In this document: piece by piece, positions 1 through 64,000 of the stretch
Layout: every line of letters starts with the position of its first letter
How positions within the stretch are numbered: position 1 is the first letter of the stretch
Assembly: GCA_016179185.1 (NCBI GenBank)
Contig: JACORW010000059.1
Location: forward strand, 1,400 to 65,399
Direction: 5' to 3'
From: Gammaproteobacteria bacterium
GTDB lineage: Bacteria; Pseudomonadota; Gammaproteobacteria; Eutrophobiales; Eutrophobiaceae
Length of the DNA: 64,000 nt
Notes under the pieces: generated by a model
Database searches by the model: none
The model's input: only the letters and a program-made list of their open reading frames with translations
Told to the model about the DNA's origin: nothing
Translations under genes and position numbers: made by a program

Positions 1-174
1 CTCATGAATAATGGATTTGAAGTGCATCTTCCTGGTCGTGACCGCAGGGAATCCCTGCGTCAGGTCGAAACGCAATTGCCTCCCGAACACGCTGATCGTG
101 CCGGTGCCGGTGCGATCCGGCCTGCGCGCGCCGTGGATGCGCACCTCGCGCATCAGGTTCAAATACTGTTCCAT
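1..174 (-). CDS. thyA: thymidylate synthase, N-terminal 58 codons (gene continues beyond window start)
   Basis: Not in ORF track because truncated. Reverse translation of 174..1 reads [58 protein letters not shown], a canonical ThyA N-terminus. Its ATG lies 1 nt after the lgt stop. Confidence 0.85.
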
Positions 175-175
175 G

Positions 176-973
176 TCAGCGATCCGGCGCTTTGGCGCGA
201 TGGGCGACAACCATCATGATCATGCCCAATATTATCATCGGCAGGGACAGCGTCTGCCCCAGAGTCACCCAGCCACCGGCGAGATATCCGATGTGCGCAT
301 CCGGCTCGCGCACGAATTCGACACCAATGCGCGCAGCACCGTAAAGAATGAAAAACAGCCCCGTGACCGCCATCGCAGGCCGCGGACGCGACGAATACCA
401 CCACAAAATCCCGAACAGCAGCAGTCCTTCGAGCGCCGCCTCGTACAGTTGCGACGGGTGACGCGGGACGCCGCCGGCGCGGGGCTCCGGAAAGATCATC
501 GCCCACGGCACATCCGTTGCAGTGCCCCATAGTTCACCGTTGATGAAATTTGCAATGCGGCCGAAGAACAGGCCCACCGGCACCACCGGGGCAAGAAAGT
601 CGCTGACCTCGAAGAAACCTCGGCCCGCGTGCCGGGAAAACAGCCAAGCGCCGGTCAATCCGCCGATGAGCCCGCCGTGGAACGACATGCCGCCTTCCCA
701 GATGCGCAGGATCGCCAGCGGCTCGGAGAAATAATACCCGGGGTTGTAGAACAGCACTTCGCCGAGGCGGCCGCCGACGAGCAGGCCGAGGGCGCAGTAG
801 AACACCAGATCGCCGACCTGCTCCGGCGTCCAGGCCGGCTTCAGCCCCGCCCCGCGCCGGCTCAGCAGCCACCACGCGCCGAGGATCCCGGCGACATAAC
901 TGATTCCGTACCAACGAATCTTCAGAGGGCCCAGGGCTATGGCTACGGGATCGATATTCGGATAGGTCAGCAC
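176..973 (-). CDS. lgt: prolipoprotein diacylglyceryl transferase
   Basis: 265-aa multi-TM ORF with [12 protein letters not shown] and [14 protein letters not shown] motifs. GTG start. Followed by thyA. Confidence 0.95.
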
Positions 974-983
974 GTGGACATGA

Positions 984-1082
984 GTCGAAAGTCAAAAATA
1001 AAAAGTGAAAAGTGAAGATGTCGAACGCATTATAATCCGCGCAGGCTTCTCACTTTTCACTTTCCACTTTTCACTTTTCGCT
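984..1082. repeat. heptamer-armed hairpin, GTGAAAA/TTTTCAC family (copy B1)
   Basis: Left arm GTCGAAA GTCAAAA ATAAAAA GTGAAAA GTGAAGA. Right arm TCTCAC TTTTCAC TTTCCAC TTTTCAC TTTTCGC. About 28-nt loop containing the palindrome ATTATAAT. Fills almost all of the lgt / yyaL-like divergent spacer. Confidence 0.75.
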
Positions 1083-1094
1083 CTGGCTCGCCAG

Positions 1095-3203
1095 ATGGCC
1101 GCCTCCCGTCACACGAACGCGCTGATAAACGAAACCAGCCCGTACCTGCTGCAACACGTCCACAACCCGGTGCAGTGGTATCCGTGGGGCGAGGAAGCGC
1201 TGAACCGGGCGCGCGCCGAGGGCAAACCCATCCTGTTGTCCATCGGCTATTCTGCCTGCCACTGGTGTCACGTCATGGCGCACGAATCCTTCGAGGACGA
1301 GTCTACCGCCGCGCTGATGAACGAACACTTCATCAATATCAAGGTGGACCGCGAGGAACGCCCTGACCTCGACAAGATCTACCAGATCGCACAGCAGCTG
1401 CTGACGCAGCGCAGCGGCGGGTGGCCGCTGACCATGTTCCTGACCCACGACGATCAGATGCCGTTTTTCGGCGGTACCTATTTCCCGCCGGAACCGCGTT
1501 ACGGCATGCCCGGATTCCGCGGACTGCTGGACCGCATCGCCGCCTATTACCGGAACGAGCAGACCACCATCCGGAAGCAGAACGAATCCATGCGCGAGGC
1601 GCTGCAGTCCATGGCGCAGCCGCCGGCGCCGGCTGCGGTGAGCGAATCGAATCCGCTGGAGTCGGCTGTCAATGAACTGGCGCGATCGTTCGATGAACGG
1701 TACGGCGGGTTCGGGGGCGCGCCGAAGTTCCCGCATCCGCCGAATCTCGACCTGTTGCTGCGCGTTGCGGATTCTCCCCGGTTTTGCGCCGATCCGTCAC
1801 CACTGGAAGACATGGTGCGGTTGACACTGCGCAGCATGGCCGCAGGCGGCATTCACGACCACCTGGCGGGCGGATTTTGCCGCTATTCCGTGGATGATCG
1901 CTGGCTTGTTCCGCACTTCGAAAAAATGCTGTACGACAACGGGCAACTGCTGAACCTTTACGCCGACGGCTGGCAGCGGTTCCGGGACCCGCTGTTCCGC
2001 GACACCGCGGACGGGATCGCGGCCTGGGTCATGAACGAGATGCAGGCTCCGGATGGCGGGTATTACTCCGCGCTGGACGCCGATTCCGAGGGAGAGGAAG
2101 GGAAATTCTACGTGTGGGATCCGGAACAGGTGCGCACGCTGGTGACCGCGGAAGAGTTCGACATCTGCCGGCGGCGTTTCGCTCTGGACCAACCCGCAAA
2201 TTTCGAGGGCCGCTGGCATCTGCATGCGGCGGCAGAGATCGAGGACATCGCGCGATCGACGGATCGGACCAGCGCCGAGGTGCTGCAACTGTTGCGCTCG
2301 GCGACGCACAAGCTGCTTCATGGCCGCGCGCAGCGGGTTCGCCCCGGCACCGATGACAAGATACTGGCGTCGTGGAACGGGCTGATGATCAAGGGCATGG
2401 CGCGGGCGGCGTTGCGCCTGGATCGGCCCGCATTCGGCGAGTCCGCGGCCCGGGCGCTGGAATTCATCCGTGCGCACATGTGGCGCGACGGGCGCCTGCT
2501 GGCCACGAGCCGGATGGGCACGGCACACCTGGATGGTTACCTGGACGATTACGCCATGTTGCTGGATGCCACGCTTGCCATGCTGCAGTGGCGCTGGTCC
2601 GATGCCTGGTTCGAATTCTCAAGGCAACTGGCGCTGGCGCTGTTGCAGCACTTCGAAGATACCGGGCGCGGCGGGTTTTTCTTCACTTCCAACTCCCATG
2701 AACGCCTGATTCAGCGCCGCAAGGATTTCATGGATGATGCCGTTCCATCAGGCAACGCCGTGGCCGCCGGGGCCCTGCTGGCGCTGGGGCACCTGACCGG
2801 CGACGAGGTCCTGACCGGTGCGGCCGAACAGGCACTGCGCGCTGCGGCCGGCAGCCTGCAGCGCATTCCGCACGCCCACGGCGCGTTGCTGTGCGCCATG
2901 CTGGATGTCATGCACCCGCCGCTGCATGTGATCCTGCGCGGCCCCGAGGCGGAAATCGCAGGCTGGAAACGTCAGTGCGCCGCCGCGCTGCCGCTGCGCG
3001 CGCGGTTGTTTGCCATCCCCGATACAACCGGCCCGTTGCCCGGCCTTCTCGGCGAGCGCCGGACCCGCGGCACGGCGGTGGCGTATGTCTGCGAAGGATT
3101 TACCTGCGATGCGCCGATAACGGAAATTGACGCGCTGCTGGTGCGTCTGCAAAGAGTGGAAAGTGCAACGCGAAAAGTGCAAAGAGAACTTGGGAATCTC
3201 TGA
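1095..3203 (+). CDS. thioredoxin-domain protein of the DUF255/YyaL (SSP411-like) family with six-hairpin (N-acylglucosamine 2-epimerase-like) C-terminal region
   Basis: ORF 1005..3203 trimmed to ATG 1095 because 1005-1090 is repeat sequence. N-terminus [20 protein letters not shown] and SACHWCHVM are typical of the family. The last ~17 codons and the stop lie in repeat B2/E1. Confidence 0.85.
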
Positions 3204-3322
3204 ACAAGCCCATCCTGGGCTTGTCAGAGGTTCCCTGGGGCACTTCCACAGCCCGTTGACCCCGAACAGACTCAGGGCGTCTCACCTTTTACTTTATTAC
3301 TTTCCGCTTGCAACTTTTCGCC
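3150..3322. repeat. heptamer-armed hairpin (copy B2) with nested 32-nt hairpin E1 (3198-3229)
   Basis: Left arm GTGGAAA GTGCAAC GCGAAAA GTGCAAA GAGAAC. Right arm TCTCACC TTTTACT TTATTAC TTTCCGC TTGCAAC TTTTCGC. The payload contains CTCTGAACAAGCCCATCCTGGGCTTGTCAGAG. Confidence 0.7.
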
Positions 3323-3462
3323 GTCTTTGGAGGTCGGTTTATTCCGGCGATCACCCTGGTGACGAAGCCGGATTACGGTATCATGCGCGTCCACGGCCCA
3401 GCCCGGAAACCGTCGCTGGCCTGGACCCGTTCCCACTCCTGGCATGATTCAAGACTGGAGAA

Positions 3463-5277
3463 TTGAGCGTGGAAAATGTAGCACACCGCCGCCTGCGCGA
3501 CTGGGTCCGGACCATGAGCCGGCTCTGCGAACCTGAAAACGTCGTCTGGTGCGACGGATCCGCCGCGGAACGGGCGGCCATCTGGGAAGGACTGGTTCGC
3601 CAGGGCACCGCGAAGCCACTGAACCAGAAACTGCGCCCCGGCAGCTTCATCGTGCGATCGGACCCGGCAGACGTGGCGCGGGTCGAGGACCGCACCTTCA
3701 TCTGTTCCGCGAATCGCGATGACGCCGGCCCGACCAACAACTGGGTGGCGCCCGATGAGATGCGCGCGACAATGCAGCGGCTGTTCGCGGGCGCCATGCG
3801 CGGTCGCACGATGTATGTCATCCCGTTCAGCATGGGACCCATCGGCTCCGACATCGCCCACATCGGCGTGCAGCTTACGGACTCCCCGTACGTCGTGGGC
3901 AGCATGCACGTGATGACGCGTGTCGGCAGCCGGGTCCTCGAGCAGTTGGGCGAGGACGGGCGTTTTGTCCCCTGCATCCATTCCGTCGGCAGCCCCATAG
4001 GTGACGGTTCGGAGGACGTGCCGTGGCCATGCAACCCGAACGAGAGATACATCGTGCATTTCCCTGAAACCCGGGAAATCTGGTCCTACGGCTCCGGCTA
4101 CGGAGGCAACGCGCTGCTCGGGAAAAAGTGTTTTGCGCTGCGCATCGCCTCGGTCATGGCGCGGGACGAAGGCTGGCTGGCCGAGCACATGCTGATCGTC
4201 AAGGTGACCGATCCGGCCGGCCGCACCCGGTACATGGCCGGCGCTTTCCCGAGCGCCTGCGGCAAGACCAACCTGGCCATGCTGACGCCCACGTTGCCCG
4301 GCTGGAGGGTGGAGACCATCGGCGACGACATCTGCTGGATGAAGTTTGGCGCCGACGGACGACTGTACGCTATCAATCCCGAAGCGGGATTTTTCGGCGT
4401 CGCGCCAGGCACCAGCATCCTGTCGAACCCCAATGCCTTGCGCACGCTGGAACGCAATTCCGTCTTCACGAATGTCGCGGAGACGCCGGATGGAGATGTG
4501 TGGTGGGAAGGGATGACGGACATCCCGCCGGAGCGGCTGACCGACTGGCAGGGACTGCCGTGGGCCCCCGGAAATTCCGGTCCCGCGGCCCATCCCAATG
4601 CCCGGTTTACCGTCGCAGCGCACCAGTGTCCGGTTATCGCGCCGGAGTGGGAGGATCCCGCCGGCGTGCCCATCAGCGCCATCCTGTTCGGCGGGCGGCG
4701 CGCCAGCGTCGTACCCCTCGTGAATGAGGCCCGCGACTGGACCCAGGGCGTGTATTTTGGATCGATCATCGCCTCCGAGAAGACCGCGGCCGCAGCCGGC
4801 CGCGTCGGCGAGCTGCGCCGCGACCCGATGGCGATGCTGCCGTTCTGCGGCTACAACATGGCCGACTATTGGTCCCATTGGCTGCGCATGGGAACGCGGA
4901 ACAGCGCCCACCTGCCGCGAATCTTCTACGTTAACTGGTTCCGGCGCGACGATCGGGGCCGGTTCCTGTGGCCGGGATTCGGCGAAAATGCCCGGGTATT
5001 GAAGTGGATCTTCGAGCGCTGTGACAACGATGCCGGTGCCATCGACGCCCCCATTGGACGGTTGCCGTCGCCGGACGCGCTGGACCTGCACGGACTCAAG
5101 CTGGACAACGATGCCCTGCATGATTTACTGCGCGTGGATACGGACGGCTGGCGGCAGGAGATTCCGTTGATCCGGGAGTACTACCACAGCTTCGGCGGCC
5201 GCGCGCCCGATGCGCTGTTGGGCGAATCGCTGGCGCTTGCAGGGCGTCTGGATGCGGCGCAGGGTTCCGCGGCGTAG
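3463..5277 (+). CDS. pckG: phosphoenolpyruvate carboxykinase (GTP)
   Basis: 604-aa ORF with GTP-type PEPCK features ([24 protein letters not shown]). The track start is TTG 3463. GTG 3469 has better spacing to GGAG at 3457-3460. Confidence 0.95.
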
Positions 5278-5282
5278 CGCGC

Positions 5283-5444
5283 ATTAACAGGTTGTTGAAA
5301 AAGTCCGTCCATGGACTTTTTCAACTCGAAAAGCAAAAAGTGCGATTTTTGCTTTTCTCCATTTTTCAATGACTTGAAAAATGGCGGTGCATCCTGCACC
5401 GCTTTATCAGGCTGTTGAAAAGACTTTTTCAACAGCCTGTTAAT
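5283..5444. repeat. 162-nt element of five consecutive hairpins bounded by 23-nt inverted repeats
   Basis: Ends are ATTAACAGGTTGTTGAAAAAGTC and GACTTTTTCAACAGCCTGTTAAT. Hairpins at 5294-5325, 5328-5357, 5359-5384, 5386-5400 and 5408-5439. A related hairpin lies at 20787-20824. Confidence 0.75.
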
Positions 5445-5491
5445 TCATGCTGTTGCTGTTACACGGGCATCCTCAGGGGAAAGGGGGACAC

Positions 5492-5851
5492 ATGAACGAG
5501 AACGTGCAAACCGGCAAAGAAGAGCAGAACTGGGCCATGTACTGCCATCTGGCGGCGCTCATCGGCTTCATCATCCCGCTCGGCAACGTGCTGGGCCCGC
5601 TGGTGGTCTGGCTGATGAAAAAGGACACGATGCCGCAGGTGGACGTCCACGGGAAGGAGGCGCTGAACTTCCAGATCACCGTGCTGCTCGCACTGATCGT
5701 GTGTGCGGTTCTGACCGTGGTCCTGATCGGCTTCCTGCTGCTGCCGGTGGTGGGAGTGGGCGCGCTGGTGCTGACGATCATGGCGGCGATCAAGGTGTCC
5801 AACGGCCAGTTGGATTACCGCTACCCGATCGCATTGCGCCTGATCAAATAA
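5492..5851 (+). CDS. small membrane protein, DUF4870-like
   Basis: ORF 5447..5851 trimmed to ATG 5492, preceded by AAGGGGGA. EQNWAMYCHLAALIGFIIPLGNVLGPLVVWLMKKD and KEALNFQIT match the DUF4870 pattern. Three predicted TM segments. Confidence 0.7.
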   Translation: MNENVQTGKEEQNWAMYCHLAALIGFIIPLGNVLGPLVVWLMKKDTMPQVDVHGKEALNFQITVLLALIVCAVLTVVLIGFLLLPVVGVGALVLTIMAAIKVSNGQLDYRYPIALRLIK

Positions 5852-5890
5852 CGCCGGATACCCGCCAGGGATGGGTGTGGTTATGCAGGC

Positions 5891-7177
5891 ATGAGCGCGG
5901 CGGAATCCGTCGCACTGCGCAGGGTCACCTGGCGCCTGCTGCCGTTTCTGCTGGTCACCTACATCATCTGCTGGCTGGACCGCGTCAACGTCGGCTTCGC
6001 CGCGTTGCAGATGAACCAGGACCTCGGCTTCAGCGCGACGGTGTACGGTTTCGGCGCCGGCGTGTTCTTCGCCGGTTACGCCCTGTTCGAGATCCCGAGC
6101 AATCTGATCCTGGCGCGTGTCGGCGCGCGCCGCTGGATCGCGCGCATCATGATCACATGGGGACTGATTTCGGCGTGCATGATGTTCGTGTTCGATTCCA
6201 GAAGCTTCTACGTCCTGCGTTTTCTGCTCGGTGTTGCCGAGGCGGGATTCCTTCCCGGCATCATTTACTACCTCGGTAACTGGTATCCGGGCCCGCAACG
6301 GGCCAGGGCCGTGGGCTGGTTCATGTCCGCGATTCCCCTGTCCATTGTGATTGGCGGGCCGCTGGCGGGCATGTTGCTCAGCATGGACGGCCTGATGGGA
6401 CTGCGCGGATGGCAGTGGCTGTATCTCGTCGAAGGCGCGCCGGCGTTTTTTCTCGGGTTTGTCGTGCTGGCGGTGCTTCCGGACAAGCCGTCCGACGTGC
6501 GCTGGCTCAGCGAATCCGAACGGGATCTCCTGAGTGCGCGCATCCGCGCCGAGCAGGAACAGGCGCGCGCGCAACATGGCCTGGGTCTCGGCCGGGCGAT
6601 GCTGCACCCGACGGTCTGGGCGCTGGCGCTGATCATGTTCACGTGCCAGTCGGGCAGTTACGGCCTGACGCTGTGGATGCCGCAAATCCTCAAGGGACTC
6701 TCGGGACTCAGCGACCTGCTGGTTGGCATGATCTCCGCTCTGCCCTACGTCGCCGCCGCCATCGGCATGGTGCTGATCGGCGCCAGTTCGGATCGCAGCG
6801 GCGAACGTTTTCTGCACATCGCGATCCCGAGCCTGGTCGCGGTAATCGGTTTCGTCGCCAGCGCATGGATCACATCCCCATTGCCGGCGCTGGTTGCGCT
6901 GACAGTCGCCGCGGTGGGTGACCTGGGCAGCCGCGGGCCGTTCTGGGCATTGCCCGGACGCTTTCTCGCCGGCAGCGCCGCCGCCGGGGCGATCGCGCTG
7001 ATCAATACCGTGGGCTCGCTGGGCGGCTTCGTCGGGCCCTATGCCGTGGGACTGGTCAAGGATGCCACCGGCAATTTCACCGGCGGGCTGATGTTCCTGG
7101 CCCTGTTGCTCCTGCTTGGCGCCTTCGGCACACTGCGGCTACGTGACGCCGCAGTGCTGCGCGCCGGCCCGCACTGA
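5891..7177 (+). CDS. MFS transporter (anion:cation symporter/ACS-like subfamily)
   Basis: 428-aa ORF with 12 TM-like segments. LDRVNVGFAALQM and GARRWIARIMITWG are typical of ACS-family MFS permeases. Confidence 0.85.
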   Translation: MSAAESVALRRVTWRLLPFLLVTYIICWLDRVNVGFAALQMNQDLGFSATVYGFGAGVFFAGYALFEIPSNLILARVGARRWIARIMITWGLISACMMFVFDSRSFYVLRFLLGVAEAGFLPGIIYYLGNWYPGPQRARAVGWFMSAIPLSIVIGGPLAGMLLSMDGLMGLRGWQWLYLVEGAPAFFLGFVVLAVLPDKPSDVRWLSESERDLLSARIRAEQEQARAQHGLGLGRAMLHPTVWALALIMFTCQSGSYGLTLWMPQILKGLSGLSDLLVGMISALPYVAAAIGMVLIGASSDRSGERFLHIAIPSLVAVIGFVASAWITSPLPALVALTVAAVGDLGSRGPFWALPGRFLAGSAAAGAIALINTVGSLGGFVGPYAVGLVKDATGNFTGGLMFLALLLLLGAFGTLRLRDAAVLRAGPH

Positions 7178-7236
7178 CAGCACGATCATTTGCCACGAAC
7201 AATGCGCGTCCGGGCACGACTGGAAGGAGTACTGCG

Positions 7237-8547
7237 ATGAGACTGCGATCATTTCTTTTGGCCGTTCTGGTCACGGTTTGGAACTTCCCGGCCGCGGCGC
7301 GGGCTTCGACCCTCGCCGAGGCAATAGCCGGCGACTACCCCTACCTGGAATCGTTGTTCAAGCATTTGCACGCGTACCCGGAACTGTCCATGCAGGAATT
7401 CAAGACCTCCGATCGGCTGGCGGCGGAGCTGCAACAACTCGGATTTACCGTGACCCGCGGGATCGGAAATACCGGACTGGTCGCCACGTTGCGCAACGGT
7501 GACGGACCGGCGCTGTTGATCCGCGCCGACATGGACGGGCTGCCGGTGCAGGAAAAGACCAGGCTCGACTATGCCTCCAGTGCCCGGCAGGTGAACCTGG
7601 AGGGCGTGGAAATGCCGGTCATGCACGCCTGCGGTCACGACATGCACGTCACGACCCTCGTCGGCGTGGCGCGGCGCATGGTGGAATTGAAGAATCAGTG
7701 GCACGGCACGCTGCTGCTGCTGGGCCAGCCGGCGGAAGAGGCGCTGGGCGGCGCGCGGGCCATGGTGGCCGACGGACTCTACGAACGTGTCGGCCGCCCG
7801 GACTTCGCACTCGCCCTGCACGTCATCGCCAAATACCCCGCGGGGAAAATCGCGTTCAGCGACGGGTTGATGTATTCCAGCGCGGACACGGTGCGCATCA
7901 ATGTCAGGACCAAGGCCACGCACGGAGCCTCTCCGCACCTGGGCCACGACCCGGTGGTGATCGGCAGTCAGATCGTGCTGGCGCTTCAAAACATCGTCAC
8001 GCGCGAGATCAGTCCCATCGAGCCGGCGCTGATCACCGTCGGCGCATTTAATGCCGGCACGGCGCCCAATGTCATCACCGACCTGGCACGACTCGACGTC
8101 ACGGTGCGGGCCAATTCCGAGGCAACGCGGGCGAAGTTGCTGAAGAGCATCGAGCGTGTCGCCATCAATACGGCGCGTGCCGCCGGTGTCCCGGAAGACA
8201 TGTTGCCGGAAGTCATCATTGCGCCGGACGGCGCGCCCACGACCACCAACGACGCGGAACTGGCACGGCGCGTGCGCGACGCCATGGAACGCGGCATGGG
8301 CGCGGACGCATTCGTGGAGTGGCACCAGACCGACATGGGCGCCGAGGACTTCCCGGACCTGGTGAACACGACGCCGCCGATCCCGAGCGTCTACTTCGAG
8401 GTGGGCGGAACGGCGCCGGAACAGCTCGCGTCAGGGGAATGGGCGGATCATCACTCGCCGCTGTTCCGCATTGAACCGGAGCTGTCCATCAAGGCCGGCG
8501 TCGAGGCCATGACGCTGGCGGCGCTGGAGTTGCTGCGAAAAAATTGA
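7237..8547 (+). CDS. exported M20D-family amidohydrolase/peptidase
   Basis: Signal peptide MRLRSFLLAVLVTVWNFPAAARA. Motifs IRADMDGLP, MHACGHDMH and GQPAEE are typical of the M20 hippurate-hydrolase-like family. Confidence 0.85.
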   Translation: MRLRSFLLAVLVTVWNFPAAARASTLAEAIAGDYPYLESLFKHLHAYPELSMQEFKTSDRLAAELQQLGFTVTRGIGNTGLVATLRNGDGPALLIRADMDGLPVQEKTRLDYASSARQVNLEGVEMPVMHACGHDMHVTTLVGVARRMVELKNQWHGTLLLLGQPAEEALGGARAMVADGLYERVGRPDFALALHVIAKYPAGKIAFSDGLMYSSADTVRINVRTKATHGASPHLGHDPVVIGSQIVLALQNIVTREISPIEPALITVGAFNAGTAPNVITDLARLDVTVRANSEATRAKLLKSIERVAINTARAAGVPEDMLPEVIIAPDGAPTTTNDAELARRVRDAMERGMGADAFVEWHQTDMGAEDFPDLVNTTPPIPSVYFEVGGTAPEQLASGEWADHHSPLFRIEPELSIKAGVEAMTLAALELLRKN

Positions 8548-8659
8548 CTCCTGTGGAACCGGCTCTGCTCTGGTGCTGCAGGATCGAGCGGACGCATAAT
8601 TTTCCATTGATGTACGCGCCACCCTGTAGAGATTCGGGCAGCTTGCCCGCCGCTCCGAT

Positions 8660-8744
8660 GACTGTTTCGCGGGCACGCCGGCAAGTACGTCCGTGTAGGC
8701 TCGGGTTCGGCCATCCCTGGCCTCACACGTCCCGCGAAACAGTC
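8660..8744. repeat. REP/MITE-like palindromic element (family F, copy F1a)
   Basis: Inverted ends GACTGTTTCGCGGG / CCCGCGAAACAGTC around the core ACGCCGGCAAGTACGTCCGTGTAGGCTCGGGT, which is shared with 8806-8895, 37226-37454 and 52390-52570. Confidence 0.7.
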
Positions 8745-8805
8745 CTCCTCGCGTCGGCCCGCTGGACACAATCGGGAGGGTGACGCCGGATGGCACGGAC
8801 GCGAG

Positions 8806-8895
8806 GATCGCATTTTGGCGGACCGTGTGGCGCCAGGGAAGGCGCCACCCGAGCCTACAGGGAAGTACTCGCGGCGTGTCCGACAAAATGCGATC
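8806..8895. repeat. REP/MITE-like palindromic element (family F, copy F1b, opposite orientation)
   Basis: Inverted ends GATCGCATTTTGGCGGAC / GTCCGACAAAATGCGATC. The core contains the reverse complement of the TGTAGGCTCGGGT motif. Confidence 0.7.
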
Positions 8896-8937
8896 GGAGC
8901 GGCCGCAGGCTATCCGGCGCAGCCCGTCCCCACAGAG

Positions 8938-10419
8938 TCACCGCGGCAGATCGGAATATCCCATGAGGAACTCGTCCACCGCGCGGGCGCACTGGCGGCC
9001 CTCGCGGATGGCCCACACGATCAGTGACTGGCCGCGGCGCATGTCGCCGGCGGCGAACACCTTGTTCACCGACGTGGCATAGCAGCCGGCGCCGTCCGTG
9101 GTCGCGCGCGCATTGCTGCGCGCGTCTTTCTCCACGTTGAACGTGTCGAGGATGTCCGCGGCCGGGCCCATGAAGCCCATGGCCAGCAGCACGAGATCCG
9201 CCTTCAATTCGGACTCGGATCCCGGCACCTCCTCCATTTTCAATTGGTCCGTGGCCGCATCCGTCTTCCACTCCAGCCGCACGGTGGTCAGGCTCGTGAC
9301 CCTGCCGTCCCTGCCGTTGAAACGCTTTGTGGCCACGGAGAAATCGCGCTCGCAACCCTCTTCCTGCGACGACGACGTACGCAGCCGCGTCGGCCAATAG
9401 GGCCACACCGGATTGTGCTCCACGTCCGGCGGCATCGGCAGCAATTCCAGCTGCGTCACGGATTTCGCGCCGTGGCGATTGGACGTGCCGACGCAATCGG
9501 AGCCGGTATCGCCGCCGCCGATGACGATGACATGCTTGCCGGCCGCGCTCAGTTCCGGCACGCCCTTGTCGCCGGCGACGCGGCGGTTCTGCAACGGCAG
9601 GAACTCCATGGCGAAATGCACGCCCTTGAGTTCTCTCCCCGGCACCGGCAGATCGCGCGGCGCTTCCGCGCCGCCCGCCAGCACCACGGCGTCGAACTCC
9701 GCGAGCAATCGCTCCGGCGCGATGGTCTGGCGGGCGTCATTGGTGACGCCGGCGCCGGGGCCCTGCCCACCGACATAAATGCCGGGGCGGAACGTCACGC
9801 CTTCCGCCGCCATCTGCGCGAGGCGCCGGTCTATGACGGGTTTCTCCAGTTTGAAGTCCGGGATGCCGTAGCGCAGCAGCCCGCCGATGCGGTTATTCTT
9901 CTCGAACACGGTGACCGCATGCCCGCGCCGCGCCAGTTGCTGCGCGCAGGCCAGGCCGGCCGGCCCCGATCCGACCACGGCAACCGACTTCCCGCTTCTG
10001 TGAGCCGCCGGTTCCGGCCGGACCCAGTCATTTTCCCAAGCGCGATCGATGATGGCGTGCTCGATGGATTTGATGCCCACCGGGTCATCGTTGATGCGCA
10101 GTACGCAGGCCTCTTCGCACGGCGCCGGGCACACGCGGCCGGTAAACTCGGGAAAATTGTTCGTGGAGTGCAGCGTACCCAGTGCGTTGCGCCAGTCCTG
10201 GGCGTAAACCAGATCGTTGAAATCCGGGATGATGTTGTTGACCGGGCAGCCGCTCATGCAGAACGGGATGCCGCAGTCCATGCAGCGCGCGCCCTGGATG
10301 CGCGCGTCATCGTCGCTGATGGGCCGGATGAACTCGCGGAAATGCCTGCGCCGCTGGTCCGGCGACTCGTGCGGCTCGTCGAGGCGCGAGTACTCCATAA
10401 AACCCGTGATCTTGCCCAT
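8938..10419 (-). CDS. gltD: glutamate synthase (NADPH) small subunit
   Basis: 493 aa. [10 protein letters not shown] iron-sulfur motif and [14 protein letters not shown] dinucleotide fold. Immediately downstream of gltB. Confidence 0.95.
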
Positions 10420-10430
10420 TCTTTTATCCG

Positions 10431-10515
10431 TAGCTACAAGCTACAAGCCACAAGCAACAAGGGAAACACTCCGTGGCTTGTGTCCTTGTAGCTTGTCGCT
10501 TGTTGCTTGTAGCTG
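10431..10515. repeat. heptamer-armed hairpin, GCNACAA/TTGTNGC family (copy A1)
   Basis: Left arm GCTACAA GCTACAA GCCACAA GCAACAA. Right arm TTGTAGC TTGTCGC TTGTTGC TTGTAGC. Occupies most of the 99-nt gltB-gltD intercistronic gap. Confidence 0.8.
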
Positions 10516-10518
10516 CCT

Positions 10519-13500
10519 TCAAGCCGCATTCCTGCCATTCACTTGCGCCAGTTCTCCCAACGCCCTCCGGTACTCCTTCGGAAACACCTTGATGAACCGG
10601 CCGCGCCACTCGCTCCACGCAGCCAGGATCTCCGCGGCGCGTTTGCTGCCGGTGTGTTGCGCGTGCCGCTGGAGCATCCGCCGCACGATGACCTCGTCGG
10701 CCTCGCCGTGGTGCCACAACGCCGGAGGCAGCTTCGCCTGCTGTTCCTGTTCCGGCGCTACGGGCTCCAAGTCCACCATCGCGGGATTTACCAGTGCCGC
10801 CGCCCGGCCGTCCTGGTCCAGCACATAGGCGATGCCGCCGGACATGCCCGCGGCAAAGTTGCGTCCAATGCCGCCGAGTACCAGCACCGTGCCGCCCGTC
10901 ATGTATTCGCAACCATGATCGCCGACGCCTTCGACGACCGCCTCGGCGCCTGAATTGCGCACCGCGAAGCGTTCGCCGGCGACGCCGCAGAAATACGCCT
11001 CGCCGGCGATGGCGCCGTACAGAACCACGTTGCCCGTGATGATGTTCTCCCCCGGCGCGCCGCGGAATTTCGGTGACGGCTGCACGCTGATGCGTCCGCC
11101 GGACAACCCCTTGCCGCAGTAATCGTTGGTGTCGCCGACCAGATCGAGCGTAATGCCGCGCGCCAGGAAAGCGCCGAAACTCTGTCCTGCGGACCCGCGC
11201 AGGCGGACATGAATGGTGTTGTCCGGCAGACCGTCGTGTCCGTAGCGCTTCGCGACGTGCCACGACAGCATCGTGCCCACGGTGCGGTTTACGTTGCGGA
11301 TCGGCACGTCAATGGTCACCTTTTCGCGCCGTTCCAGTGCCGGCGCAGACAGTTCGATCAGGCGGTTGTCCAGCGCGCGTCCCAGCCCGTGGTCCTGCTG
11401 CGCGCAGTGGTGGCGCGCCACCTCCGCGGGCATCTCCGGCAGGTGGAAGATGCGCGAGAAGTCCAGCTTCCTCGCCTTCCAGTGTTCGATGCCGCGGCGC
11501 GTATCCAGCAGATCGGCGCGACCGATGAGGTCATCGAACCTGCGGATGCCGAGCTGGGCCATCAGTTCGCGCGCCTCTTCGGCGACAAAAAAGAAATAAT
11601 TGACCACGTGCTCCGGCTTGCCCGTGAACTTCCTGCGCAATTCCGGGTCCTGCGTCGCCACGCCCACCGGGCAGGTATTGAGATGGCATTTGCGCATCAT
11701 GATGCAGCCTGCGACCACCAGTGGCGCGGTGGCAAAGCCGAACTCGTCGGCGCCCAGCATCGCGCCGATCACCACGTCGCGGCCGGTCTTCATCTGCCCG
11801 TCCACCTGCACCGAGATGCGCCCGCGCAGCCGGTTCAGCACCAGTGTCTGCTGCGTCTCGGCGAGCCCCAGTTCCCACGGCGAACCGGCGTGCTTGATGG
11901 ATGACCATGGCGAAGCCCCGGTCCCGCCGTCGTGGCCGGCGATGGTCACATGGTCGGCCTTGGCCTTGGCAACGCCGGCGGCGATGGTGCCGACACCGGT
12001 CTCGGATACCAGCTTGACGCTGACGGCTGCTTCCGGGTTGGAGTTCTTGAGGTCATGGATCAGCTGCGCCAGATCTTCGATGGAATAAATATCGTGGTGC
12101 GGCGGCGGACTGATCAGTTCCACGCCCGGGGTCGCGTAACGCAGTTCAGCGATGTACTCGGACACCTTGCGCCCGGGAAGCTGGCCGCCCTCGCCCGGCT
12201 TCGCGCCCTGCGCGATCTTGATCTGCAGCATCTCGGCGGAGGCAAGGTACTCGGCGGTGACGCCAAAGCGCCCCGACGCCACCTGTTTTATTTTTGACTT
12301 CAGCGAATCGCCGGGCTTGAGCGGGATGTCCACGACCACGCGCTCGTCCCCGAGCCGGCCCTGCATCGTTTCACCGGCGGCGATGGGCGCATAGCGGCGC
12401 CGATCCTCGCCGCCCTCGCCGGTATTACTGCGCCCGCCGATGCGGTTCATGGCCACCGCCAGCGTCGCGTGCGCCTCGGTGGAAATGGATCCCAGCGACA
12501 TGGCGCCGGTGGAGAAGCGCTTCACTATTTCCGCCGCCGGTTCGACTTCCTCGATGGGTACCGGCTTGCACGCGTCGAACCGGAACTCGAACAGTCCGCG
12601 CAGCGTCAACAACCGCTCCGACTGATCATTGATGAGCCGTGCATATTCCTGGTACGTGGCATGGGAATTGCCGCCGGTGGCATGTTGCAGTTTGGCGATG
12701 GCGTCCGGCGTCCACATGTGTTCCTCGCCGCGGACGCGATAATGGTATTCCCCGCCGGCATCCAGCGCGCCGGCCAGCACCGGGTCATCTCCGTAGGCGG
12801 CGCGGTGCATGCGGATGGCCTCGTCCGCCAGTTCAAAGATACCGACGCCCTCCACCGTGGACGTGGTGCCGGTGAAATACCGATCCACGATGGCCCGAGA
12901 CAAACCCACCGCCTCGAAGACCTGCGCGCCCGTGTAGCCCATGTACGTGGAGATGCCCATCTTCGACATGACCTTCTTCAGTCCCTTGCCGATGGCCTTG
13001 ATGTAGTTTTTGCACGCCTTCGCCGCATCGAGCCCGCCCGTCAGCCCGCACGCCGCCAGATCCGAAACCGTCTCCAGCGCCAGATAGGGATGGATCGCCT
13101 CGGCGCCGTAGGCGCCCAGCAACGCAAAATGATGCACCTCCCGCGCCGACCCGGTCTCCACCACAAGCCCGGTGGACGTGCGCAGCCCCTTCGACACCAG
13201 GTGCTGGTGCACGGCCGACAACGTGATCAGCACCGGGATCGCCACGTTGTCGCGATCCGCCTTGCGATCCGAGATGATCAGGATCCCGCAGCCGGAGCGG
13301 GCCGCGTCCGCGGCCTGGGCGCACAATGACGCCAGCCCCGCTTCGATGGCCGCCCTGCCCCACGCCACAGGATAGGTGGAATCCAGTTCGTAGGAGCGGA
13401 ACTTGCCCTCGGTCCAGCGCTCGATGTGCCGGATTGTCTCCATCTGGTTGAAGTCCAGAACCGGTTGCGACACCTCCAGCCGCAACGGCGGGTTCATTTC

Positions 13501-15171
13501 GTCAATACCGAGCAGGTTCGGCCGCGGCCCGATGAACGACACCAGCGACATCACCAGTTCCTCGCGGATCGGGTCTATGGCGGGATTGGTCACCTGGGCG
13601 AACAACTGCTTGAAGTAGTGATAAACGGTCTTGTTCCTGCTGGACAGGATGGCAAGCGGCGAATCGTTGCCCATGGAGCCGACCGGCTCCTCGCCGTTGC
13701 AGGCCATGGGCGCCAGCAGCAGCTTCAGATCCTCCTGCGTATAGGCGAATGCCTGCTGGCGGTCGAGCAGCGATTCCCGGGTCGCGGGCGCGCGCTCGCG
13801 TTCGCCGTGCAGGTCGTCCAGTCGCACGGTGATGCGTTCCACCCACTCCTGGTAGGGGCGCGCCGCGCAGATGGATTCCTTCAATTCGTCGTCGTCTATG
13901 ATGCGGCCTTTTTCCAGGTCCACGAGAAACATCTTGCCCGGCTGCAGGCGCCACTTCTTGACGATCTTCCCCTCGGGGATGGGCAGCACACCGACCTCCG
14001 AGCCCATGACCACGAGATTGTCGTCGGTGACCAGGTAGCGCGACGGGCGCAGGCCGTTCCGGTCCAGCGTCGCGCCGATGCGCACCCCGTCGGTAAAGGC
14101 GATGGACGCGGGGCCATCCCAGGGCTCCATCATCGCCGCGTGGTAGGCATAAAACGCGCGCCGGGCCGGATCCATGGCGCCGTGCGCCTCCCACGCCTCC
14201 GGGATCATCATCATCACCGCCTGCGCGATGGGATATCCGGCCATGACCAGCAGTTCCAGCGCATTGTCGAAGGACGCGGAATCCGACTGCCCGTCGTATA
14301 TCAGCGGCCAGATCTTGTTCAAATCCTCCTCGAGGATCGGGCTCGAAATGGCGCGCTGGCGCGCGCGGATCCAGTTCACGTTGCCGCGCAGCGTGTTGAT
14401 CTCGCCGTTATGCGCGATCAGGCGGAACGGATGCGCCAGGTCCCAGGTCGGGAACGTATTCGTGGAGAACCGCATGTGCACCAGCGCCAGAGCGGATTCG
14501 AAGCGCGGGTCCTGCAGATCGAGGTAATAGGGACCAAGCTGCTGCGCGAGCAACATGCCCTTGTAACAGAGGGTCCGCACCGACATCGAGGGCACGTAAT
14601 ATTCCTTGCCGTGCTCGAGCCGCAGCGCCTGGATCGCGTGCCCGGCCTCTTTGCGGATGATGTACAGCTTGCGCTCAAGCGCGTCGGATACCGTGATGCC
14701 CTTGCCGCGGCCGATGAACACCTGCTGGATCACCGGTTCCATACGCTGCGCCGGTTCGGCCAGATCCGCGTTGTCCACCGGCACGTCGCGCCAGCCGAGC
14801 AACACCTGACCCTCTTCGCGGATCGCGCGTTCCATCTCGTACTTGAGGGCGAGACGCGAGGCCGGGTCCTGGGGCATGAACACCATGCCGATGCCGTACT
14901 GCCCCGCCTTCGGCAGTTTCACGCCCTGCTTCGCCATCTCCTCGCGGAAAAACCGATCCGGGATCTGGGTAAGGATGCCGGCGCCATCGGACAGTTTCGG
15001 GTCCCAGCCCACGGCGCCGCGGTGCGACAGGTTCTTGAGCAGCGCCAGCCCCTGCTCGACGATGGCATGGGATCGGACTCCTTTAATGTGCGCGATGAAC
15101 CCTACACCACAGGCATCGTGCTCCCGGGCGGGATCGTAGAGACCTTGGGCAGACAGGCGACTGGTTTCCAC
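10519..15171 (-). CDS. gltB: glutamate synthase (NADPH) large subunit
   Basis: 1550 aa. N-terminal class II amidotransferase ([11 protein letters not shown]), followed by FMN and GXGXG domains. GTG start. Confidence 0.97.
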
Positions 15172-15429
15172 GGTGATTCCTCAAAAGGCGGGGACGGAAT
15201 TCAGTTCCGTCTCCGACGAATACAGCAGGTTCAGATTGCCACAGGATGCGCCCTAGCTCATTGTCCCTGGGGCGGGCCGAAATGCAAAAAAACGGACCGC
15301 GACTATACCGACCCGATCCTTTCCCTTCAAGGGTTCAGACCTGTGAAAATGCCATATTGTACCGCTGTTACCTGGCGATACGACAAGTCTGAGTTTACGT
15401 ATTAACTACTGCAATGGATAACCAGCCGG

Positions 15430-15696
15430 CTATTTCTCCAGCCGCCGCAGTTTCAGCTCGATCTCTTCAAGTTCCGTGAGTGCCTGCTTCAGCAGGGCGT
15501 CCAGCACTTCGGCGTTCTGCAATTGCACGGCCTGTTCCTCGAAATCCCGATCAAGACCGCTGCGGAAGTCGCGCCGGATGGCATCCACCCGCTCGCGGAG
15601 TTCGGTCTGTTTCTGCCGCAGTGCCTGCTCTGATTCCGTGTTGTTTTTCACGTTTGCCGGTTCCGCATGTTTCACTACATGTGATCCAGCATACAT
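15430..15696 (-). CDS. hypothetical coiled-coil protein resembling the N-terminal half of DksA/TraR regulators (no zinc finger)
   Basis: 88-aa ORF. DFEEQAVQLQNAEVLDALLKQALTELEEIELKLRRLE aligns by eye with the DksA/TraR coiled-coil region, but the ORF stops where the C4 zinc finger would begin. Confidence 0.4.
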   Translation of the reverse strand: MYAGSHVVKHAEPANVKNNTESEQALRQKQTELRERVDAIRRDFRSGLDRDFEEQAVQLQNAEVLDALLKQALTELEEIELKLRRLEK

Positions 15697-15721
15697 TGTT
15701 CAGTGTCAGGCGCGCACTACG

Positions 15722-15735
15722 TTGATCGGGGTCAA
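15722..15735. promoter_or_regulatory. FNR/Anr-type box (9/10)
   Basis: TTGATcgggGTCAA. The centre is ~77 nt upstream of the phosphoribosyltransferase ATG. Confidence 0.55.
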
Positions 15736-15805
15736 CGAAAGGACGCCCGCCCAATGGCACAAATTGCAGCCGTGACAGGCGGTCAACGAGGCATCAATCG
15801 AATCC

Positions 15806-16480
15806 ATGAAATACAACGTCCGGCATAGCCGCACCTTTCCTGATCGCCGAACCGCGGGACGCGACCTGGCGCGGGCGCTGAACAGGTATTCAGGCCGCGG
15901 CGACGTTCTGGTGCTGGCGTTGCCCCGCGGCGGTGTGCCGGTCGCCGATGAGATCGCGCGTTTCCTCGGCGCGCCCCTGGATATTCTGATCGTGCGCAAG
16001 CTCGGCGTCCCCGGGCAGCCGGAATTGGCGCTCGGTGCCATTGCCTCCGGCGGGGCGCGGGCCGTCAATGATGAGATTGTTGAGGCGCTGGGCATTGACC
16101 CCGCGATAGTTGATGCCATCGCGGACAGGGAGAGAATGGAAATACTCCGGCGCGAGCAGGCCTATCGCGGCGACCGCCCGCCGATCCAGGTCGCCGGAAA
16201 GGTTGTTATCGTCGTGGACGACGGCATGGCGACGGGAGCGACGATGCGCGCCGGCGTGCGGGCGCTGCGGGCGCTGCAACCGGCCCGCCTGGTCGTGGCG
16301 GTGCCCCATGCGCCAACCGATACCTGCGCGTCACTGTCCGCCGAAACAGATGAACTGGTTTGTCTGGAGATGCCCGAACCGTATGTGGCGGTGGGCCGCT
16401 GGTATCAGGACTTCCCGCAGCTGACGGACGCCGAGGTCAGGGAAATCCTCGGACACGCCGCCGCCGGCCGCAGTGCGTGA
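15806..16480 (+). CDS. phosphoribosyltransferase-family protein (stress-cluster type)
   Basis: 224 aa. VLALPRGGVPVA and VVIVVDDGMATGATM PRPP-binding motif. Confidence 0.85.
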   Translation: MKYNVRHSRTFPDRRTAGRDLARALNRYSGRGDVLVLALPRGGVPVADEIARFLGAPLDILIVRKLGVPGQPELALGAIASGGARAVNDEIVEALGIDPAIVDAIADRERMEILRREQAYRGDRPPIQVAGKVVIVVDDGMATGATMRAGVRALRALQPARLVVAVPHAPTDTCASLSAETDELVCLEMPEPYVAVGRWYQDFPQLTDAEVREILGHAAAGRSA

Positions 16481-16818
16481 AGCTTTACCTGGCCGCGGCG
16501 GCGCCGCACGTAAGTCTTCAGTCTGCGCTGCGCCGCGTCGAACACACCCCGAATCGCCAGGTAAACGTCCTCATGGGAACGATGTTCGCCCGGTTCCCGG
16601 GAAATAGTGAACTCCCCGTCGGGGACCGTGAATCGCAGGCGTGCGTGGTAGATTCGACCCCCGTCCTGGTGTTGGCACGAGGCTTCCACCAGGACCTGGA
16701 TCCCGATGACATCACGGCTGAATCGGTTCAGCCGGCCGGCATGTTCGCGAATGCAGTCCTCCAGTGACTGCGAATGCGGAAAACCTCTAAACGTGACGTT
16801 GATCGGAATGATGGACAA
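16405..16818 (-). CDS. HPF/RaiA-like ribosome-associated protein (short form)
   Basis: ORF 16405..16953 trimmed to an in-frame TTG at 16818, 10 nt downstream of GGAGA. MSIIPINVTFRGFPHSQSLEDCIREHAGRLNRF...HEDVYLAIRGVFDAAQRRLK follows the S30EA/HPF pattern. The 3' end overlaps the convergent PRT gene by 76 nt. Confidence 0.65.
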   Translation of the reverse strand: MSIIPINVTFRGFPHSQSLEDCIREHAGRLNRFSRDVIGIQVLVEASCQHQDGGRIYHARLRFTVPDGEFTISREPGEHRSHEDVYLAIRGVFDAAQRRLKTYVRRRRGQVKLHALRPAAACPRISLTSASVSCGKS

Positions 16819-16873
16819 GGGTCGGATGTCTCCGTTGACCTCGGAGCCCCTGCGTGCGCGTGCGCGGCGCAGT

Positions 16874-17101
16874 TCAGGCGCGTCCCAGCAGACGGTCGAT
16901 TTCCCGTTCCGCGGCGAACCAGTGCTCCGCGGAGTCGCCGGTGAACCCGGCATTCAAAGCGTGGAAATACGCAGCCTCCCGGATCATTGCGAAACGCACT
17001 TCCCGGCTCTCCCCGGCAACCGGGCTTTTTGACTTTCCGGACGGGGCCCTGGGCACGGCCAGCGCCTTGGGTTTTGCCTTCGACAGACTCTTCATTGGCA
17101 T
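16874..17101 (-). CDS. DUF2934-like small protein
   Basis: ORF 16874..17248 trimmed to ATG 17101, 5 nt after AGGAGG. C-terminal IREAAYFHALNAGFTGDSAEHWFAAEREI resembles the DUF2934 motif. Confidence 0.55.
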   Translation of the reverse strand: MPMKSLSKAKPKALAVPRAPSGKSKSPVAGESREVRFAMIREAAYFHALNAGFTGDSAEHWFAAEREIDRLLGRA

Positions 17102-17247
17102 CGAAACCTCCTGCATTGCGCGATTGCGGTTCCTGGGCGCGAGCAACGCAACAAAATCGTACGCCTTCCAAGACCGGGAACCTTGATCCATGTCAGCCAT
17201 TGCGCGTACCGGCACCCGGACAACCGATCGATCCGGACCATCGGGCA

Positions 17248-17261
17248 TTGATCTCCATCAA
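17248..17261. promoter_or_regulatory. FNR/Anr-type box (perfect)
   Basis: TTGATctccATCAA, just upstream of the dienelactone hydrolase-family gene and in the divergent spacer with the DUF2934/HPF-like genes. Confidence 0.65.
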
Positions 17262-17296
17262 ACCGTCCCGGGCGCATCCGCGTAGATTTTCCTTCC

Positions 17297-17992
17297 GTGC
17301 AGACATACCCGTCAGCAATTGAGTTCATGGACATCGTCCTTTCCGCCGATGGCGTGGAACTGGACGCTTCTCTGGCATTGCCCGAGAGACAGTGCGGCCT
17401 CGTTCTGTTCATCCACGGCAGCGGCAGCAGCCGCTTCAGTCCCCGCAACCGGATCGTCGCGGACGCGCTCAACCGGCGCGGGCTCGCCACCCTGCTGCTG
17501 GACCTGCTTACCATTCCCGAGCACGAACAGGATGAAATTACCGGCGAGCTGCGCTTCGAAATCGAGCTGCTGAGCCGGCGGGCAATGCAATGCATTGAAC
17601 GGGTTGGAGAACGGGGGTCGCTGGCACACCTTCCGCTCGGCCTGTTCGGCGCCAGTACCGGGGCCGCGGCGGCGCTGAATGCGGCGGCGGAGCGCCCCGA
17701 TAAGGTTGCCGCGATCGTATGCCGCGGCGGGCGTCCCGACCTCGCACTGCCGATGCTGCCGGACGTGCAGGCGCCGACGCTGTTCATCGTGGGCGCGCTG
17801 GATCACACCGTGCTGGCGCTGAACCGTGAGGCCGCCGCTGCCCTCAGGGCAACCCATCGCATCGCCGTGGTGCCGGGTGCCTCGCACCTGTTCGAAGAAC
17901 CGGGGAAGCTGGACATTGTGGCGGCGCTGGCGCGCGATTGGTTTCTGCACCACCTTGCCGGCGGCGCAACGGCGGCGCAGGCGAACGCGTGA
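17297..17992 (+). CDS. dienelactone hydrolase-family alpha/beta hydrolase (stress-cluster type)
   Basis: 231 aa. LFIHGSGSSRFSPRN and GASTGAAAAL nucleophile elbow. Track start is GTG 17297. ATG 17327 is an alternative. Confidence 0.85.
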   Translation: MQTYPSAIEFMDIVLSADGVELDASLALPERQCGLVLFIHGSGSSRFSPRNRIVADALNRRGLATLLLDLLTIPEHEQDEITGELRFEIELLSRRAMQCIERVGERGSLAHLPLGLFGASTGAAAALNAAAERPDKVAAIVCRGGRPDLALPMLPDVQAPTLFIVGALDHTVLALNREAAAALRATHRIAVVPGASHLFEEPGKLDIVAALARDWFLHHLAGGATAAQANA

Positions 17993-18035
17993 ATCCCGGC
18001 GCGCCGCCGCCCGTGCCCCGGCTGCCGGCGCTGCG

Positions 18036-18581
18036 CTACGCCGCCTTCACCTCGATCTTCTTTTCCTCTTTCTGCGCCCCCGCCGTCTTCGGCATCACCA
18101 GTTTCAATACGCCGCTGGAAAACGTGGCCGCTATCCTGTCGGTATCCACGGTTTCCGGCACCTCAAATGACCGCTCGAAGGAACCGTAGCGCCGCTCGGA
18201 GAGGTAGTAATCCTTTTTCTTCTCCTCGGTCTCTTCCTTTTTCTCGCCCTTGATGCACAGCCTGTTGTTGGCGAGGGTCACTTCGATGTCCTTTTCCTGC
18301 ATGCCGGGCAGCTCGGCGGTGATCTCGAACGCCTTTTCCTTTTCGGCGATGTCAATCGCCGGGGCGATGCCCCACGAAGAAGCACGGCGCCAGGCGGGCT
18401 CAAGGTCGAACCATGATCGGCGGAACGGCAGGTGCCAGTTGGCGCCAAAGTCATCGAACAACCGATCCACTTCGCGGCGCAGGCTTTCGAACGGATGAAA
18501 AGTGCCGGCGGCCGGAACTTTCTCCGCAGGCAGCTGCACCTTCTTTACCGGGACAACTGTTGCTGTGTGTGCCATGGCCAT
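18036..18581 (-). CDS. Hsp20/alpha-crystallin family small heat-shock protein
   Basis: ORF 18036..18899 trimmed to ATG 18581, preceded by AGGAGGAAA. The alpha-crystallin domain reads AIDIAEKEKAFEITAELPGMQEKDIEVTL...GVLKLVMPK. Confidence 0.9.
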   Translation of the reverse strand: MAMAHTATVVPVKKVQLPAEKVPAAGTFHPFESLRREVDRLFDDFGANWHLPFRRSWFDLEPAWRRASSWGIAPAIDIAEKEKAFEITAELPGMQEKDIEVTLANNRLCIKGEKKEETEEKKKDYYLSERRYGSFERSFEVPETVDTDRIAATFSSGVLKLVMPKTAGAQKEEKKIEVKAA

Positions 18582-18729
18582 TTCCTCCTGTCTCACTCTT
18601 GCTTCGCAGACAATTGACAGGCTGGCGAAAAACCCGTTTTTCTCCGGCCTGTCCGGCGTCTGAAAAAGTCCGCCACGAACTACTTCAGCACTCCATGAAC
18701 AAAGTATTGCGCTTTCTCCGGAGGCCACC

Positions 18730-18743
18730 TTGATTCGGATCAA
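18730..18743. promoter_or_regulatory. FNR/Anr-type box (perfect)
   Basis: TTGATtcggATCAA, ~155 nt upstream of the hsp20 ATG at 18581. Confidence 0.6.
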
Positions 18744-18902
18744 GCGCGGTAATGCCCTGACGCGGTCAACTGCCCCGCGCCGCGGCACCTGCGTCTCCAG
18801 CCCCTCGGCCAATGGGGCGTCGACCCGCAGCAGAGCGCCGGCCGGAGGACCGCCGTTCCCGGCATGATGCACACGGCCATGTCGGGATCCCGGCGTCATT
18901 CA

Positions 18903-18916
18903 TTGATCCGTATCAG
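18903..18916. promoter_or_regulatory. FNR/Anr-type box (9/10)
   Basis: TTGATccgtATCAG. The centre is ~82 nt upstream of the glgC ATG. Confidence 0.5.
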
Positions 18917-18991
18917 ATTTGCCGCCCCATTCCGCTCCTAGTATCTGCCGGAGGCAGAGGCAGAATTTCTAACGAGTCAGGACGGTCATAC

Positions 18992-20302
18992 ATGGGGATC
19001 ATTTCCCAGCGGCGCGCGGTCGCTGCATCCCTCCGGGATACGCTCGCGGTCATCATGGCGGGCGGCCGCGGACTGCGCCTCGGCCCGTTGACCGCGAATC
19101 ACAGCAAACCGGCGCTCCCGTTCGGCGGCAAGTTCCGCATCATTGACTTCACGCTGTCCAATTGTGTCAATTCCGGGCTGTACAAGATCTGCATCCTGAC
19201 GCAATACCGTGCCCATTCACTGATGCGGCACGTGGAACTGGGCTGGTCCTTCTCCCGGCACGAATTCGGCGAGTTCGTGGAGCTGCTGCCGGCCCAGGAG
19301 CGAACCGAGGCCTCGTCCTGGTACCAGGGCACCGCCGACGCCGTTTACCAGAACCTGGACATCATCCTCGGCCACCAGCCCGACTATGTCCTGATCCTCG
19401 CCGGCGACCACATCTACAAGATGGACTACGGCATGATGCTGGAAACGCACCTGGCCAGCAGGGCCGACGTGACCGTCGGCTGCGTCGAGGTCCCGGTGAA
19501 TGAAGCACACCAGTTCGGCATCATGGTTGTGGACGAGCAGAACTGCATCAAGGGTTTCCAGGAAAAACCGGATCATCCCATGCCCACTCCGGGCCGCCCC
19601 GGTATCGCGCTGGCGTCCATGGGGATCTATCTGTTTTCAACGCCGCTGCTGGACGGCGCGCTGGAGCGTGACGCCATGGTGGCGTCCTCAAGCCACGATT
19701 TCGGCCGGGACATCATCCCGTCGTTGCTGCGCAGCCACCGGCTCATTGCCTGCCCGTTCAACAATCTGCAATCCGGCGAGCAGAGTTACTGGCGCGATGT
19801 CGGTACCGTGGACGCCTATTGGGAGGCGAACCTGGAACTCATCGGCGTGACGCCGCCGTTGAATCTTTACGACCAGGACTGGCCCATTCGCACCGCGCCC
19901 AATCAATATCCTCCCGCCAAGTTCGTATTCGACGATGACGACCGGCGCGGCACGGCGGTGGATTCCATGGTCTCCGCGGGCTGCATCATCTCCGGCTCCA
20001 GCGTGAGACACTCGCTGCTGTCCGACAATGTGCGCGTGCACTCGTTCTCGCACATCGAGGATTCGGTGCTGCTGCCCGGCGCCGAAGTGGGGCGGCATTG
20101 CCGCATCGCCCGAACCATCATTGACAGCGGCTGCCGCATCCCGGAGCGAACGATCATCGGCGAGGACCTGGCGGAGGATCGCAAGCGCCTGTTTGTCACG
20201 CCACGCGGCGTCAGGCTGGTGTGCCCAGGCATGCTGCCCCTGCCGGTGGGCGATGCGACAACTGCCGGCGCACCGGCCGATCCCGCCGTCACGCGATGCT
20301 GA
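18992..20302 (+). CDS. glgC: glucose-1-phosphate adenylyltransferase
   Basis: ORF 18812..20302 trimmed to ATG 18992. VIMAGGRGLRLGPLTANHSKPALPFGGKFRIIDFTLSNCVNSG is the canonical GlgC N-terminus. Confidence 0.93.
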   Translation: MGIISQRRAVAASLRDTLAVIMAGGRGLRLGPLTANHSKPALPFGGKFRIIDFTLSNCVNSGLYKICILTQYRAHSLMRHVELGWSFSRHEFGEFVELLPAQERTEASSWYQGTADAVYQNLDIILGHQPDYVLILAGDHIYKMDYGMMLETHLASRADVTVGCVEVPVNEAHQFGIMVVDEQNCIKGFQEKPDHPMPTPGRPGIALASMGIYLFSTPLLDGALERDAMVASSSHDFGRDIIPSLLRSHRLIACPFNNLQSGEQSYWRDVGTVDAYWEANLELIGVTPPLNLYDQDWPIRTAPNQYPPAKFVFDDDDRRGTAVDSMVSAGCIISGSSVRHSLLSDNVRVHSFSHIEDSVLLPGAEVGRHCRIARTIIDSGCRIPERTIIGEDLAEDRKRLFVTPRGVRLVCPGMLPLPVGDATTAGAPADPAVTRC

Positions 20303-20391
20303 TTGATTGACGCAAAACCGGGTTTTGCATCATCCGGTTCACGCCGGCCCGGCCCGGTGGGCGCAACAGATGATCGAGCGCGCCCGGATCA

Positions 20392-20405
20392 TTGATTTGC
20401 GTCAA
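20392..20405. promoter_or_regulatory. FNR/Anr-type box (9/10) with no annotated gene downstream
   Basis: TTGATttgcGTCAA in the 535-nt gap after glgC. Confidence 0.45.
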
Positions 20406-20478
20406 GCGGCGCGGATGCCCATGGAGTAATTTTTCATCCGGGAAATTCCGCTGACACAATGAATACGGGTACTTGAGC

Positions 20479-20691
20479 ATGAGAACGAGCAACCTGTCGG
20501 CCACTCTGGCACCGGTATGCTGGATGCCGCCACGCCCGCTGCCGGCGACCTCACCGGCTCGGGTGCGTATCGAACAGAGCCAGCGCGGGGAAGAGGCCTG
20601 CTTCATGACCGAGAAACGGCTTACCTGCGGCGATTCGGCCTGTGAGCTGCGCGTGCGCTGCCGGCGACTGGTGGCTGTCTGGAAGCGCTGA
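20479..20691 (+). CDS. possible small protein (70 aa), no recognisable family
   Basis: ATG-started part of ORF 20473..20691. About three quarters of its third codon positions are G/C by my count. It lies downstream of the 20392 FNR-like box and is followed by a second 30-codon ORF (20696-20788) and a hairpin. Confidence 0.25.
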   Translation: MRTSNLSATLAPVCWMPPRPLPATSPARVRIEQSQRGEEACFMTEKRLTCGDSACELRVRCRRLVAVWKR

Positions 20692-20786
20692 ACTGATGGC
20701 AGTTCCGGCTCGACAGACCATCACGGAGCGATCGGCGGGCGGTACGACCGACATCGAGGCCACGCTCGGCGACGCAGCCGCCGCGT

Positions 20787-20824
20787 AACAGGCTGATTCA
20801 AAAGCCGGTTTTGAATCAACCTGT
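20787..20824. terminator. bidirectional hairpin
   Basis: AACAGGCTGATTCAAAAgccggTTTTGAATCAACCTGT, between the small ORFs and the stop of the convergent 574-aa gene. Related to the hairpins at 5294-5325 and 5408-5439. Confidence 0.55.
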
Positions 20825-20837
20825 CAGCGACCGTTGA

Positions 20838-22562
20838 TCATGTTGCCGTCGCGCCGGCCAGACGCGCCCGTAGCCCGCCCAGCGCCGCCGCAAACGGCGG
20901 CGCTTCGCAGCCGGTGTCCACTGTCAACGTGCTGCGCAGTTCATCCATGCCCAGCGCCTCGAAACGGCCGGACTGAAATGCGAGCACGTCCGGCGTGGCT
21001 TCTGAGGCATCTTCCCCCTGCCGCCACCGGCCCGAAAGCCGCTCCAGAAGCGTTGCCATGGGCGCGGTGCAGAACAGGATCGTGAAAGCTGTCCCGCGGC
21101 GGAACGCCAGTTCACGAAACGCCGCGCGATCGCCACCGCGCACGAAGGTGGCATCCACGATCACCGGATATCCGGCAGTCAGTATTTCATTGGCCAGCTT
21201 CAGCAGGCGCCGATACGTGCGCCGGTCCGCGGCGGCCGAATAAATCCCCGCACCAACACCGGAGCCGGTGCGTGCCAACGGCGCAAGCGCGGCGAGCCGC
21301 TTGCGCTCCACGTCGGAGCGCAAGCAAATTGCCTGCAAATGTTCCACAACGGCCAGTGCCAGGGTGGATTTGCCCGAACCCGAAAGCCCCGACGTAATCG
21401 CCAGCCATGCGGGTGCCGGTTGCGCAAGCCGTTCCGCGAGAGTGAGGTATTCCCGAAACCGCTCCGTGGCCGACGCCTGCCCGGCGGCCGGCACGCCCGA
21501 TTGCCGCCTGCGCAGGCACGCGACCTTGGCCCGCACCATCGCCCGATAGGCCGCATAAAACCGCAACAGCACCAGACCCTCGTAGTCGCCGGTCAACTCC
21601 AGCCAGGTGTTCAGAAACCGGTACGCCAGCGGCGGTTGGCCGTAATCAACCAGATCCATGAACAGGAACGCGACGTCACTGATGACGTCTATCCAGCGCA
21701 ACCCGGCATTGAACTCGATGGCGTCGAAGATCACCGGTTCACCATCAATCAGTGCCACATTACCAAGGTGCAGGTCGCCATGGCACTCGCGCACCCGCCC
21801 GGAACGGCGGCGCTGCGCGATGGGTTCCGCCAGCCGCCGGTATTCCGCATCGGTCCAGTGCGCCAGTGCCGCCAGGCGCGCGCGTTCCGGTTCGACCCCT
21901 TCCAGTGCCGCGATCTGGGCGAAATTTTCCCGTGCGGACGCCAGTACCAGCGCACCGGTGCCGAACCGGGAATCCGGATCGGCGCGCGGCGCCTGCCCGT
22001 GCAGCCGGGCCAGCGAATGGGCCACAGACTCGACGTGGGCGGCGGTCAGCTCGCCGCGTTCCGCCGCCAGGTCGCACAGCGCGTCCCGGCGGAACGCCCG
22101 CATCCGCACCGCATATTCGATGGGTTCGCCCGGCCCGCCGAGTGCCGGCTGATCCGGCGTGCCGGTGACGGCCACCACGTCCAGGTAGAGCGCCGGTGCC
22201 GTGCGCGCATTGAGCCGCAACTCCTCGTCGCAGAACTGGCGCCGCGCGGCAAGCGTCGTGAAGTCCAGAAAGCCGAAATTGACCGGCTTCTTGATCTTGT
22301 AGGCGAATTCGCCGGCGAGCAGCACGTAAGAGATGTGTGTTTCGATCAGTTCGACGTTCGCCGCGGCATGCGGATAGCAGGCCGGATCGCGCAGCGCCAG
22401 CACCAGGCGCCGGGTCGCGCGCTCCGCGCTTCCGTCTGCCGCCGACCCGAAGACCCCCGCTATCGTGGCGCCCCGGCCACGAACGCCGACGTCCGCCCCA
22501 TAGTGAGCCTGTTCCCCGCGCGGTTCCTGCGGCGCGTGGATTTCACCAATTGACCTGATCAT
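20838..22562 (-). CDS. bifunctional phosphotransferase-family (APH-like) / P-loop ATPase protein
   Basis: 574 aa. N-terminal IETHISYVLLAGEFAYKIKKPVNFGFLDF and HGDLHLGNV kinase-like motifs. C-terminal Walker [12 protein letters not shown]. The true start may be internal. Confidence 0.85.
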   Translation of the reverse strand: MIRSIGEIHAPQEPRGEQAHYGADVGVRGRGATIAGVFGSAADGSAERATRRLVLALRDPACYPHAAANVELIETHISYVLLAGEFAYKIKKPVNFGFLDFTTLAARRQFCDEELRLNARTAPALYLDVVAVTGTPDQPALGGPGEPIEYAVRMRAFRRDALCDLAAERGELTAAHVESVAHSLARLHGQAPRADPDSRFGTGALVLASARENFAQIAALEGVEPERARLAALAHWTDAEYRRLAEPIAQRRRSGRVRECHGDLHLGNVALIDGEPVIFDAIEFNAGLRWIDVISDVAFLFMDLVDYGQPPLAYRFLNTWLELTGDYEGLVLLRFYAAYRAMVRAKVACLRRRQSGVPAAGQASATERFREYLTLAERLAQPAPAWLAITSGLSGSGKSTLALAVVEHLQAICLRSDVERKRLAALAPLARTGSGVGAGIYSAAADRRTYRRLLKLANEILTAGYPVIVDATFVRGGDRAAFRELAFRRGTAFTILFCTAPMATLLERLSGRWRQGEDASEATPDVLAFQSGRFEALGMDELRSTLTVDTGCEAPPFAAALGGLRARLAGATAT

Positions 22563-22648
22563 GTGGCCAGCCTAGTACCCGGCCACCGGAGCATGTTGAT
22601 CTGGCGCAATTGCGCCTTTCTCCAGGGCGCGCGGGCGCGTACGCCTGT

Positions 22649-22662
22649 TTGATGGAGATCAA
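22649..22662. promoter_or_regulatory. FNR/Anr-type box (perfect) in a divergent spacer
   Basis: TTGATggagATCAA. The centre is ~113 nt from the HIG1-like ATG and ~93 nt from the start of the 574-aa gene. Confidence 0.6.
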
Positions 22663-22768
22663 TGAATGCTGCCGCCTGCGCGCTTAGTGTTTCATCTGGC
22701 GGATGCACTATCCGGTTCCGCATCAGGCCAATTCCAAGACCGGGTTCATCCCCGGCAGGAGGCTGCAC

Positions 22769-22963
22769 ATGGCACTGCTCACGCTCCTCATCTCGATCGG
22801 TGTGGTTACCACGGCTCTGGCTCTGGTGCTGGGCGTCGCATCGATGGCGCACGGCGGCGAATATGACGACAAACATTCCGTGCAACTGATGTTCGCCCGC
22901 GTGGCGAGTCAGGGGGTCACCATCGTCCTGCTGCTGCTCGCGCTGTACATCGCCGCTACCTGA
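22769..22963 (+). CDS. twin-TM small protein, HIG1 (hypoxia-induced protein) domain-like
   Basis: ORF 22703..22963 trimmed to ATG 22769 after GGAGG. Two hydrophobic helices flank ...QLMFARVASQG.... Confidence 0.65.
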   Translation: MALLTLLISIGVVTTALALVLGVASMAHGGEYDDKHSVQLMFARVASQGVTIVLLLLALYIAAT

Positions 22964-23089
22964 GACGACTGCACAGCCAATCGGAGGTTGGGCGCAGCCT
23001 GGTCCGCGCCTCGTCCACGCTGAGCCGGTCGATCTACGTGGGCAATGGCGCGGAATTACCGGCGGCAAACCGCGGTTCACGATCTCGCG

Positions 23090-25948
23090 CTAGGCGACCC
23101 GCTTGCTTTCCGGAACGACCCTGGCACGTTGCAACACCGGGGCCAGAAACCGGCCGGTGTGACTGCCCGATGCCGTCGCGATCTGCTCCGGCGTCCCGGT
23201 GGCCACCACCTCGCCGCCGCGATCCCCGCCCTCGGGGCCAAGATCGATGATCCAGTCCGCGGTCTTGATGACGTCCAGATTATGCTCGATGACCACAACG
23301 GTGTTGCCGTGGTCCCGCAACCGGTGCAGCACGTGCAGCAACTGGCGGATGTCGTGAAAGTGCAGTCCGGTGGTGGGCTCATCGAGAATATAAAGTGTGT
23401 TGCCGGTATCGCGCTTCGACAATTCCCGCGACAATTTAACGCGCTGCGCCTCGCCGCCTGACAGCGTCGTGGCGTTCTGTCCCAGGCGGATGTAGGACAG
23501 GCCCACGTCCACCAGTGTCTGCAGCTTGCGCGCGATCACCGGCACCGGATCGAAAAACGCCCGCGCCTCCTCCACCGTCATCTCCAGCGCCTCGTATATG
23601 CTTCTGCCCTTGTACAGCACTTCCAGCGTTTCGCGGTTGTAGCGCCTGCCCTTGCACACGTCGCAGGTGACGTAGATGTCCGGCAAAAAATGCATCTCCA
23701 CCTTGATGACACCGTCGCCCTCGCACGCCTCGCAACGCCCGCCCTTGACGTTGAAGCTGAACCTTCCCGGCTGATAGCCGCGCGAACGCGCCTCCGGCGT
23801 CGCGGCGTAGAGATCGCGCATCGGCGTGAACAGGCCGGTGTAGGTCGCCGGATTGGATCGGGGCGTGCGGCCGATGGGGCTCTGATCGATGTCCACGACC
23901 TTGTCGAACAGGTCCAGCCCCTCGATGTCTTCGTACGGCGCCGGATTCACATTGCTGCCGTTCAACTGCCGCGCCGCGATGGCGAATAAAGTGTCATTGA
24001 CCAGCGTGGACTTGCCGGAACCGGACACCCCGGTCACGCACACCATCAAACCGGCGGGTATCTCCAGCGTGACGCGCTTGAGATTATTGCCGCGCGCGCC
24101 GGTCAGGCGCAGCACCCGAACCAGGTTGACGGGGGCGCGCTGCGCGGGCAGTTCGATGCTGAGCCGGCGCGAGAGATACTTTCCGGTCAGGGACTCCGGG
24201 TGCGCCGCGATCTCCGCCGGCGTGCCCTGCACCACGACGCAGCCACCGTGCACACCGGCCCCGGGCCCCAGGTCCACCACGTGATCCGCGGCGTTGATGG
24301 CCTCCTCGTCGTGCTCGACGACGATGACCGTGTTGCCGAGGTCGCGCAACTGCTTCAGTGTCGCCAGCAGGCGGGCGTTGTCGCGCTGGTGCAGGCCGAT
24401 GGAGGGCTCGTCCAGCACGTACATCACACCCACAAGGCCGGCGCCGATCTGGCTCGCAAGGCGGATACGTTGCGCCTCGCCGCCCGACAGCGTCTCGGCG
24501 CTGCGGTCCAGCGTCAGGTACTCGAGTCCCACATTAATAAGGAATCGGAGCCGCTCGCCGACCTCCTTCAGTATCCTGGCGGCGATGGCGCCGCGCTGCC
24601 CGCCGATTTCCAGCGCGGCGAAAAATTCCCGGGCCTGCTGCACGGTCATCGCGGTGACCCGCGGCAGCGTCGTGTCATTGATATAGACGTGGCGCGCAGC
24701 CAGGTTGAGCCGGGTGCCTTCGCAGTTCGGGCAGTGGCGAGTGCTCTGGTACTTGGCCAGCTCCTCGCGCAACAGGATGGAATCGGTCTCCCGGTAGCGC
24801 CGCGCCATGTTCGGGATGATGCCCTCAAAGGCGTGCCGGCGCCGGACGCTGCCGCGACGCTCCTGCAAATATTCGAATTCGATCTCTTCGTCGCCGCTGC
24901 CATCCAGGATGATGTCCTGCACCCTGTGCGACAGCTTGTTGAACGGCGTATCAACGTCGAACTTGAAGTGGCGGGCCAGCGAACGGATCAGGTTGAAATA
25001 ATAGGCGTTGCGCCGGTCCCAGCCGCGCACCGCGCCGCCCGGCAGGCTCAATTCCGGATGTTGCACGATGCGCGCCGGATCGAAGAACTGGATCACGCCC
25101 AGCCCGTCACAGGCCTGGCACGCGCCCGCGGGGTTGTTGAACGAAAACAGGCGCGGCTCCAGTTCGCTCAGGCTGTAACCGCAATGGGGGCAGGCAAAGC
25201 GCGAGGAAAACACGATTTCAGCGCCTTCCCCGCCGTCCATCGGTGCGACGATCGCCAGACCTTCCGACAGCCGGAGCGCGGTTTCCAGCGATTCACTGAG
25301 GCGCAGGGCGATGTCCGCGCGTACCTTGAACCGGTCCACGACTGCCTCGATGGTGTGCTTGCGGCGCAGACCGAGCTCGGGCACTTCGTCCAACTCCATC
25401 AGCCGCCCGTTGACCCGCACGCGGATGAAACCCTGGGCGCGCAGCCGATCCAGAAGATCCAGGTGCTCGCCCTTGCGCCCCTGCACTACCGGCGCCAGCA
25501 GCATCAGCTTCTCGTCCACCGGCCGCGCCAGGATCTGATCCACCATCTGGCTCACGGTCTGGGCCGCCAGGGTTGCGCCGTGCTCCGGACAGCGCGGACT
25601 GCCGACGCGCGCATACAACAGCCGCAGGTAGTCGTAAATCTCCGTGATCGTGCCGACCGTGGAGCGCGGGTTGTGGGACGTGGATTTCTGCTCGATGGAG
25701 ATGGCCGGCGACAACCCCTCGATGTGGTCCACGTCCGGCTTCTCCATCATGGACAGGAACTGGCGCGCGTAGGCGGACAGCGACTCCACGTAGCGGCGCT
25801 GGCCGTCGGCGTAAATGGTGTCGAAAGCCAGCGACGACTTGCCCGAGCCGGAGATCCCGGTCATGACGATAAGCTTGTCCCGCGGAATATCGAGATCGAT
25901 ATTCCTGAGATTGTGGGTGCGCGCACCGCGGATTTTGATGCTGTCCAC
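23090..25948 (-). CDS. uvrA: excinuclease ABC subunit A
   Basis: ORF 23090..26074 trimmed to in-frame GTG 25948, giving (M)[52 protein letters not shown], the canonical UvrA start. The extension upstream is made of hairpin repeats. Confidence 0.95.
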
Positions 25949-25971
25949 TTTGATTCCCGTGTCGCTAGTGA

Positions 25972-26120
25972 GGGAATTTCTGAATGGATTCAGAAATTCC
26001 CGCCGCACATGGATGTGCGGCCATTTTCCAAGAGCGTAAGCGACTGGAAAATGTGAGGAAAACGAAAATCGCACTTTTCGTTTTCCGTCTCTGACAAGCC
26101 CAGGATGGGCTTGTTCAGAG
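25972..26120. repeat. cluster of four adjacent hairpins upstream of uvrA
   Basis: GGGAATTTCTGAATggATTCAGAAATTCCC (25972-26001), GCCGCACATggATGTGCGGC (26002-26021), GGAAAACGAAAAtcgcacTTTTCGTTTTCC (26057-26086, heptamer family B) and E2 CTCTGACAAGCCCAGGATGGGCTTGTTCAGAG (26089-26120). Confidence 0.75.
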
Positions 26121-26263
26121 CTTACTCAAACGTGAACTGGTAATATTAGCAAATCGCGGCGTCACGAAGCGCTCCAGGACAACGCGAGAGGAGCGGGGGC
26201 AAATCCCGCATTCATGGAAGACCGGCGGTCACCCGGACCGCCCCGCATAAAGGAGAAATCGTC

Positions 26264-26740
26264 ATGGCAAGAGGCGTCAACAAAGTCATATTGATCGGCA
26301 ACCTGGGCAATGATCCTGAAGTCCGTTATACGGCGGGCGGATCCGCGGTCGCCAATGTCAGCCTGGCCACCACCGAGTCGTGGCGTGACAAGGAATCCGG
26401 CGAGCAGCAGGAAAAGACCGAATGGCACCGCATCGTGTTCTTCGGGCGGCTGGCCGAGATCGTGGCCGAATATCTGAAAAAAGGCTCGCAGATCTACGTC
26501 GAGGGCCGCCTGCAGACGCGCAAATGGCAGGACAAGGAAGGCAATGACAAGTACACCACGGAGATAGTCGCCAACGAGATGCAGATGCTGGGCAGCCGCG
26601 GCGGCGGGAGTGGAGCAGCCGCTTCCACGGAAGGCGGCGGCAGAGCGGCATCCGCGCCGGCTGCCGCTGAATCCCGCGGCAAGGACAAGGGCAAATCCAA
26701 GTCCGACGACGAGTTCGTGGACGACGACATACCTTTCTGA
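26264..26740 (+). CDS. ssb: single-stranded DNA-binding protein
   Basis: 158 aa. [24 protein letters not shown]-fold start, Gly-rich linker and acidic tail DDDIPF. Divergent from uvrA. Confidence 0.95.
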
Positions 26741-26756
26741 TGTCGGACGGGTAAAC

Positions 26757-26790
26757 CCGGCCCCACAGGTCAATACGCTTGTGGGGCCGG
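26757..26790 (+). terminator. hairpin after ssb
   Basis: CCGGCCCCACaggtcaatacgcttGTGGGGCCGG followed by ATTTGTAT. Shares the 19-mer GGGTAAACCCGGCCCCACA with 36693-36711. Confidence 0.55.
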
Positions 26791-26807
26791 ATTTGTATCG
26801 GTCAAGA

Positions 26808-26902
26808 GCCGAAAGCGGAAAGTGCAAAGTAAAAAGCAGTCAAAACATCTGCAGATAAACTGCAGGAATGCATCGCCCTTTTCTACTTTTCACTTTTATC
26901 TC
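26808..26902. repeat. heptamer-armed hairpin (copy B3)
   Basis: Left arm GCCGAAA GCGGAAA GTGCAAA GTAAAAA. Right arm CCTTTTC TACTTTT CACTTTT ATCTC. The loop has CTGCAGataaaCTGCAG. Abuts the stop of the MFS gene. Confidence 0.65.
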
Positions 26903-28220
26903 ATCGTGCAGCTCCCACCCAGCTCTTCACCAACACCACACTTCGTTGCAATACCTCGGGCAGCAGCACGCACAGCGAGAGCAGCACGAGGGCGGTGGCC
27001 ACGGCCGCCAGCAGAAAGATCCGCTGCGGCCCGAGACCCGTCTGCACCAGAGCGATGACGATTGCCGCGGAAGCCACCATGAACAGCGCGTTCAGGATGT
27101 TGTTCGCGGCGATGATCCGTGACCGCCGCGCGGCGTTGCAGCGGTGCTGCACCAGCGCATAGAGCGGTACCACGTAGATCCCGCCGAAGAATCCGATCAG
27201 CGTCAGGTCCAGCAGCACGTGCCAGTACACGGCATGACGCACGAACTCCGCCGCCGCGATCGGACCGGCGCTGGCGGACAGATCGATGAAACTCAGGTCC
27301 GCCGCACACAGCGCCATGCCGAGCGCGCCAATGGGCGCCAGTCCAGGTTCAACGCCGCCCCGGCTCAGGCGCTCGCACAGCAGCGACCCCACTCCGATCC
27401 CGACGGAAAACGCGGTCAGCAACAGCGTTGCCACCTGTTCGTTGCCGGACAACACCGTGCGCGTGAAGTCCGGCACCAGCGACAGAAAAGTCGCGCCCAG
27501 GAACCAGAACCACGAGATGGCCAGGATGGACTGAAGGATTACGCGGGATTCCGCGGCGAAGCCGATGACGCGCCAGGTCTGGCGCAGCAGATTCGCATCG
27601 AGTTGCAGTTGCGGCTCGCCGGGTGCAGCCTCCGGAATGTACTCGCTCGCCAGCCGGCCGACCAACGCGATCAGGACCACGGTCACGCCGGCGATCTGCG
27701 GACCTGCGCCGGGAATCGCCACAACCAGTCCGCCGAACATGGTACCCGCGAGGATGGCCAGGTAAGTCGCCATCTGTACCATGCCGTTGCCGCCGGTCAG
27801 TTCCGCGACGGAGAGATGCTGGGGAAGGATGCCGTACTTGATCGGGCCGAAGAACGCCGACTGCGACCCCATCAGGAACAGCGTGAACATCAGCAGGTAC
27901 ACGCTCCCGATCACGAAGCCCGCCGCGCCGAGCAACATGATCAGCACCTCGGCAAGTTTCAGCAGGCGGATCAGGCGTGATTTCTCGAACTTGTCCGCGA
28001 TCTGCCCCGCAAGCGCGGAGAACAGGAAGAACGGCAGGATGAAGATGCCGCCGGCCAGGATGACCAGCAGGCTCGCGCTCATACCGGCGGCGTCCGCGAG
28101 CGTGAACGCGATGAAGATGACCAGCGCGTTCTTGAATACGTTATCGTTGAAGGCGCCCAGAAATTGGGTCAGAAACAACGGCAGAAAGCGCCGGCTGCGC
28201 AGCAAATCAGCCTGGCTCAT
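26901..28220 (-). CDS. MFS transporter, lysophospholipid transporter (LplT)-like
   Basis: 439 aa. LRSRRFLPLFLTQFLGAFNDNVFKNAL and ALAGQIADKFEKSRLI resemble LplT / Aas N-terminal transporter domains. Confidence 0.8.
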   Translation of the reverse strand: MSQADLLRSRRFLPLFLTQFLGAFNDNVFKNALVIFIAFTLADAAGMSASLLVILAGGIFILPFFLFSALAGQIADKFEKSRLIRLLKLAEVLIMLLGAAGFVIGSVYLLMFTLFLMGSQSAFFGPIKYGILPQHLSVAELTGGNGMVQMATYLAILAGTMFGGLVVAIPGAGPQIAGVTVVLIALVGRLASEYIPEAAPGEPQLQLDANLLRQTWRVIGFAAESRVILQSILAISWFWFLGATFLSLVPDFTRTVLSGNEQVATLLLTAFSVGIGVGSLLCERLSRGGVEPGLAPIGALGMALCAADLSFIDLSASAGPIAAAEFVRHAVYWHVLLDLTLIGFFGGIYVVPLYALVQHRCNAARRSRIIAANNILNALFMVASAAIVIALVQTGLGPQRIFLLAAVATALVLLSLCVLLPEVLQRSVVLVKSWVGAAR

Positions 28221-28320
28221 GGACTTGTCCCGATGATGATGTCATATTGATTTGCGCCGCGCTTCGCGGTGCGACTTCCCTGCTGCCATGTCCATTGTGA
28301 CACAGGTTGATCTGCTGAAG

Positions 28321-29739
28321 ATGCGGCGCACCAAGATCGTCGCCACCGTCGGTCCCGCCTCCTCCGATCCCGCCGTGCTCGCCCAGTTGATCGATGCCGG
28401 CGTCAACGTCTTCCGGCTGAACATGTCGCACGGCAATTATGACTTTCACACCAATGTTTACCGCCACATCCGGAAGCTGGGCGAGGAAAAAGGCACGATC
28501 ATTGCCATTCTCGCCGACCTTTGCGGTCCCAAGATTCGCGTCGGAACATTTCCGGGAGGCAAGATAAAGCTGGAATCCGGCGCCGCCGTCAAGGTGACGA
28601 CCCGCGATGTGGAAGGCCACGCCGGCCTGATCCCGTCCCAGTATTCCGGCCTGGCGGGTGACGTGAAACCCGGCGACCGGATACTGCTCGACGATGGCGC
28701 GCTTGAACTCAAGGTCAGCGCCGTGCACGGCACGGACGTGCATTGCAAAGTGGTTCAGGGCGGTGTTCTCAAGGACAAGAAGGGCATGAACCTGCCCGGC
28801 GTCAAGGTATCCGCGCCTTCGCTGACGGAGAAGGATCGCGACGATGCAATATTCGCGCTGGAACTCGGGGTGGACTTTCTTGCGCTGTCGTTCGTGCGCC
28901 GCGCGGCCGACATCATGGAACTGCGCGAACTGATCTGGGAGCAAAACGGCACGGCCGCCGTGATTGCCAAGATCGAAAAGCCGGAGGCGCTTGCCGAGAT
29001 CTCGCGCATTCTGGACGTGGCCGACGGCATCATGGTCGCGCGCGGCGACTTGGGCGTGGAACTGCCGCCGGAGCAGGTGCCGGTGGCGCAGAGCCAGCTC
29101 ATCGAGATGGCGCGTACCAAGTTCAAACCGGTGATCGTGGCAACGCAGATGCTGGAATCCATGATCGTGAGCGCCCGGCCCACCCGCGCCGAGGTCACCG
29201 ATATCTCCCACGCCGTGACGCTGGGCACCGACGCCGTGATGTTGTCCGCGGAAACGGCCTCGGGCGCGCACCCGGTGGCCGCCGTGCGGATGATGGACCG
29301 CATTGCGCGCCAGACCGAATCCTACCTGTGGCGCAGCGGCCATTACGGGACGTTCACTGCCCATTCACTGACGCCACCGCTCCCGATCTGGGGCGTGATG
29401 GCCAATGCCACGTCGCACATGTCCAAGGACCTCATGGCACGCGCGGTGCTGGTGATCTCGCAAAGCGGCATGTCCGCGTCCACGGTGTGCTCGGCGCGGC
29501 CGGCCGCGCCGGTCGTGGGCATCACCCGCAGCCCAGAGGCATGCCGGCGCATGGCGCTCATGTGGAGCGTGATCCCGATACTGGCGCAGGAGGCCGGCAT
29601 CAAAAACCCGAATGCGCTGGCTCAACGCGTGGCGCAGGAACTGGGGCTAGCGGAAAAGGGTCAGTATGTCCTGCTGGTCCGCGGTTTCAGCAGTAATCCG
29701 GAGCTGAACACGCCTTCCGTAACCGCACTGGTGGTATAG
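28321..29739 (+). CDS. pyk: pyruvate kinase
   Basis: ORF 28252..29739 trimmed to ATG 28321 (MRRTKIVATVGPAS). ATG 28288 is an alternative. MVARGDLGVE and ATQMLESM motifs. Confidence 0.93.
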   Translation: MRRTKIVATVGPASSDPAVLAQLIDAGVNVFRLNMSHGNYDFHTNVYRHIRKLGEEKGTIIAILADLCGPKIRVGTFPGGKIKLESGAAVKVTTRDVEGHAGLIPSQYSGLAGDVKPGDRILLDDGALELKVSAVHGTDVHCKVVQGGVLKDKKGMNLPGVKVSAPSLTEKDRDDAIFALELGVDFLALSFVRRAADIMELRELIWEQNGTAAVIAKIEKPEALAEISRILDVADGIMVARGDLGVELPPEQVPVAQSQLIEMARTKFKPVIVATQMLESMIVSARPTRAEVTDISHAVTLGTDAVMLSAETASGAHPVAAVRMMDRIARQTESYLWRSGHYGTFTAHSLTPPLPIWGVMANATSHMSKDLMARAVLVISQSGMSASTVCSARPAAPVVGITRSPEACRRMALMWSVIPILAQEAGIKNPNALAQRVAQELGLAEKGQYVLLVRGFSSNPELNTPSVTALVV

Positions 29740-29795
29740 GTGATCGTCAGTGCCGCGGCACCGCGCTCCGCAACGCACAGAATTGAAAACTCAGG

Positions 29796-31499
29796 TTGGC
29801 GTTGAAACTCCAGTCGCCTAGCGGGAAACGGGCACTCAAGCTTGCCGTTGCGACAGTACTGAGCCTGGTAGTTGGTGTGGCTTTGCTGCTCGCATTGCAA
29901 ACCCCTACCCAGCCGGAAAACATCATTGTCGTCCTTACAGACGACCAGCGCTGGGACACACTCTGGGCCATGCCGGCGGTAGAGCGGGAACTGGCCCAGA
30001 AAGGAGTTGAGTTCAAAAACGCCTATGTAAGCGACCCACAATGCTGTCCATTTCGGGCCAGCTTTTTGGGAGGCGGATACTATGCTCACCGGACTCACGT
30101 GTTGACCAATAGCTGGCCCAATGGTGGTTCGCGCCGCTTTGCTGATCGGAATTCTCTGGCACAAAAGCTACAGACCCGCGGCTTTCGCACTGCGATCATT
30201 GGCAAATATCTCAATGATTATGAACGCATTGCCCCCCATGTTCCCCCCGGGTGGACGCTCTTTCATGCCATCACATCCCAGGGTAACTTCAAAAAATTCG
30301 GCGTAGTCACGGGTTCAAGCAGTCCGAATCAAGCCACCCGTGGACGCGAACTGCAGGTTAACAAGTACATCACCGATTACATTCGCGATCGAGCACTTGA
30401 GTTCATTGACGAAAACAGGGATAAGCCATTTTTTCTCCTCGTGAGTACAACGGCTCCACACGGTCCGGCTACGGCAGCCGATGGTGACGAGAGTTTATTT
30501 TCCGATTTCCGTTTTAAACGGTCGAATCTCGGGGAATCGAACCTCACTGATAAACCGACTTGGGTGCAATCTGCCGCCCGCGAGAAGGACTTCGCCAATT
30601 TTAGCCGCAACCAACTTCGAAGTCTGCAAAGCGTCGATCGCATGGTCCATGCCTTGATAAATCGACTTACGCAGTACGGTTTGTTGACGCGGACACGCAT
30701 TATCTTCACGAGTGACAACGGGTTGATGTGGGGTGAGCACGGGCTTTACCACAAATCCAAGCCTTATCAAGAATCGCTACGCGTACCCTTAATCATTCGT
30801 GCTGACGGACTTACTGGTCCTATATCGGCGCGTATCGAAGAAAACCTGGTAGTTGTGAACTTGGATATCGCACAGACGATTCTCAACTGGGGGCGCGTAA
30901 ATATCGATAGTGATGGAGAGGATTTGACTCCATTAGTACGCGGTCGGCCTAAACCAGACTGGCGCTGGCAAAACGACGGGTTTCTAATTCAATATTTTGA
31001 GGCTGCGAATCTCAAGCGGTTTAAACCGCCGCTATGGGCGGGCTGGGTAACACCAAAGTATAAATACGTATTTTACCCGCAGACTGGCGAGGAGGAATTG
31101 TATGATCTAATGGAGGACAATTTTGAATTGGAAAGCAAGCATGCGCTGCAAAGCCACGCGGAAATCCGTGCCAGGCTGCGCAAAAATGTCGAAGCAAGTG
31201 CCGGATTGATTATCACTACCTCAACGATCCGCCATGGTAGGGTGGGAACCATGTACTCGGATCGATTGCTGTCGATTTGGGGAAATGGCATCGAGCGAAA
31301 ATGGTCCGTTACGGGGCCTAGACCCCTGCCGGACGGATTGCAGCTAAACGCAGCTACAGGGCTGATATCCGGCATACCCCGCGTTGCTGGAAATTTCACT
31401 ATTCAAGTGCGTGTCGAGGACACCGTACGTTCACCGCAAGACAACCTGCCCCAGTCCTACACGGTCAGGCTGCGGCTGCGCATCGCCCCGGAGAAATAG
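29796..31499 (+). CDS. formylglycine-type sulfatase with C-terminal Ig-like domain (low-GC gene)
   Basis: 567 aa. N-terminal hydrophobic signal/anchor. VLTDDQRWDT and CCPFRAS (C-x-P-x-R) sulfatase motifs. C-terminal LPDGLQLNAATGLISGIPRVAGNFTIQVRVED is Ig-like. TTG start, uncertain. Confidence 0.85.
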   Translation: MALKLQSPSGKRALKLAVATVLSLVVGVALLLALQTPTQPENIIVVLTDDQRWDTLWAMPAVERELAQKGVEFKNAYVSDPQCCPFRASFLGGGYYAHRTHVLTNSWPNGGSRRFADRNSLAQKLQTRGFRTAIIGKYLNDYERIAPHVPPGWTLFHAITSQGNFKKFGVVTGSSSPNQATRGRELQVNKYITDYIRDRALEFIDENRDKPFFLLVSTTAPHGPATAADGDESLFSDFRFKRSNLGESNLTDKPTWVQSAAREKDFANFSRNQLRSLQSVDRMVHALINRLTQYGLLTRTRIIFTSDNGLMWGEHGLYHKSKPYQESLRVPLIIRADGLTGPISARIEENLVVVNLDIAQTILNWGRVNIDSDGEDLTPLVRGRPKPDWRWQNDGFLIQYFEAANLKRFKPPLWAGWVTPKYKYVFYPQTGEEELYDLMEDNFELESKHALQSHAEIRARLRKNVEASAGLIITTSTIRHGRVGTMYSDRLLSIWGNGIERKWSVTGPRPLPDGLQLNAATGLISGIPRVAGNFTIQVRVEDTVRSPQDNLPQSYTVRLRLRIAPEK

Positions 31500-31540
31500 A
31501 GGCTGGTGCCGGCTTCCGAGGTGGCATACCAAAAAGTCAG

Positions 31541-32119
31541 TTACAGGCCCACATTCTTCAGCAATTTAGCGGAATCAGCCTGCATACCGGAATCGATCCT
31601 TAACGTGAACCGCTCACGGGTATCCGGATCGCGTTCAACCGTGCTCTCAGCACCCGGATAAAGTTTCCCCAGCAGCGATTTCACCGCGGGCAGGATCGCG
31701 GTCTCGGTGGCGGCCGTGTTGGGCGCCTCGAGCCGGTCATTGGCGAACAATTCCAGTTCCCCGGCGTTGAATTTCAATTTGCCGGCAAACCGTGCCTCGC
31801 GCTCCAGCAAATCGCAGGCCTGTAGCGCCAGGCGGCAAACCGTGATCAATCGCGCCGTCAAATCTCCAGGCAGCGCGTGCTTGCTGTAGTAACTTACGCC
31901 CCGCCGGCCGCCGATTTCATCCACGGAATAGTTCCCCGCGTGGGTGATGAGCAGGATGCCGGGGCCGTGGTGCACGTGACTGTAATCCGCGACGTCAATG
32001 AGCACGCCCGGCAACGTATGCGCCTGGATCCACTGGTGAAATACCTGGATGAAATCCAGCGCCGGCAGGGTCAAGCCTTCCTGCATTGGCACCTTGATGC
32101 CAATTCTGTGCAGCTCCAT
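31541..32119 (-). CDS. hypothetical protein co-transcribed with the sulfite/nitrite reductase-like gene
   Basis: 192 aa, host-like codon usage. Starts 9 nt after the upstream stop. I recognise no family. Confidence 0.6.
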   Translation of the reverse strand: MELHRIGIKVPMQEGLTLPALDFIQVFHQWIQAHTLPGVLIDVADYSHVHHGPGILLITHAGNYSVDEIGGRRGVSYYSKHALPGDLTARLITVCRLALQACDLLEREARFAGKLKFNAGELELFANDRLEAPNTAATETAILPAVKSLLGKLYPGAESTVERDPDTRERFTLRIDSGMQADSAKLLKNVGL

Positions 32120-32128
32120 GGCGTGAAC

Positions 32129-34420
32129 CTACGCTTCAGCGGGCTCGGCGGCGGCCGGCTTCTCGCCGGGCAGCGGCGCGCGTGTCTGGATGAGGCGCAG
32201 ATTGCACGCATGGGCCGCCTCGATGAACAACTGCGTCTCCTCCAGCAGCAGCCGCGCGCGATCGGGACCGGTGCGCCGATCCTGTTCGACGTGGCGACGG
32301 AACAGGTACTCGGAGAATTTTCCGCCGGCAAACCGGTCTTTGAACAGTCCTGATTCCACCATGCGCGTTTTGAATTCGCGCACTATCTGATCGGCGTTGT
32401 CGCCGATGTCATGGAACTGCGTGCGTACCAGGCCCTTGGCCGCGAGCAGCATGGCCCGGTACGCGGACCTGTCCGCCTGGTCGAATTCGCCCGCGTCGTA
32501 ATGCAGCTGCGCTTCGAAGTAAAGCCGTTCCGCGCCCTGCAGATCGAAATCCACCATGGACACCACTTCGCCGGCGCACTCGCCGGTACCGATGTCGTTC
32601 AACGTGAATTCGCGCGGGTCGCGCCAGTCGGAATAATACGCACGATCCATTTCATAGGGCGGAATCACCGAGCACCGGTCGATCAGCGCCTTCAGTTCCT
32701 TTTTGCCCACGCGCTGCACGAAATCCCGGAAACTTTCCCCCTGCCGCCGGTCGGTCAGATATTTTCCTGTGACCTGATCCACGAGATCAGGAACACGCTT
32801 GGATGGCACGACCCCTATGGCAAGCCCGTAGGCACCGGCATTCTCCGACCATTGCCCGCCGAGCACGACGCGGAAATGCGGAACGGTGCGGCTGCCGGAC
32901 TTGCGGCTGACGCCATAAAACCCCAGGTCCGCGAGGTGATGCTGGCCGCAGGAATTGAAGCAGCCGCTGACCTTGATGCGCAGATCCTTGACCGACTGAT
33001 CCAGTGACGCGAACTGGCGGGCCAGGCGCTGCCGAAGCTCCCCGGCCAGTCCGCGCGACGACGCAATGCCCAACTTGCAGGTGTCCGTGCCCGGGCACGC
33101 GGTGACATCCACAATGGTCCCGGCGCCGGGCAACGCGAGACCGGCGGCCTTGAGGTCCCGGTACAGCGCGGCGACATCTGCAGCCGGAACCCAGCGCAGC
33201 ACGATGTTCTGTTCCACCGTCGTGCGCACCGCATCGCCCACATAGCGCCGCGCGATATCGGCCAGTTGCCGCATCTGCCATGAAGTGATGTCCCCCAGCG
33301 CCAGCGCCACCGTGGCGACGACATAACCCGGCTGGCGCTGCGGGTAGATGTTCGTCGCGCGCCAGGCCTCGAATTCCGCATCGCCGATGCCCGTCACCGC
33401 CGTCGACGCCGGCCTGACCGGTTCCTCCCGGTAATGGGGCAACTTTTCCAGCCACTCCGTCCACGCCGGGTCCGGCGCCAGCGCAGCGCGCTCCTCGCGC
33501 ACCAGCCGCCTGAATTCGTCAATGCCCAGCTTATCCACCAGGAACTTGACGCGTGCCCGATTGCGGTTGCGTTTTTCGCCGAGGCGCGCATACACCCGTG
33601 CCACGGCCTGGCACAGCGGCAGCAGCTCGGTCTCCCGAACAAACTCTTCGAGCACTTTGGCCTCGTAGGGCACTGCGCCCAGCCCGCCGCCCACGAACAT
33701 CTCAAAGCCGCGCACGGCCCTGTCCTCGATCTGCCGCACCGCGGCGATGAATCCCATGTCATGGATGGTCACCAGCGCGCAGGCATTGTCGCGGCAACCG
33801 GAGAACGCAATCTTGAATTTGCGACCGAAATCCTGCACGTCCGGATGCCCGAGCAGAAAGCGGAAGCAGGCATCCGCATAGGGCGTGATATCGAACGCCT
33901 CTTCGCGGCACACGCCCGCAATGGGGCAACCGGTGACATTGCGCACCGAGTTGCCGCACGCCTCGCGCGTCGTGATCCCGACCGCGGCGAGGCGCCGCAT
34001 CAGGTCCGGCGTATCCTCGATGTGCACATAGTGCAATTGGATGTCCTGGCGCGTCGTGATGTGGCTGATGGCATCGGAGTATTCTTCGGCCACATCCGCC
34101 AGCACTTCCATCTGCGCCGGCGTCATGCCGCCGTAGGGGATCTTGATGCGCATCATGCCGGGGGCGTCCCACAGCGTTTCCGGCCCCTTCAGCAAGCCCG
34201 GGGACGGGAATTCCAGCGTGCGCTGGGCGATGCCGTCATGGCGCTGGCCGTTGTCGTAGCGCTGCCCGTATACACCACGGCGCAGCCGCGTTTCCGCGAA
34301 CAGCTTGTCATCCACCTTGCCCTGCTTCTTGAGGCGGATCTGGGACTCGAATGCGTCCACTTCCTCCGCCCATGCCGCGGGCATCTTCTCCGCCAGAATC
34401 GTTTTCCAGGTTTGCATCAC
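32129..34420 (-). CDS. nitrite/sulfite reductase-family hemoprotein with a ~190-aa C-terminal helical extension
   Basis: 763 aa. Siroheme/4Fe-4S ligand motifs TACPGTDTCKLG and SGCFNSCGQH. Duplicated NIR_SIR ferredoxin-like halves. Confidence 0.88.
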   Translation of the reverse strand: MMQTWKTILAEKMPAAWAEEVDAFESQIRLKKQGKVDDKLFAETRLRRGVYGQRYDNGQRHDGIAQRTLEFPSPGLLKGPETLWDAPGMMRIKIPYGGMTPAQMEVLADVAEEYSDAISHITTRQDIQLHYVHIEDTPDLMRRLAAVGITTREACGNSVRNVTGCPIAGVCREEAFDITPYADACFRFLLGHPDVQDFGRKFKIAFSGCRDNACALVTIHDMGFIAAVRQIEDRAVRGFEMFVGGGLGAVPYEAKVLEEFVRETELLPLCQAVARVYARLGEKRNRNRARVKFLVDKLGIDEFRRLVREERAALAPDPAWTEWLEKLPHYREEPVRPASTAVTGIGDAEFEAWRATNIYPQRQPGYVVATVALALGDITSWQMRQLADIARRYVGDAVRTTVEQNIVLRWVPAADVAALYRDLKAAGLALPGAGTIVDVTACPGTDTCKLGIASSRGLAGELRQRLARQFASLDQSVKDLRIKVSGCFNSCGQHHLADLGFYGVSRKSGSRTVPHFRVVLGGQWSENAGAYGLAIGVVPSKRVPDLVDQVTGKYLTDRRQGESFRDFVQRVGKKELKALIDRCSVIPPYEMDRAYYSDWRDPREFTLNDIGTGECAGEVVSMVDFDLQGAERLYFEAQLHYDAGEFDQADRSAYRAMLLAAKGLVRTQFHDIGDNADQIVREFKTRMVESGLFKDRFAGGKFSEYLFRRHVEQDRRTGPDRARLLLEETQLFIEAAHACNLRLIQTRAPLPGEKPAAAEPAEA

Positions 34421-34553
34421 TGTTCCTGCGGCTCACCGAAAGATGTATACCCTAGCAGGGTCGTCTTATTCTTAGAAGTGAGGAAACAAAATATTCTTAT
34501 AACCAATTGCATCAAATGGGGTCAGACCCCATGTCCTAACTCTTTGTCTTTGT

Positions 34554-36605
34554 TCAGGTCTCTTCGGCCGGCGGGCGGTATTCGTCCATCAACTGCTTCT
34601 GCGTGCGCGCCGGCACGGGTTCGTAGTGGCTGAACGTCATCGAAAATGAACCGCCGCCGCCGGTCAGCGATTTGAGCTTCGACTGGTATCCGTCAATCTC
34701 GCTCAACGGCACCTGGCAGCGGATCGTGGTCTGGTTCCCGGGTAACGCCTCGGTGTTGCTGATGCGCCCGCGTTTTCCGGACAGGTCCGCGGTGACATCC
34801 CCCACGGAACCGTTCGGTGAGGTCACGTGGATCTCCACGATGGGCTCCAGCACCACCGGTCTGGCCTTTCCGAACGCATCCAAAAACGCCTTGCGGCCGG
34901 CCGTGACGAAGGCCACCTCCTTGGAGTCCACCGGATGATGCTTGCCGTCATGGACCGTCACGCGGATGTCCTGCATGCGGTAACCGGCGATGGCCCCCTG
35001 CTCGTAGGCCTGGCGTACCCCTTTCTCCACCGCGGGGATGTACTGGCGCGGGATGACACCGCCCACGACGTCATCCACAAATTCGAAACCGGTCCCGCGC
35101 GGCAGCGGCTCCACGCGCAGAAATACCTCGCCGAACTGCCCGGCGCCGCCGGTCTGCTTCTTGTGGCGGCAATGTCCCTCGGCCGCCGCAGTGATGGTCT
35201 CGCGGTAGGGGATGCGCGGCGGCCGCGTATTGACGTCGGCGTGGTAACGCTCGCGCAACCGTTCCAGGATGATGCGCAGGTGCAGTTCCCCCTGTCCCCG
35301 GATCACCGTTTCATTCAACGACGCATTGTGCTCCACGCGCGCGCTCGGATCTTCGGCCTGCAGTTTGTGCAGCGCATCCGAGATCTTCTGTTCGTCGCCG
35401 CGGCTCTTTGCCTCGATGGCCAGGCCCAGCATCGGCTCCGGCAATACCATCGAACGCAGGTGAATGTGATCCTCGTCGTGCGAATCATGCAGCACGGCGT
35501 CGAAATGGAGCTCGTCCACCTTCGACACCGCGCAGATGTCGCCCGGCACGCCGCGCGCTATCTCCTGGGTGTCCTTGCCCTGCAGCTTCAGCAGATGACT
35601 CACTTTGAAGGGCTTGCGCCCGTCGCCGATGAACAACTGGCTGTCCTTGCTGACGGTCCCCTGGTGGATGCGGAATATCCCGAGCCTGCCGATGAACGGA
35701 TCGATGCTGACCTTGAACACGTGCGCCAGCGCGTGCCGCTTCGGATCCGGGACCAGCTCTATCGGCTGCGCCTCGGCGCCCTCGCCCTTCAGAAATTGCG
35801 GCGGGTTGCCTTCCAGCGGATTCGGCATCAGGCGCGCGAAGATTTCCAGCAGTTCGGCGACGCCGGCGCCGGTTTTGGCCGAGACAAAACACACCGGCAC
35901 CAGGTGGTTCTCGCGCAGTGCCTTCTCGAACGGATCGTGCAACTGCTCGCTGCTTAATTCCTGACCCTGCTCCAGGTATTGCTCCATCAGCTTTTCATCC
36001 AGCTCCACCACCTGATCGACGATCTGGGTGTGGGCCTCGCGCACGGACATGAAGTCCGTGTCCTTGCCGCCGGGTTGGAAGAAACAGTCCACGACTTCGG
36101 TACCTTTGGCGGACGGCAGATTGATGGGCAGGCACGCTGCACCGAAGGTCTGCCGGATTTTTTCCAGCAGCGTATGCAATTTCGCGGGCTCGGTGTCGAT
36201 CTTGTTGATGATGACGAGCCGGTCCAGGCCGCGCTCCTGCGCCACCTCCATCATCCGCAGGGTCACGCGATCTATGCCGCTCTCCGCGCTGATGACCACG
36301 GCGCAGGTCTCGACGGCGGGCAGCATCGCCAGCGAGCGTCCGAGGAAATCGGGGTACCCCGGGGTATCCACGAGGTTGATGTGCCCGCCGTGGTAATCGA
36401 GACTGACCACGGTGCATTCAAGAGAATGCTGGTGCGCCTTTTCCTGCGGATCGAAATCGCAGACGGTCGTGCCCTTCTCTACCGACCCCGCCTGTTTGAT
36501 GACGCCGGCGCGCAGCAGCAGCGCCTCCACCAGCGTGGTTTTGCCGGCGCCCGCCTGCCCCACGAGCGCGATGTTGCGGATGTCTTCCGTGCCGTAAGCG
36601 GCCAT
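34554..36605 (-). CDS. elongation factor G paralogue (EF-G2-like GTPase)
   Basis: ORF 34554..36665 trimmed to ATG 36605 after GGAGGGG. NIALVGQAGAGKTTLVEALL, DTPGYPDF and NKID G-motifs. Confidence 0.9.
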   Translation of the reverse strand: MAAYGTEDIRNIALVGQAGAGKTTLVEALLLRAGVIKQAGSVEKGTTVCDFDPQEKAHQHSLECTVVSLDYHGGHINLVDTPGYPDFLGRSLAMLPAVETCAVVISAESGIDRVTLRMMEVAQERGLDRLVIINKIDTEPAKLHTLLEKIRQTFGAACLPINLPSAKGTEVVDCFFQPGGKDTDFMSVREAHTQIVDQVVELDEKLMEQYLEQGQELSSEQLHDPFEKALRENHLVPVCFVSAKTGAGVAELLEIFARLMPNPLEGNPPQFLKGEGAEAQPIELVPDPKRHALAHVFKVSIDPFIGRLGIFRIHQGTVSKDSQLFIGDGRKPFKVSHLLKLQGKDTQEIARGVPGDICAVSKVDELHFDAVLHDSHDEDHIHLRSMVLPEPMLGLAIEAKSRGDEQKISDALHKLQAEDPSARVEHNASLNETVIRGQGELHLRIILERLRERYHADVNTRPPRIPYRETITAAAEGHCRHKKQTGGAGQFGEVFLRVEPLPRGTGFEFVDDVVGGVIPRQYIPAVEKGVRQAYEQGAIAGYRMQDIRVTVHDGKHHPVDSKEVAFVTAGRKAFLDAFGKARPVVLEPIVEIHVTSPNGSVGDVTADLSGKRGRISNTEALPGNQTTIRCQVPLSEIDGYQSKLKSLTGGGGSFSMTFSHYEPVPARTQKQLMDEYRPPAEET

Positions 36606-36773
36606 GTATCCCCTCCGTTCCCGTCGTTCCATCGCAGGATAGTGGGTCGGGGCGAGGTCTGGCAATCAACGACCATAACCTGCATGCCGGCCGGGTAAAC
36701 CCGGCCCCACAAATTCCGGACGAAGGATTGGCTGTCCAGCGGGTCGCTTCAGCCGGCCATTCCCACCTGTGAA

Positions 36774-37007
36774 TCAGGCGTAGTGGTATCGGGCGATTAG
36801 CGCGCGGCCGCGGCGTGTCAGATATCCATCCGCATCCACAAACCCGGATCGAACGGCGATTTCCAGCAGACTGTCGGGCAGATTTTTGGGAAGGTAAACC
36901 ATGCCGTCGTCAAACCGGCATTGCAGCAGGGCTGCGATCTGGATTTCTTCGGTCTCGGAAGGTTGTTCAACAGGCAGCGGCTGTGGACCGGGTGCGGCGG
37001 TTTCCAT
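36774..37007 (-). CDS. hypothetical small protein
   Basis: 77-aa ORF upstream of the EF-G paralogue on the same strand. No recognisable motif. Confidence 0.3.
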   Translation of the reverse strand: METAAPGPQPLPVEQPSETEEIQIAALLQCRFDDGMVYLPKNLPDSLLEIAVRSGFVDADGYLTRRGRALIARYHYA

Positions 37008-37170
37008 AATCTTCGATTACTTCCGCCCCCTCAACGGGGGAAATTCCATCTGATTAGTAAATTCAATGAGTTATGCTACACGGTTAAGTAGTGATGTCAA
37101 CATCATATTGCACTGCGGCATCAGCTTAATTTCTCAGACAGCGGAAACCGCGGGGGGTTCTGGGTCCGCA

Positions 37171-37222
37171 CAGTGAAAAGTGAAAAGAAATACCCTTCCT
37201 TCCACTTTTAACTTTGCACTGC
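37171..37222. repeat. heptamer-armed hairpin (copy B4, short)
   Basis: AGTGAAA AGTGAAA AGAAATA ... TTCCACTTTTAACTTTGCACT. Directly abuts MITE-like element F2. Confidence 0.6.
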
Positions 37223-37225
37223 ACA

Positions 37226-37454
37226 GGCTAAATATCTGTTCCAAATTGCAGCACAAACGGCCGGTCCGATCTCATGTTGGCGGACCGTGTGCCGCAGGAG
37301 CGGCACCCGAGCCTACAGGGCAAATTGCTGCTCCTGCGCAATCTGCATTCCCGCCATCCCTGGCGGTCAGACCGTATTCACGGTGTGTCCGCCAATATGA
37401 GATCGGACCGGCCGTTGGAATTTTGTAGCACATTTCGGAACAGGTATTTAGGCC
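37226..37454. mobile_element. MITE-like element (family F, copy F2) with ~65-nt terminal inverted repeats, no ORF
   Basis: The left end GGCTAAATATCTGTTCCAAATTGCAGCACAAACGGCCGGTCCGATCTCATGTTGGCGGAC pairs with the right end GTCCGCCAATATGAGATCGGACCGGCCGTTGGAATTTTGTAGCACATTTCGGAACAGGTATTTAGGCC. The core carries the family motif (reverse complement of TGTAGGCTCGGGT). Confidence 0.7.
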
Positions 37455-37479
37455 ACGGCCGACGCATTGACCCGTGTGC

Positions 37480-38580
37480 TCATCCTGGCCTGTGCGGGCG
37501 CGCCAGATAAGTTTTCGATTGCATCTCCGCGAGACGGCTTGCCGTGCGCCGGAACGCCGCGGCGTGGCGCCCGCCGGTGTAGAGCGACTCCGCCGGTGCC
37601 GCCGCACTGACCAGCAGCCGCACATTTCGATCATAAAGTTCGTCCACGAGATTGATAAGGCGCAGGGCGGCATCGTTGTCCGCCGCGCCCAACTGCGGAA
37701 TGCGGCTGATCAGCACGGTCTGAAACTGCCGCGCAATTTCAATGTAGTCCACCACCGAGCGCGGACCCTCGCACAGGGCGGCGAACTCGAACCATGCCAC
37801 GCTGTCGGCGCGGCGCGCCACCGGGATGCGCCGGCCCTCGATCTCCACGGTCATGTTGCGGCTGCCGGACTCCGGCGCGAGATGATCGAAATGAGCGTCC
37901 AGCGCGGCGTCCGTCCCGTCGGCGGCCGGGCAGAAATACACCTGCGCCTGATCCAGATAGCGCATGCGGTAATCAACCGCGCCGTCCATGAAGAACACCT
38001 GCGTATGCCGGTTCAGCAGATCGATGGCGGGCAGAAAGCGCTCGCGCTGCAAGCCGTCCCTGTAGAGCTCGTGCGGCGCAATATTGGAGGTTGCCACCAG
38101 CGTCACGCCGCGCGCGAACAGCAATTCCAGCAGCCGCCCCAGCAACATCGCATCGGTGATGTCGGAGACGTGGAATTCATCGAAACACAGTACGATCGAA
38201 TGCGCGGCGAAACGATCCGCGACGATGCGCAGCGGATCACTCTGCTCCTTTACCTCCGCCAGTTCCTGATGCACGTGACGCATGAAGCGGTGAAAGTGCA
38301 TGCGCAGTTTTTTCCCGAACGGGAGACCGTCGAAGAACAGATCCATCAGCCAGGTCTTGCCCCGGCCGACCCCGCCCCACAGGTAAATGCCGCGCGGCGC
38401 CCTGGATCGCCGGCCACGGATCGCCCGCAGCAGCCGCGGCAACAGCGTCATTTGACGCGCCCCGGCATCCACAAGTTCGCGATGCAACCGGTCCAGCAGT
38501 TCCACGGCCGCAACCTGGCACGGGTCGCTGGAATATCCCCGCTGCTCCAGCGCGTGGCGGTGGTGTTCGCGGGGGGTCAT
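37480..38580 (-). CDS. zapE: cell division protein ZapE (AFG1-like ATPase)
   Basis: 366 aa. Walker A GGVGRGKTWLMD and Walker B LCFDEFHV. Confidence 0.9.
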   Translation of the reverse strand: MTPREHHRHALEQRGYSSDPCQVAAVELLDRLHRELVDAGARQMTLLPRLLRAIRGRRSRAPRGIYLWGGVGRGKTWLMDLFFDGLPFGKKLRMHFHRFMRHVHQELAEVKEQSDPLRIVADRFAAHSIVLCFDEFHVSDITDAMLLGRLLELLFARGVTLVATSNIAPHELYRDGLQRERFLPAIDLLNRHTQVFFMDGAVDYRMRYLDQAQVYFCPAADGTDAALDAHFDHLAPESGSRNMTVEIEGRRIPVARRADSVAWFEFAALCEGPRSVVDYIEIARQFQTVLISRIPQLGAADNDAALRLINLVDELYDRNVRLLVSAAAPAESLYTGGRHAAAFRRTASRLAEMQSKTYLARPHRPG

Positions 38581-40694
38581 CGGAACAATTCAAGCTGTTT
38601 CTTTTCGGGTGCCGGCGGATGAAACAGGTCAGTGCGCAGATCGAGCCGGCCGCGATTGAGTCCATGCCGTCGGCAGGCCAGCTCGAACCGGCTGCGGACG
38701 ATTTCGGCGAACGGTCCCTGCCCGCGCTGGCGTGAAAAGAACCGCGGATCGTTGTCGCGGCCGCCGCGCAGTTCCCGGATGGCGTTCATCACGCGCCGCC
38801 ACTTCAGCGGTTCGTGCTGCTCCAGCCATTGTTCGAACAAGTCCTTGATCTCGAGGGGCAGCCGCACGATGACGTAACCCGCCCAGCCCGCGCCCGCCTC
38901 CGCAGCGGCAGCCAGGACATCCTCCAGGGCAGCATCATTCAGGAACGGGATCACCGGCGCGAACAGCACACCCACCGGGATCCCGGCCCGGCTCAGGGCG
39001 CGCACGCATTCCACGCGCCGGCGCGGTGCCGCGGCGCGCGGTTCCAGGCGCCGGGCCAAATCGTGATCCAGGCTGGTGATGGAAACGAACACCTGCGCAA
39101 GCTTCCTGCGCGCCATGTCCGCCAGCAGGTCAATATCCCGCTCCACGCGCCAGGACTTGGTGACGACGGTGAGCGGATGATCGTGGGCGCGCAGCACCTC
39201 GATGATCCCGCGTGTAATTTTCCACTCGCGCTCGATGGGCTGGTACGGGTCGGTGTTTGCGCCCAGGGCAATCGGCGTGCAGCGATAACCGGGCTGCGCC
39301 AGTTCCTTCTTCAGCAGCATGGCAGCATCGGGTTTCGCAAACAGCTTCGTTTCAAAGTCAATGCCGGGGGAGAGATCCATGTAAGCGTGCGTGGGCCGGG
39401 CATAGCAGTTGTGACTGACCACGCCATTGGCAATGAAGTCTTCAGTGTCAGTTTGGATGTCGTACATGCGCTGCGCGCGACTGATAGGCTCAATCCTCAC
39501 GATATCGAGCCGTGCCGGTGACTTGACCGCCTGGCCGATGATGTTGCGCTTGCGCGCGATGGCCGGGTCGGTCAGGTGAAAGAGTCGCAATTGCTCCGGG
39601 AGGCCTCCCAGCAGCCGTAGCGACTGCACCGGCTTGTTTACGTCTTTACGGGGCGATTCGATTACAGGGCGGAATCCGAAGAACTTGAGCCCACGCACGA
39701 TCCAGTCGATGATTTCCTTGTCTGTATTGGTGATCCGCAGAACCGTCTGGCTGAAGGAGCCCTCTGCATCGAAAATCCCCGCCAGAAAACCCGCGTACCA
39801 TTCAGCACTCGGGTCCGCGGGCCAGGCGATCAGCCGGCGAACTCGATCCACGCCCTCCTGGGCATGATTTCGAATGCCGTGCATTGCACGCCGTCGGGCG
39901 CGTTCTGCCTGGAATACAAATGAATACGTCGCAATTCCGCAGTCGTGCAGGTATTCCTCGGCACGTCGCAGTGCTTCCGCGTCGCACAGGGCGAGACGAA
40001 ACTGGTGCTGATCCCCGTGGCTGCGGCCTCTTCGCTCGTAATGAAAGGAGGCCAACAGGGCATCACCGCGTACGACGCCGCATAGGTACCCGAGGCGATA
40101 CGCAGGCCCCTTGGGCATAGCAGCTGCAAACGCGCCGGTACCCATCATTTTATTTCCGGCCGTCAGGTGCGGACGCCGGGTTCGTCCCTGTTGCGTGCCC
40201 AAAACGAATTTCCAGCCCCGTTCGGTCAGAAATCTGTGATCCGGACCGGCCACAAGCTTGGTCCCGTCCTCCAGCGTTATCCGGTACGCGGGCTTGATGA
40301 CACTCCAGTGTCCTAGTACACGGGCTGGCGCATAGCGCCGGTACCAGCCTTTTCGAACTGTCCCATAGATTTGGTCGCCAGTCCTGAGGTCGGATAGGGG
40401 CCGCGTCGTTCCATCCAGCATCAGGATTGGGGTGTCCCCGGACAGGCAATAGACACACCCATGCTCGCATCCCCGGTACGGATTGATGGACGCTTCGAAG
40501 GGAATGTCCGGCGACTCGTTGCGGCTGATGATGGTGCGCGGGTGCTCGATGGTGACGGTCGTTGCCGGCGGCGGAGTGGCTTCATCGGGCGCCCAGCCAT
40601 CGTCGAAGGCCTCGCGCTGCCAGTCGAGGTAACGGGCAGCCACCGTCGAGTCAGTACCCCGACCCCTGACTTTTCCAGTCCTGGAGCGCCCCAT
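38577..40694 (-). CDS. PA0069-type radical SAM protein interrupted by an intein
   Basis: 705 aa. The exteins (82 + 276 aa) join to NPYRGCEHGCVY|CYARPTHAY, the CxxxCxxC radical SAM motif. 4-nt overlap with zapE. Confidence 0.9.
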   Translation of the reverse strand: MGRSRTGKVRGRGTDSTVAARYLDWQREAFDDGWAPDEATPPPATTVTIEHPRTIISRNESPDIPFEASINPYRGCEHGCVYCLSGDTPILMLDGTTRPLSDLRTGDQIYGTVRKGWYRRYAPARVLGHWSVIKPAYRITLEDGTKLVAGPDHRFLTERGWKFVLGTQQGRTRRPHLTAGNKMMGTGAFAAAMPKGPAYRLGYLCGVVRGDALLASFHYERRGRSHGDQHQFRLALCDAEALRRAEEYLHDCGIATYSFVFQAERARRRAMHGIRNHAQEGVDRVRRLIAWPADPSAEWYAGFLAGIFDAEGSFSQTVLRITNTDKEIIDWIVRGLKFFGFRPVIESPRKDVNKPVQSLRLLGGLPEQLRLFHLTDPAIARKRNIIGQAVKSPARLDIVRIEPISRAQRMYDIQTDTEDFIANGVVSHNCYARPTHAYMDLSPGIDFETKLFAKPDAAMLLKKELAQPGYRCTPIALGANTDPYQPIEREWKITRGIIEVLRAHDHPLTVVTKSWRVERDIDLLADMARRKLAQVFVSITSLDHDLARRLEPRAAAPRRRVECVRALSRAGIPVGVLFAPVIPFLNDAALEDVLAAAAEAGAGWAGYVIVRLPLEIKDLFEQWLEQHEPLKWRRVMNAIRELRGGRDNDPRFFSRQRGQGPFAEIVRSRFELACRRHGLNRGRLDLRTDLFHPPAPEKKQLELFR
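39408..40448 (-). mobile_element. intein (347 codons) with LAGLIDADG homing-endonuclease domain
   Basis: Starts CLSGDTPILMLDG and ends GVVSHN followed by +1 Cys. LAGLIDADG-like blocks LGYLCGVVRGDA and FLAGIFDAEGSF. Codons checked on the sequence: TGC at 40448-40446, AAC at 39410-39408 and TGC at 39407-39405. Confidence 0.9.
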
Positions 40695-40703
40695 GTGGCG
40701 GCA

Positions 40704-41582
40704 TCAATGCAGCCGCTGCATGGACTGGCGCAGCGCGCTGATACGCCCCTGCACGCGCGTACTGTCATCGGCGTCCGGCGCGAGCAAGAGGTAGGTCTGA
40801 TAGTCCGCGACCGCCGCGCGGAAATGATCCAGCCGGTCGTGCAGTAACGCCCGATCCCGCACTTCCTGCGGCGCCTCCGGCATGACCATCAGCAACATGT
40901 CCTGGATGCGCAACGCGCGCGGAAAGTCCTCGCCATTGACATAGATGTTTTTCAGGTTGCGCAACATGCGCGCGATGATCTCCCGGTTCGTGGCCGGCGC
41001 GAGCAACCGCCGCAGGTTCCACCCCTCGGGCGGCGTCGTGAGGTGCCCCAACCGCCGTTCCAGCTCCGCCTGGTCGAGGATTGGACCGCCGCTGAACGGA
41101 TCAATGATCCGCTCGGTGCCATCCACTGCCGCCTTGACCAGGAAATGCCCCGGGAAGGAGACGCCGTGGATGGTCAAGCCGATGCGCCGGCCCACCTCCA
41201 GGTACACCAGCGATAATGTGATGGGGATGCCGCGGCGGCGTTGCAGCACCTCGTTGAGAAAACTGTTGCGGGGATCGTTGAACGTCCTGAGATCGCCGCG
41301 AAAGCCGAGATCGCGGAACAGGTATTCTCCAAGCGCGGCAAGCGCCTGCGGCTGCGCCCCAGGCATCGTCAACCGGCCGCGGCAGACCGTGGCCATGTCA
41401 TCCAGCTGCTGGAGGCAGGCGTCCATGTTCAGATCGGGATATTCCGGCGCCGCGATCAACAATGCGGCCTGCGCCAGATTGATATTCCCGTCCGGGCCGG
41501 AGACAATGTTTTGAAAGTTTGTTGCCGTCATTTGCGCGATGTGCGCCGCGGCCACTCCGGCCGGGAAACGAGCCATGTCCAC
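40704..41582 (-). CDS. SirB1/YchA-like transglutaminase-fold + TPR protein
   Basis: 292-aa ORF. GIPITLSLVYLEVGRRIGL...GVSFPGHFLVK is typical of the SirB1 family. Alternative start ATG 41531. Confidence 0.75.
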   Translation of the reverse strand: MDMARFPAGVAAAHIAQMTATNFQNIVSGPDGNINLAQAALLIAAPEYPDLNMDACLQQLDDMATVCRGRLTMPGAQPQALAALGEYLFRDLGFRGDLRTFNDPRNSFLNEVLQRRRGIPITLSLVYLEVGRRIGLTIHGVSFPGHFLVKAAVDGTERIIDPFSGGPILDQAELERRLGHLTTPPEGWNLRRLLAPATNREIIARMLRNLKNIYVNGEDFPRALRIQDMLLMVMPEAPQEVRDRALLHDRLDHFRAAVADYQTYLLLAPDADDSTRVQGRISALRQSMQRLH

Positions 41583-41630
41583 TGCAATTTTAGCCCATAA
41601 CCACCTGAGCCTGCTGCCGGTTTGTTGTAT

Positions 41631-43145
41631 ATGAACGAGTTGCTTGCCGTATTGGCGTCACTGCTGGCAGGCGCTGCAGTAGCGTGGTGGGTGCGCGGCA
41701 TAAGGACCAGCGTTAACGCGGCCGTCGCCGCTTCCCGGCTGGAAGCTGCCGAGCAGAAAATCACCGAACAGCAAACGGCGCTGGAAGCCGCGCACGCAGA
41801 ATTGGCGCGCGCGCGCGAGGCCCGCTACGCCGAATCGGAACGCCGCGCCGCTGCCGAGCAAGCGGCAGCGCGGATTCAGCAGGTGGAGATGTTGCTGAAT
41901 GAGCACGCCGGGACGATAACCGCGCAACGCGCGACCATCGCGGAACTGGAAACCAGAATCGTGGAGGAACGCAAAGCCGCCACGGACAAGCTCGGGCTGT
42001 TGAATGATGCTCAGCTCAGGCTCGCTGATGCCTTCAAAGCCCTCTCGTCAGAGGCACTCAAAAGCAATAATCAGGCATTCATTGAACTCGCCAAGGCGAC
42101 ACTGGAGAAATTCCAGGAAGGCGCACGCGGAGATCTCGAGGCTCGGAAAAAGGCCGTGGATGAGCTGGTCCGGCCGTTGCGGGAGTCCATGGAAAAGGTG
42201 GACACGAAATTGGGGGAGATGGAGAAGACGCGCATATCTGCATACTCGGCGTTGAGTGAACAACTAAAGGGACTGGTCGAAACACATTTGCCCCAGCTCC
42301 ACAGTGAAACACAGAACCTCGTCAAGGCCCTGCGCCAACCCACCGTGCGCGGACGCTGGGGCGAGATTCAATTGAAACGCGTAGTGGAGATGGCGGGCAT
42401 GGTCGATCACTGCGACTTTGTCGAGCAGGAAAGTGTCGAAACGGAGGACGGCAGGCGGCGGCCGGATCTCGTTGTCCGCCTCCCGGGCGGCAAAACCATC
42501 ATCGTCGACGCCAAGGCCCCCGTCAGCGCATACCTGAATGCGGTCGAGGCCACGGACGAGGATGCGCAGAAAGCCTTTCTCTCCGAGCACGCCAGACAGG
42601 TGCGCGATCATATGACGGCGCTCGGGCGTAAAAGCTACTGGGACCAGTTCGATACGACGCCGGAGTTCGCGGTACTGTTCCTGCCCGGTGAAATGTTCTT
42701 CAGCGCGGCGTTGCAGCAGGATCCCGAGCTTATCGAATTCGGCGTCAACCAGCGTGTGATTCCTGCGACGCCGACGACACTTATCGCACTGCTGCGCGCC
42801 GTTGCTTATGGTTGGCGCCAGGAAGCCCTGGCGCGCAATGCACAGGAAGTGGCTGATCTGGGCAAGCAGCTATATGAGCGTATTGCCAAGCTGGCGGATC
42901 ACTGGAGCACTGTCGGCCAGCGCCTCGACCAGGCAGTCGACGCGTACAACAAGACGGTCGCAACACTGGAGTCGCGTGTATTGGTAACCGCTCGACGCCT
43001 GCGCGATCTGAAGGCCGGTGATGCCGACCTTGAAATCGGGCCCATAGAGCCCATCGAACGTGCAACCCGACCTGTGCAAGGGCTCCCCGCCCCGGAAAAT
43101 GATAACCGCGTCACAAAACGGGTCGTCGGCGTGGACGATAAATAG
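41631..43145 (+). CDS. rmuC: DNA recombination protein RmuC
   Basis: ORF 41622..43145 trimmed to ATG 41631. N-terminal TM helix, long coiled coil and a RmuC nuclease-like C-terminal region (RPDLVVRLPGGKTIIVDAKAP). Confidence 0.88.
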   Translation: MNELLAVLASLLAGAAVAWWVRGIRTSVNAAVAASRLEAAEQKITEQQTALEAAHAELARAREARYAESERRAAAEQAAARIQQVEMLLNEHAGTITAQRATIAELETRIVEERKAATDKLGLLNDAQLRLADAFKALSSEALKSNNQAFIELAKATLEKFQEGARGDLEARKKAVDELVRPLRESMEKVDTKLGEMEKTRISAYSALSEQLKGLVETHLPQLHSETQNLVKALRQPTVRGRWGEIQLKRVVEMAGMVDHCDFVEQESVETEDGRRRPDLVVRLPGGKTIIVDAKAPVSAYLNAVEATDEDAQKAFLSEHARQVRDHMTALGRKSYWDQFDTTPEFAVLFLPGEMFFSAALQQDPELIEFGVNQRVIPATPTTLIALLRAVAYGWRQEALARNAQEVADLGKQLYERIAKLADHWSTVGQRLDQAVDAYNKTVATLESRVLVTARRLRDLKAGDADLEIGPIEPIERATRPVQGLPAPENDNRVTKRVVGVDDK

Positions 43146-43244
43146 AATTTACCCTAGTATCGCAACGCATCAAAAACTGAATGTGCCGGATTTTCAGACA
43201 CTAACGATCTGGACCGAATCCGGCGTCAAAGGGTTGCTCCCCCC

Positions 43245-44069
43245 GTGGAACGTGCGCTGCAGGCGATCGTTTTCGACATGGATGGAACTCTGGCCGACAC
43301 GGAGGAGATCCACCGTCAGGCATTCAACCGTGCCTTTGTCGAATGCGACATTCCCTGGCAGTGGTCGCCGGCGGAATACCATGACCTGCTCGCCATTTCC
43401 GGCGGCCGGGAGCGCATTCGGCGTTTTCTGATGCAGAAGCGGGAACGCCCGCGTTCCACCGCGGCGCTGCGGCAACTGGCGCTGACCGTGCACAAACGAA
43501 AGTCCGATATCTACCGCGACATGTTGTGCGCCGGGCAGGTGGCATTGCGTCCCGGGGTCAAACGTTTGCTGGCGGAGGCGCACAGCCGGAATGTCAGGCT
43601 GGCAATCGCCACAAGTTCCTCGCGCCGCAATGTTGACGCACTGTTGAAAACAACCCTGGGCAACGAGGCCGGCGATCTGTTCCGCGCCTTTGCCACCTGC
43701 GACGTGGTCGAGGATCAGAAACCTTCACCTGCCATCTACCAGTACGCGCTGGCGGAACTGGGCGTCGAGCCGGCGCATGCCATGGCCATTGAGGATTCGC
43801 GTAACGGCAATCTGGCCGCGCTGGCAGCGGGACTGACCACGGTCATCACAACCCACCGGTACACGCGCGATAACGATTTTCGCGGCGCAGCACTGGTGCT
43901 GGATCATCTCGGCGAGCCCGGTCAGCCGTTCCACGTGCTGTCCGGTTCGGCCCACGGCGCCACGTTTGTAGATCTCGAGCTGCTGCAGCGGCTGCATGCC
44001 GGCGGGGGTGAACTGCAGGCGGCAACCGGCACCATCCGGCCCATGCGATCCGCCATGGCCGGCAAGTAG
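43245..44069 (+). CDS. HAD-superfamily phosphatase (CbbY-like)
   Basis: 274 aa. IVFDMDGTLADTEE motif I, ATSS motif II and EDSRNG motif III. GTG start. Confidence 0.8.
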   Translation: MERALQAIVFDMDGTLADTEEIHRQAFNRAFVECDIPWQWSPAEYHDLLAISGGRERIRRFLMQKRERPRSTAALRQLALTVHKRKSDIYRDMLCAGQVALRPGVKRLLAEAHSRNVRLAIATSSSRRNVDALLKTTLGNEAGDLFRAFATCDVVEDQKPSPAIYQYALAELGVEPAHAMAIEDSRNGNLAALAAGLTTVITTHRYTRDNDFRGAALVLDHLGEPGQPFHVLSGSAHGATFVDLELLQRLHAGGGELQAATGTIRPMRSAMAGK

Positions 44070-44129
44070 TCACGGTTGTAAGCTGTCCCCCTGGCGCGGC
44101 ACGTCCGGCACATTGCCGGCGCCCATGTC

Positions 44130-45089
44130 ATGACCCTCACGGAACTGCGCTACATCGTCGCCGTCGCCCGCGAGCGGCATTTCGGCCGCGCCGCGGCGGC
44201 GTGCTTCGTCAGTCAGCCGACGCTCAGCGTCGCCGTGCGCAAACTCGAGGATGAACTGGGCGTCGTGCTGTTCGAGCGGCATCAGCACGACGTCGCGATC
44301 ACGCCCGTCGGCGAGCGCATCGTGGAGCAGGCGCAACGCGTGCTGGAACAGGCGGGCGCCATCAAGGTCCTGGCCGGGGAAGGGCGCAACCAGTTGCACG
44401 GCGAGGCGCGCCTCGGCGTCATCTACACCGTCGGGCCGTATCTGCTGCCACGGCTGATCCCCGAACTGAATCAACGGGCACCCGCGCTGACACCCATCAT
44501 TGACGAGGACTTCACCGCCAATCTTGCGGTGAAACTGCGCCAGGGCTCCCTGGACATGGCGATCCTGTCAACGCCGTTCGATGTCCCCGGCATCGAGGTG
44601 CGGGTGCTGTACACGGAACCGTTCGTGGTGGCCCTGCCCAGGGGGCACAAACTCGCCGGACAGCGCCAGATACAGGCCGATGACCTGGCGCGCGAGACAT
44701 TATTACTGCTGCGCGCCGGAAACTGCTTCCGCGATCAGGTACTGGAGGCCTGCCCGGCCTGCCGCGGCGAAACTTTTTCCCGCACCGGCATCCAGAAGAG
44801 CCTCGAGGGCAGTTCCATTGAAACTATCCGGCAGATGGTGGCGGGCGGGGCCGGCGTCACGGTGCTGCCGGCAATGTCGATCCGCACCGAAAGCGGCATG
44901 GACAAGCTGCTGGTTTACCGGCCCTTTGCCGATCCGTCACCGCGGCGCGAGGTGGCGCTGGCGTATAGAGCCACGTTTCCGCGTCCAAAGCTCGTGGACT
45001 TGATTTCCGATACCGTTGCGGCTTGCAATCTTCCCGGCACATTAATAGCCACAAGCAACAAGCCACAAGCAACAAGTAAAACAACATAG
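44130..45089 (+). CDS. oxyR: LysR-family peroxide sensor OxyR
   Basis: 319 aa. HTH region RHFGRAAAACFVSQPTLSVAVRKLEDELG. The redox cysteine pair lies in GNCFRDQVLEAC (compare E. coli GHCLRDQAMGFC). The last 13 codons lie in repeat A2. Confidence 0.85.
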   Translation: MTLTELRYIVAVARERHFGRAAAACFVSQPTLSVAVRKLEDELGVVLFERHQHDVAITPVGERIVEQAQRVLEQAGAIKVLAGEGRNQLHGEARLGVIYTVGPYLLPRLIPELNQRAPALTPIIDEDFTANLAVKLRQGSLDMAILSTPFDVPGIEVRVLYTEPFVVALPRGHKLAGQRQIQADDLARETLLLLRAGNCFRDQVLEACPACRGETFSRTGIQKSLEGSSIETIRQMVAGGAGVTVLPAMSIRTESGMDKLLVYRPFADPSPRREVALAYRATFPRPKLVDLISDTVAACNLPGTLIATSNKPQATSKTT

Positions 45090-45131
45090 TGTTCGTCTTC
45101 ACCTTGTAGCTTGTGGCTTGTTGCTTGTGGC
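45048..45131. repeat. heptamer-armed hairpin (copy A2, near-perfect stem)
   Basis: Left arm GCCACAA GCAACAA GCCACAA GCAACAA. Right arm TTGTAGC TTGTGGC TTGTTGC TTGTGGC. Lies between the convergent oxyR and protease genes. Confidence 0.8.
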
Positions 45132-45142
45132 TTTCTTTAAAG

Positions 45143-46516
45143 CTATTTAATCACCAGGAATGCGGCCGCATTGCCGCGGATGACGCGCAGCAACAATGGT
45201 TCCTGCCTGCGATCCACCGCGGCGAGGAACTCATCCAGCTTCGTCACCTTGGCGTGATTCACCGACGTAATGATGTCGCCCTGGCGCAGGCCGCCGCGCC
45301 ACGCCGGACTGCCGGGTTCGACATGTTCGACTTCGACCCCCTGGACCTGTCCGGCCAGGGGATGGTCCGGGCTCAAGTTGCCGACCGTCACGCCGTTCAA
45401 TTTCGGGTTGACGGCACGCGGGCCGCCGCCATCCTCGCTGCTGCGGGCCGCAACCATTGCGTTCAGATCGCGCCGTTTTCCGTCGCGCAATACGGAGAAT
45501 GAAACCTTTTCGCCGACCTGCAGCAACCCGATATGATTGCGCACGTCGCCGGCGTTGCGCACGGCTTTGCCGTTGATCTCGACGATGACGTCGCCGGCCT
45601 GCAGTCCCGCTTTGGCTGCCGGAGAATCAGGCACGACGCTGTTCACGACCGCGCCCTGCTGTTTCTCCAGCCCGAAGGCGGCGGACAGGTCCGGCGTCAG
45701 GTCCTGCACGGTGATCCCGACTGACCCGCGCTCCACGGCGCCCTTCTCCACCAGTTGCTCCATGATTTGCAGCGCCATATTGATGGGGATGGCGAAACCG
45801 ATGCCGATGTTGCCACCGCTCTGGGAGAATATGGCGGTGTTGATGCCCACCAGTTCGCCGCGCAGGTTGACCAGCGCGCCGCCGGAATTTCCGGGATTGA
45901 TGGAGGCATCGGTCTGGATGAAATCCTCGTAACCTTCGATCCCCAGGCCGCTGCGGCCCAGCGCGCTGACGATGCCGGAGGTCACGGTCTGGCCGAGACC
46001 GAACGGGTTGCCGATGGCAACGACAAAGTCGCCGACGCGCAGGGATTCGGAGTTCGCCGTGGGCACCGCGCGCAACCCCTCCGCCGGCACCTTGATCACG
46101 GCCACGTCGGTATCCGGGTCGGCGCCCACGACCTCGGCCTGAACATGCCGGCCGTCGCGCAGCGTGACCGCGATCTCGACGGCATTGGCAACCACGTGAC
46201 TGTTGGTCAGCACCAGCCCGCGTTTCGCGTCCACGATTACACCCGAGCCCAGCGCCTGCGTCTTGCGCTCGATGGGACCCTGGGGGATGTTGAAAAATCG
46301 GCGGAAAAACGGGTCCGCCAGCAATGGATTGTTCTGCAGCACGACGCGCCCCTCGGTGGCAATGTTCACCACCGCCGGCGTCACCTGTTCCAGCATCGGC
46401 GCGAGGCTGGGCAGCGGTTGATCTTCGACGGACTGGGGCAATGCCGGCCATGCGGCACCGGCGGTCAGCGACAGCAGCAGTGCCGTCGCCGTGAATACGG
46501 AATCCTTCAATGCCAT
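45143..46516 (-). CDS. periplasmic serine endoprotease, DegP/DegQ (HtrA) family
   Basis: ORF 45143..46720 trimmed to ATG 46516, because the upstream part is hairpin repeats. Signal peptide, catalytic GNSGGAL and two PDZ-like regions. Confidence 0.9.
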
Positions 46517-46538
46517 GTTGCTCGCTCCATTGACGTTT

Positions 46539-46717
46539 GGGGACGGAATGGAATTCCGTCCCCATGCTTCATGGTTAGTATGGCATCGCCACTGAAAGTT
46601 CTCGCGGCGATTGCGGAAAAAAAACGCAAGGCGGCTTGCGCCGCCCTGCTTTGATGACTGGGGCGGAATGGAATTCCGTCCCCCTGCCTTGTACGGGACA
46701 GAATCAAATTCTGCCCC
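46539..46717. repeat. three related GAAT..ATTC palindromic hairpins (family C) in the protease upstream region
   Basis: GGGGACGGAATGGAATTCCGTCCCC (46539-46563), GGGGCGGAATGGAATTCCGTCCCC (46660-46683) and GGGACAGAATCAAATTCTGCCCC (46695-46717). A relative lies at 15190-15214. Confidence 0.75.
46575..46602 (-). promoter_or_regulatory. candidate sigma-E-type promoter for the DegP-like gene
   Basis: The minus strand reads AGAACTT-N16-ACTAA, against the E. coli-type consensus GGAACTT-N16-TCNAA. Located ~60 nt upstream of the ATG. Confidence 0.3.
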
Positions 46718-46731
46718 CATACCTCGTCGTC

Positions 46732-47178
46732 TCAGCTCTGAACCGAGATCTTGCGCGGCTGCAACTTCTCGTGCTTCGGCAGCGTGATTTCCAGCACACC
46801 GTCCCTGCCGCGGGCCTTGATGCCGTCCGTATCGGCGGTATCCGGCAGGCTGAAGCGCCGGTAGAACGTCCCGCGCACGCGTTCGACGCGGCGGAAGCCT
46901 TCCCGCTCCTCATCCTTTTCGGATTTGCGCTCGCCGCGCACGGTCAGCACCCCGTTCTCGGCGGTGATCTCGATGTCCTTGGGATCCACGCCGGGCAGGT
47001 CCGCCAGGATCACGAAGCGATCCGTCTCTTCCTTGATATCCACCGCGGGCCGCCACGCGCTGGTGACCACGTTCGAGGCGTCGTCATTGCCAAGTTCGGC
47101 TTCCTGGTTCGTCAGCCGGTTCAGCTCCCTCTGGAAGCGATCCAGCAGGCTGAAGGGTTCGTATCGTACTAATGTCAT
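46732..47178 (-). CDS. Hsp20/IbpA-family small heat-shock protein
   Basis: 148 aa. [41 protein letters not shown] alpha-crystallin domain. Confidence 0.92.
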
Positions 47179-47221
47179 GTTGCACCTCCTGAAATTTGCA
47201 GGTTTGTCGTCACACCCCTGT

Positions 47222-47249
47222 AGATGGGGTGCGGTCCTGATATTTCAAG
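47222..47249 (-). promoter_or_regulatory. sigma-32 (RpoH) heat-shock promoter
   Basis: The minus strand reads CCCTTGAAA-tatcaggaccgca-CCCCATCTA, against the consensus CCCTTGAA-N13-14-CCCCATNT. About 45 nt upstream of the hsp20 ATG at 47178. Confidence 0.7.
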
Positions 47250-47258
47250 GGGGAAATG

Positions 47259-47350
47259 ACAAGCTACAAGCTACAAGCTACAAGCTACAAGTACATGGAT
47301 CGCAGTGTTCAGTTTGGGTTCCTTGTCGCTCGTTGCTTGTAGCTTGTGGC
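47259..47350. repeat. heptamer-armed hairpin (copy A3)
   Basis: Left arm four GCTACAA units. Right arm TTGTCGC TCGTTGC TTGTAGC TTGTGGC. Lies between the coq7 stop and the sigma-32 promoter. Confidence 0.8.
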
Positions 47351-47355
47351 TGCCT

Positions 47356-48003
47356 TTATATCCGGTACGCCGTTGTCGTCATCACCCGCGCGGCCAGGGA
47401 CATGAGGCTTCGCACCGGTTCCGGCAGCTCGACCGCACCATTGCGCACAGCCTGGGCTGCATGCCGGCTTTCGTCATCGCGCATCTGGCGGACGATTTCC
47501 CGGCTGGGCAAGTCAGCGGCGGGCAGCATTCCCAGATGGGACTCCAGGTGCCGCACCACCTGTTGCTCGGTCTCGGCGACGAAACCCAGCCCCCAGCGAT
47601 CACCCAGCAGGCTGGCCACGGAGCCGATGGCAAAGGAGCCGGCATACCAGAACGGCCGCAACAGGCTGGGGCGGCTCCCCAGCGCCGCCAGCCGCTGTTC
47701 GCACCAGGCCAGGTGATCGGATTCTTCCTGCGCGGCCTGTTCCATGGCCTGCCGTGTGCGGTGGTCCCGCGCCCAGAACGCATGGGCCTGGTACAACGCC
47801 TGGGCCGCGATTTCGCCGGCATGGTTGACCCGCATCAGGCCGGCGGCGTGGCTGCGCTCTTCGGGTGTCAGTCGCCCGGCCTCACTCAATCCACCGGCGG
47901 GGTTTGCGCGGGAGGCATGGGCGGGACGGCCGAACGCGGCGCCCAGCACGCGATCGAGCCCGATGATCAGCCGATCCAGCGGCGTAAAATTGCGCGGTTC
48001 CAT
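47356..48003 (-). CDS. coq7: demethoxyubiquinone hydroxylase (di-iron Coq7 family)
   Basis: ORF 47356..48102 trimmed to ATG 48003. Di-iron motifs GEIAAQALY, EESDHLAW, ETEQQVVRHL and DESRHA. Confidence 0.88.
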   Translation of the reverse strand: MEPRNFTPLDRLIIGLDRVLGAAFGRPAHASRANPAGGLSEAGRLTPEERSHAAGLMRVNHAGEIAAQALYQAHAFWARDHRTRQAMEQAAQEESDHLAWCEQRLAALGSRPSLLRPFWYAGSFAIGSVASLLGDRWGLGFVAETEQQVVRHLESHLGMLPAADLPSREIVRQMRDDESRHAAQAVRNGAVELPEPVRSLMSLAARVMTTTAYRI

Positions 48004-48122
48004 GATCGAATCAGTCGGATGAATTTCCAGTAGATTCAGTATATTGACAGTGTCCGGGGCCGCCCGTACCATTGCGCGTCTTTTTTTGCCACGCCGGAAC
48101 AACCTTCCCGGAAGAAAACCAG

Positions 48123-48551
48123 ATGAAAACCTACACCGCCCGCCCGGCGGATATCAAGCGCGACTGGTTTCTGATCGACGCCAGCGGCAAGACGCTCGGC
48201 CGGCTTGCCACCGAGGTCGCCCGCCGCCTGCGTGGCAAGCACAAGGTCCAGTTTACGCCGCACATGGACACCGGCGATTACATCGTTGTCATCAATGCCC
48301 GTGAGGTGCGCGTGACCGGTCGCAAGGCAAAGGACAAGTTGTATCGCCGCCATTCCGGCTATCCCGGCGGCCTGACCAGCATCAGTTTCGAAAAGTTGCA
48401 AAAAACCAATCCGGTGCGCATCATCGAGACCGCGGTGAAAGGCATGCTGCCGAAAGGCCCCCTCGGCCGGCAGATGTTCCGCAAGCTGCGCGTGTATGCG
48501 GACGGAAAGCATCAGCATTCGGCGCAACAGCCCCAGACCTTGGAGACCTGA
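48123..48551 (+). CDS. rplM: 50S ribosomal protein L13
   Basis: ORF trimmed to ATG 48123. [41 protein letters not shown]. Confidence 0.97.
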
Positions 48552-48553
48552 AC

Positions 48554-48946
48554 GTGACCCAGCAGACCTATGCCACCACCGGGCGCCGCAAGAGCAGCTC
48601 GGCGCGCGTGTTCCTGAGCAAGGGCACGGGCAAGATCACCGTCAACGATCGCACGCTGGAGCAGTACTTCGGCCGCGAGACCGGCCGCATGATGGTGCGC
48701 CAGCCGCTCGAAACCGTGAAGATGACGGATATCATTGACGTGACCATCACCGTCACCGGCGGCGGCATCACCGGCCAGGCGGGCGCCATCCGCCACGGCA
48801 TCTCCCGCGCCCTGGTGCAATACGACGAGACTCTGCGCAAGCAATTGCGCCAGGCCGGCCTGCTGACCAGGGACTCCCGCGAAGTCGAGAGAAAAAAGGT
48901 TGGGTTGCATAAAGCACGTAAGCGTCCTCAGTACTCGAAACGCTGA
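48554..48946 (+). CDS. rpsI: 30S ribosomal protein S9
   Basis: 130 aa, GTG start 2 nt after the rplM stop. [19 protein letters not shown] and C-terminal [11 protein letters not shown]. Confidence 0.97.
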
Positions 48947-48955
48947 CGCGTTTCA

Positions 48956-49412
48956 GCAACAAGCCACAAGCTACAAGCCACAAGGAGGTGGCAATGGATG
49001 CGCTCAGCGAATTGAATGTCTGGCGCCGCAGCAAATCTCTGGCCGTGAATATCTATCGGGCCATGTCAGTGTGTCGGGATCGGGCGTTCAAGGAACAAAT
49101 CACGCGAGCGGCAGTATCAATTCCCTCGAACATTGCCGAAGGCTATGAACGCTCGTCGCGCAAAGAGTTCGCACGCTACCTGCAGATTGCTCGGGGATCG
49201 TGTGCGGAATTGAGAACGCAAATCCAGATCGGCCAGGATATTGGATACTTCAGCAAGGAGCATGGAGACAATCTGTTAAAGGAAGCACTGGAGTTAACCA
49301 AGATGATGCAAGCACTCATCAACCGGTGCCGTGCTTCCAGCCAGCAATGACGGATTGTTGTGGTGAACTTCTTTTACTTGTAACTTGTAGCTTGTCGCTT
49401 ATAGCTTGTTGC
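48956..49412 (+). mobile_element. IVS-like stem-loop element: heptamer arms (copy A4) enclosing a four-helix-bundle gene
   Basis: Left arm GCAACAA GCCACAA GCTACAA GCCACAA GG (48956-48985). Right arm TTGTAAC TTGTAGC TTGTCGC TTATAGC TTGTTGC (49376-49412). A single ORF sits between them. Confidence 0.7.
48994..49350 (+). CDS. four-helix-bundle protein (23S rRNA intervening-sequence protein / Avd-like family)
   Basis: 118 codons from ATG 48994, 5 nt after AAGGAGG. LAVNIYRAM...ITRAAVSIPSNIAEGYERSSRKEFARYLQIARGSCAELRTQ is the family signature as I know it. Confidence 0.88.
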   Translation: MDALSELNVWRRSKSLAVNIYRAMSVCRDRAFKEQITRAAVSIPSNIAEGYERSSRKEFARYLQIARGSCAELRTQIQIGQDIGYFSKEHGDNLLKEALELTKMMQALINRCRASSQQ

Positions 49413-49419
49413 TCTCCTC

Positions 49420-49493
49420 TGGGGGATCGTCTAACGGTAGGACAGCGGACTCTGACTCCGCCAGTCTAGGTTCGAATCCTAGTCCCCCAGCCA
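49420..49493 (+). tRNA. tRNA-Gln (anticodon CUG)
   Basis: Manual cloverleaf. Acceptor TGGGGGA/TCCCCCA. D stem GTCT/GGAC. Anticodon stem GCGGA/TCCGC with loop CTCTGAC. T arm CTAGG-TTCGAAT-CCTAG. Discriminator G and encoded CCA. Confidence 0.9.
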
Positions 49494-49945
49494 AAAATGA
49501 AGCGACCCCTCACCCAGGGGTCGCTTCGTTTTTGGCCGTGGGGGGCTCAGGGTACGAGCCTTCGTTCGACAAAATTGTCGGGAACAATTTTGGACAGCGG
49601 CGCGCAGTGCCGCTGGCCCCGCAGGGGCGAGCCCCAGGGATGGGGCGAGCAATCCTAGTCCCCCAGCCAAAAAATGCCACTACCCCGCTGAGGGGTGGTG
49701 GCATTTTTCGTTGGGGGCTCAGGAGGCGAACCTTCGTTCGACAAAATCGCCGGGACAATTTCGCCGGGAGCGAAATTGGACGCCCGGCAGGGCCGCCCGG
49801 GGGGCGCAGACCACGGATGGTCTGCGTCAACAATTTTGGACAGCGGCGCGCAGTGCCGCTGGCCCCGCAGGGGCGAGCCTCAAGGATGAGGCGAGCAATC
49901 CTGGTCCCCCAGCCAAAAAACTCAATGGCCCACCGCGTGTGGGCC
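49475..49945 (+). repeat. three direct copies of the tRNA-Gln 3' end, each followed by its own hairpin, separated by conserved modules
   Basis: AATCCTAGTCCCCCAGCCA at 49475-49493 and 49651-49669. AATCCTGGTCCCCCAGCCA at 49897-49915. Hairpins at 49499-49533, 49674-49708 and 49927-49945. Confidence 0.8.
49499..49533 (+). terminator. rho-independent terminator after tRNA-Gln
   Basis: GAAGCGACCCCtcacccaGGGGTCGCTTC followed by GTTTTT. Confidence 0.8.
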
Positions 49946-49959
49946 GTTCCGGTTTTAAT

Positions 49960-51216
49960 TCAGTCCGGCAGCACAAGGACGAGAAATCCATCGGGCGCCA
50001 GGCGCGTCGCCAGCATCACCTCGTTGATATCCTGGTGCTCCAACCAGGTGCTGGCGCGTTGATGCGCGGGGACACGCCAGAACGATTCGATTTCGTTGCC
50101 CAGGGGCACATAGCGCATGAGCGCCTCAAGCTCCGCGCGAACCGCATGGCGTACGGCAATGGGATTCTGTCCGGCCGGCTGCCGCATGCGCTCGACGGCG
50201 TGCAGCCCGATTGCCAGCCCGAGTTCCCGAAAGGCAAGCCGATGCTCAGCCGGCGTTCGCAGTTCCCCGCTTCGGGCGTAGTACTCGAGACCCGCAAGCG
50301 CCGCCCCGAGCAGGTGCTCAGGAAAATCCCCATCCGACAGCAGACCCTGGTCGATCAGTTGCACTACGCGATAGGCGTCTACCAGGAGTTCGCCGATGCC
50401 GAGTGGATCGGCACTCGCCAAATCGGCGCCTGTTGTCATCTGCGCATACCGCCGGCCAACCTCTCCAAGATCGGGACCGCCGGGCGGTTGGGGGAGCCGG
50501 TCCACCGTGGTGCGCAGTTGCATCGTTGTGATGTAGCCGCCCAGCGGATCATGCTGCCCCATCGAAGGCACAAGCGGGCGCCTGAGATCGATGCTCATCT
50601 TCCAGTACATCCTTGGGGTATGGTTCGCGGAAGGCAGGTAGGTGAAGGCAACATATGCGCTTCCTGCAAGCTCCTGTGCCCAAGATCTGAACCTGGGATC
50701 TCCTGTGGACCGGCTCACCTGATCCAGGGCGTGCATCCACTTCGTCAGATAATGAAAATACTGGCCATCGCGCTCCCACTCCAGACGCTCGTCGTAGGGT
50801 TCGTCTTCGCCGCGCTCCGGGAGGCGCTTGCCTATGCGAAGTCCGCCGCGGGTGGGATGGGCTTCGGCCTCGTCCGTGCCCAGCCCGCTGATCCAGCCCT
50901 TGCGTTGATCGTCGGCCCGGTGCCGGCCGAGCACGTGGTGGACCTGATCGACCAGTCGCAGCGCGAGATCGGTGTAGCGCTGCTCGCCGGTCGCGCGCGC
51001 CAGACCCAAAAAGTTGCACACCGCGAACGCATCGGTCCACAGATAACGCCGCGGCGGGCGATCGGAATCGAGCCCGGTGCGCTGGGCGAAGCTCTGCATC
51101 ATTGCGATGGCCTCCGCGGTACGCGCATCAGATACAGTCATCGATTCCTCTCGTGCGTTTGTGATCGCCGGCCCGAGCGACAGCAGCACGATCACCCCCG
51201 CAACGCGGACCTGCAT
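49960..51216 (-). CDS. exported hypothetical protein
   Basis: 418 aa. Signal peptide MQVRVAGVIVLLSLGPAITNA. Ordinary amino-acid composition, unlike the Arg-rich antisense ORF 49711..51441. Starts 3 nt after the CapA-like stop. Confidence 0.65.
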   Translation of the reverse strand: MQVRVAGVIVLLSLGPAITNAREESMTVSDARTAEAIAMMQSFAQRTGLDSDRPPRRYLWTDAFAVCNFLGLARATGEQRYTDLALRLVDQVHHVLGRHRADDQRKGWISGLGTDEAEAHPTRGGLRIGKRLPERGEDEPYDERLEWERDGQYFHYLTKWMHALDQVSRSTGDPRFRSWAQELAGSAYVAFTYLPSANHTPRMYWKMSIDLRRPLVPSMGQHDPLGGYITTMQLRTTVDRLPQPPGGPDLGEVGRRYAQMTTGADLASADPLGIGELLVDAYRVVQLIDQGLLSDGDFPEHLLGAALAGLEYYARSGELRTPAEHRLAFRELGLAIGLHAVERMRQPAGQNPIAVRHAVRAELEALMRYVPLGNEIESFWRVPAHQRASTWLEHQDINEVMLATRLAPDGFLVLVLPD

Positions 51217-51219
51217 TCG

Positions 51220-52425
51220 TCACTCCAGGCTGAGGCTCGCATCCGCATTGAGCCTTACGCTCACCCCGAATCGCGAGCCTTCCCGATTGAGCGTTTCCGC
51301 GAGCCATTGCGCGTCGGACGGGGCGGCCCGATGCAGGCTGAAACGCTGAATTGTCAACGGAATCATCCTGAGCTGCGCGAGGTTTCCGGTCACCGCATCC
51401 AGCGTTGGGAAGTACATCAGCGTGAGTTCACTTCTGAATGATTCATTTCCGCCGATGCCTTCATAGTCATTGAGAAAATCGCCGGTCCCGTAGAGGATCA
51501 ACTTGCCCCGGTAGATCTCGAACGCCTTGGGGTGGTGGGAGGAGTGTCCATGAATCAAATCAACGGCACCGTGGTCGACAAGGAAATGCGCGAAATCGAG
51601 CTGCGAATCCGGAATGTGATGACCCCAGTTATCGCCCCAATGGACGGAGGCGACAACCACGTCTCCTGCCTTTCTTTCGGTCTTGATCTGATCGGCGATA
51701 TGCTGCGCGCTCCGGAGCGATAAATCGTTCAGCAGCCGGATGCCGGCCTGACCGTTCGAGGCGGCCCAACCCGGGGGAATGCCGCTGCTCGTCACGCCGA
51801 AACCGAATACGAGAATGCGACCCTTGCCGGCAACTTCCTTCACCGCCGGGGCAGAAGCGGACGCGAGGTCGCGCCCGGCGCCGACACCGGTCACGCCAAT
51901 TCGCCGCAAGGTTTCCAGAGTTTCGGCGAGACCGGCGTAGCCCCAGTCCAGCACATGATTGTTTGCAAGCGACGCCACCTCGACGCCGGCGGCCGCGAGG
52001 CAAGCGGCGTTGGCGGGGTGCATACGGTAGTGGATGCCCTTGCCGTGCCAGGGATCATTGCTGGCCGTGACGCTCGTTTCGAGATTGATCAGGCGAAGAT
52101 TGGGCGCCGCGCGTTGCAGCTCGTCGAGTGCGTCACCCCACAGATAAGCGCAACTTACCGGTCGAGGGATTGGACCGTTGGCGCGCTCGGCGAGCGCGAC
52201 GTAATCACGCGCGTCCTTCACCCAGGGTTCATGCAATTCCGGATCGCCGGGGTGCAAGAGTACCTGATCGATTCCCCGCCCGGTCATCACGTCACCGCAT
52301 AGAAACAACGTAATTTGACCGTCCTGGTTCGTCGGTTCCGCGTGCGGGTGCTGCATCACGCCGGCAAGCAGCAGGAGTGCGGCCAGCCGGCTAAATACGT
52401 GTTCCGAAATATGATACAAGTACAC
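51220..52425 (-). CDS. CapA/PGA_cap-family metallophosphoesterase-like protein
   Basis: LFLCGDVMTGRG, LANNHVLDWG and IHGHSSHHPK motifs. ORF 51220..52611 trimmed to GTG 52425 because upstream codons are MITE sequence. The start remains uncertain (ATG 52356 is an alternative). Confidence 0.78.
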   Translation of the reverse strand: MYLYHISEHVFSRLAALLLLAGVMQHPHAEPTNQDGQITLFLCGDVMTGRGIDQVLLHPGDPELHEPWVKDARDYVALAERANGPIPRPVSCAYLWGDALDELQRAAPNLRLINLETSVTASNDPWHGKGIHYRMHPANAACLAAAGVEVASLANNHVLDWGYAGLAETLETLRRIGVTGVGAGRDLASASAPAVKEVAGKGRILVFGFGVTSSGIPPGWAASNGQAGIRLLNDLSLRSAQHIADQIKTERKAGDVVVASVHWGDNWGHHIPDSQLDFAHFLVDHGAVDLIHGHSSHHPKAFEIYRGKLILYGTGDFLNDYEGIGGNESFRSELTLMYFPTLDAVTGNLAQLRMIPLTIQRFSLHRAAPSDAQWLAETLNREGSRFGVSVRLNADASLSLE

Positions 52426-52570
52426 AATGGGCAGTCCGATCCCATGTTGGCAGACACGCCGTAAATACGTCCATGTAGGCTTGAGTGCCGCTGTCCATGC
52501 GGCACACAGTCCGCCAACATGGGATCGGACCACCCGTCTGTTCTGCAATTCGGAGCAGCTATTTAGAGGC
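52390..52570. mobile_element. MITE-like element (family F, copy F3)
   Basis: Inner inverted repeat GTCCGATCCCATGTTGGCAGAC / GTCCGCCAACATGGGATCGGAC. Core ACGCCGTAAATACGTCCATGTAGGCTTGAGT. The outer arms resemble those of F2. Overlaps the 5' end of the CapA-like ORF. Confidence 0.65.
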
Positions 52571-52843
52571 GGCCGCACTTGCACGCATCCCGCGACTTCG
52601 CCGTGCCACACTCCGCTTCCCGCAGAATCCGGATCAACTGCTCCTCGGAATATCGCTTCCGCATTTGCAAGTCCTCCATCATTAAACTACCACGGACCGT
52701 GATATCGGCTCGAAATTATCATTCTGGGCCGGCGAAGTCCGGCAATGATGCAGGCGCGGCTGGCGGCTTGAAGTCGATGCCGGTCAAATGGGTAGCTCGG
52801 TCAGCTGACACCCGGAGAATCGGGGCCCGGGGTATGGGCCGCC

Positions 52844-54025
52844 TTACTGCGCCAGGCGATTGTATTTTCTGAGCACCGCCCGCAGCTTGTCGTGGGGCAG
52901 CGCAATCACCTTGTGATCGTCCGCGCCGGTCATGGTCTCCGCGGCGACCATGGCGTTGACGATGGCTTCTTCCGTCGCCTGCACGGTACCGGCCAACACC
53001 GGGTCCATCCGATCGTTCGGAAGCATCGTGATCTGCGTCAGTCCCTGCGAACTGGCCGCGCCGGAGTTGGCAGTCGAGAACGCGATGAATATATCGCCGG
53101 AACCGTTGCCGGAGAGACTCCCCATACGGCCAAGCCCCAGGGACACGCGCCGCGCCAACCGTTGTAACTGGTGGGCGACCAGCGGCGCATCGGTGGCCAC
53201 GACGACGATGATGGAACCCCGTTCGTCCTGCGAAAATTTCCCGCCGTACGCGGGATACTCGGGGATCTCGACGCCCACCGGCACTCCCGCAATGCGCAGG
53301 TTCGGCCGCAGGCCGTAATTGCACTGGACCAGCACGCCGACGCTATAAGCACCGGGCTTTTCCGCGACCTTCCGGGATGCGGTACCGATGCCGCCCTTGA
53401 ACTCGTTGCAGATCATGCCCGTCCCGCCGCCGACCGATCCCTCCGGAACCGGCCCGGCGGCGGCGGAATCGATCGCATGAAACACGTGCTCCGGCTTCAC
53501 ATGGAAACCATTGATGTCGTTGAGCCAGCCGTCCCATGTCTCCGCGACCACCGGCAGCGACCACCAGTACCCGGTCGGATCCGGTTCCTGGCGCGCGACG
53601 CGCCACTGTATGACGGCATCCCGTACCACGCCGACGCTGTGGGTGTTCGTGATCATTACCGGGCCTTCCAGGAATCCGGACTTTTCCACCCACGTGGTGC
53701 CCGTCATCTCGCCGTTGCCGTTTTGCGAGAACCAGCCGGCGAAGACGGGATTGCTCATGGAGTCTTTTCCACGCGGGAGAATCGCCGTGACCCCCGTTCG
53801 GACCGGGCCATTGCCGACCTGGAGTTTCCCTTCACCGGATATCAATGTCGTATGGCCGACGGTGACGCCGGCCACATCCGTGATCGCATTCAACGCCCCC
53901 GGCGTACCGTCGAAAAGCACGCCAAGAGCCCGCGCGCGCGGCTTGGAACCCTCGTGGTCCTGTGCCATAGCCGGGATCGCGCCGGACAGCAGCGCCACTA
54001 CACAGATTGCGCCGATCATTCTCAT
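52844..54025 (-). CDS. exported DmpA/peptidase S58-family aminopeptidase
   Basis: Signal peptide MRMIGAICVVALLSGAIPAMA. ITDVAGVTVGHTT and GVTAILP are typical of the family. ATG 54025 forms an ATGA overlap with the upstream stop (track start GTG 54037). Confidence 0.85.
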   Translation of the reverse strand: MRMIGAICVVALLSGAIPAMAQDHEGSKPRARALGVLFDGTPGALNAITDVAGVTVGHTTLISGEGKLQVGNGPVRTGVTAILPRGKDSMSNPVFAGWFSQNGNGEMTGTTWVEKSGFLEGPVMITNTHSVGVVRDAVIQWRVARQEPDPTGYWWSLPVVAETWDGWLNDINGFHVKPEHVFHAIDSAAAGPVPEGSVGGGTGMICNEFKGGIGTASRKVAEKPGAYSVGVLVQCNYGLRPNLRIAGVPVGVEIPEYPAYGGKFSQDERGSIIVVVATDAPLVAHQLQRLARRVSLGLGRMGSLSGNGSGDIFIAFSTANSGAASSQGLTQITMLPNDRMDPVLAGTVQATEEAIVNAMVAAETMTGADDHKVIALPHDKLRAVLRKYNRLAQ

Positions 54026-55731
54026 GGGACGCTCCACAAGGCGTCGTATACCCTCTCGCCACCGATGTAGGCACGTTTGACGCGGGTAGCGTGCACCTGC
54101 GTGACCGGCACTTCGAATGGGTTCTGATTTACGACGATGACGTCCGCCAGCATGCCGGGCTCAATGCGGCCTACCAGGTGCCCGGCACCCGCATATCTCG
54201 CCGCGTTCACCGTAAACATGTCGAAGGCCTGTTTCAGCGTGATGGCTTCATTCTTGCCGTAGGAATCGGGGCTGCCACCAGGTCTTTCGCGCGTAACAAG
54301 GGTTTCCAGACCGATCCACGGACTCGCAGAGGGTACTACCGACCAGTCCGAACCCGGCACCACGAGCGCGCCCGACTCAAGCAGCTCCTTCACCGGCCAC
54401 ACCCGGTCCATGCGCGCATCGCCGATGGCGCGGATGATGTCGTTGTTAATGGGGCTCGGCGACCACAGATAGGGAGAGACTTCGAACGTCGCGCCGATTT
54501 CACGGGCACGGCCCACGTCCGCCTGCGCTACGAACGTGCAATGGGCCACGTCGTGCATCAGGCCGCTGAAGCCGTTGGCCGTGCGCGCCGCCTCGATGGC
54601 GTCGAGGCTGGCGCGCACGGCGGCGTCCCCGGCGGCGTGAAATTTTACCGCGAGACCCATGCGGTCGAAGCGCATCACTGCCTCGTTCAGCACCTTCGGC
54701 TCGACCAGCAGCATGCCGAAGCGGGCAGCATCGTCGGTGCGCCCCACCATCTCGCTGCCGTAGGGTTCCAGCATCGCAGCCGTGTGGCTGTCCGTGGGCA
54801 CGCCGTCGAGTACGATCTTGACGCAATCCGTATCCACGCGGTCCCGCGCATAGACATTACGCGCGGCTACGGTGGCCTCTTTGGCCGGATCACCCGGGGC
54901 CCAGGAAATGCACAGGCGCGCCCGCTGCTTCAATTCGCCCGAGTCCGCCAGTGCCGCGTAGGCGCGGATTTCCCTGTCGCCGCCCGCGGCAAAACCCATG
55001 TCCGCTTCCGTGAACGACGTGATGCCGTGGGAAAGCATTTCGTGCGTCGCCCACTTGATGGCCGCGCGAACTTCCTCGTCCGTGGGCGGCGGCACGGGCT
55101 TCGCCGCCAGCACGAGGGCCTCCTCGCGGAACACGCCCGTGGGTTCGCCGCGGCTGTCGCGCTCGATGATGCCGCCGGGCGGGTTGGGCGTGTCGCGGGT
55201 GATGCCCGCCGCCCTGAGGGCCGGTGTGTTGGCCAGCGAACTGTGGCCGCTGGTATCCACCAGCAGCACGGGATTGTCCGGCGACACGGCATCGAGCATG
55301 CCGCTGTCCGGCACGCGCCCGAGCGCCGAGGCATCCCATTGTCCGCCCGTGATCCAGGCGCCGGGCGCGGCACGGGCCGCGCAGGCTCTCACGCTGGCTT
55401 GCAGTTGCTTCAGGTCGGAGCCTTGCTCGATGCGGCAGCGCTGCTCACTGAGGCCCGCATACAGTGGGTGCACGTGGGTATCGTGCAGGCCCGGCAGCAG
55501 CGTGTCGCCGCGCAGGTCGTCCACCTGGGTGCGCCAGACGCGGTACACGTTCACCTCCTCCGCCGTACCCACGGCGATAATGACACCGTCGCGGACGGCC
55601 ACGGCTTCTGCCCAGCCGGAGGGCGTCCTGACCCTGCCGCCGGTGAGGATAAGCTCCGCGGCCAGGTGCGTCGCCATGGCCGGCACGGCCACCACTGTGG
55701 CCATGACCCAGGCGATGAGGTGCCTTTTCAT
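54022..55731 (-). CDS. exported amidohydrolase (Amidohydro_3/YtcJ-like)
   Basis: ORF trimmed to ATG 55731, 7 nt after AAGGAGG. Signal peptide MKRHLIAWVMATVVAVPAMA. Metal-binding LLPGLHDTHVHP. Confidence 0.85.
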   Translation of the reverse strand: MKRHLIAWVMATVVAVPAMATHLAAELILTGGRVRTPSGWAEAVAVRDGVIIAVGTAEEVNVYRVWRTQVDDLRGDTLLPGLHDTHVHPLYAGLSEQRCRIEQGSDLKQLQASVRACAARAAPGAWITGGQWDASALGRVPDSGMLDAVSPDNPVLLVDTSGHSSLANTPALRAAGITRDTPNPPGGIIERDSRGEPTGVFREEALVLAAKPVPPPTDEEVRAAIKWATHEMLSHGITSFTEADMGFAAGGDREIRAYAALADSGELKQRARLCISWAPGDPAKEATVAARNVYARDRVDTDCVKIVLDGVPTDSHTAAMLEPYGSEMVGRTDDAARFGMLLVEPKVLNEAVMRFDRMGLAVKFHAAGDAAVRASLDAIEAARTANGFSGLMHDVAHCTFVAQADVGRAREIGATFEVSPYLWSPSPINNDIIRAIGDARMDRVWPVKELLESGALVVPGSDWSVVPSASPWIGLETLVTRERPGGSPDSYGKNEAITLKQAFDMFTVNAARYAGAGHLVGRIEPGMLADVIVVNQNPFEVPVTQVHATRVKRAYIGGERVYDALWSVP

Positions 55732-55810
55732 CTGCGTGCCTCCTTTGTCCGGGTGCAATGATCACGGCCGGTGGCGGCGCCAATCTCCGCAGTCTCATGC
55801 GTTGCCGCCG

Positions 55811-56743
55811 TCATGGATTTTCCCTTACGTGATTCTCGACACTGTACTTGAGAAAGAAGTCCGCTTCGGCATGGTCGGGATACAGTTCGATCATTTTTTC
55901 CATGGCTTCCTGCCTGGTCTTCGCCACTGACGTAATACGCGTGTAGTTGTCAATGTATTGGACCATCTCGTCGAAAAGTTCCATGCCGGCAATGTCGCCG
56001 TGGCCGGGATACACGGTCGGATTGGCAGCTGCATACCGGGCTTTCAGCCTGATCAACTCCGCCCGCCAGTTTGCGATGTTCTCTCTGCTGATGTCGTCAC
56101 CCTGCCAGTGATGAACCTTGTTGTATCCCAGGTCCGAAAGAAACAGGGCATTCAGATCCCTGCTATACACGGTCGTCGTGTAATGGGCTTCCGCAGGCAG
56201 GTAGTCGGTGGCAAGCTCCAGCGTGCCTCCGCCCTCCAAATTCAGCGTATTCCCGGGCAATACTTGGATGGTATTTTCGTAATCGAAGCCCCCGGGGTTG
56301 CCGGCCGCCTTCGGCCGCAGGGCCGGTTCCAGCGCAGGCTCGGCACTGGTCTCGCCGCCGGAGTCCATATAGATCGCGTACACCTTGATGTCCCGCCTTA
56401 TGTCTTCGCTGGCGACGACAATTTTCGCATCCGGAAATTCGTCGCGGAAAAGCGGCATGCCCGTGAAGTGATCGGTGTGCCCATGGGTAATCAGGACATG
56501 TGTCAAAGGCAGTTTCCTGGCCCTTATTGCCTCAACCAGTTTCCTGGCATCATCGGTTTTTCGCAGCACGTCTATGACGACAAGCGAGGTGCCATTGGAA
56601 ACGATGAACGAATTGACCGTCGCAAACTGGCCCTTGAATACTTCCACTTCAAGACTGCCTGCATTCCCGGCCCGCGATGAAGAGAATCCGGCGATGGCCA
56701 GCACTGCCGCAACCACATGAATGATCGGTCGCAGCGAATTCAT
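55811..56743 (-). CDS. exported MBL-fold metallo-hydrolase
   Basis: Signal peptide MNSLRPIIHVVAAVLAIAGFSSS. HxHxDH motif in VLITHGHTDHFTG. Confidence 0.85.
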   Translation of the reverse strand: MNSLRPIIHVVAAVLAIAGFSSSRAGNAGSLEVEVFKGQFATVNSFIVSNGTSLVVIDVLRKTDDARKLVEAIRARKLPLTHVLITHGHTDHFTGMPLFRDEFPDAKIVVASEDIRRDIKVYAIYMDSGGETSAEPALEPALRPKAAGNPGGFDYENTIQVLPGNTLNLEGGGTLELATDYLPAEAHYTTTVYSRDLNALFLSDLGYNKVHHWQGDDISRENIANWRAELIRLKARYAAANPTVYPGHGDIAGMELFDEMVQYIDNYTRITSVAKTRQEAMEKMIELYPDHAEADFFLKYSVENHVRENP

Positions 56744-57612
56744 GTACCGCCTTTCCCGGGTCGGTTCACGTCTTTGATATTGAGATAGAGGGTCGCGCCA
56801 CCCTCACGGTAACGGTCATCCATGCGGCCGCCGGCACGCAACCCCTCCATGACGTCATGAAGGTACCTCACCGCGTCGGCAGCGGAAGCCGCGTTGATCT
56901 CGAACACTGTCAGGTAGCGCGGCACTGCGATGGGGTCGGTCATGACCACGCGATGCAACTCGTAGCGCGTGGCCCGTCGCACACCCCGGGCCTGCAACAA
57001 GGCCGGCAACAGCGTGCCATCGTACCAGGCGTTGAATTCCCTTCTGGCCCGGACACCGGCGCAGCAATCCACCCTGACCAGGTACAGATAGGGGTTGCCG
57101 TCCGACGACCGGGAGTTTGGCGCGTTCACGCCTGGCGCGAGACGGCGGAAATACAATCGCTCGGTGACTTCGAGCAAATCGGTGGAGCGGCCGGTGTTGT
57201 CCATCTTCCGGGCCAGCAGCAGCATGTTGATGATGGTGCCGTCAATGTCTTCGCTATCGATGTCGTAGAGCGCGACGAACTTGCCCTCGTCCGGTTGCAG
57301 ATCGGCGGACGGAAACTCCGGCACCGCCTGGCCCTGCCCCCGCCGCGCCCGCATGTAGCCAGGAACCGTGAATACGTCCGGCAGATCAATGTCGTCGTAC
57401 CAGTGATTGAATTCTGCTTCGCGCGCCGGATCCTTGTTGTTCGTCACGACCATCATCAACCAGTCCCGGCCCGGCGACGCGGAGTCGCCTGCCCCCGCAA
57501 AAGTCCAGCACGGCAACAACATCCCCAGGCAACAGCGCACAAGGAATTGCGCCACGAATGATTTCCCGGACCGAGAGTGGCGGGGCTGCGTGATCAGCAG
57601 TAAGCGAATCAA
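56740..57612 (-). CDS. exported hypothetical protein with two tandem ferredoxin-like (EthD-like) repeats
   Basis: Internal duplication: EFNHWYDDIDLPDVFTVPGYMRARR versus EFNAWYDGTLLPALLQARGVRRATR. ATGA overlap with the MBL gene. Confidence 0.6.
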   Translation of the reverse strand: MIRLLLITQPRHSRSGKSFVAQFLVRCCLGMLLPCWTFAGAGDSASPGRDWLMMVVTNNKDPAREAEFNHWYDDIDLPDVFTVPGYMRARRGQGQAVPEFPSADLQPDEGKFVALYDIDSEDIDGTIINMLLLARKMDNTGRSTDLLEVTERLYFRRLAPGVNAPNSRSSDGNPYLYLVRVDCCAGVRARREFNAWYDGTLLPALLQARGVRRATRYELHRVVMTDPIAVPRYLTVFEINAASAADAVRYLHDVMEGLRAGGRMDDRYREGGATLYLNIKDVNRPGKGGT

Positions 57613-57646
57613 GATCAGGCTGCGGCCCTGATCCGGCCCGCAGGGA

Positions 57647-60367
57647 CTACTGCCATCGGTAGTTCAGTTCGATGGCCCAGGTAAGCGGGCGCCCGTAGGT
57701 TTTTACGTATCCGCCGACGCCATCAAACGTCGTGCTGACGAGATATTCTTCATCAGCCAGATTCTTGCCGACAAATGCCACGTTCCAGCGCCCATCCTGG
57801 GCGCCAACCTGCATACGGGCATTGAATACACCGTAACTGGGCACCGAGAAAATGGCGGTGTCAACCGGATGTCCCAGCGAACCGGCATGGTTCAGGTCAT
57901 CGCGCCACGAGTAATCGAGCTGCACAACTCCGAGCAGGTCGTACCCCAGCGGACGCTCGTAGCGCCCCTGGATGAAGTAGCTGAATTCAGGGGCATAAAC
58001 ACGATCCAGGCCGTCGTAGGGGATCTCGGTGACGAAGTCCTGGGCGGTGTACGAATCCTCCGACTCGAGCTCCGTATCCAGCAGCGCGAATGCGCCGCTC
58101 AGGCTGAGTCCGGGTAGGGCCTGCGGCAGCCAGGTTAGATCCATCTCGAAACCGAGATGGTCAGCATCCGCTATATTTGTCAGGAACGTCAGCACCGTGC
58201 CGGTCAACGGCAACAATTCGGCGTTGAAACCCTGCACGTCCGAATAGTCGTAATAGAACGCGGCGCCGTTGACGCGCAGGGTACGATCCATCCAGTCGGA
58301 CTTGAAGCCAATCTCGTAGGACCAGACGGTTTCCTCCTGATATGCATCGAGCTGACTCGGGTCAAACGTGAAGCCGCCATAGAAGCCGCCGGACTTGAAC
58401 CCGCGCGTGATCTTTCCGTACAGCAGCAGATCCTCGAATGGCGTGAAATCCACACCCACGTGTCCGGCAAGGACCTTGTCGAGATCGTAGTCGCGGTTCA
58501 CGCCCTGAACCAGCGGGACCGGGAAACCGGCGAAGCTCAGAATATGGAAGCCGTTGCGCAGCGTCTTGTCTTCATTGGTGTAACGCAGCGACCCATGCGC
58601 TTTCCACTCGTCATTGAATTCATATCCGAGTTGCCCGTACAACGCCCAGGAATCCGTTTTTTGCACCAAGCCACGGTGGGCGAGCACGTCCGGCGTGCCG
58701 AAAATGAGCGGGTTGTCCGGAAACGTAAAGAACCGATCCTCGTCCAGTTCGTCCTCGGCGTAGACGAACCCGGCCAGCCACGACCATGGACCGTCGTTGT
58801 TCGAGATCAGGCGCAGTTCCTCGGACCACGATTCAATCGGCGAGTGATTGAGTTCGTGTCCCCCAAAAAGTTGTCCGCCGTCGTAGTCGTAGACCTGCCG
58901 CGTGTCATAATCAATGTATCCGGTGATGGATGTTGTCGTGGCAAAACCCAGATCCCAATCTATGCGCCCGGTTACGGATACCCATTCGTTGTCGAGTGTG
59001 TTGACCGGGTTAGCCAGCACAATCTTGCCGTCGTCGGACTGATCGGAGGCCAGCGGACCCAGGGGCCGCCCCAGCACGGCGTTGGTCAGCGTTGCCCAGT
59101 GCGCGCAGGTGTCGTCGTCCTGGCGCCCCGCCAGTACAGCGGCGCAGATCCCACCGGTCGCCAGGTCATAAATGCCCACGCCCTGGCCCAGCGGCGTTTC
59201 CGAGTTGTCCTCGCCTACATCCGCCTTTATCAAGACAGTGAATCGGTCATTGGGCTTGAACAGCAACTGGCCGCGGAAGGCCCATAGATCGGCCTCGCCC
59301 CAGTTGTCATTGCCTGGTGTCGCCAGCGTGTCCTGATAGCCACCGCCCTGGCTGGTCATCGCTGACGCGCGGAATGCGACACTATTCGTAATCGGCCCAC
59401 CGAATGCCCCTTCGACGTTCCAGGCGTCATAGCGGCCATAGGAACCGGTCACGTAACCGTCATGCCCCTCGAACGATGGCTTCACAGACACGATGCGCAC
59501 GGCGCCGCCGGTGGTGTTCCGACCATACAGTCCGCCCTGCGCGCCCTTCAATACTTCTACGCGTTCGATGTCGTACATGCCGATGCCGCCCATGGCGTTG
59601 GACGTCAGGTAAAACTCGTCGTAGTAGATGGCCGCTGCCGGCGTGTTGTTGGCATTGAAATCGGCAAGTCCGACACCGCGGATAATCCACGTCGGCTGGC
59701 TGGACATGGCGCGGTCGTCAAACAGCGCAACCCCGGGGATATATTCAGTGAGCTGGCGCAGATCGCGTATTGCGAGGTCCTCGATTTGCTGGCCGCCAAA
59801 TGCCGTTATTGCGATTGGCACATCCTGCACGCTCTCCGCGCGCTTTTGCGCGGTGACGATGATTTCCTCCAGTTCCGCGGGGGCCTCCTGTGCGAGACCC
59901 GAGGACACGATAAACACGGAAGCAAGAAAGGCGCTCACACCTCCAAAGAAACTGATTCTGTCATGGGACATGTGCTGGTTCTCCCCGGGCATTTGAAAAT
60001 CGGTCTGATCGGCGATCGTTCTGATCCTCAGTACGCCATCCGGACTGGAGATCGCTTCCAGTCCCGAATTGGCGAGAAGCAGCCGAAGCGCCTCGTCCGC
60101 GTCGTATTCCCCTGTAACTGCATTCGTGGTAAAGCGCAGGAACAGGTCATACGGAAACAGGACCTGCCGCCCGGCCTGCTCGGCGTACAGTTTCAAACCG
60201 TCGGGGGCCGGTGTCTGCGGAATGTCGAACCGCAACGCGGCCGATACGATCGGGCTGACCGCGATCAAGCCGCTGATCAGCAATTCCCGCAATGTCCTGC
60301 GGCGATCACCGCACCACCCACAAAGCAAACCGAACAGGGCACAATGAGGGGAAGACCTGTGTGCCAC
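57647..60367 (-). CDS. TonB-dependent transducer (STN signalling domain + plug + barrel)
   Basis: 906 aa. STN-like FDIPQTPAPDGLKLYAEQAGRQVLF. Plug start EEIIVTAQKRAESVQDVP. The barrel runs to ...LNYRWQ. An internal ATG at 59971 begins a signal-peptide-like segment. Confidence 0.88.
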   Translation of the reverse strand: MAHRSSPHCALFGLLCGWCGDRRRTLRELLISGLIAVSPIVSAALRFDIPQTPAPDGLKLYAEQAGRQVLFPYDLFLRFTTNAVTGEYDADEALRLLLANSGLEAISSPDGVLRIRTIADQTDFQMPGENQHMSHDRISFFGGVSAFLASVFIVSSGLAQEAPAELEEIIVTAQKRAESVQDVPIAITAFGGQQIEDLAIRDLRQLTEYIPGVALFDDRAMSSQPTWIIRGVGLADFNANNTPAAAIYYDEFYLTSNAMGGIGMYDIERVEVLKGAQGGLYGRNTTGGAVRIVSVKPSFEGHDGYVTGSYGRYDAWNVEGAFGGPITNSVAFRASAMTSQGGGYQDTLATPGNDNWGEADLWAFRGQLLFKPNDRFTVLIKADVGEDNSETPLGQGVGIYDLATGGICAAVLAGRQDDDTCAHWATLTNAVLGRPLGPLASDQSDDGKIVLANPVNTLDNEWVSVTGRIDWDLGFATTTSITGYIDYDTRQVYDYDGGQLFGGHELNHSPIESWSEELRLISNNDGPWSWLAGFVYAEDELDEDRFFTFPDNPLIFGTPDVLAHRGLVQKTDSWALYGQLGYEFNDEWKAHGSLRYTNEDKTLRNGFHILSFAGFPVPLVQGVNRDYDLDKVLAGHVGVDFTPFEDLLLYGKITRGFKSGGFYGGFTFDPSQLDAYQEETVWSYEIGFKSDWMDRTLRVNGAAFYYDYSDVQGFNAELLPLTGTVLTFLTNIADADHLGFEMDLTWLPQALPGLSLSGAFALLDTELESEDSYTAQDFVTEIPYDGLDRVYAPEFSYFIQGRYERPLGYDLLGVVQLDYSWRDDLNHAGSLGHPVDTAIFSVPSYGVFNARMQVGAQDGRWNVAFVGKNLADEEYLVSTTFDGVGGYVKTYGRPLTWAIELNYRWQ

Positions 60368-60376
60368 AGAAATCTG

Positions 60377-61444
60377 CTAGTGCGCCCGGGCGACTCTCTG
60401 CAACTCGAAGCTGTCGGCACCGATCTGCCGCACTTCAATGGCAAAATTCTGCTTCAGCGAGGTCAGCAGGCCGGCGATATTGTCCGAGCGGAAGTAGCCG
60501 CCGACCCGGATTGCAGCCGTTTCCGCGTCGGCAATCCGGATCTTGAGCGGTGTGTAGCGGCTGTATTCGTCCACAACCTCCTGCAGCGTATTGCCATCGA
60601 AGGCCAGTATCTTCTGTTGCCACAACAGCTTGCGTGCGATGGCCTGGGGCTCTATCTCCCGTACTTCCTCCACCCCCGGCTTGCTGAACTGGGCCACCTG
60701 CCCGGCTCGCAACATTACCGGCTCGAACCGTGCTGCAGGGTCCCCGGGAAACGAGGCGTTGTCCCGCTTGACCTGCACCAGTCCCTCGGCAACTGTTACC
60801 TCGACACTGTCGCCCAGCTTTTGCACGCTGAACGCGGTCCCCATTGCGGAGATCTCCGTGCCGTCCACGGTGACGACAAAAGGCGCCTGCTCGTCGCGCG
60901 CCACATCGAAGTACGCCTCTCCCTGCAACAGCAGAATGCTGCGGCGGGATGGAGAGATTTCCACCTGAATGCGCGTTGCCGTATTCAGATTGATCACCGT
61001 GCCGTCCCCGAGTTGCACCACGTCGTTGGCACCGATCCGGGTCTCGTGGATTTGCGGCCCGGCGGGCCGGAGGACCGCAGCAGTGACTGCCGCAGGGATG
61101 GTACCGGGCACAGCCGGCGGACGCATGAACAGGGCGATCCCCAACATGGCCAACCCCGCTGCCAGCGCCGGCAACACCATGCGACCCAACACGGCGCGGC
61201 GCGGAACCGGATTTTCCAGGCTGAGGACTTCCGACAGACCCGCCAGCACCTCCATCCGATCCCAGACCCGCGCTGTTTCCAGCAGGATCCGGCGGTGATA
61301 GTCCGAACGGCCGGCCCATTCCCTCAAACTGCGCGCCTCGTCCGGGGTCAAGGGACCGTTCTCCAGGCGCACGACCCATGCAGCCGCCTGTTCCTGCAAC
61401 AATTCGCGGCGCGTGAAACCCAGGATCCTGTTACGACTTGCCAT
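60377..61444 (-). CDS. FecR-family anti-sigma factor / sensor
   Basis: 355 aa. N-terminal anti-sigma region (AAAWVVRLENGPLTPDE), one TM helix and a periplasmic FecR domain (GEAYFDVA). Confidence 0.88.
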   Translation of the reverse strand: MASRNRILGFTRRELLQEQAAAWVVRLENGPLTPDEARSLREWAGRSDYHRRILLETARVWDRMEVLAGLSEVLSLENPVPRRAVLGRMVLPALAAGLAMLGIALFMRPPAVPGTIPAAVTAAVLRPAGPQIHETRIGANDVVQLGDGTVINLNTATRIQVEISPSRRSILLLQGEAYFDVARDEQAPFVVTVDGTEISAMGTAFSVQKLGDSVEVTVAEGLVQVKRDNASFPGDPAARFEPVMLRAGQVAQFSKPGVEEVREIEPQAIARKLLWQQKILAFDGNTLQEVVDEYSRYTPLKIRIADAETAAIRVGGYFRSDNIAGLLTSLKQNFAIEVRQIGADSFELQRVARAH

Positions 61445-62000
61445 CTTTCCTTACACCTCCGCGGCCATCCATGGTTCCACCCAGATATCCCCTTTCTTGC
61501 AGGTAAACCGTGCACCGCGCCAGGCCCTTGGCCAAATGCTGGTTCGCGGTGCTGATCGCGATATTCAGCCTTTCGGCAATCTCTTCATGGGACAGACCGT
61601 AGACCTTTTTCAGGATCAGCACCCGCCGGCACTGCGGCGGCAGCGCCTGCACGGCTTCAAAGAATATGCTCAATTGCTCATGAACTTCGTACTGCGCATC
61701 GAGGGCAGTCTTCTCGTCCATGACCTCTGACAGGCCGAAATCTTCTAGTTGTCCCGTGATCTTGTTGGCATGCAGGGCCAGGTGTTTCAAAGCCAGGTTT
61801 CGTGCCGTCACGAAAAAATATGCCCTGGGATCCAGTATGGGTGACTTCCCGTCTGCCTCCAGCACACGCACATACACTTCCTGAGCGATGTCGTCGACAT
61901 CCTCCGGCCGCCTCAGATAGCGGCGGATCACCGACTTCAGGGCCGCACGGCACTCGAAATAAATCGCTTCCAGCCTGGATCTGGATGTACCTGAGTCCAT
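61431..62000 (-). CDS. ECF (sigma-70 group IV) sigma factor, FecI-like
   Basis: 189 aa. Region 2 DVDDIAQEVYVRV and region 4 LSHEEIAERLNIAISTANQHL. 14-nt overlap with fecR-like gene. Confidence 0.88.
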   Translation of the reverse strand: MDSGTSRSRLEAIYFECRAALKSVIRRYLRRPEDVDDIAQEVYVRVLEADGKSPILDPRAYFFVTARNLALKHLALHANKITGQLEDFGLSEVMDEKTALDAQYEVHEQLSIFFEAVQALPPQCRRVLILKKVYGLSHEEIAERLNIAISTANQHLAKGLARCTVYLQERGYLGGTMDGRGGVRKDGKS

Positions 62001-62068
62001 GAACTCATATTAGCAGGATGATGTAAGCCGCAGCGCGCAAAGAAGACGCTGCATCGGGGAACCACGGG

Positions 62069-62446
62069 TCACTCGAACAGCCCGAACAGCGCGATACGCC
62101 ACTCATTCAACGCCGGACCCGGCGGTGTCGTGAACTCGATGCCGGCGTTGTACCGGCCTGGCGTACCCCCTCCGGCATCATTCACGGCGCGGCACCATGC
62201 CACACGCCCGCTGTGCTGGAAGCGTTGTCCGTCGCGCCGCAACTGCACCTCCAGCATCACGCTGTCGTTGACTTGCAGCACAAACGTCAGTTCCAGCCGC
62301 GCGCCGCGCAATGAAATGTCGCCGCTGCCGCAAGGAGTGGCGTCATCCGCCACGGGCCCGCCGGCCACAACGAGCAGGGAAACAGTGATTACAGCTTCGG
62401 CCGGAAAGCGCGTATCGCGGCGTTTTTCCGCGTGTTGTTCCGTCAC
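62069..62446 (-). CDS. PilZ-domain protein
   Basis: 125 aa. EKRRDTRF (RxxxR) and DISLRGA (D/NxSxxG) c-di-GMP-binding motifs. Confidence 0.7.
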   Translation of the reverse strand: MTEQHAEKRRDTRFPAEAVITVSLLVVAGGPVADDATPCGSGDISLRGARLELTFVLQVNDSVMLEVQLRRDGQRFQHSGRVAWCRAVNDAGGGTPGRYNAGIEFTTPPGPALNEWRIALFGLFE

Positions 62447-62544
62447 CTTAGGTTTGTCCCGCTGATCGAGGTGAATGCCGGGCGGCGCGCATATCGCCGG
62501 CGTGCCATGGGCGGCCGTCGGAATGAATACGAATTACCGGAATT

Positions 62545-63981
62545 TCAATATCGGTAGGCGTCGGACTTGTACGGTCCTGCCACCGGCACGCCCAGATACT
62601 CCGCCTGGGCGACCGTCAGCGTTTCGAGTCGCGCGCCGAGTTTCTTAAGGTGCAGGCGCGCGACCTTCTCGTCCAGTTTCTTCGACAGCGTGTGCACGCC
62701 CAGCGGGTAGTCCTGGGTGCGGTTGAACAGTTCGATCTGGGCGATGGTCTGGTTCGTGAAGCTGCTGGACATCACGAAACTCGGATGCCCGGTGGCGCAA
62801 CCGAGGTTCACGAGCCGGCCCTCGGCCAGCAACAGGATGCGCCGGCCGTTCGGCAGCGTGATCTGGTCCACCTGCGGCTTGATGTTGGTCCATTTGTAGA
62901 TGCGCAGCGGCTCCACCTGGATCTCGTTGTCGAAGTGGCCGATGTTGCAGACGATGGCGAGATCCTTCATCTGCTCGATGTGCCGCGCGGTAATCACGTC
63001 GCAACAGCCGGTGGCGGTAACGAAGATGTCCCCGATCCGGCACGCCTCGTCCATCGTCATCACCTCGTAGCCTTCCATGGACGCCTGCAACGCGCAGATC
63101 GGATCAATCTCGGTGACGATGACGCGCGCCGCCTGCCCGCGCAACGACTGGCATGATCCCTTGCCCACGTCGCCGTACCCGGCGACCACCGCGATCTTGC
63201 CCGCAATCATCACGTCGGTGGCGCGCATGATGCCGTCCACCAGTGAATGGCGGCAGCCGTAGAGATTGTCGAATTTGGACTTGGTGACGGAATCGTTGAC
63301 GTTGATGGCGGGAAACAGCAGTTCGCCGCGCTTCGCCATCTGGTAGAGCCGGTGCACGCCGGTGGTGGTCTCCTCGGTGACGCCGCGGATGTCCCTGACG
63401 AGGCGATGGAAGCGATTCGGGTCGCGGGCCAGCGATTTCTTCAATTGCGAAAGCAGGAATCCCTCCTCCACGCTGCCCGGCTTGCGCTGCAGGATCTTCG
63501 GATCATCTTCCGCGCGATAGCCAAGGTGCACGAACAGCGTGGCATCGCCGCCGTCGTCCAGGATCATGTTGGGACCGAGCCCCTTGCCCCACTCCAGCAA
63601 CCGGTCGGTGAACTGCCAGTATTCCGCCAGGGTCTCGCCCTTGTAGGCGAACACCGGCGTGCCACCGGCCGCGATCGCCGCGGCCGCGTGGTCCTGGGTC
63701 GAGTAGATGTTGCAACTGACCCAGCGGACTTCGGCGCCGAGGGCCTTCAGGGTTTCGATCAACACGGCCGTCTGGATGGTCATGTGCAGAGAGCCGCTGA
63801 TGCGCGCGCCCTTCAGCGGCTTCGATCGTCCGTACTCGGTGCGCACCGCCATCAATCCGGGCATCTCGTGTTCCGCGAGCGTTATCTCCTTGCGCCCGAA
63901 TTCCGCAAGGCCGATGTCCCTGACGAAATAATCCGGCCGTGCCTTGATCTTTGCAACCTTTGCCTTGCCCATTTCTCCCAA
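62545..63981 (-). CDS. ahcY: adenosylhomocysteinase
   Basis: 478 aa. [36 protein letters not shown] and [13 protein letters not shown] fold. Confidence 0.96.
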
Positions 63982-64000
63982 CTCCTCGTCTTAGATGGTC

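Follow-up and report, generated by a model that had tools for sequence, protein, structure and literature searches.

ORF-less heptamer hairpins at gene junctions of a gammaproteobacterium belong to a genus-wide family of extragenic palindromes

The hairpins A1, A2 and A3, which lie between protein genes in a 64,000-nt stretch of gammaproteobacterial DNA (hereafter the window), carry no ORF and belong to a family of extragenic palindromes, genus-wide in extent, with arms built from heptamers. Comparison of the sequences of related genomes shows that the copies are ancient and have been passed down at set positions immediately 3' of stop codons, and that the six fixed bases of each unit are held invariant while the remaining base (N) and the loop drift freely. 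By the same comparison, the heptamer is lineage-specific: even where sites are orthologous, it equals that in the arms of the four-helix-bundle cassette of the same genome. On balance, A1-A3 are probably IVS-like or REP-like transcribed palindromes that are kept uniform by a sequence-specific trans factor.

A preliminary description of the window had recognized hairpins without cargo at three loci, with tandem heptamers on one arm and complementary heptamers on the other. Both the loci and the design were borne out: A1 occupies 10433-10513, A2 45048-45131 and A3 47263-47350, and each consists of four GCNACAA units, a loop of 25-32 nt and four TTGTNGC units. The bases listed there for N in the left arms were also correct, namely T,T,C,A for A1, C,A,C,A for A2, T,T,T,T for A3 and A,C,T,C for A4, a sibling that carries cargo. 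The main features are listed here.

10417-10419, - strand: gltD start codon, 13 nt past the other arm of A1
10433-10460, no strand assigned: A1 left arm, four GCNACAA units (N = T,T,C,A)
10461-10485, no strand assigned: A1 loop, 25 nt (GGGAAACACTCCGTGG...)
10486-10513, no strand assigned: A1 right arm, four TTGTNGC units (N = A,C,T,A)
10519-10521, - strand: stop codon of gltB (TGA), with 5 nt between it and the A1 arm
45048-45075, no strand assigned: A2 left arm, four GCNACAA units (N = C,A,C,A), forming the translated tail of an oxyR-like ORF
45076-45103, no strand assigned: A2 loop, 28 nt, in which the oxyR-like ORF now stops (45087-45089)
45104-45131, no strand assigned: A2 right arm, four TTGTNGC units
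47263-47290, no strand assigned: A3 left arm, four GCTACAA units
47291-47322, no strand assigned: A3 loop, 32 nt (GTACATGGATCGCAG...GGGTTCC)
47323-47350, no strand assigned: A3 right arm, four units, one of them a variant (TCGTTGC)
48956-49412, + strand: A4, the cargo-bearing sibling, with arms at 48956-48983 and 49378-49412 and a PF05635 ORF at 48994-49350

A1 fills the 99-nt gap between gltB and gltD. The junction of gltB with A1 reads TGA-AGGCA-GCTACAA on the mRNA, and the gltD start on the far side is not preceded by a strong Shine-Dalgarno sequence. The junction of coq7 with A3, where the coq7 stop codon (47356-47358, - strand) is 5 nt from the right arm, reads TAA-AGGCA-GCCACAA; just ahead of the left arm of A3 there is a degenerate unit, ATGACAA, at 47256-47262. 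A2 had been placed between convergent oxyR and DegP-like genes. The neighbors stand, but the oxyR-like ORF (44130-45089) in fact ends inside the A2 loop, and it gains a 14-residue tail from reading through the left arm. The stop codon of the DegP-like gene (45143-45145, - strand) lies 11 nt past the right arm. The gene names given earlier to the neighbors agree with Pfam matches (GltD-type, LysR/OxyR-like, DegP-like, Hsp20, COQ7, RpsI and, inside A4, PF05635), and tRNA was the only match in an Rfam search of the 64-kb window. A1 is found unchanged in independent Logan contigs from two groundwater metagenomes, these contigs being too short to reveal empty alleles.

The stems are predicted to form, as described earlier, 6-bp helices broken by 1x1 mismatches at N. 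A1 has three such mismatches, A3 has two and one extra mismatch, and A2 has one. Folding energies for A1-A3 are -43 to -58 kcal/mol as RNA (z of -5 to -11) and -23 to -36 kcal/mol as DNA. The 28-nt arms together with about 5 bp of junction pairing give a stem as long as is required of an IVS.

Three tandem GCNACAA units are matched 18 times in the window and 0.00 times in 100 dinucleotide shuffles. The genome-wide census called for in the preliminary description was made on the draft assembly (2.58 Mb in 115 contigs, 86% complete and broken at arrays), with at least two exact units taken as an arm, and it uncovered a large family of 102 arms and 40 arm pairs, or about 50 elements. The idea that the loci are members of a dispersed modular family was therefore sound, but the figure of three more loci was too low for a genome with about 50 copies. 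Exactly four units are found in 71 of the 102 arms; the number ranges from 2 to 7, and some arrays are long and homogeneous. An element measures 80-95 bp, with its two halves inverted around a short, non-conserved loop that is typically 25-35 nt long. In the GCNACAA direction the half-element has a consensus of RAAAR-N-C-A, then (GCNACAA)4, then G-(G/T)-A-A-A-A, with A at position -1 in 74 and G at position +1 in 73 of 76 cases. This conservation of the arm flanks implies that the stem is longer than the 28-nt arms.

Period 7 dominates the arrays of this genome, which contains 207 period-7 arrays, no period-8 arrays and three period-9 arrays. Four other heptamer families of like general design are present, built from GCCAC[CT]A, GTGNAAA, CGTGAAG/CGTATCT and GTYAYAA. 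No named family for such heptamer hairpins was found in Rfam or in the searchable literature. A scan for four GCNACAA units across phyla returned 115 loci, nearly all of them single direct arrays that fall outside the hairpin family; a few have inverted arms around a PF05635 gene, for example a cassette in Chloroflexota.

The family at large lies in transcribed gene junctions, in line with the earlier comparison to REP elements. Positions were assigned from a crude, GC3-based gene call. By that call a gene 3' end lies within 15 nt of the arm in 27 of 38 short elements, compared with 3.2% for random placement in intergenic DNA, and the modal distance from stop codon to arm is 2-7 nt. Divergent genes flank only 1 of 37 elements, compared with an expectation of about 18%. 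When the element is subtracted, the spacer that is left at a junction has a median length of 18 nt, and thus the elements sit at junctions where genes almost abut. The start of the next gene is within about 10 nt of many copies.

The relatives of this bacterium reveal how stable these sites are. Triple-unit GCNACAA matches occur in the window's genus, in G000-G003 (145, 62, 14 and 21, respectively), and in another genus of the family (G021, 14 matches); the GCNACAA family is absent from 36 other relatives. When the hairpins of G001 and G003 were mapped to the window's genome through their flanks, nearly all of the sites proved to be occupied there as well, with identical boundaries. At sites that carry GCNACAA in both species, the fixed positions are identical in 240 of 240 cases and N in 17 of 40 (random expectation 33%). 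The coding flanks of these shared sites are only 74-82% identical, and most of the loops cannot be aligned. Because loop homology between orthologues is clear in only two of six A/A pairs and one of eight E/A pairs, the orthologous-loop test cannot separate conversion in place from replacement.

The heptamer itself may change at a site that persists. At least 10 sites have GTYAYAA in G003 and GCNACAA in the window's genome, and further sites involve other families. The gltB-gltD arms consist of GCNACAA in the window's genome, GTYAYAA in G003 and GTGAAGC/CGTATCT-type units in G001, and these three species of the genus share the left boundary of the hairpin, GCGGC(T/G)TGAA. In two other genera there is no hairpin, and the gltB stop codon overlaps the gltD start ATG (ATGGGTAA). 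The A2 site is cleanly empty in G005, where the convergent gene ends overlap, and in G002 and G003 it is taken by unrelated palindromes of the GGGGTCAG type.

Copies at unrelated loci share loops, and the family has therefore spread by duplication of whole elements. Thirteen loop pairs exceed the 99.9% null threshold, compared with 0.5 expected; the A1 loop falls into a subfamily with those of copies on contigs C33 and C100, while the A3 loop resembles that of a copy on C67. One alternative to the preferred reading is that these are purely selfish, MITE-like DNA elements, with the arrays serving as transposase or recombinase sites as in the ends of Tn7 or Mu, with no RNA role, and with stop adjacency reflecting target choice. 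The shared loops argue in its favor, as do the confinement of the family to the genus and one other genus of 38 sampled, the variable copy number, the clean empty A2 site in G005 and the failure to find a pairing signal specific to RNA. The arms are also inverted, and the outer ends are conserved as CA...TG. Against it, no consistent target-site duplication was seen, either in the element flanks or in a comparison of the filled and empty A2 sites, and no transposase was found inside or beside any copy, the sole cargo-bearing copy encoding a four-helix-bundle protein. The genome also contains no reverse transcriptase, and its Y1 transposase genes have no arrays nearby. Moreover, occupancy of the same boundaries between genomes that are 74-82% identical, with perfect arms and scrambled loops, is unlike the behavior of neutral, decaying transposons. 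Selfish elements of this kind appear quite unlikely to account for the family.

An association with RAYT was considered separately and rejected: the four PF01797 (Y1 transposase) genes are free of period-7 arrays out to 1.5 kb, and more than 13 kb separates them from the closest family-A (GCNACAA) arm of their contig.

The seventh base of the unit had been described as hypervariable, with the question of whether it co-varies across arms. It does not: paired N positions are complementary in 34 of 143 cases, fewer than the 47.7 +/- 4.9 expected from a position-stratified shuffle (P = 0.002). Adjacent units within one arm likewise share N less often than expected (71 of 300, compared with 96.8), and the GTYAYAA family, with its two variable positions, exhibits no co-variation either (96 of 168, compared with 90.7). 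The base composition at N is 49% T, 23% C, 16% A and 12% G. Rather than a specially diversified position, N is best read as the sole unconstrained base in a unit whose other six bases are identical between species in all 240 comparisons. DGR-like adenine mutagenesis was rejected as the source of N, since adenines elsewhere in the unit do not vary and no reverse transcriptase is encoded in the genome. Mismatches show no excess of G.U over A.C on the transcribed strand, either in the GCNACAA family (16 G.U, 19 A.C) or in family E (12 G.U, 17 A.C). No other sequence test could have revealed pairing at the RNA level, and the role in mRNA processing or stability proposed in the preliminary description is conjectural. 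N is not a compensating position, because there is neither co-variation across arms nor a G.U bias, and the lack of a G.U excess likewise gives no reason to place selection on RNA rather than on DNA. We infer that the mild excess of mismatches at N arose because palindromes and tandem arrays survive better when imperfect, being then more stable in DNA.

These results are pertinent to a second alternative, that the elements act as DNA. Each would be a cruciform or a set of double-stranded sites bound by a sequence-specific protein, for instance a nucleoid, roadblock or recombination factor, and the potential to form a hairpin would be a by-product of two convergent arrays. What is conserved is the six-base sequence and not mere pairing, with no compensatory variants among about 50 copies or between species; the variable positions are unpaired, G.U and A.C mismatches are symmetric, and arm length is fixed at four units, all of which would suit such a function. 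However, the elements are found almost exclusively at transcribed 3' junctions and avoid promoter regions. Furthermore, a 23S rRNA gene contains an insert of like design, in a setting in which the stem is known to act as RNA (PMC4990558), and RNA hairpins with heptamer arms are proven RNase III substrates elsewhere (PMC12721329). A function restricted to DNA is rated as rather improbable.

Replication slippage, together with template switching at quasi-palindromes, could in principle generate microsatellites in place without any trans factor or mobility. The range of 2 to 7 units and the long homogeneous arrays are in keeping with such a process, and so is the persistence of sites at which both arms change heptamer together, since arm-to-arm templating could do this within one element. 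Yet slippage leaves unexplained why one heptamer is found at about 50 unlinked sites and another in sister genomes, why unrelated loci have loops in common and why arm length peaks so sharply at four units (71 of 102), and it is highly improbable as the origin of the family. That the elements are ordinary intrinsic transcription terminators built from repeats is scarcely credible, despite their location 3' of stop codons and the presence of TTTCTTTA after A2 on the + strand (a T-rich tail found only at A2 and on one strand), because A1 lies inside the gltBD operon with no T-run on the mRNA strand, loops of 25-32 nt and stems of about 30 bp are not canonical, the next gene starts within about 10 nt of many copies, and a terminator scan (limited to loops of 3-8 nt) made no call that spans an element, yielding one 6-bp local stem in the right arm of A3 (47339-47353).

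The link between the empty hairpins and the PF05635 ('23S rRNA intervening-sequence protein') genes rests on the heptamers of their arms. The draft genome contains one PF05635 gene, that of A4, which lies between rpsI and a tRNA gene (49420-49490) and has GCNACAA arms; the mrp-dcd region, a second cassette site, is missing from this assembly. Among the distinct PF05635 genes of G001, G003, G005 and G021, six of seven have inverted heptamer arms, and the heptamer differs from cassette to cassette. One of these heptamer-armed cassettes is inside helix 45 of the 23S rRNA, G021 being the carrier of this helix-45 IVS. The rpsI/tRNA-Gln cassette is syntenic in G000, G003, G005 and G021, with arms of GCNACAA in G000 and G021, GTYAYAA in G003 and GTGNAAA in G005.

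Genome-wide counts follow the cassette. G000, with GCNACAA cassette arms, has 145 GCNACAA and 20 GTYAYAA matches; G003, with GTYAYAA cassette arms, has 21 and 60, respectively; and G005 has no GCNACAA and 11 GTGNAAA matches. The gltBD hairpins of G003 and G001 are likewise built from the heptamers of their own genomes' cassettes. In two cultured species with GCNNCAA cassette arms, Halopseudomonas salina and Pseudomonas neustonica, there are 355 and 241 triples, respectively (controls there gave 0-1), and the copies include many short inverted pairs. Across many phyla, period-7 runs flank A4-like protein loci on both sides in 44 of 78 cases; the corresponding counts for periods 5, 6, 8 and 9 at the same 78 loci are 0, 2, 12 and 8. 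This search was built on four syntenic orthologues, an alignment of seven proteins being too divergent. An alternative account of the match between cassette arms and heptamers is that the cassette is merely another site under one shared homogenizing process.

The loops of the empty hairpins were also compared with the ends of the cassette ORF (the SD-ATG region and the 3' end). No significant similarity emerged among 62 loops, the best P value being about 0.025, so that descent of the empty hairpins by ORF loss is at most conjectural. By eye, the A3 loop has ATGGATCGC and a G003 loop has GAGGTGCAAATGGACG, which resemble the cassette SD-ATG region or 3' end.

In the preferred reading, in which A1-A3 are transcribed palindromes, a sequence-specific trans factor would read or re-copy the heptamers so that all copies stay uniform, by analogy with REPIN-RAYT. 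The most plausible candidate for this factor is the PF05635 protein, whose binding to heptamers is putative. In the transcript the element would form a protruding stem of about 33 bp and so return the stop codon on its upstream side to the start codon on its downstream side; it is presumably for this reason that the elements are tolerated at cistron junctions. By analogy with a REP or IVS stem, the folded element may be cut by RNase III, block 3' exonucleases and stand in the way of a ribosome terminating 2-12 nt upstream. A homologue of rnc, the RNase III gene, is present in the genome. There are five heptamer families and one detected PF05635 gene in an assembly that is 86% complete, an observation that counts against the trans-factor reading.

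We know of no catalytic activity of PF05635 proteins. The solved PF05635 relatives are pentamers (PMC4990558). It may be set beside this that each arm has four perfect units and one degenerate unit. A wider proposal, offered tentatively as a possibility, is that PF05635 proteins make up, with the inverted heptamer hairpins, a single genetic system comparable to REPIN-RAYT. A pentamer encoded by the one cargo-bearing copy would recognize the heptamer-like units of an arm, four to five in number, and drive the copying or re-writing of all the gene-less hairpins, with the whole population switching heptamer together, as from GCNACAA to GTYAYAA at the same loci of sister species. The same system might also explain the rRNA IVS and the excess of heptamers in bacterial genomes. 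That excess has been reported repeatedly without a mechanism, in Xanthomonas, Nostoc, Geobacter and Beggiatoaceae, and the origin of rRNA IVS and the function of their ORFs form a second puzzle. Conserved occupancy, six invariant bases, concerted switching and the cassette match together turn both puzzles into one testable hypothesis, that of a reader and its satellite hairpins.

The elements are also relevant to annotation and gene expression. Lying 2-12 nt past stop codons, they split operon junctions once coupled in translation, such as gltB/gltD; they can rewrite C-termini, as in the oxyR-like gene, and break short-read assemblies. In the searchable literature we found no account of a GCNACAA hairpin family or of its stop adjacency, nor any of one heptamer replacing another between orthologous sites or of a match to PF05635 arms. 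The systems closest to these elements are REP/REPIN sequences and IVS stems, which they resemble and yet they fail the defining features of each.

IVS are inserted in helix 25 or 45 of 23S rRNA. They bear an ORF (S23p/PF05635) in Leptospira and Coxiella and are ORF-less in Salmonella and others. The heptamer elements are like IVS in existing in forms with and without a PF05635 ORF in the loop and in being inserts that would fold out of a functional RNA. Their terminal inverted repeats also form a stem of about 28 bp, from four heptamers here and of 28 bp in Coxiella, where RNase III cuts the IVS stem in vitro (PMC4990558). They differ in that A1-A3 are located between protein genes (gltB/gltD, oxyR-like/degP-like and coq7/hsp20) and not in rRNA, and in that the loops of A1-A3 have no PF05635 ORF, the sibling A4 alone carrying one. 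Unlike IVS, the heptamer hairpins reach about 50 copies per genome and have strictly periodic arms with one free base per unit.

A REP is an imperfect palindrome of 20-40 nt, and a REPIN consists of two inverted REPs. The heptamer elements resemble REP/BIME and REPIN-RAYT sequences in being short, extragenic and presumably transcribed palindromes located 3' of genes in tens to hundreds of copies. As in REPIN-RAYT systems, the consensus is species-specific, a single-copy, vertically inherited gene is flanked by the repeat, and occupancy persists between relatives. Liang, Rudd and Deutscher (2015, Mol Cell) reportedly found that ribosomes stall at REPs that lie no more than 15 nt from a stop codon. 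In contrast to a REP, the heptamer arm is a direct array with no internal palindrome, and the hairpin forms only between arms. The differences from REPIN-RAYT are that no RAYT or Y1 gene is associated, that the linked gene encodes a non-enzymatic four-helix bundle and that the loops are not conserved.

Other elements are related through the heptamer itself. In Haemophilus influenzae, the hmw 5'-UTR hairpin has an arm of (ATCTTTC)n; RNase III cleaves it, and this cleavage is needed for changes in repeat number (PMC12721329). Here too a heptamer array makes up one arm of a long mRNA hairpin, but the hmw hairpin is confined to a single 5'-UTR locus, has a G-rich tract as its opposite arm and serves phase variation, and it is not dispersed. 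Intergenic heptamers in Xanthomonas (GGGAATC, with 70-75 convergent inverted pairs) and Nostoc were described, unexplained, by Rehm et al. 2015 (PMC4692102), and further heptamer repeats include the four-heptamer elements of Geobacter (PMC2700814) and TAACTGA in Beggiatoaceae (PMC4679880). The repeats of all four groups share with the present family tandem 7-nt units that are intergenic, lineage-specific and dispersed, often in convergent arrays able to form a stem-loop. GCNACAA/TTGTNGC differs from the Xanthomonas type in lacking a G-tract and any G-quadruplex potential, and the four units, the adjacency to stop codons and the PF05635 link are features that are found here and are unreported in those papers on Xanthomonas, Nostoc, Geobacter and Beggiatoaceae. 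The unexplained 7-base repeats of bacterial genomes may belong to one system.

The left arm of A2 (45048-45131), a gene-less family-A hairpin with GCNACAA arms that lies between the oxyR-like and DegP-like genes, is translated within the oxyR-like ORF (44130-45089); this ORF has lost its ancestral stop, and the tail gained is ATSNKPQATSKTT. G005, a genome of another genus, has no element here, and the 3' ends of its convergent oxyR-like and degP-like genes overlap. The sites orthologous to A2 and to A3 (the gene-less copy at the coq7/hsp20 junction, 47263-47350) are occupied in two genomes of the window's genus by a different long palindrome of the type GGGGTCAGGTCTTGCAATCATGCATCC... (L140 on contig C150 of G003 and L141 on contig C309 of G002), which is at times adjoined by GGGGATC/GGGGACC heptamers. 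The same 3'-end junctions are contested by different palindromic families, as seen in these sister species at the A2 and A3 sites.

In heptamer switching, G003 has GTYAYAA at ten or more sites where this genome has GCNACAA. On contig C44 (11809-12502), outside the window, three family-A hairpins and tRNA genes follow one another in alternation, and G003 carries GTYAYAA hairpins at the same three sites. Composite arms, in which GCNACAA-type units pass straight into GTYAYAA-type units, occur at three places:

C94, ~14442-14498
C101, ~9942-10005
C18, ~2379-2445

Such composite arms could represent either intermediate stages of a heptamer switch or nested insertions.

Two further heptamer families are present in this genome. 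The first supplies the fifth heptamer hairpin of the window, with the unit GTGNAAA rather than GCNACAA:

985-1082, hairpin with a loop of ~27 nt
left arm, GTCGAAA GTCAAAA ATAAAAA GTGAAAA GTGAAGA
right arm, CTTCTCA CTTTTCA CTTTCCA CTTTTCA CTTTTCG

The second, GCCAC[CT]A / TGGTGGC, is very abundant, with ~74 arrays of up to 19 or more units, found outside the window on contigs C6, C7, C24, C58, C59, C81, C91, C93, C94 and others. These arrays are often paired across a semi-conserved spacer of 45-60 nt containing CTTGACA, and they form the ends of many contigs and so interrupt the assembly.

The GTGNAAA unit also borders the syntenic four-helix-bundle cassette of G005. Some four-helix-bundle cassettes, found at certain A4-like genes in other phyla (L204, L212, L231, L239 and L245), carry inverted arrays of octamers (period 8) and not heptamers. 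In G021, from another genus, a genuine helix-45 23S rRNA intervening sequence with a PF05635 ORF (L156, contig C1, ~60.3-60.8 kb) has arms that are heptamer arrays of the unit [A/T]TCAGAT, and this locus ties the classic intervening sequence directly to the heptamer-armed design.

Follow-up and report, generated by a model that had tools for sequence, protein, structure and literature searches.

A compact cluster of stress and persistence genes with six predicted FNR boxes in an uncultured gammaproteobacterium

Genes and boxes of the cluster

The cluster lies in a 64,000-nucleotide stretch of DNA (the window, the whole stretch that was analysed) from a relative of Candidatus Tenderia, a groundwater gammaproteobacterium not yet in culture. 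It comprises the following genes and predicted binding sites:

15430..15696, minus strand: DksA-like N-terminal coiled-coil protein, 88 aa (Pfam PF21173, 30.3 bits)
15722..15735: FNR box 1, TTGATcgggGTCAA, 9/10, between the DksA-like gene (minus) and the PRTase gene (plus)
15806..16480, plus strand: type I phosphoribosyltransferase (PRTase)-family protein, TT1426 type (PF00156)
16405..16818, minus strand: second HPF/RaiA-type ribosome hibernation factor, divergent, 137 aa (PF02482, 48 bits)
16874..17101, minus strand: DUF2934 small protein, leading the DUF2934-HPF unit (PF11154)
17183..17196: weak FNR box, TTGATccatGTCAG, 8/10
17248..17261: FNR box 2, perfect, upstream of the DLH gene
17327..17992, plus strand: dienelactone-hydrolase-type alpha/beta hydrolase, DLH (PF01738, PF12146)
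18036..18575, minus strand: Hsp20/alpha-crystallin small heat-shock protein (PF00011, 90.6 bits)
18730..18743: FNR box 3, perfect, serving the Hsp20 gene (minus)
18903..18916: FNR box 4, TTGATccgtATCAG, 9/10, upstream of glgC
18983..20302, plus strand: GlgC, glucose-1-phosphate adenylyltransferase of glycogen synthesis (PF00483, PF24894, PF25247)
20392..20405: FNR box 5, TTGATttgcGTCAA, 9/10, upstream of the 70-aa ORF
20479..20691, plus strand: conserved small protein, 70 aa, four Cys, with homologues in other genera
20838..22562, minus strand: fusion of APH (kinase-like) and AAA_33 P-loop kinase domains, 574 aa (PF01636, PF13671)
22596..22609: weak box, TTGATctggCGCAA, 8/10, 40 nt from the APH/AAA_33 ATG
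22649..22662: FNR box 6, perfect, in the divergent HIG1 / APH/AAA_33 spacer
22769..22963, plus strand: HIG1-type twin-transmembrane-helix small protein (PF04588)

Pfam agrees with the gene identities proposed in the first-pass annotation (Pribosyltran, DLH/abhydrolase, DUF2934, Ribosomal_S30AE, HSP20, GlgC-type NTP_transferase, APH+AAA_33 and HIG_1_N). Its "orphan transcript", however, is the gene of the conserved 70-aa protein, whose homologues come from five further genera of this family and have open frames and 48-53% identity. This protein ends in the C-terminal motif CF.T..RL.C....C.WR..CRRL.A.W.R and has no match in Pfam or NCBIfam. The PRTase matches PDB 1wd5 ("hypothetical protein TT1426", E=1e-38) and has no equivalog match in NCBIfam; PRTase and DLH occur as a single-ORF fusion in three Actinobacteria and two uncultured bacteria. 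The HPF-type gene has a TTG start and overlaps convergently with the 3' end of the PRTase gene. Its product matches the PDB HPF structure 9t0z (E=2e-17), and a canonical HPF paralogue is encoded elsewhere in the genome (G000:C54, 100 bits). The DksA-like protein lacks a zinc finger, and its gene, which is divergent from the PRTase gene, also flanks box 1. Sequence search of the PDB found no relative of the APH/AAA_33 protein, which has at least 468 relatives across Proteobacteria. The HIG1-type protein scores 42.4 bits against NCBIfam NF033233, under the cut-off of 49.

Density, distribution and conservation of the boxes

Six TTGAT-N4-ATCAA boxes, three perfect and three with one mismatch, lie in the 7-kb stretch, exactly where they had been reported (starting at 15722, 17248, 18730, 18903, 20392 and 22649). 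All six are intergenic as claimed, and the spacers holding them sum to only 1,269 nt; the distances of their centres from start codons span 32.5-161.5 nt, somewhat wider than the roughly 40-155 nt given at first. The window contains eight matches with at most one mismatch against 1.06 expected, and none of 100 dinucleotide shuffles reached eight. The statement that no comparable intergenic box exists elsewhere in the window is correct, because the remaining two matches (1329 and 34143) fall within long ORFs.

Across the genome (2.58 Mb), 80 matches with at most one mismatch were found, a background of about one box per 32 kb, and three of the seven perfect boxes fall within the 7-kb stretch. 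This stretch is the densest 7-kb window genome-wide, with six boxes compared to three in the runner-up and 0.22 expected (Poisson P(>=6)=1.2e-7, or ~4e-5 once corrected for about 371 windows). Two extra 2-mismatch boxes, at 17183-17196 and 22596-22609, compare with 0.39 expected, an excess that is only suggestive. The former is probably the site of the minus-strand DUF2934-HPF operon, and the function of the latter is uncertain; the stretch carries six to eight predicted FNR sites.

The related motif TTGAY-N4-RTCAA occurs 25 times in the genome against 2.5 expected. A crude ORF-based gene call assigns 70% of the genome to confidently coding DNA and puts 20 of the 25 sites outside it (binomial p=5e-7); manual re-annotation places about 22 of them in spacers and only about 2-3 truly within genes. 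Equal frequency of the boxes across the genome, genes included, had been named beforehand as damaging to the regulatory reading, and this is not what was found. The boxed genes include classical FNR targets in the ompW-ccoN / ccoI spacer (cbb3-oxidase, ompW), in addition to those of a universal stress protein, polyphosphate kinase 1, two hemerythrins, pdxH and a type II DMSO-reductase-family enzyme.

Comparison of orthologous spacers revealed that boxes are kept before several orthologues in other genera, and only poorly before glgC. The PRTase orthologues in G005, G011 and G059 have an upstream box with at most one mismatch. In the same-genus genomes G002 and G003, DksA-like homologues (67-75% identical) occupy the same position, and the DksA-like/PRTase spacer holds TTGAT-N4-CGCAA at the position aligned with box 1, a variant shared with the weak box at 22596; in both genomes, DUF2934 is also preceded, at about 120 nt, by a perfect box. 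In G005, the Hsp20 orthologue (63% identity) is preceded by TTGACccagATCAA at about 77 nt, the APH/AAA_33 orthologue by a perfect box at about 100 nt and the HIG1 orthologue by a 1-mismatch box at about 80 nt. Homologues of the 70-aa ORF (orf70) are preceded by a box in G011 (perfect), G005 and G059. The glgC box is only partly kept, with one mismatch in G032 and two in G011; the other relatives checked have no box upstream of glgC at the same stringency. Moreover, an fnr paralogue lies within or beside the equivalent cluster in four relatives:

G003, C77:3622-4302: linked fnr
G005, C55:51985-52686: linked fnr, between PRTase and APH/AAA_33
G011, C26: linked fnr, near orf70
G059, C133: linked fnr, adjoining a PRTase paralogue

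FNR is present in 12 of 12 family genomes with a cluster-type PRTase, compared to 71 of 121 overall.

These data bear on the reading that the boxes are chance palindromes or repeat-element remnants with no regulatory role. In its favor are the shortness of the motif and the lack of individual significance of the two 2-mismatch boxes (0.39 expected); however, the observed window count was never reached in the shuffles, the Poisson value is about 1e-7, and the boxes are biased to spacers and kept before orthologues in other genera. Their flanks are mutually unrelated (mean identity 0.31, against 0.30 in random pairs), and the boxes are therefore not copies of a repeat element. Taken together, shuffles, Poisson value, orthologue conservation and unrelated flanks effectively refute this reading, to which we attach a negligible probability.

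Candidate regulators and promoter geometry

The CRP/FNR-family regulator that an FNR reading presupposes is indeed encoded, at G000:C19:~20500-21261. This canonical FNR scores 273.6 bits against a cut-off of 228 (NCBIfam NF008365) and shares ~50% identity with the FNR/Anr proteins of Pseudoalteromonas and Pseudomonas. It possesses a CX2CX5C motif plus a central Cys (CGNCNLSELC and SYCSIP) and an E--SR recognition helix (ETVSR). A CRP paralogue, distinct from FNR, is also present. A second FNR-like regulator (G000:C39:3108-3845) has an E--SR helix, SETLSR, and only CX2C at its N-terminus, and falls far under every NCBIfam cut-off (38 bits for Fnr). Its gene adjoins a multihaem-cytochrome/porin cluster and has three boxes in its own upstream spacer.

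It is conceivable, at rather low probability, that the boxes are read mainly by this C39 regulator, or by both proteins in a cascade like Anr->Dnr of Pseudomonas, with a signal other than oxygen itself (e.g. NO, redox state or electron-donor supply). The shared recognition helix could bind the same boxes, the C39 spacer itself carries three of them, and the TTGAT-N4-GTCAA variant, which accounts for about half of the sites in the genome, could reflect two specificities; several Anr-related regulators are also involved in the low-oxygen response of B. cenocepacia (PMC3721108). By contrast, it is canonical 4-Cys FNR paralogues, and not C39-type proteins, that are physically linked to the equivalent clusters of relatives, and the same motif occurs at classical FNR targets (the ccoI/ompW-ccoN spacer); the sites of the two regulators are inseparable by sequence alone. 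We favor the C19 FNR as the reader of the boxes, whose binding would activate transcription with oxygen limitation as the signal.

Analysis of the spacers revealed a recurrent geometry. The centre of box 2 lies 72.5 nt from the DLH ATG, with TAGATT 21 nt downstream of the box; the corresponding values are 73.5 nt and TAGTAT at 22 nt for box 4 (glgC), and 80.5 nt and TAATTT at 21 nt for box 5 (70-aa ORF). Box 3 is centred 161.5 nt from the Hsp20 ATG and is followed by TACTTT at 23 nt and AATACT at 21 nt, which implies an Hsp20 leader of about 120 nt. For box 6, the distances from the centre are 113.5 nt to the ATG of HIG1 and 93.5 nt to that of APH/AAA_33; TAGTGT follows 22 nt past the box towards HIG1, and no -10-like hexamer was found on the APH/AAA_33 side. 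The weak box at 17183 is centred 88.5 nt from the DUF2934 ATG, with TACGAT 21 nt past the box in that direction. Box 1 is centred 77.5 nt from the PRTase ATG, where the -10 candidates are weak, and 32.5 nt from the DksA-like ATG. In total, five boxes combine a TAnnnT hexamer at 21-23 nt downstream with the lack of a -35 element, a pattern that points to class II activator geometry, and no TTGACA/TATAAT-type promoter was found in any of the cluster spacers.

The opposite polarity, in which some or all boxes are repressor/operator or class I/tandem sites and active FNR shuts the cluster down, appears highly improbable. Box 1 would overlap the DksA-like promoter or start, and the weak box at 22596 sits only 40 nt from the APH/AAA_33 ATG. 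However, the -10-like hexamers of five boxes stand at exact class II spacing with no -35, and HPF, Hsp20, glycogen synthesis and HIG1 fit the induced sets of published low-oxygen regulons (PMC3721108; PMC5309233).

Proposed mechanism and related regulons

We conclude that the cluster is probably a compact FNR-dependent low-oxygen (hypoxia-persistence) island; the sequence runs that hold it are DNA metagenomes only. As oxygen falls, FNR would build a [4Fe-4S] cluster on its four cysteines and dimerise, and its E--SR recognition helix would bind the spacers at their TTGAT-N4-ATCAA palindromes. Each of these would sit about 41.5 bp upstream of the start site of a promoter that has a -10-like but no -35 hexamer, and we therefore propose that FNR works by class II activation. 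It would switch on six or seven transcription units together, namely those of the PRTase, DUF2934 with the second HPF-type factor, the DLH hydrolase, Hsp20, GlgC, the 4-Cys 70-aa protein, HIG1 and probably the APH/AAA_33 kinase-like protein.

The island is real yet fairly ordinary, as this kind of low-oxygen regulon has already been described in Burkholderia. The lxa locus of B. cenocepacia J2315, a low-oxygen island, comprises 50 genes and 17 Anr/Fnr-like motifs, which share TGA-N6-TCA (Sass et al. 2013; PMC3721108). Both are stress/persistence gene clusters with many intergenic Anr/Fnr-like palindromes, and lxa with its co-regulated loci likewise involves alpha-crystallin/Hsp20, storage-polymer synthesis and Anr-related regulators. 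They differ in host and in size, with about 10 genes in 7.5 kb here. Compared to lxa, the present cluster lacks a universal stress protein, class II ribonucleotide reductase, PHA genes, alcohol dehydrogenases and, in this genome, an in-cluster regulator, but contains the HPF paralogue, HIG1, DUF2934 and the 4-Cys small protein; its storage polymer is glycogen (glgC) instead of PHA. Induction has been shown for lxa, whereas here we infer it.

Further counterparts are the Burkholderia/Paraburkholderia loci with the same DLH-PRTase, APH/AAA_33 and Hsp20 genes, which have 2-5 boxes of the same TTGAY-N4-RTCAA type. All eight examined loci with a DLH-PRTase pair are boxed about 95-200 nt upstream of DLH, and several have a divergent APH/AAA_33 gene and Hsp20 nearby. 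Together with lxa, they bear out the likeness to low-oxygen or dormancy regulons of other proteobacteria that the first-pass annotation had suggested. In Thiobacillus, Pseudomonas and Methylotuvimicrobium, a box is absent from most APH/AAA_33 loci, and the Pseudomonas loci examined differ from the present cluster in lacking it; the FNR wiring is therefore lineage-specific and no property of the genes.

The cluster also shares with the Anr/FNR regulons of Pseudomonas aeruginosa and Escherichia coli the TTGAT-N4-ATCAA box, a 4-Cys regulator with an E--SR helix and a box-to--10 spacing that fits the -41.5 centring of class II promoters, and cbb3-oxidase, ompW and universal-stress-protein targets are boxed in this genome as well. 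The boxed cluster genes, however, are persistence genes and not those of anaerobic respiration or fermentation.

A further parallel is the DosR/DevR dormancy regulon of Mycobacterium tuberculosis, which includes the ribosome-associated hibernation factor Rv0079/RafH, the Hsp20 Rv2031c/HspX, the putative phosphoribosyltransferase Rv0571c and Rv2004c (PMC5309233). The two overlap in gene kinds, compared by description of the Rv proteins. We take Rv0571c to be a PRTase-DLH fusion, and Rv2004c is presumably an APH/P-loop protein. Unlike FNR, DosR/DevR is a two-component response regulator with GGGAC-N4-GTCCC boxes, and the PRTase loci of non-mycobacterial Actinobacteria, when scanned for Dev-type boxes, gave nothing convincing. 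The single-ORF PRTase-DLH fusions of Actinobacteria, about 430-455 aa in length, recall DosR gene kinds.

FNR-type boxes and genes of the cluster

Pattern search allowing at most one mismatch to the 14-bp FNR/Anr-type palindrome TTGAT-N4-ATCAA located boxes 1 to 6 at positions 15722, 17248, 18730, 18903, 20392 and 22649, three perfect and three matching at 9/10 positions, as the first-pass annotation had reported; all half-sites are TTGA. Eight such matches occur in the whole window; dinucleotide-preserving shuffles predict 1.06, and none of 100 reached eight. The remaining two, at 1329 and 34143, lie deep within long ORFs, which agrees with the earlier impression that the window has no comparable intergenic box elsewhere. 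The window corresponds to C35:1400-65399 of the source assembly (2.58 Mb in 115 contigs, 63% G+C, estimated 86% complete). This assembly possesses 80 sites with at most one mismatch, and three of its seven perfect sites fall within the cluster stretch. The 6,954 nt of this stretch form the densest span of the genome, the runner-up window having three sites; six sites versus 0.22 expected give a Poisson P(>=6) of 1.2e-7, or ~4e-5 after correction for the number of windows. All six boxes are held in spacers of 1,269 nt in total, in a cluster of ~7.5 kb with six to eight boxes. Two more boxes with two mismatches sit in the same spacers (17183-17196 and 22596-22609), an excess over the 0.39 expected that is only suggestive.

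The 30-nt flanks of the boxes (0.31 identity) are as dissimilar as random pairs (0.30), which rules out an origin as copies of a repeat or MITE. At 0.62-0.65 G+C the cluster matches its surroundings, and its composition gives no genomic-island signature. The sequence, whose source is a groundwater metagenome, occurs only in four runs, all of them DNA runs from groundwater metagenomes.

Pfam agrees with every gene call of the first-pass annotation, and assigns all genes of the cluster except orf70, which is without family.

Genes of the cluster (window positions, strand, product)
15430-15696, minus strand, DksA-like_N protein of 88 aa
15806-16480, plus strand, phosphoribosyltransferase-family protein (PRTase)
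16405-16818, minus strand, Ribosomal_S30AE (HPF/RaiA-type) protein
16874-17101, minus strand, DUF2934 protein
17327-17992, plus strand, dienelactone-hydrolase-type alpha-beta hydrolase (DLH)
18036-18575, minus strand, Hsp20
18983-20302, plus strand, GlgC
20479-20691, plus strand, orf70, an ORF of 70 aa
20838-22562, minus strand, kinase-like APH + AAA_33 fusion of 574 aa (APH/AAA_33)
22769-22963, plus strand, HIG_1_N twin-helix protein (HIG1)

The closest structure to the PRTase is 1wd5, the Thermus ‘hypothetical protein TT1426’ (E=1e-38), and the HPF-like protein matches a solved HPF structure (E=2e-17). The latter is a second, divergent paralogue scoring 48 bits, compared to 100 bits for the canonical HPF on contig C54. 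A PDB sequence search gave no match for APH/AAA_33. The PRTase and HPF paralogue genes are convergent, with a 3' ORF overlap of 76 nt (16405-16480) if the HPF stop is at 16405, and the convergent layout recurs in another genome of the family, G005 (L102/L256). The DksA-like protein matches the N-terminal coiled-coil of DksA alone, without the zinc finger; its gene is kept at 67-75% identity, divergent beside the PRTase gene, in the same-genus genomes G002 and G003, and its ATG is merely 32.5 nt from box 1.

The unit previously labeled an ‘orphan transcript’ turned out to be a real gene, orf70. It has open-frame homologues with 48-53% identity in five other genera of the family (L248-L252), which share the C-terminal motif CF.T..RL.C....C.WR..CRRL.A.W.R with four invariant Cys residues. 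Neither a Pfam nor an NCBIfam family matched orf70. An upstream FNR box is present in 4 of the 6 copies, including that of the window.

Candidate regulators and promoter geometry

The domains cNMP_binding and HTH_Crp_2 are combined in three proteins of the genome, encoded on contigs C19, C43 and C39. The search for an fnr/anr homologue found the C19 protein (~20500-21261), whose 273.6 bits exceed the cut-off for NCBIfam NF008365 (Fnr; 228) and which shares ~50% identity with FNR/Anr of Pseudoalteromonas and Pseudomonas. It possesses the stretch CGNCNLSELC (CX2CX5C), a central Cys within SYCSIP, and the recognition helix ETVSR (E--SR). In Escherichia coli FNR, E209, S212 and R213 read TTGAT, and the ligands of the oxygen-labile [4Fe-4S] cluster are C20, C23, C29 and C122. 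By this standard, the C19 protein would be equipped with all that is needed to bind the boxes upon oxygen loss. The C43 protein is a CRP (297.7 bits, cut-off 266) with the helix REMVGR. CRP sites were rejected, because the half-sites are all TTGA, not GTGA, and the helix of the genome's CRP is of the RE--GR type.

The main rival explanation is that some or all of the boxes are read by the second FNR-like regulator, the C39 protein, which also carries an E--SR helix (SETLSR); it has an N-terminal CX2C only and falls below every curated NCBIfam cut-off, and we consider this reading rather improbable. Three boxes (3876, perfect, 4007 and 4165) are located in the 970-nt spacer upstream of its gene; this gene and the cluster that it faces span G000:C39:3108-9342 in the source genome. 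Judged by eye from its translated sequence, the facing cluster encodes a 774-aa porin, a c-type cytochrome with multiple haems and a protein resembling the haem-binding subunit of ethylbenzene dehydrogenase. These suggest a module for extracellular electron transfer of the MtoA/MtoB type, possibly under FNR-type control.

At class II FNR promoters the box is centered at -41.5, as opposed to -61.5 and beyond at class I promoters, hence the class II -10 hexamer starts ~22 nt past the box end. Candidate -10 (TAnnnT-like) hexamers were found 21-23 nt past the box for five to six units.

Candidate -10 hexamers (unit, hexamer, gap after the box end)
DLH, TAGATT, 21 nt
GlgC, TAGTAT, 22 nt
orf70, TAATTT, 21 nt
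HIG1, TAGTGT, 22 nt
Hsp20, TACTTT or AATACT, 23 or 21 nt
DUF2934-HPF, from the weak box at 17183, TACGAT, 21 nt

The PRTase side has weak candidates only (CAAATT or ACAAAT), and the APH/AAA_33 side of box 6 has no -10-like hexamer. Four of the distances from box center to ATG are grouped at 72.5-80.5 nt. No canonical sigma-70 promoter of the TTGACA/TATAAT type was detected in any cluster spacer, which agrees, as weak evidence, with activator-dependent promoters. The predicted geometry is consistent with FNR activation, though short of proof. Hsp20 has a long leader, for which no Rfam match with E<0.9 to a known RNA element, such as a ROSE thermometer, was obtained.

Altogether, the mechanism that we consider most likely, with good confidence, is that [4Fe-4S]-FNR would occupy the boxes as oxygen falls and activate the units of the cluster from class II positions.

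Distribution of the cluster genes and their relation to low-oxygen islands

Within the family the cluster consists of accessory genes: of 121 family genomes, 12 encode the PRTase, 4 the DLH and 6 orf70, and APH/AAA_33 occurs in 8 of 31 relatives, being absent from the three same-genus genomes. FNR is present in 12/12 PRTase-bearing genomes versus 71/121 overall. Against a background of one box per 32 kb, the orthologous spacers of PRTase, Hsp20, APH/AAA_33, orf70, DUF2934 and HIG1 carry boxes, in other genera too, and those of glgC do so partly. Upstream boxes accompany the PRTase orthologues of G005, G011 and G059, the Hsp20 and HIG1 orthologues of G005, and orf70 in G011 (perfect), G005 and G059. 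APH/AAA_33 of G005 has a perfect box ~100 nt upstream, and DUF2934 has perfect boxes in G002 and G003. The glgC box is kept only in G032 (one mismatch) and G011 (two mismatches). In G002 and G003, the spacer between the DksA-like and PRTase genes has TTGAT-N4-CGCAA at the aligned position. The remoter PRTase paralogues (33-47% identity) are without a box.

Two relatives present their own versions of the cluster. The syntenic version of G005 has five boxes in 11 kb, with fnr between the PRTase/HPF pair and APH/AAA_33. The larger island of the sister species G003 (L100, G003:C77:1-15850) has three boxes and encodes Hsp20, PEP synthase/PPDK, cytochrome c', a 4-Cys FNR paralogue (46% identity to the C19 FNR), an acyl-CoA synthetase, acetoin/pyruvate-dehydrogenase-like (acoABC-like) E1alpha/E1beta/E2, DUF2934, PRTase and the DksA-like protein; it is without DLH, APH/AAA_33 and orf70. 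FNR paralogues also adjoin orf70 in G011 and a PRTase paralogue in G059.

Beyond the family, eight Burkholderia/Paraburkholderia loci have a DLH-PRTase pair with one or two boxes in front of it. Of these loci, 3 also have a divergent APH/AAA_33, and in 2 a full-length match to Hsp20, itself boxed, lies nearby. Single-ORF PRTase-DLH proteins of ~430-455 aa occur in three Actinobacteria and two uncultured bacteria (L211, L225, L240, L213 and L226). In the window, PRTase and DLH are separate genes with one FNR box each; their fusion in a single ORF elsewhere argues that the two proteins act together. Scanning of the actinobacterial PRTase loci for the Dev-box (GGGAC-N4-GTCCC) was uninformative in GC-rich DNA.

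Universal FNR control of APH/AAA_33 was ruled out, because the box is mostly absent from its 80 best proteobacterial loci (26 boxes in 1.33 Mb), including most loci of Thiobacillus, Pseudomonas, Methylotuvimicrobium and Ectothiorhodospira. In 18 of these 80 best loci, mostly of Thiobacillus and Hydrogenophilales, APH/AAA_33 is directly preceded, on the same strand and at a distance of ~20-70 nt, by a short HPF-like gene (L024, L027, L035, L038, L040, L041, L043, L048, L052, L057, L060, L063, L065, L066, L070, L077, L085 and L098). This adjacency suggests a functional pair of a hibernation factor plus a kinase-like protein, and the co-operonic order hints that APH/AAA_33 may act on or with the hibernation factor.

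The lxa locus of Burkholderia cenocepacia comprises 50 low-oxygen-activated genes with 17 intergenic motifs that share TGA-N6-TCA with Anr/Fnr boxes (Sass et al. 2013; PMC3721108). It encodes an alpha-crystallin induced 240-fold, universal stress proteins (USPs), PHA synthesis genes and Anr-related regulators; its deletion abolishes anoxic survival, and its overlap with the mycobacterial DosR regulon was remarked upon (PMC3721108). The window cluster is likewise contiguous, with multiple (six to eight) intergenic Anr/Fnr-like motifs. Its gene content overlaps in part: it has an Hsp20 and a storage-polymer gene (glgC), but neither a USP nor a regulator, the boxed USP being on C46 and fnr on C19. 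The G003 island does have an internal fnr paralogue, along with PPDK/PEP synthase and acoABC-like genes. A review of the DosR regulon lists Rv0079/RafH, a ribosome-associated factor in hypoxia, Rv0571c, an uncharacterised putative phosphoribosyltransferase, and Rv2004c (PMC5309233), which the title of a cited paper ties to streptomycin resistance. Literature search found no paper on Rv0571c as a dienelactone hydrolase. Rv0571c is presumably a fusion of PRTase and DLH, and Rv2004c presumably belongs to the APH/P-loop proteins. In contrast to the GGGAC-N4-GTCCC sites of the DevR-type response regulator, the window boxes are FNR-type.

From this comparison with the lxa and DosR literature, the cluster belongs to a known type of low-oxygen island, of which it is a small example with a different composition. 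The boxes, the regulator and the comparative evidence support the earlier interpretation as a low-oxygen or dormancy regulon, the underlying observation being confirmed. The cluster represents a compact, statistically solid putative FNR regulon island in groundwater chemolithotrophs of an uncultured lineage (Candidatus Tenderia relatives), which would prepare for oxygen loss by hibernating their ribosomes and with a chaperone, glycogen and a helper of the respiratory chain. It also links low-oxygen control, in a third lineage, to four widespread but functionally unassigned proteins, the TT1426-type PRTase, the DLH, APH/AAA_33 and a new 4-Cys protein. The comparison further yielded, besides this conserved 4-Cys protein and the dedicated HPF paralogue, the PRTase-DLH fusions and HPF-APH/AAA_33 operons, which offer functional clues by association. 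Speculatively, the cluster might represent, for proteobacteria, a ‘hypoxic shutdown’ module that is ancient and moves horizontally. Its core would be PRTase+DLH, APH/AAA_33, a dedicated HPF paralogue and Hsp20, cooperating on ribosomes or the nucleotide pool, and the module would have been rewired to the oxygen sensor of each host, which is FNR in this genome and in Burkholderia and DosR in mycobacteria; we regard this as a tentative proposal that may well prove wrong. The 70-aa protein, so far restricted to the family, would then count as a new component of the module.

Boxed genes elsewhere in the genome

The pattern TTGAY-N4-RTCAA occurs at 25 sites of the genome, compared to 2.5 expected from base composition. 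Twenty of them lie outside confidently coding DNA, though such coding DNA, masked with our own crude ORF/GC3 gene caller, covers 70% of the genome (binomial p=5e-7); the boxes are thus not evenly spread through the genome and its genes, but biased towards spacers. One site, at G000:C28:10764-10777, was first placed by the automatic call inside a spurious 1,015-aa reverse-frame ORF, and was reassigned from ‘intragenic’ to spacer on manual inspection. It lies between ccoI/fixI and an ompW-like gene, which is followed by a Yip1-like gene and ccoN. Both ompW/ccoN (cbb3 oxidase) and ccoI/fixI are textbook FNR targets.

Boxes also accompany a universal stress protein (G000:C46:1966-2472), polyphosphate kinase 1 (G000:C41:18450-20595) and a 1,161-aa Tat-signal type II DMSO-reductase-family enzyme (Nar/Nxr-like; G000:C60:22131-25676); with these, the putative regulon reaches into the storage of phosphate and energy. 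Further boxed genes encode two hemerythrin-like proteins, PdxH, an AraC-type regulator and a cytochrome c adjoining fnr. At G000:C60:3400-3429, two perfect boxes, TTGATTTTAATCAA and TTGATCAAGATCAA, are spaced 16 bp center to center. This pair, unusual in its tandem layout, sits just upstream of the gene for a regulator resembling the PAS-BTAD/SARP type.

Follow-up and report, generated by a model that had tools for sequence, protein, structure and literature searches.

Why does a gene for a small helical protein lie between facing arrays of heptanucleotide repeats, in the interval that separates a ribosomal protein gene from a tRNA gene? The question arose in a 64-kb window of gammaproteobacterial DNA (the whole stretch that we analysed), and the original prediction had described the arrangement as a stem-loop element with a cargo gene. 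All the anatomical features it named are present. A 118-codon open reading frame (48994-49350, plus strand, ATG at 48994) is enclosed by arms of tandem heptamers facing their complement. The left arm had been placed correctly at 48956-48985 and phased as GCAACAA GCCACAA GCTACAA GCCACAA GG; the better phasing is (AGCNACA)4AG, read from the sequence as AGCAACA AGCCACA AGCTACA AGCCACA AGG (48955-48985, plus strand), so that AG recurs five times at intervals of 7 nt. The 3′ arm (49376-49413, plus strand) reads (AC)TTGTAAC TTGTAGC TTGTCGC TTATAGC TTGTTGC(T). Its predicted start at 49376 took in two extra bases and is corrected to 49378; the core, 49378-49412, consists of five units in CT phase that complement the 5′ arm. 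The last 5′-arm unit runs into the Shine-Dalgarno sequence AAGGAGG (48982-48988, plus strand) of the single open reading frame, as had been predicted.

The flanking genes lie on the same strand. The open reading frames of rplM (ribosomal protein L13, 48122-48551; orthologues at the syntenic loci were called as PF00572) and rpsI (ribosomal protein S9, 48554-48946, stop codon 48944-48946) precede the cassette, and tRNA-Gln with anticodon CTG (49420-49493), detected by ARAGORN and matched by Rfam RF00005 at 62.4 bits, follows it. The 5′ arm begins 9 nt past the rpsI stop and the tRNA 7 nt past the 3′ arm, in agreement with the predicted distance of about 10 nt on each side. A small hairpin, GAAACGC-TGAC-GCGTTTC (48937-48954, plus strand; sequence and predicted fold), carries the rpsI stop in its loop and has counterparts in other loci of our set (L001, L006, L007, L016 and L041). 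The only promoter-like site ahead of the cassette and tRNA is a sigma-70-like one upstream of rplM (48044-48072, plus strand; TTGACA-17-TACCAT, 10/12 matches), and a scan of the interval between 48946 and 49420 returned none. Behind the tRNA, a terminator-like GC-rich hairpin with a 12-bp stem and a T-run (49499-49535, plus strand) marks the end of the rplM-rpsI-cassette-tRNA unit; the terminator scan listed this stem on the minus strand, and the plus strand likewise ends in a T-run. The cassette arms themselves were not listed as a Rho-independent terminator in that scan (47900-50100).

Folding of the cassette supported the predicted stem-loop, the outermost helix of the minimum free energy structure being the pairing of one arm with the other. 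The inter-arm duplex of the two cassette spacers was calculated at -40.5 kcal/mol (z -4.3), and the stem is mismatched about every 7 bp because the N positions are mostly non-complementary between the arms (6/16). Rfam found no rRNA within the 64-kb window, the flanks of the cassette being rpsI and tRNA-Gln, and even at E<=1 it matched no known RNA family to the arms or hairpins.

The assignment of the product to the rRNA-IVS protein family was borne out by HMM searches. The open reading frame matched PF05635 at E 9.7e-34 and 116 bits (cut-off 33.8) in a Pfam profile search, and NCBIfam TIGR02436 and NF008912 at 6.2e-34 and 6.6e-45, respectively; the profile of PDB 2GSC matched it at E 1.5e-26. 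It thus belongs to the four-helix-bundle Avd/IVS-protein family and keeps the family-invariant residues W10, Q35, R38, S42, N46-G50, R53, E72, R74-Q76 and E97. A defence-system or phage family was rejected, PADLOC and PHROGs giving no match. A context of diversity-generating retroelements (DGRs) was likewise rejected: in the window, as in eight syntenic loci, the gene lies between rpsI and tRNA-Gln, and no reverse transcriptase or template/variable repeat pair was found adjoining the gene.

The rpsI-tRNA-Gln spacer had been proposed as a place to look for presence/absence variation among relatives, and the comparison spoke against it. The order rpsI-arm-gene-arm-tRNA-Gln(CTG) is kept in nine syntenic loci, from Thiohalophilus, Acidiferrobacteraceae, Chromatiales and further relatives, while four-helix-bundle protein identity falls to 44% (rpsI identity 65-73% in eight of the loci by tblastn) and the heptamer itself changes, through AGCNACA, AGTTACA, AGTAGCT/AGTGGCT and AGGACCG. 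In all seven syntenic loci tested the spacers are nevertheless mutually complementary, with duplexes of -22 to -91 kcal/mol (z -3.2 to -12.2). Every orthologue read has a Shine-Dalgarno sequence and the aligned orthologues keep the invariant family residues, which, as far as sequence can tell, indicates that the gene is expressed and constrained. The cassette has long been fixed between rpsI and tRNA-Gln and is neither a recent nor a visibly mobile insertion.

The explanation that we prefer, with a probability of roughly 0.45, is that the cassette is a non-rRNA form of an ORF-bearing intervening sequence that is co-transcribed, forms a stem and is cut by an RNase. It starts from what was observed, namely how the cassette is built and conserved, the architecture seen across the family and the hairpin gains described below. 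Co-transcription would most likely run from the rplM promoter, as rplM-rpsI-arm-gene-arm-tRNA-Gln, to the hairpin behind the tRNA. In vivo the arms would pair in this precursor to give a duplex of about 30 bp, interrupted about every 7 bp, and so bring the 3′ terminus of the rpsI mRNA beside the tRNA leader. Cleavage of this stem would fall to a double-strand-specific RNase (RNase III, by comparison with the rRNA-borne relatives) and would free the ribosomal protein mRNA, the four-helix-bundle mRNA and the pre-tRNA from one another, so that, as we propose, the inserted gene leaves its host genes undisturbed. The Coxiella 23S IVS is a direct precedent. The predicted parallel with rRNA IVSs proved closer than had been claimed: the Coxiella element too has 3-4 tandem heptamers, of sequence GACAGAT (AGATGAC when read in AG phase), immediately ahead of the S23p start codon, and it is at the first of these repeats that RNase III cleaves its stem (PMC4990558). 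Counting against the processing model, the IVS-encoded protein in Coxiella was judged not to be expressed.

The cassette is not the only AGCNACA element in the window. A double-heptamer pattern occurs 26 times against 5.15 expected, a count reached in 0 of 100 shuffles, and all 26 matches fall in the cassette and in three cargo-less hairpins, H1-H3, which the original prediction had noticed and which are real. H1 (10432-10514) has the form (AGCNACA)4AG, loop, CT(TGTNGCT)4 and lies in the gltB-gltD spacer 5 nt past the gltB stop (-51 kcal/mol, z -8.1). H2 (45047-45133) separates two convergent genes, one LysR-family and one DegP-like; the open reading frame of the former extends into the hairpin arm, and the degP stop is 9 nt off (z -10 to -11). 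H3 (47257-47350) is found 5 nt past the COQ7 stop, upstream of the HSP20 promoter region. Overall the window hairpins fold at -43 to -58 kcal/mol (z -4.6 to -11). A second heptamer family is represented by an AGTGAAA/TTTCACT hairpin (983-1082) between divergent lgt and DUF255-thioredoxin genes and by a two-unit mini hairpin (37170-37225). The cargo-less hairpins resemble heptanucleotide repeats known in Xanthomonas, Geobacter and cyanobacteria. A role for H1-H3 as terminators was rejected, as neither they nor the cassette arms are followed by a U-run/T-run and H1 is operon-internal. Similar hairpins lie within groES-groEL in Xanthomonas and proB-proA in Geobacter; those in gltB-gltD, groES-groEL and proB-proA are therefore transcribed and are not strong terminators. 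Under the processing model H1-H3 would be ORF-less copies with the same arms, transcribed as intercistronic or 3′-end hairpins (for example in gltBD) and either processed or RNA-stabilising.

The same hairpins invite a DNA-level explanation, in which the arrays are the terminal inverted repeats of a mobile element, the gene is a mobility or maintenance factor and the hairpins are MITE-like derivatives; we consider it improbable. H3 is absent from the orthologous spacer in three relatives (L001-L003) and H2 from the orthologous junction in two others (L208 and L209), which carry the cassette but, across their combined 36 kb, no cargo-less copies. Judged from these alignments, at least H2 and H3 are lineage-specific gains, and in this respect the original prediction holds; the cassette itself is fixed. 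Cargo-bearing and commoner cargo-less copies with the same arms share one genome, and MITE-like traits are seen in the terminal inverted repeats, in the number of hairpins (three AGCNACA and two AGTGAAA in 64 kb) and in the presence/absence of H2 and H3 at orthologous sites. Gene and arms also travel jointly across phyla, and the same gene family occurs inside 23S rRNA helices of other bacteria. On the other hand, alignment with the cassette ends disclosed no target-site duplication or flanking direct repeat at H1-H3 or the cassette, and the hairpin loops share no sequence with one another or with the cassette interior; derivation of H1-H3 by internal deletion of the cassette was discarded, as their loops do not align with its ends. 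Equally hard to reconcile with such an element are the persistence of the cassette through divergence to 44% protein identity and the product itself, a 118-residue helical bundle with no recognisable nuclease or recombinase motif and, as noted, no defence or phage match. Moreover, the arms differ between cassettes of one genome, unlike the ends served by one transposase. The suggestion of an autonomous member is accordingly unproven, neither a target-site duplication nor a recombinase having been found.

A survey of 85 sequence sources from many phyla placed the cassette in a wider frame. Inverted arms of period 7 or 8 flank 53 of 82 PF05635 genes (65%) as against 3 of 435 control genes (0.7%), an enrichment of about 90-fold over neighbouring genes. 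Within 875 kb, 42 paired arrays enclose a PF05635 gene and 15 are short hairpins; no other genuine cargo was seen there. Xanthomonas XCC0516 (PDB 2GSC) and the Coxiella 23S IVS fit the plan, and cyanobacterial family members bear heptamer arrays. The inverted-arm layout is thus how PF05635 genes are normally packaged in many phyla, and the earlier statement that the arrangement belongs to no described class fails for the layout; it holds for the link between repeats and family, which, TIGRFAM/CDD comments aside, was absent from the literature that we found. Even across phyla, cassettes with similar heptamers tend to encode similar proteins (Spearman -0.18, permutation p 0.0005), and where the heptamers are identical the proteins share 50-67% identity against a background of about 45%. 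Gene and arms are inherited together.

The survey also exposed features that complementarity alone leaves unexplained, and these weigh against the processing model. Tandem 7-mers, rarely 8-mers, recur in every phylum, with a sharply limited period (7 in 45-50 arrays, 8 in 8 arrays). AG is phase-fixed in 39 of 53 5′ arms, where 36% would be expected (p 6e-8), with CT depleted; 3′ arms carry CT, and the remaining five heptamer positions vary between loci. Mismatches occupy 18% of arm positions and the variable repeat positions are uncompensated. Unit order is not mirrored between the arms: on unit shuffling at 19 loci no locus was individually significant (Wilcoxon p 0.04). Co-orientation of PF05635 genes with their neighbours, at 78% and 74%, is in slight excess of the 68% baseline. 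No G.U wobble bias was seen in 74 arm pairs (96 G.U-type against 107 A.C-type mismatches), a comparison that, taken as an RNA-level signature, could not tell an RNA role from a DNA role. AG/CT polarity was not accepted as demonstrating an RNA role: since the two strands of an inverted repeat read alike, the polarity exists only relative to the dyad.

Because the variable positions are uncompensated and there is no G.U bias, periodic protein recognition, possibly by the pentameric product itself, is a serious rival, although we think it unlikely on balance. The arrays would then be primarily periodic protein-binding sites and the binder the encoded four-helix-bundle pentamer, each subunit taking one of the AGs, spaced 7 nt apart, on single-stranded RNA (or DNA). 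The protein and the opposite arm would be competitors for the repeats, and the gene would then regulate its own cassette and act in trans on hairpins with the same heptamer; all of this is compatible with RNase III processing. The sharp period, the phase-fixed AG and the five locus-variable positions fit such a reader, for which the lack of compensation means that the motif, not the helix, is conserved. All four AGCNACA elements of the window have exactly four units plus AG, so that each 5′ arm offers five AGs at 7-nt spacing, as in an NAG-repeat operator, and the median elsewhere is 4.3-4.4 units per arm. Crystals of the relatives 2GSC and 2RLD contain five chains, and a homopentameric toroid is cited for the family in the Coxiella paper (PMC4990558). 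Family proteins are mostly basic (median pI 8.9; 9.55 for the window product). Two-cassette loci usually bear two different heptamers, and cargo-less hairpins near a cassette often have its heptamer. A precedent exists in HutP, which recognises XAG followed by a 4-nt spacer and contacts the A and G (PMC2425495). Against this, the binding is a prediction, binding data within the family being confined to DGR Avd; some arms run to 10-38 units and some lack AG (GGGAATC, GCTGCGG). The heptamer-protein correlation fits equally well with cassettes inherited or transferred as units.

In metagenomes, moreover, the majority of AGCNACA arrays are unpaired, with no such gene nearby and no strand bias. The (AGCNACA)4AG scan of metagenomes returned mostly unpaired or composite arrays from unrelated organisms: 85 of about 126 were unpaired, composite or morphing arrays occurred, and the unpaired ones lay in sense and antisense almost equally (10 vs 9). 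The family gene was present at 2 of 120 loci, one of them (L170) a confirmed cassette, and at another (L092) one array pair encloses a different small open reading frame. The scan says little about function. It does bear on the view that the arrays are a functionless by-product, heptamers arising by slippage and pairs being kept palindromic by template switching, with PF05635 genes landing or surviving there. That arrays are far commoner than the gene, mostly unpaired, sometimes composite and once occupied by another open reading frame is what this would give, as are unit numbers from 2 to 38, a copy number that differs between Coxiella strains (PMC4990558) and the missing compensatory pattern between arms. 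We nevertheless hold it to be very improbable in view of the enrichment over neighbouring genes, the restricted period with conserved AG/CT phasing, the arm complementarity kept throughout the rpsI-tRNA-Gln clade despite sequence turnover, and the uniform four units plus AG of the four elements in this genome.

What the survey adds is a tie between the heptamer repeats of bacterial genomes and one protein family. To our knowledge the IVS-protein/Avd-like family, with thousands of genes and solved structures, has no known role outside DGRs, and heptanucleotide tandem repeats are in marked excess in many bacterial genomes. Three loose ends, namely the role of this family, the purpose of ORF-bearing rRNA IVSs and the heptanucleotide excess, could be one problem. 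Its boldest solution, in our estimate rather unlikely and slightly more so than protein recognition in general, would make the PF05635 pentamer a protein that recognises AG-phased heptamer arrays by their sequence, each paralogue being matched to a heptamer of its own. If true, cyanobacterial STRR, Xanthomonas GGGAATC, the Geobacter paired sites and cargo-less hairpins would be operators or non-autonomous copies of the pentamer, and rRNA intervening sequences, operon-embedded cassettes and dispersed hairpins would form one protein-RNA system. For annotation, a simple recognition rule for cassettes and their ORF-less derivatives results, and the survey yields concrete experiments in culturable species with an existing crystal structure (Xanthomonas XCC0516).

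Among known systems, Avd of diversity-generating retroelements is a homologous pentameric four-helix bundle that acts on nucleic acid with a partner enzyme, whereas the window gene has no neighbouring reverse transcriptase or template/variable repeat pair. Recognition of AG recurring at fixed spacing is familiar from TRAP, which reads GAG/UAG repeats, and from HutP. The HutP hexamer reads its motif, of period 7, within a terminator hairpin that it opens (PMC2425495). Both have folds unrelated to the four-helix bundle, for which binding is purely hypothetical. Placement of H1-H3 matches that of Correia/NEMIS, MITE and REP elements, short inverted-repeat elements that are intergenic or intercistronic and lie near stop codons. 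Such elements are co-transcribed and processed, and their long RNA hairpins can be cut by RNase III or can stabilise upstream mRNA. Their arms consist of unique sequence instead of tandem heptamers, and the TA target duplication of Correia was not seen at the window hairpins.

Known systems also comprise the heptanucleotide families, which include cyanobacterial STRR, Xanthomonas GGGAATC with 70-75 inverted pairs per genome and the paired hepta/octanucleotide 'global regulator sites' of Geobacter metallireducens. They share tandem 7-8-mers, typically of 4-5 units, in intergenic and often operon-internal positions, with frequent convergent inverted pairs and a variable gap, and one Xanthomonas array lies directly against the start of XCC0516, a member of the family that has been crystallised. 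They differ in that the window heptamer has a distinct sequence and that the papers propose G-quadruplexes or IHF/HU-type sites, with no connection to PF05635. The 23S rRNA IVSs of Leptospira and Coxiella burnetii sit in a 23S rRNA helix and their cleavage has been demonstrated, whereas the cassette is hosted by a ribosomal protein/tRNA operon, its cleavage is putative, and its open reading frame, preceded by a strong Shine-Dalgarno sequence, has been conserved throughout a clade, whereas that of Coxiella is decaying. Both nonetheless carry a PF05635 open reading frame in the loop of a stem formed by terminal inverted repeats.

The rpsI stop codon (TGA, 48944–48946) is followed in the window by a 5′ arm that starts at 48955 and reads AGCAACA AGCCACA AGCTACA AGCCACA AGG, its last unit being fused with a Shine-Dalgarno sequence (AAGGAGG, 48982–48988) five bases ahead of an ATG. 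The ORF list places a 118-codon four-helix-bundle gene at 48994–49350, and a 3′ arm (TTGTAAC TTGTAGC TTGTCGC TTATAGC TTGTTGC, 49378–49412) separates it from tRNA-Gln(CTG), which starts at 49420. Arms, ORF, Shine-Dalgarno sequence and neighbours had been correctly described in the original prediction, and profile searches upheld its placing of the product in the rRNA intervening sequence (IVS) protein family: its membership of PF05635 is clear (E 9.7e-34), TIGR02436 matched likewise, and a profile built from relatives matched the structural-genomics entries 2GSC and 2RLD, five chains apiece. We read the element with high confidence as an IVS-type PF05635 cassette whose arms are AG-phased heptamer arrays and which has become fixed in a ribosomal protein/tRNA operon. 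PADLOC and PHROGs gave no match to the gene, and its candidacy as a component of a diversity-generating retroelement was rejected because no reverse transcriptase lies nearby.

The window contains 26 matches to a double-heptamer pattern (5.15 expected), a count that no shuffle reached, and all of them were confined to the cassette and to three hairpins, H1 (10432–10514), H2 (45047–45133) and H3 (47257–47350). The cargo-less copies proposed earlier are real, and we consider them with high confidence to be ORF-less hairpins bearing the cassette's arms; the unit make-up is exactly (AGCNACA)4AG in all four elements. H1–H3 fold at −43 to −58 kcal/mol (z-scores −4.6 to −11). The duplex of the spacers before and after the ORF reaches −40.5 kcal/mol (z −4.3), and when the 486-nt cassette region was folded entire (z −1.57, not exceptional) the expected arm–arm stem was its outermost helix. 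Only 6 of the 16 N positions of these elements are complementary, so that the stems are mismatched at about every seventh pair. No Rfam family matched the arms, and intrinsic terminators were rejected because a U-run is absent and H1 lies within an operon.

The only promoter-like site precedes rplM, and tRNA-Gln is followed by a terminator-like hairpin, so the cassette would most simply be co-transcribed within an rplM-rpsI-tRNA-Gln unit. From this anatomy and from rRNA-borne relatives, we propose with moderate confidence that, in addition to this co-transcription with the host operon, the arms may pair in the precursor RNA and their stem may undergo RNase III-type processing. Directly ahead of the 5′ arm, a small hairpin (GAAACGC-TGAC-GCGTTTC, 48937–48954) carries the stop codon of rpsI in its loop; it is kept at the rpsI 3′ end in 6 of 8 distinct syntenic loci read (the window, L001, L006, L007, L016 and L041). 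On the other side, the last 23 nt of tRNA-Gln (49475–49497) recur at 49651–49673 and 49897–49919, within a 92-nt repeat (49583–49674 and 49829–49920) that belongs to two tandem modules of about 246 nt with one hairpin each. These modules resemble the stacked remains of site-specific integration events at the 3′ end of the tRNA.

The window product is identical to a protein from a gammaproteobacterial metagenome-assembled genome (MAG), and homologues at 62–65% identity share the gene order HSP20, COQ7, rplM, rpsI, arm, gene, arm, tRNA-Gln(CTG). A genome scan recovered the same arrangement at 44–53% identity in Thiohalophilus, Acidiferrobacteraceae, Chromatiales and another gammaproteobacterial MAG. 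The heptamer itself varies among syntenic loci, being AGCTACA in L002 and L003, AGTTACA/AGTCATA in the AT-rich L001, AGTAGCT/AGTGGCT in L006 and L007 and AGGACCG-like in L041. All seven loci tested retain spacer–spacer complementarity, with duplexes of −22 to −91 kcal/mol (z −3.2 to −12.2); the Shine-Dalgarno sequence is kept in each orthologue read and the family-invariant residues in those aligned. By sequence comparison, the locus is old and fixed. In one syntenic relative (L007, 6345–6430), an extra same-orientation heptamer array follows the gene's stop codon, so two alternative structures are open to the 3′ arm, which could pair with either the distant 5′ arm or the nearby array.

H1 occupies the gltB-gltD spacer 5 nt 3′ of the gltB stop, and H3 lies 5 nt 3′ of the COQ7 stop; H2 separates a LysR-type gene from a convergent DegP-type gene whose stop is 9 nt away. 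Syntenic relatives have no hairpin in the HSP20-COQ7 spacer, orthologous to the H3 site, and their LysR/degP junction has zero spacer or an ordinary GC hairpin; over 36 kb, their only heptamer arrays are the cassette arms. H2 and H3 were therefore gained in the window lineage. This favours the DNA-level mobility that the original prediction had suggested, as does the joint movement of gene and arms described below, but the cassette is old and fixed at rpsI/tRNA-Gln and no target duplication was seen at H1–H3 on alignment with the cassette ends, which makes mobility the less likely reading. The H1–H3 loops showed no kinship with one another or with the cassette interior. Elsewhere, hairpins adjoining a cassette often share its heptamer (L020, L046, L056, L068, L031). 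The LysR-family ORF (44130–45089) passes through the H2 5′ arm and stops in the H2 loop, about 13 residues beyond the expected end of homology, so the hairpin seems to have supplanted the original stop codon on insertion. H3 is inserted between the COQ7 stop and a conserved sigma-32-type promoter (CTTGAAA ... CCCCATCT, 47215–47255, minus strand) upstream of HSP20; this promoter is also present in the orthologous spacers of L001–L003. A second AG-phased hairpin family, AGTGAAA/TTTCACT, occurs at 983–1082 and 37170–37225; no four-helix-bundle gene with such arms is present in the window, and a cassette cognate to it is predicted to lie in another part of the genome.

We surveyed 80 genome loci encoding relatives at 37–54% identity, from Poribacteria, Verrucomicrobiota, Planctomycetota, Bacteroidota, Clostridia, Desulfobacterota, Acidobacteriota, Caldiserica and several proteobacterial classes, searching without gaps for stretches in the 200 nt ahead of each gene that recur inverted in the 350 nt behind it. 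Most loci had arms of 17–86 nt (median 4.3–4.4 units), with period 7 in nearly all and period 8 in a few; inverted arms flanked 53 of 82 family genes and 3 of 435 crude control genes of the same loci. Although the heptamer changes between these loci, AG was phase-fixed in 39 of the 53 5′ arm arrays against 36% expected (p 6e-8) and CT was so in 7 only, the 3′ arm being the mirror image. Across 875 kb, 42 paired arrays enclose a family gene, 15 are short hairpins and three are mis-pairings of adjacent arrays. Loci with two cassettes usually carry two different heptamers. Protein identity correlated with heptamer identity (Spearman −0.18, permutation p 0.0005) and cross-phylum pairs have both in common (e.g. 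Gemmataceae/Neisseriaceae, AGTTTTC, 67% identity), indicating that gene and arms move as a unit. The arrangement had originally been left without a described class; the layout is a property of the whole PF05635 family.

Scanning metagenomes for (AGCNACA)4AG yielded at least 120 stretches. Among those listed, 85 of about 126 arrays were unpaired, with no strand bias relative to neighbouring genes, and 13 formed short hairpins; some arrays were composite and others lay a short distance 5′ of tRNA genes. Ten pairs were more than 150 nt apart. A family gene lies inside one of them (L170), and another, with AGCTACA arms, encloses a 110-residue ORF of a different kind that is rich in CxxC-like motifs (L092, 1057–1560). 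In L118 (5842–6200), AGCNACA arrays precede two tRNA genes by about 10 nt, and heptamer arrays of unrelated sequence follow downstream. Such arms are thus not restricted to the four-helix-bundle gene, and heptamer arrays are much commoner than the gene, as neutral slippage of repeats, a less likely explanation, might produce. Conversely, the gene appears from these sequences to be almost always array-enclosed.

Several tests gave no sign that base pairing in itself is under selection: mismatches make up 18% of arm positions, G·U-type mismatches (96) are not in excess over A·C-type (107), and the unit order of the 3′ arm does not mirror that of the 5′ arm. What is conserved between arms is a shared degenerate 7-mer, its period and the AG/CT phase, none of which a stem alone requires. 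The main rival to RNase III-type processing, with which it could act jointly, is recognition of the arrays by the encoded pentamer as periodic binding sites. HutP, a hexameric ring protein, binds XAG-N4 repeats inside a hairpin, contacting A and G (PMC2425495), and thus an AG every 7 nt, as in the window arms. The family is pentamer-forming, its proteins are mostly basic and the window arms hold exactly five AGs, a suggestive fit to a ring protein.

Literature searches, with curated family comments outside their scope, found no paper connecting heptamer repeats with PF05635. Paired hepta/octanucleotide ‘global regulator sites’ are known in Geobacter metallireducens, e.g. in the proB/proA spacer (PMC2700814), and GGGAATC repeats form 70–75 inverted pairs per Xanthomonas genome, one between groES and groEL, with repeats in Nostoc too (PMC4692102); all were described without the gene. 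Xanthomonas repeat no. 15 (Rehm et al.), with four GGGAATC-type units, lies 6 nt from accB/bccP and extends over the annotated start of XCC0516, whose product is the 2GSC protein of the PDB. Plasmid-borne family genes of Calothrix and Nostoc have CT-phased heptamers 3′ of the stop codon, and the Calothrix copy has AG-phased units upstream too; the identical genes on Nostoc PCC 7120 plasmids alpha and gamma (L205, L206) keep the 3′ array, with IS/transposase sequence in place of the 5′ arm. The proposed parallel with rRNA IVSs holds for the Coxiella 23S IVS, in which three to four GACAGAT units (AG phase AGATGAC) immediately precede the S23p ATG, vary in copy number among strains and are cleaved by RNase III at the first repeat (PMC4990558). 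The Coxiella IVS, Xanthomonas XCC0516 and the cyanobacterial plasmid genes thus share the plan of the window cassette.
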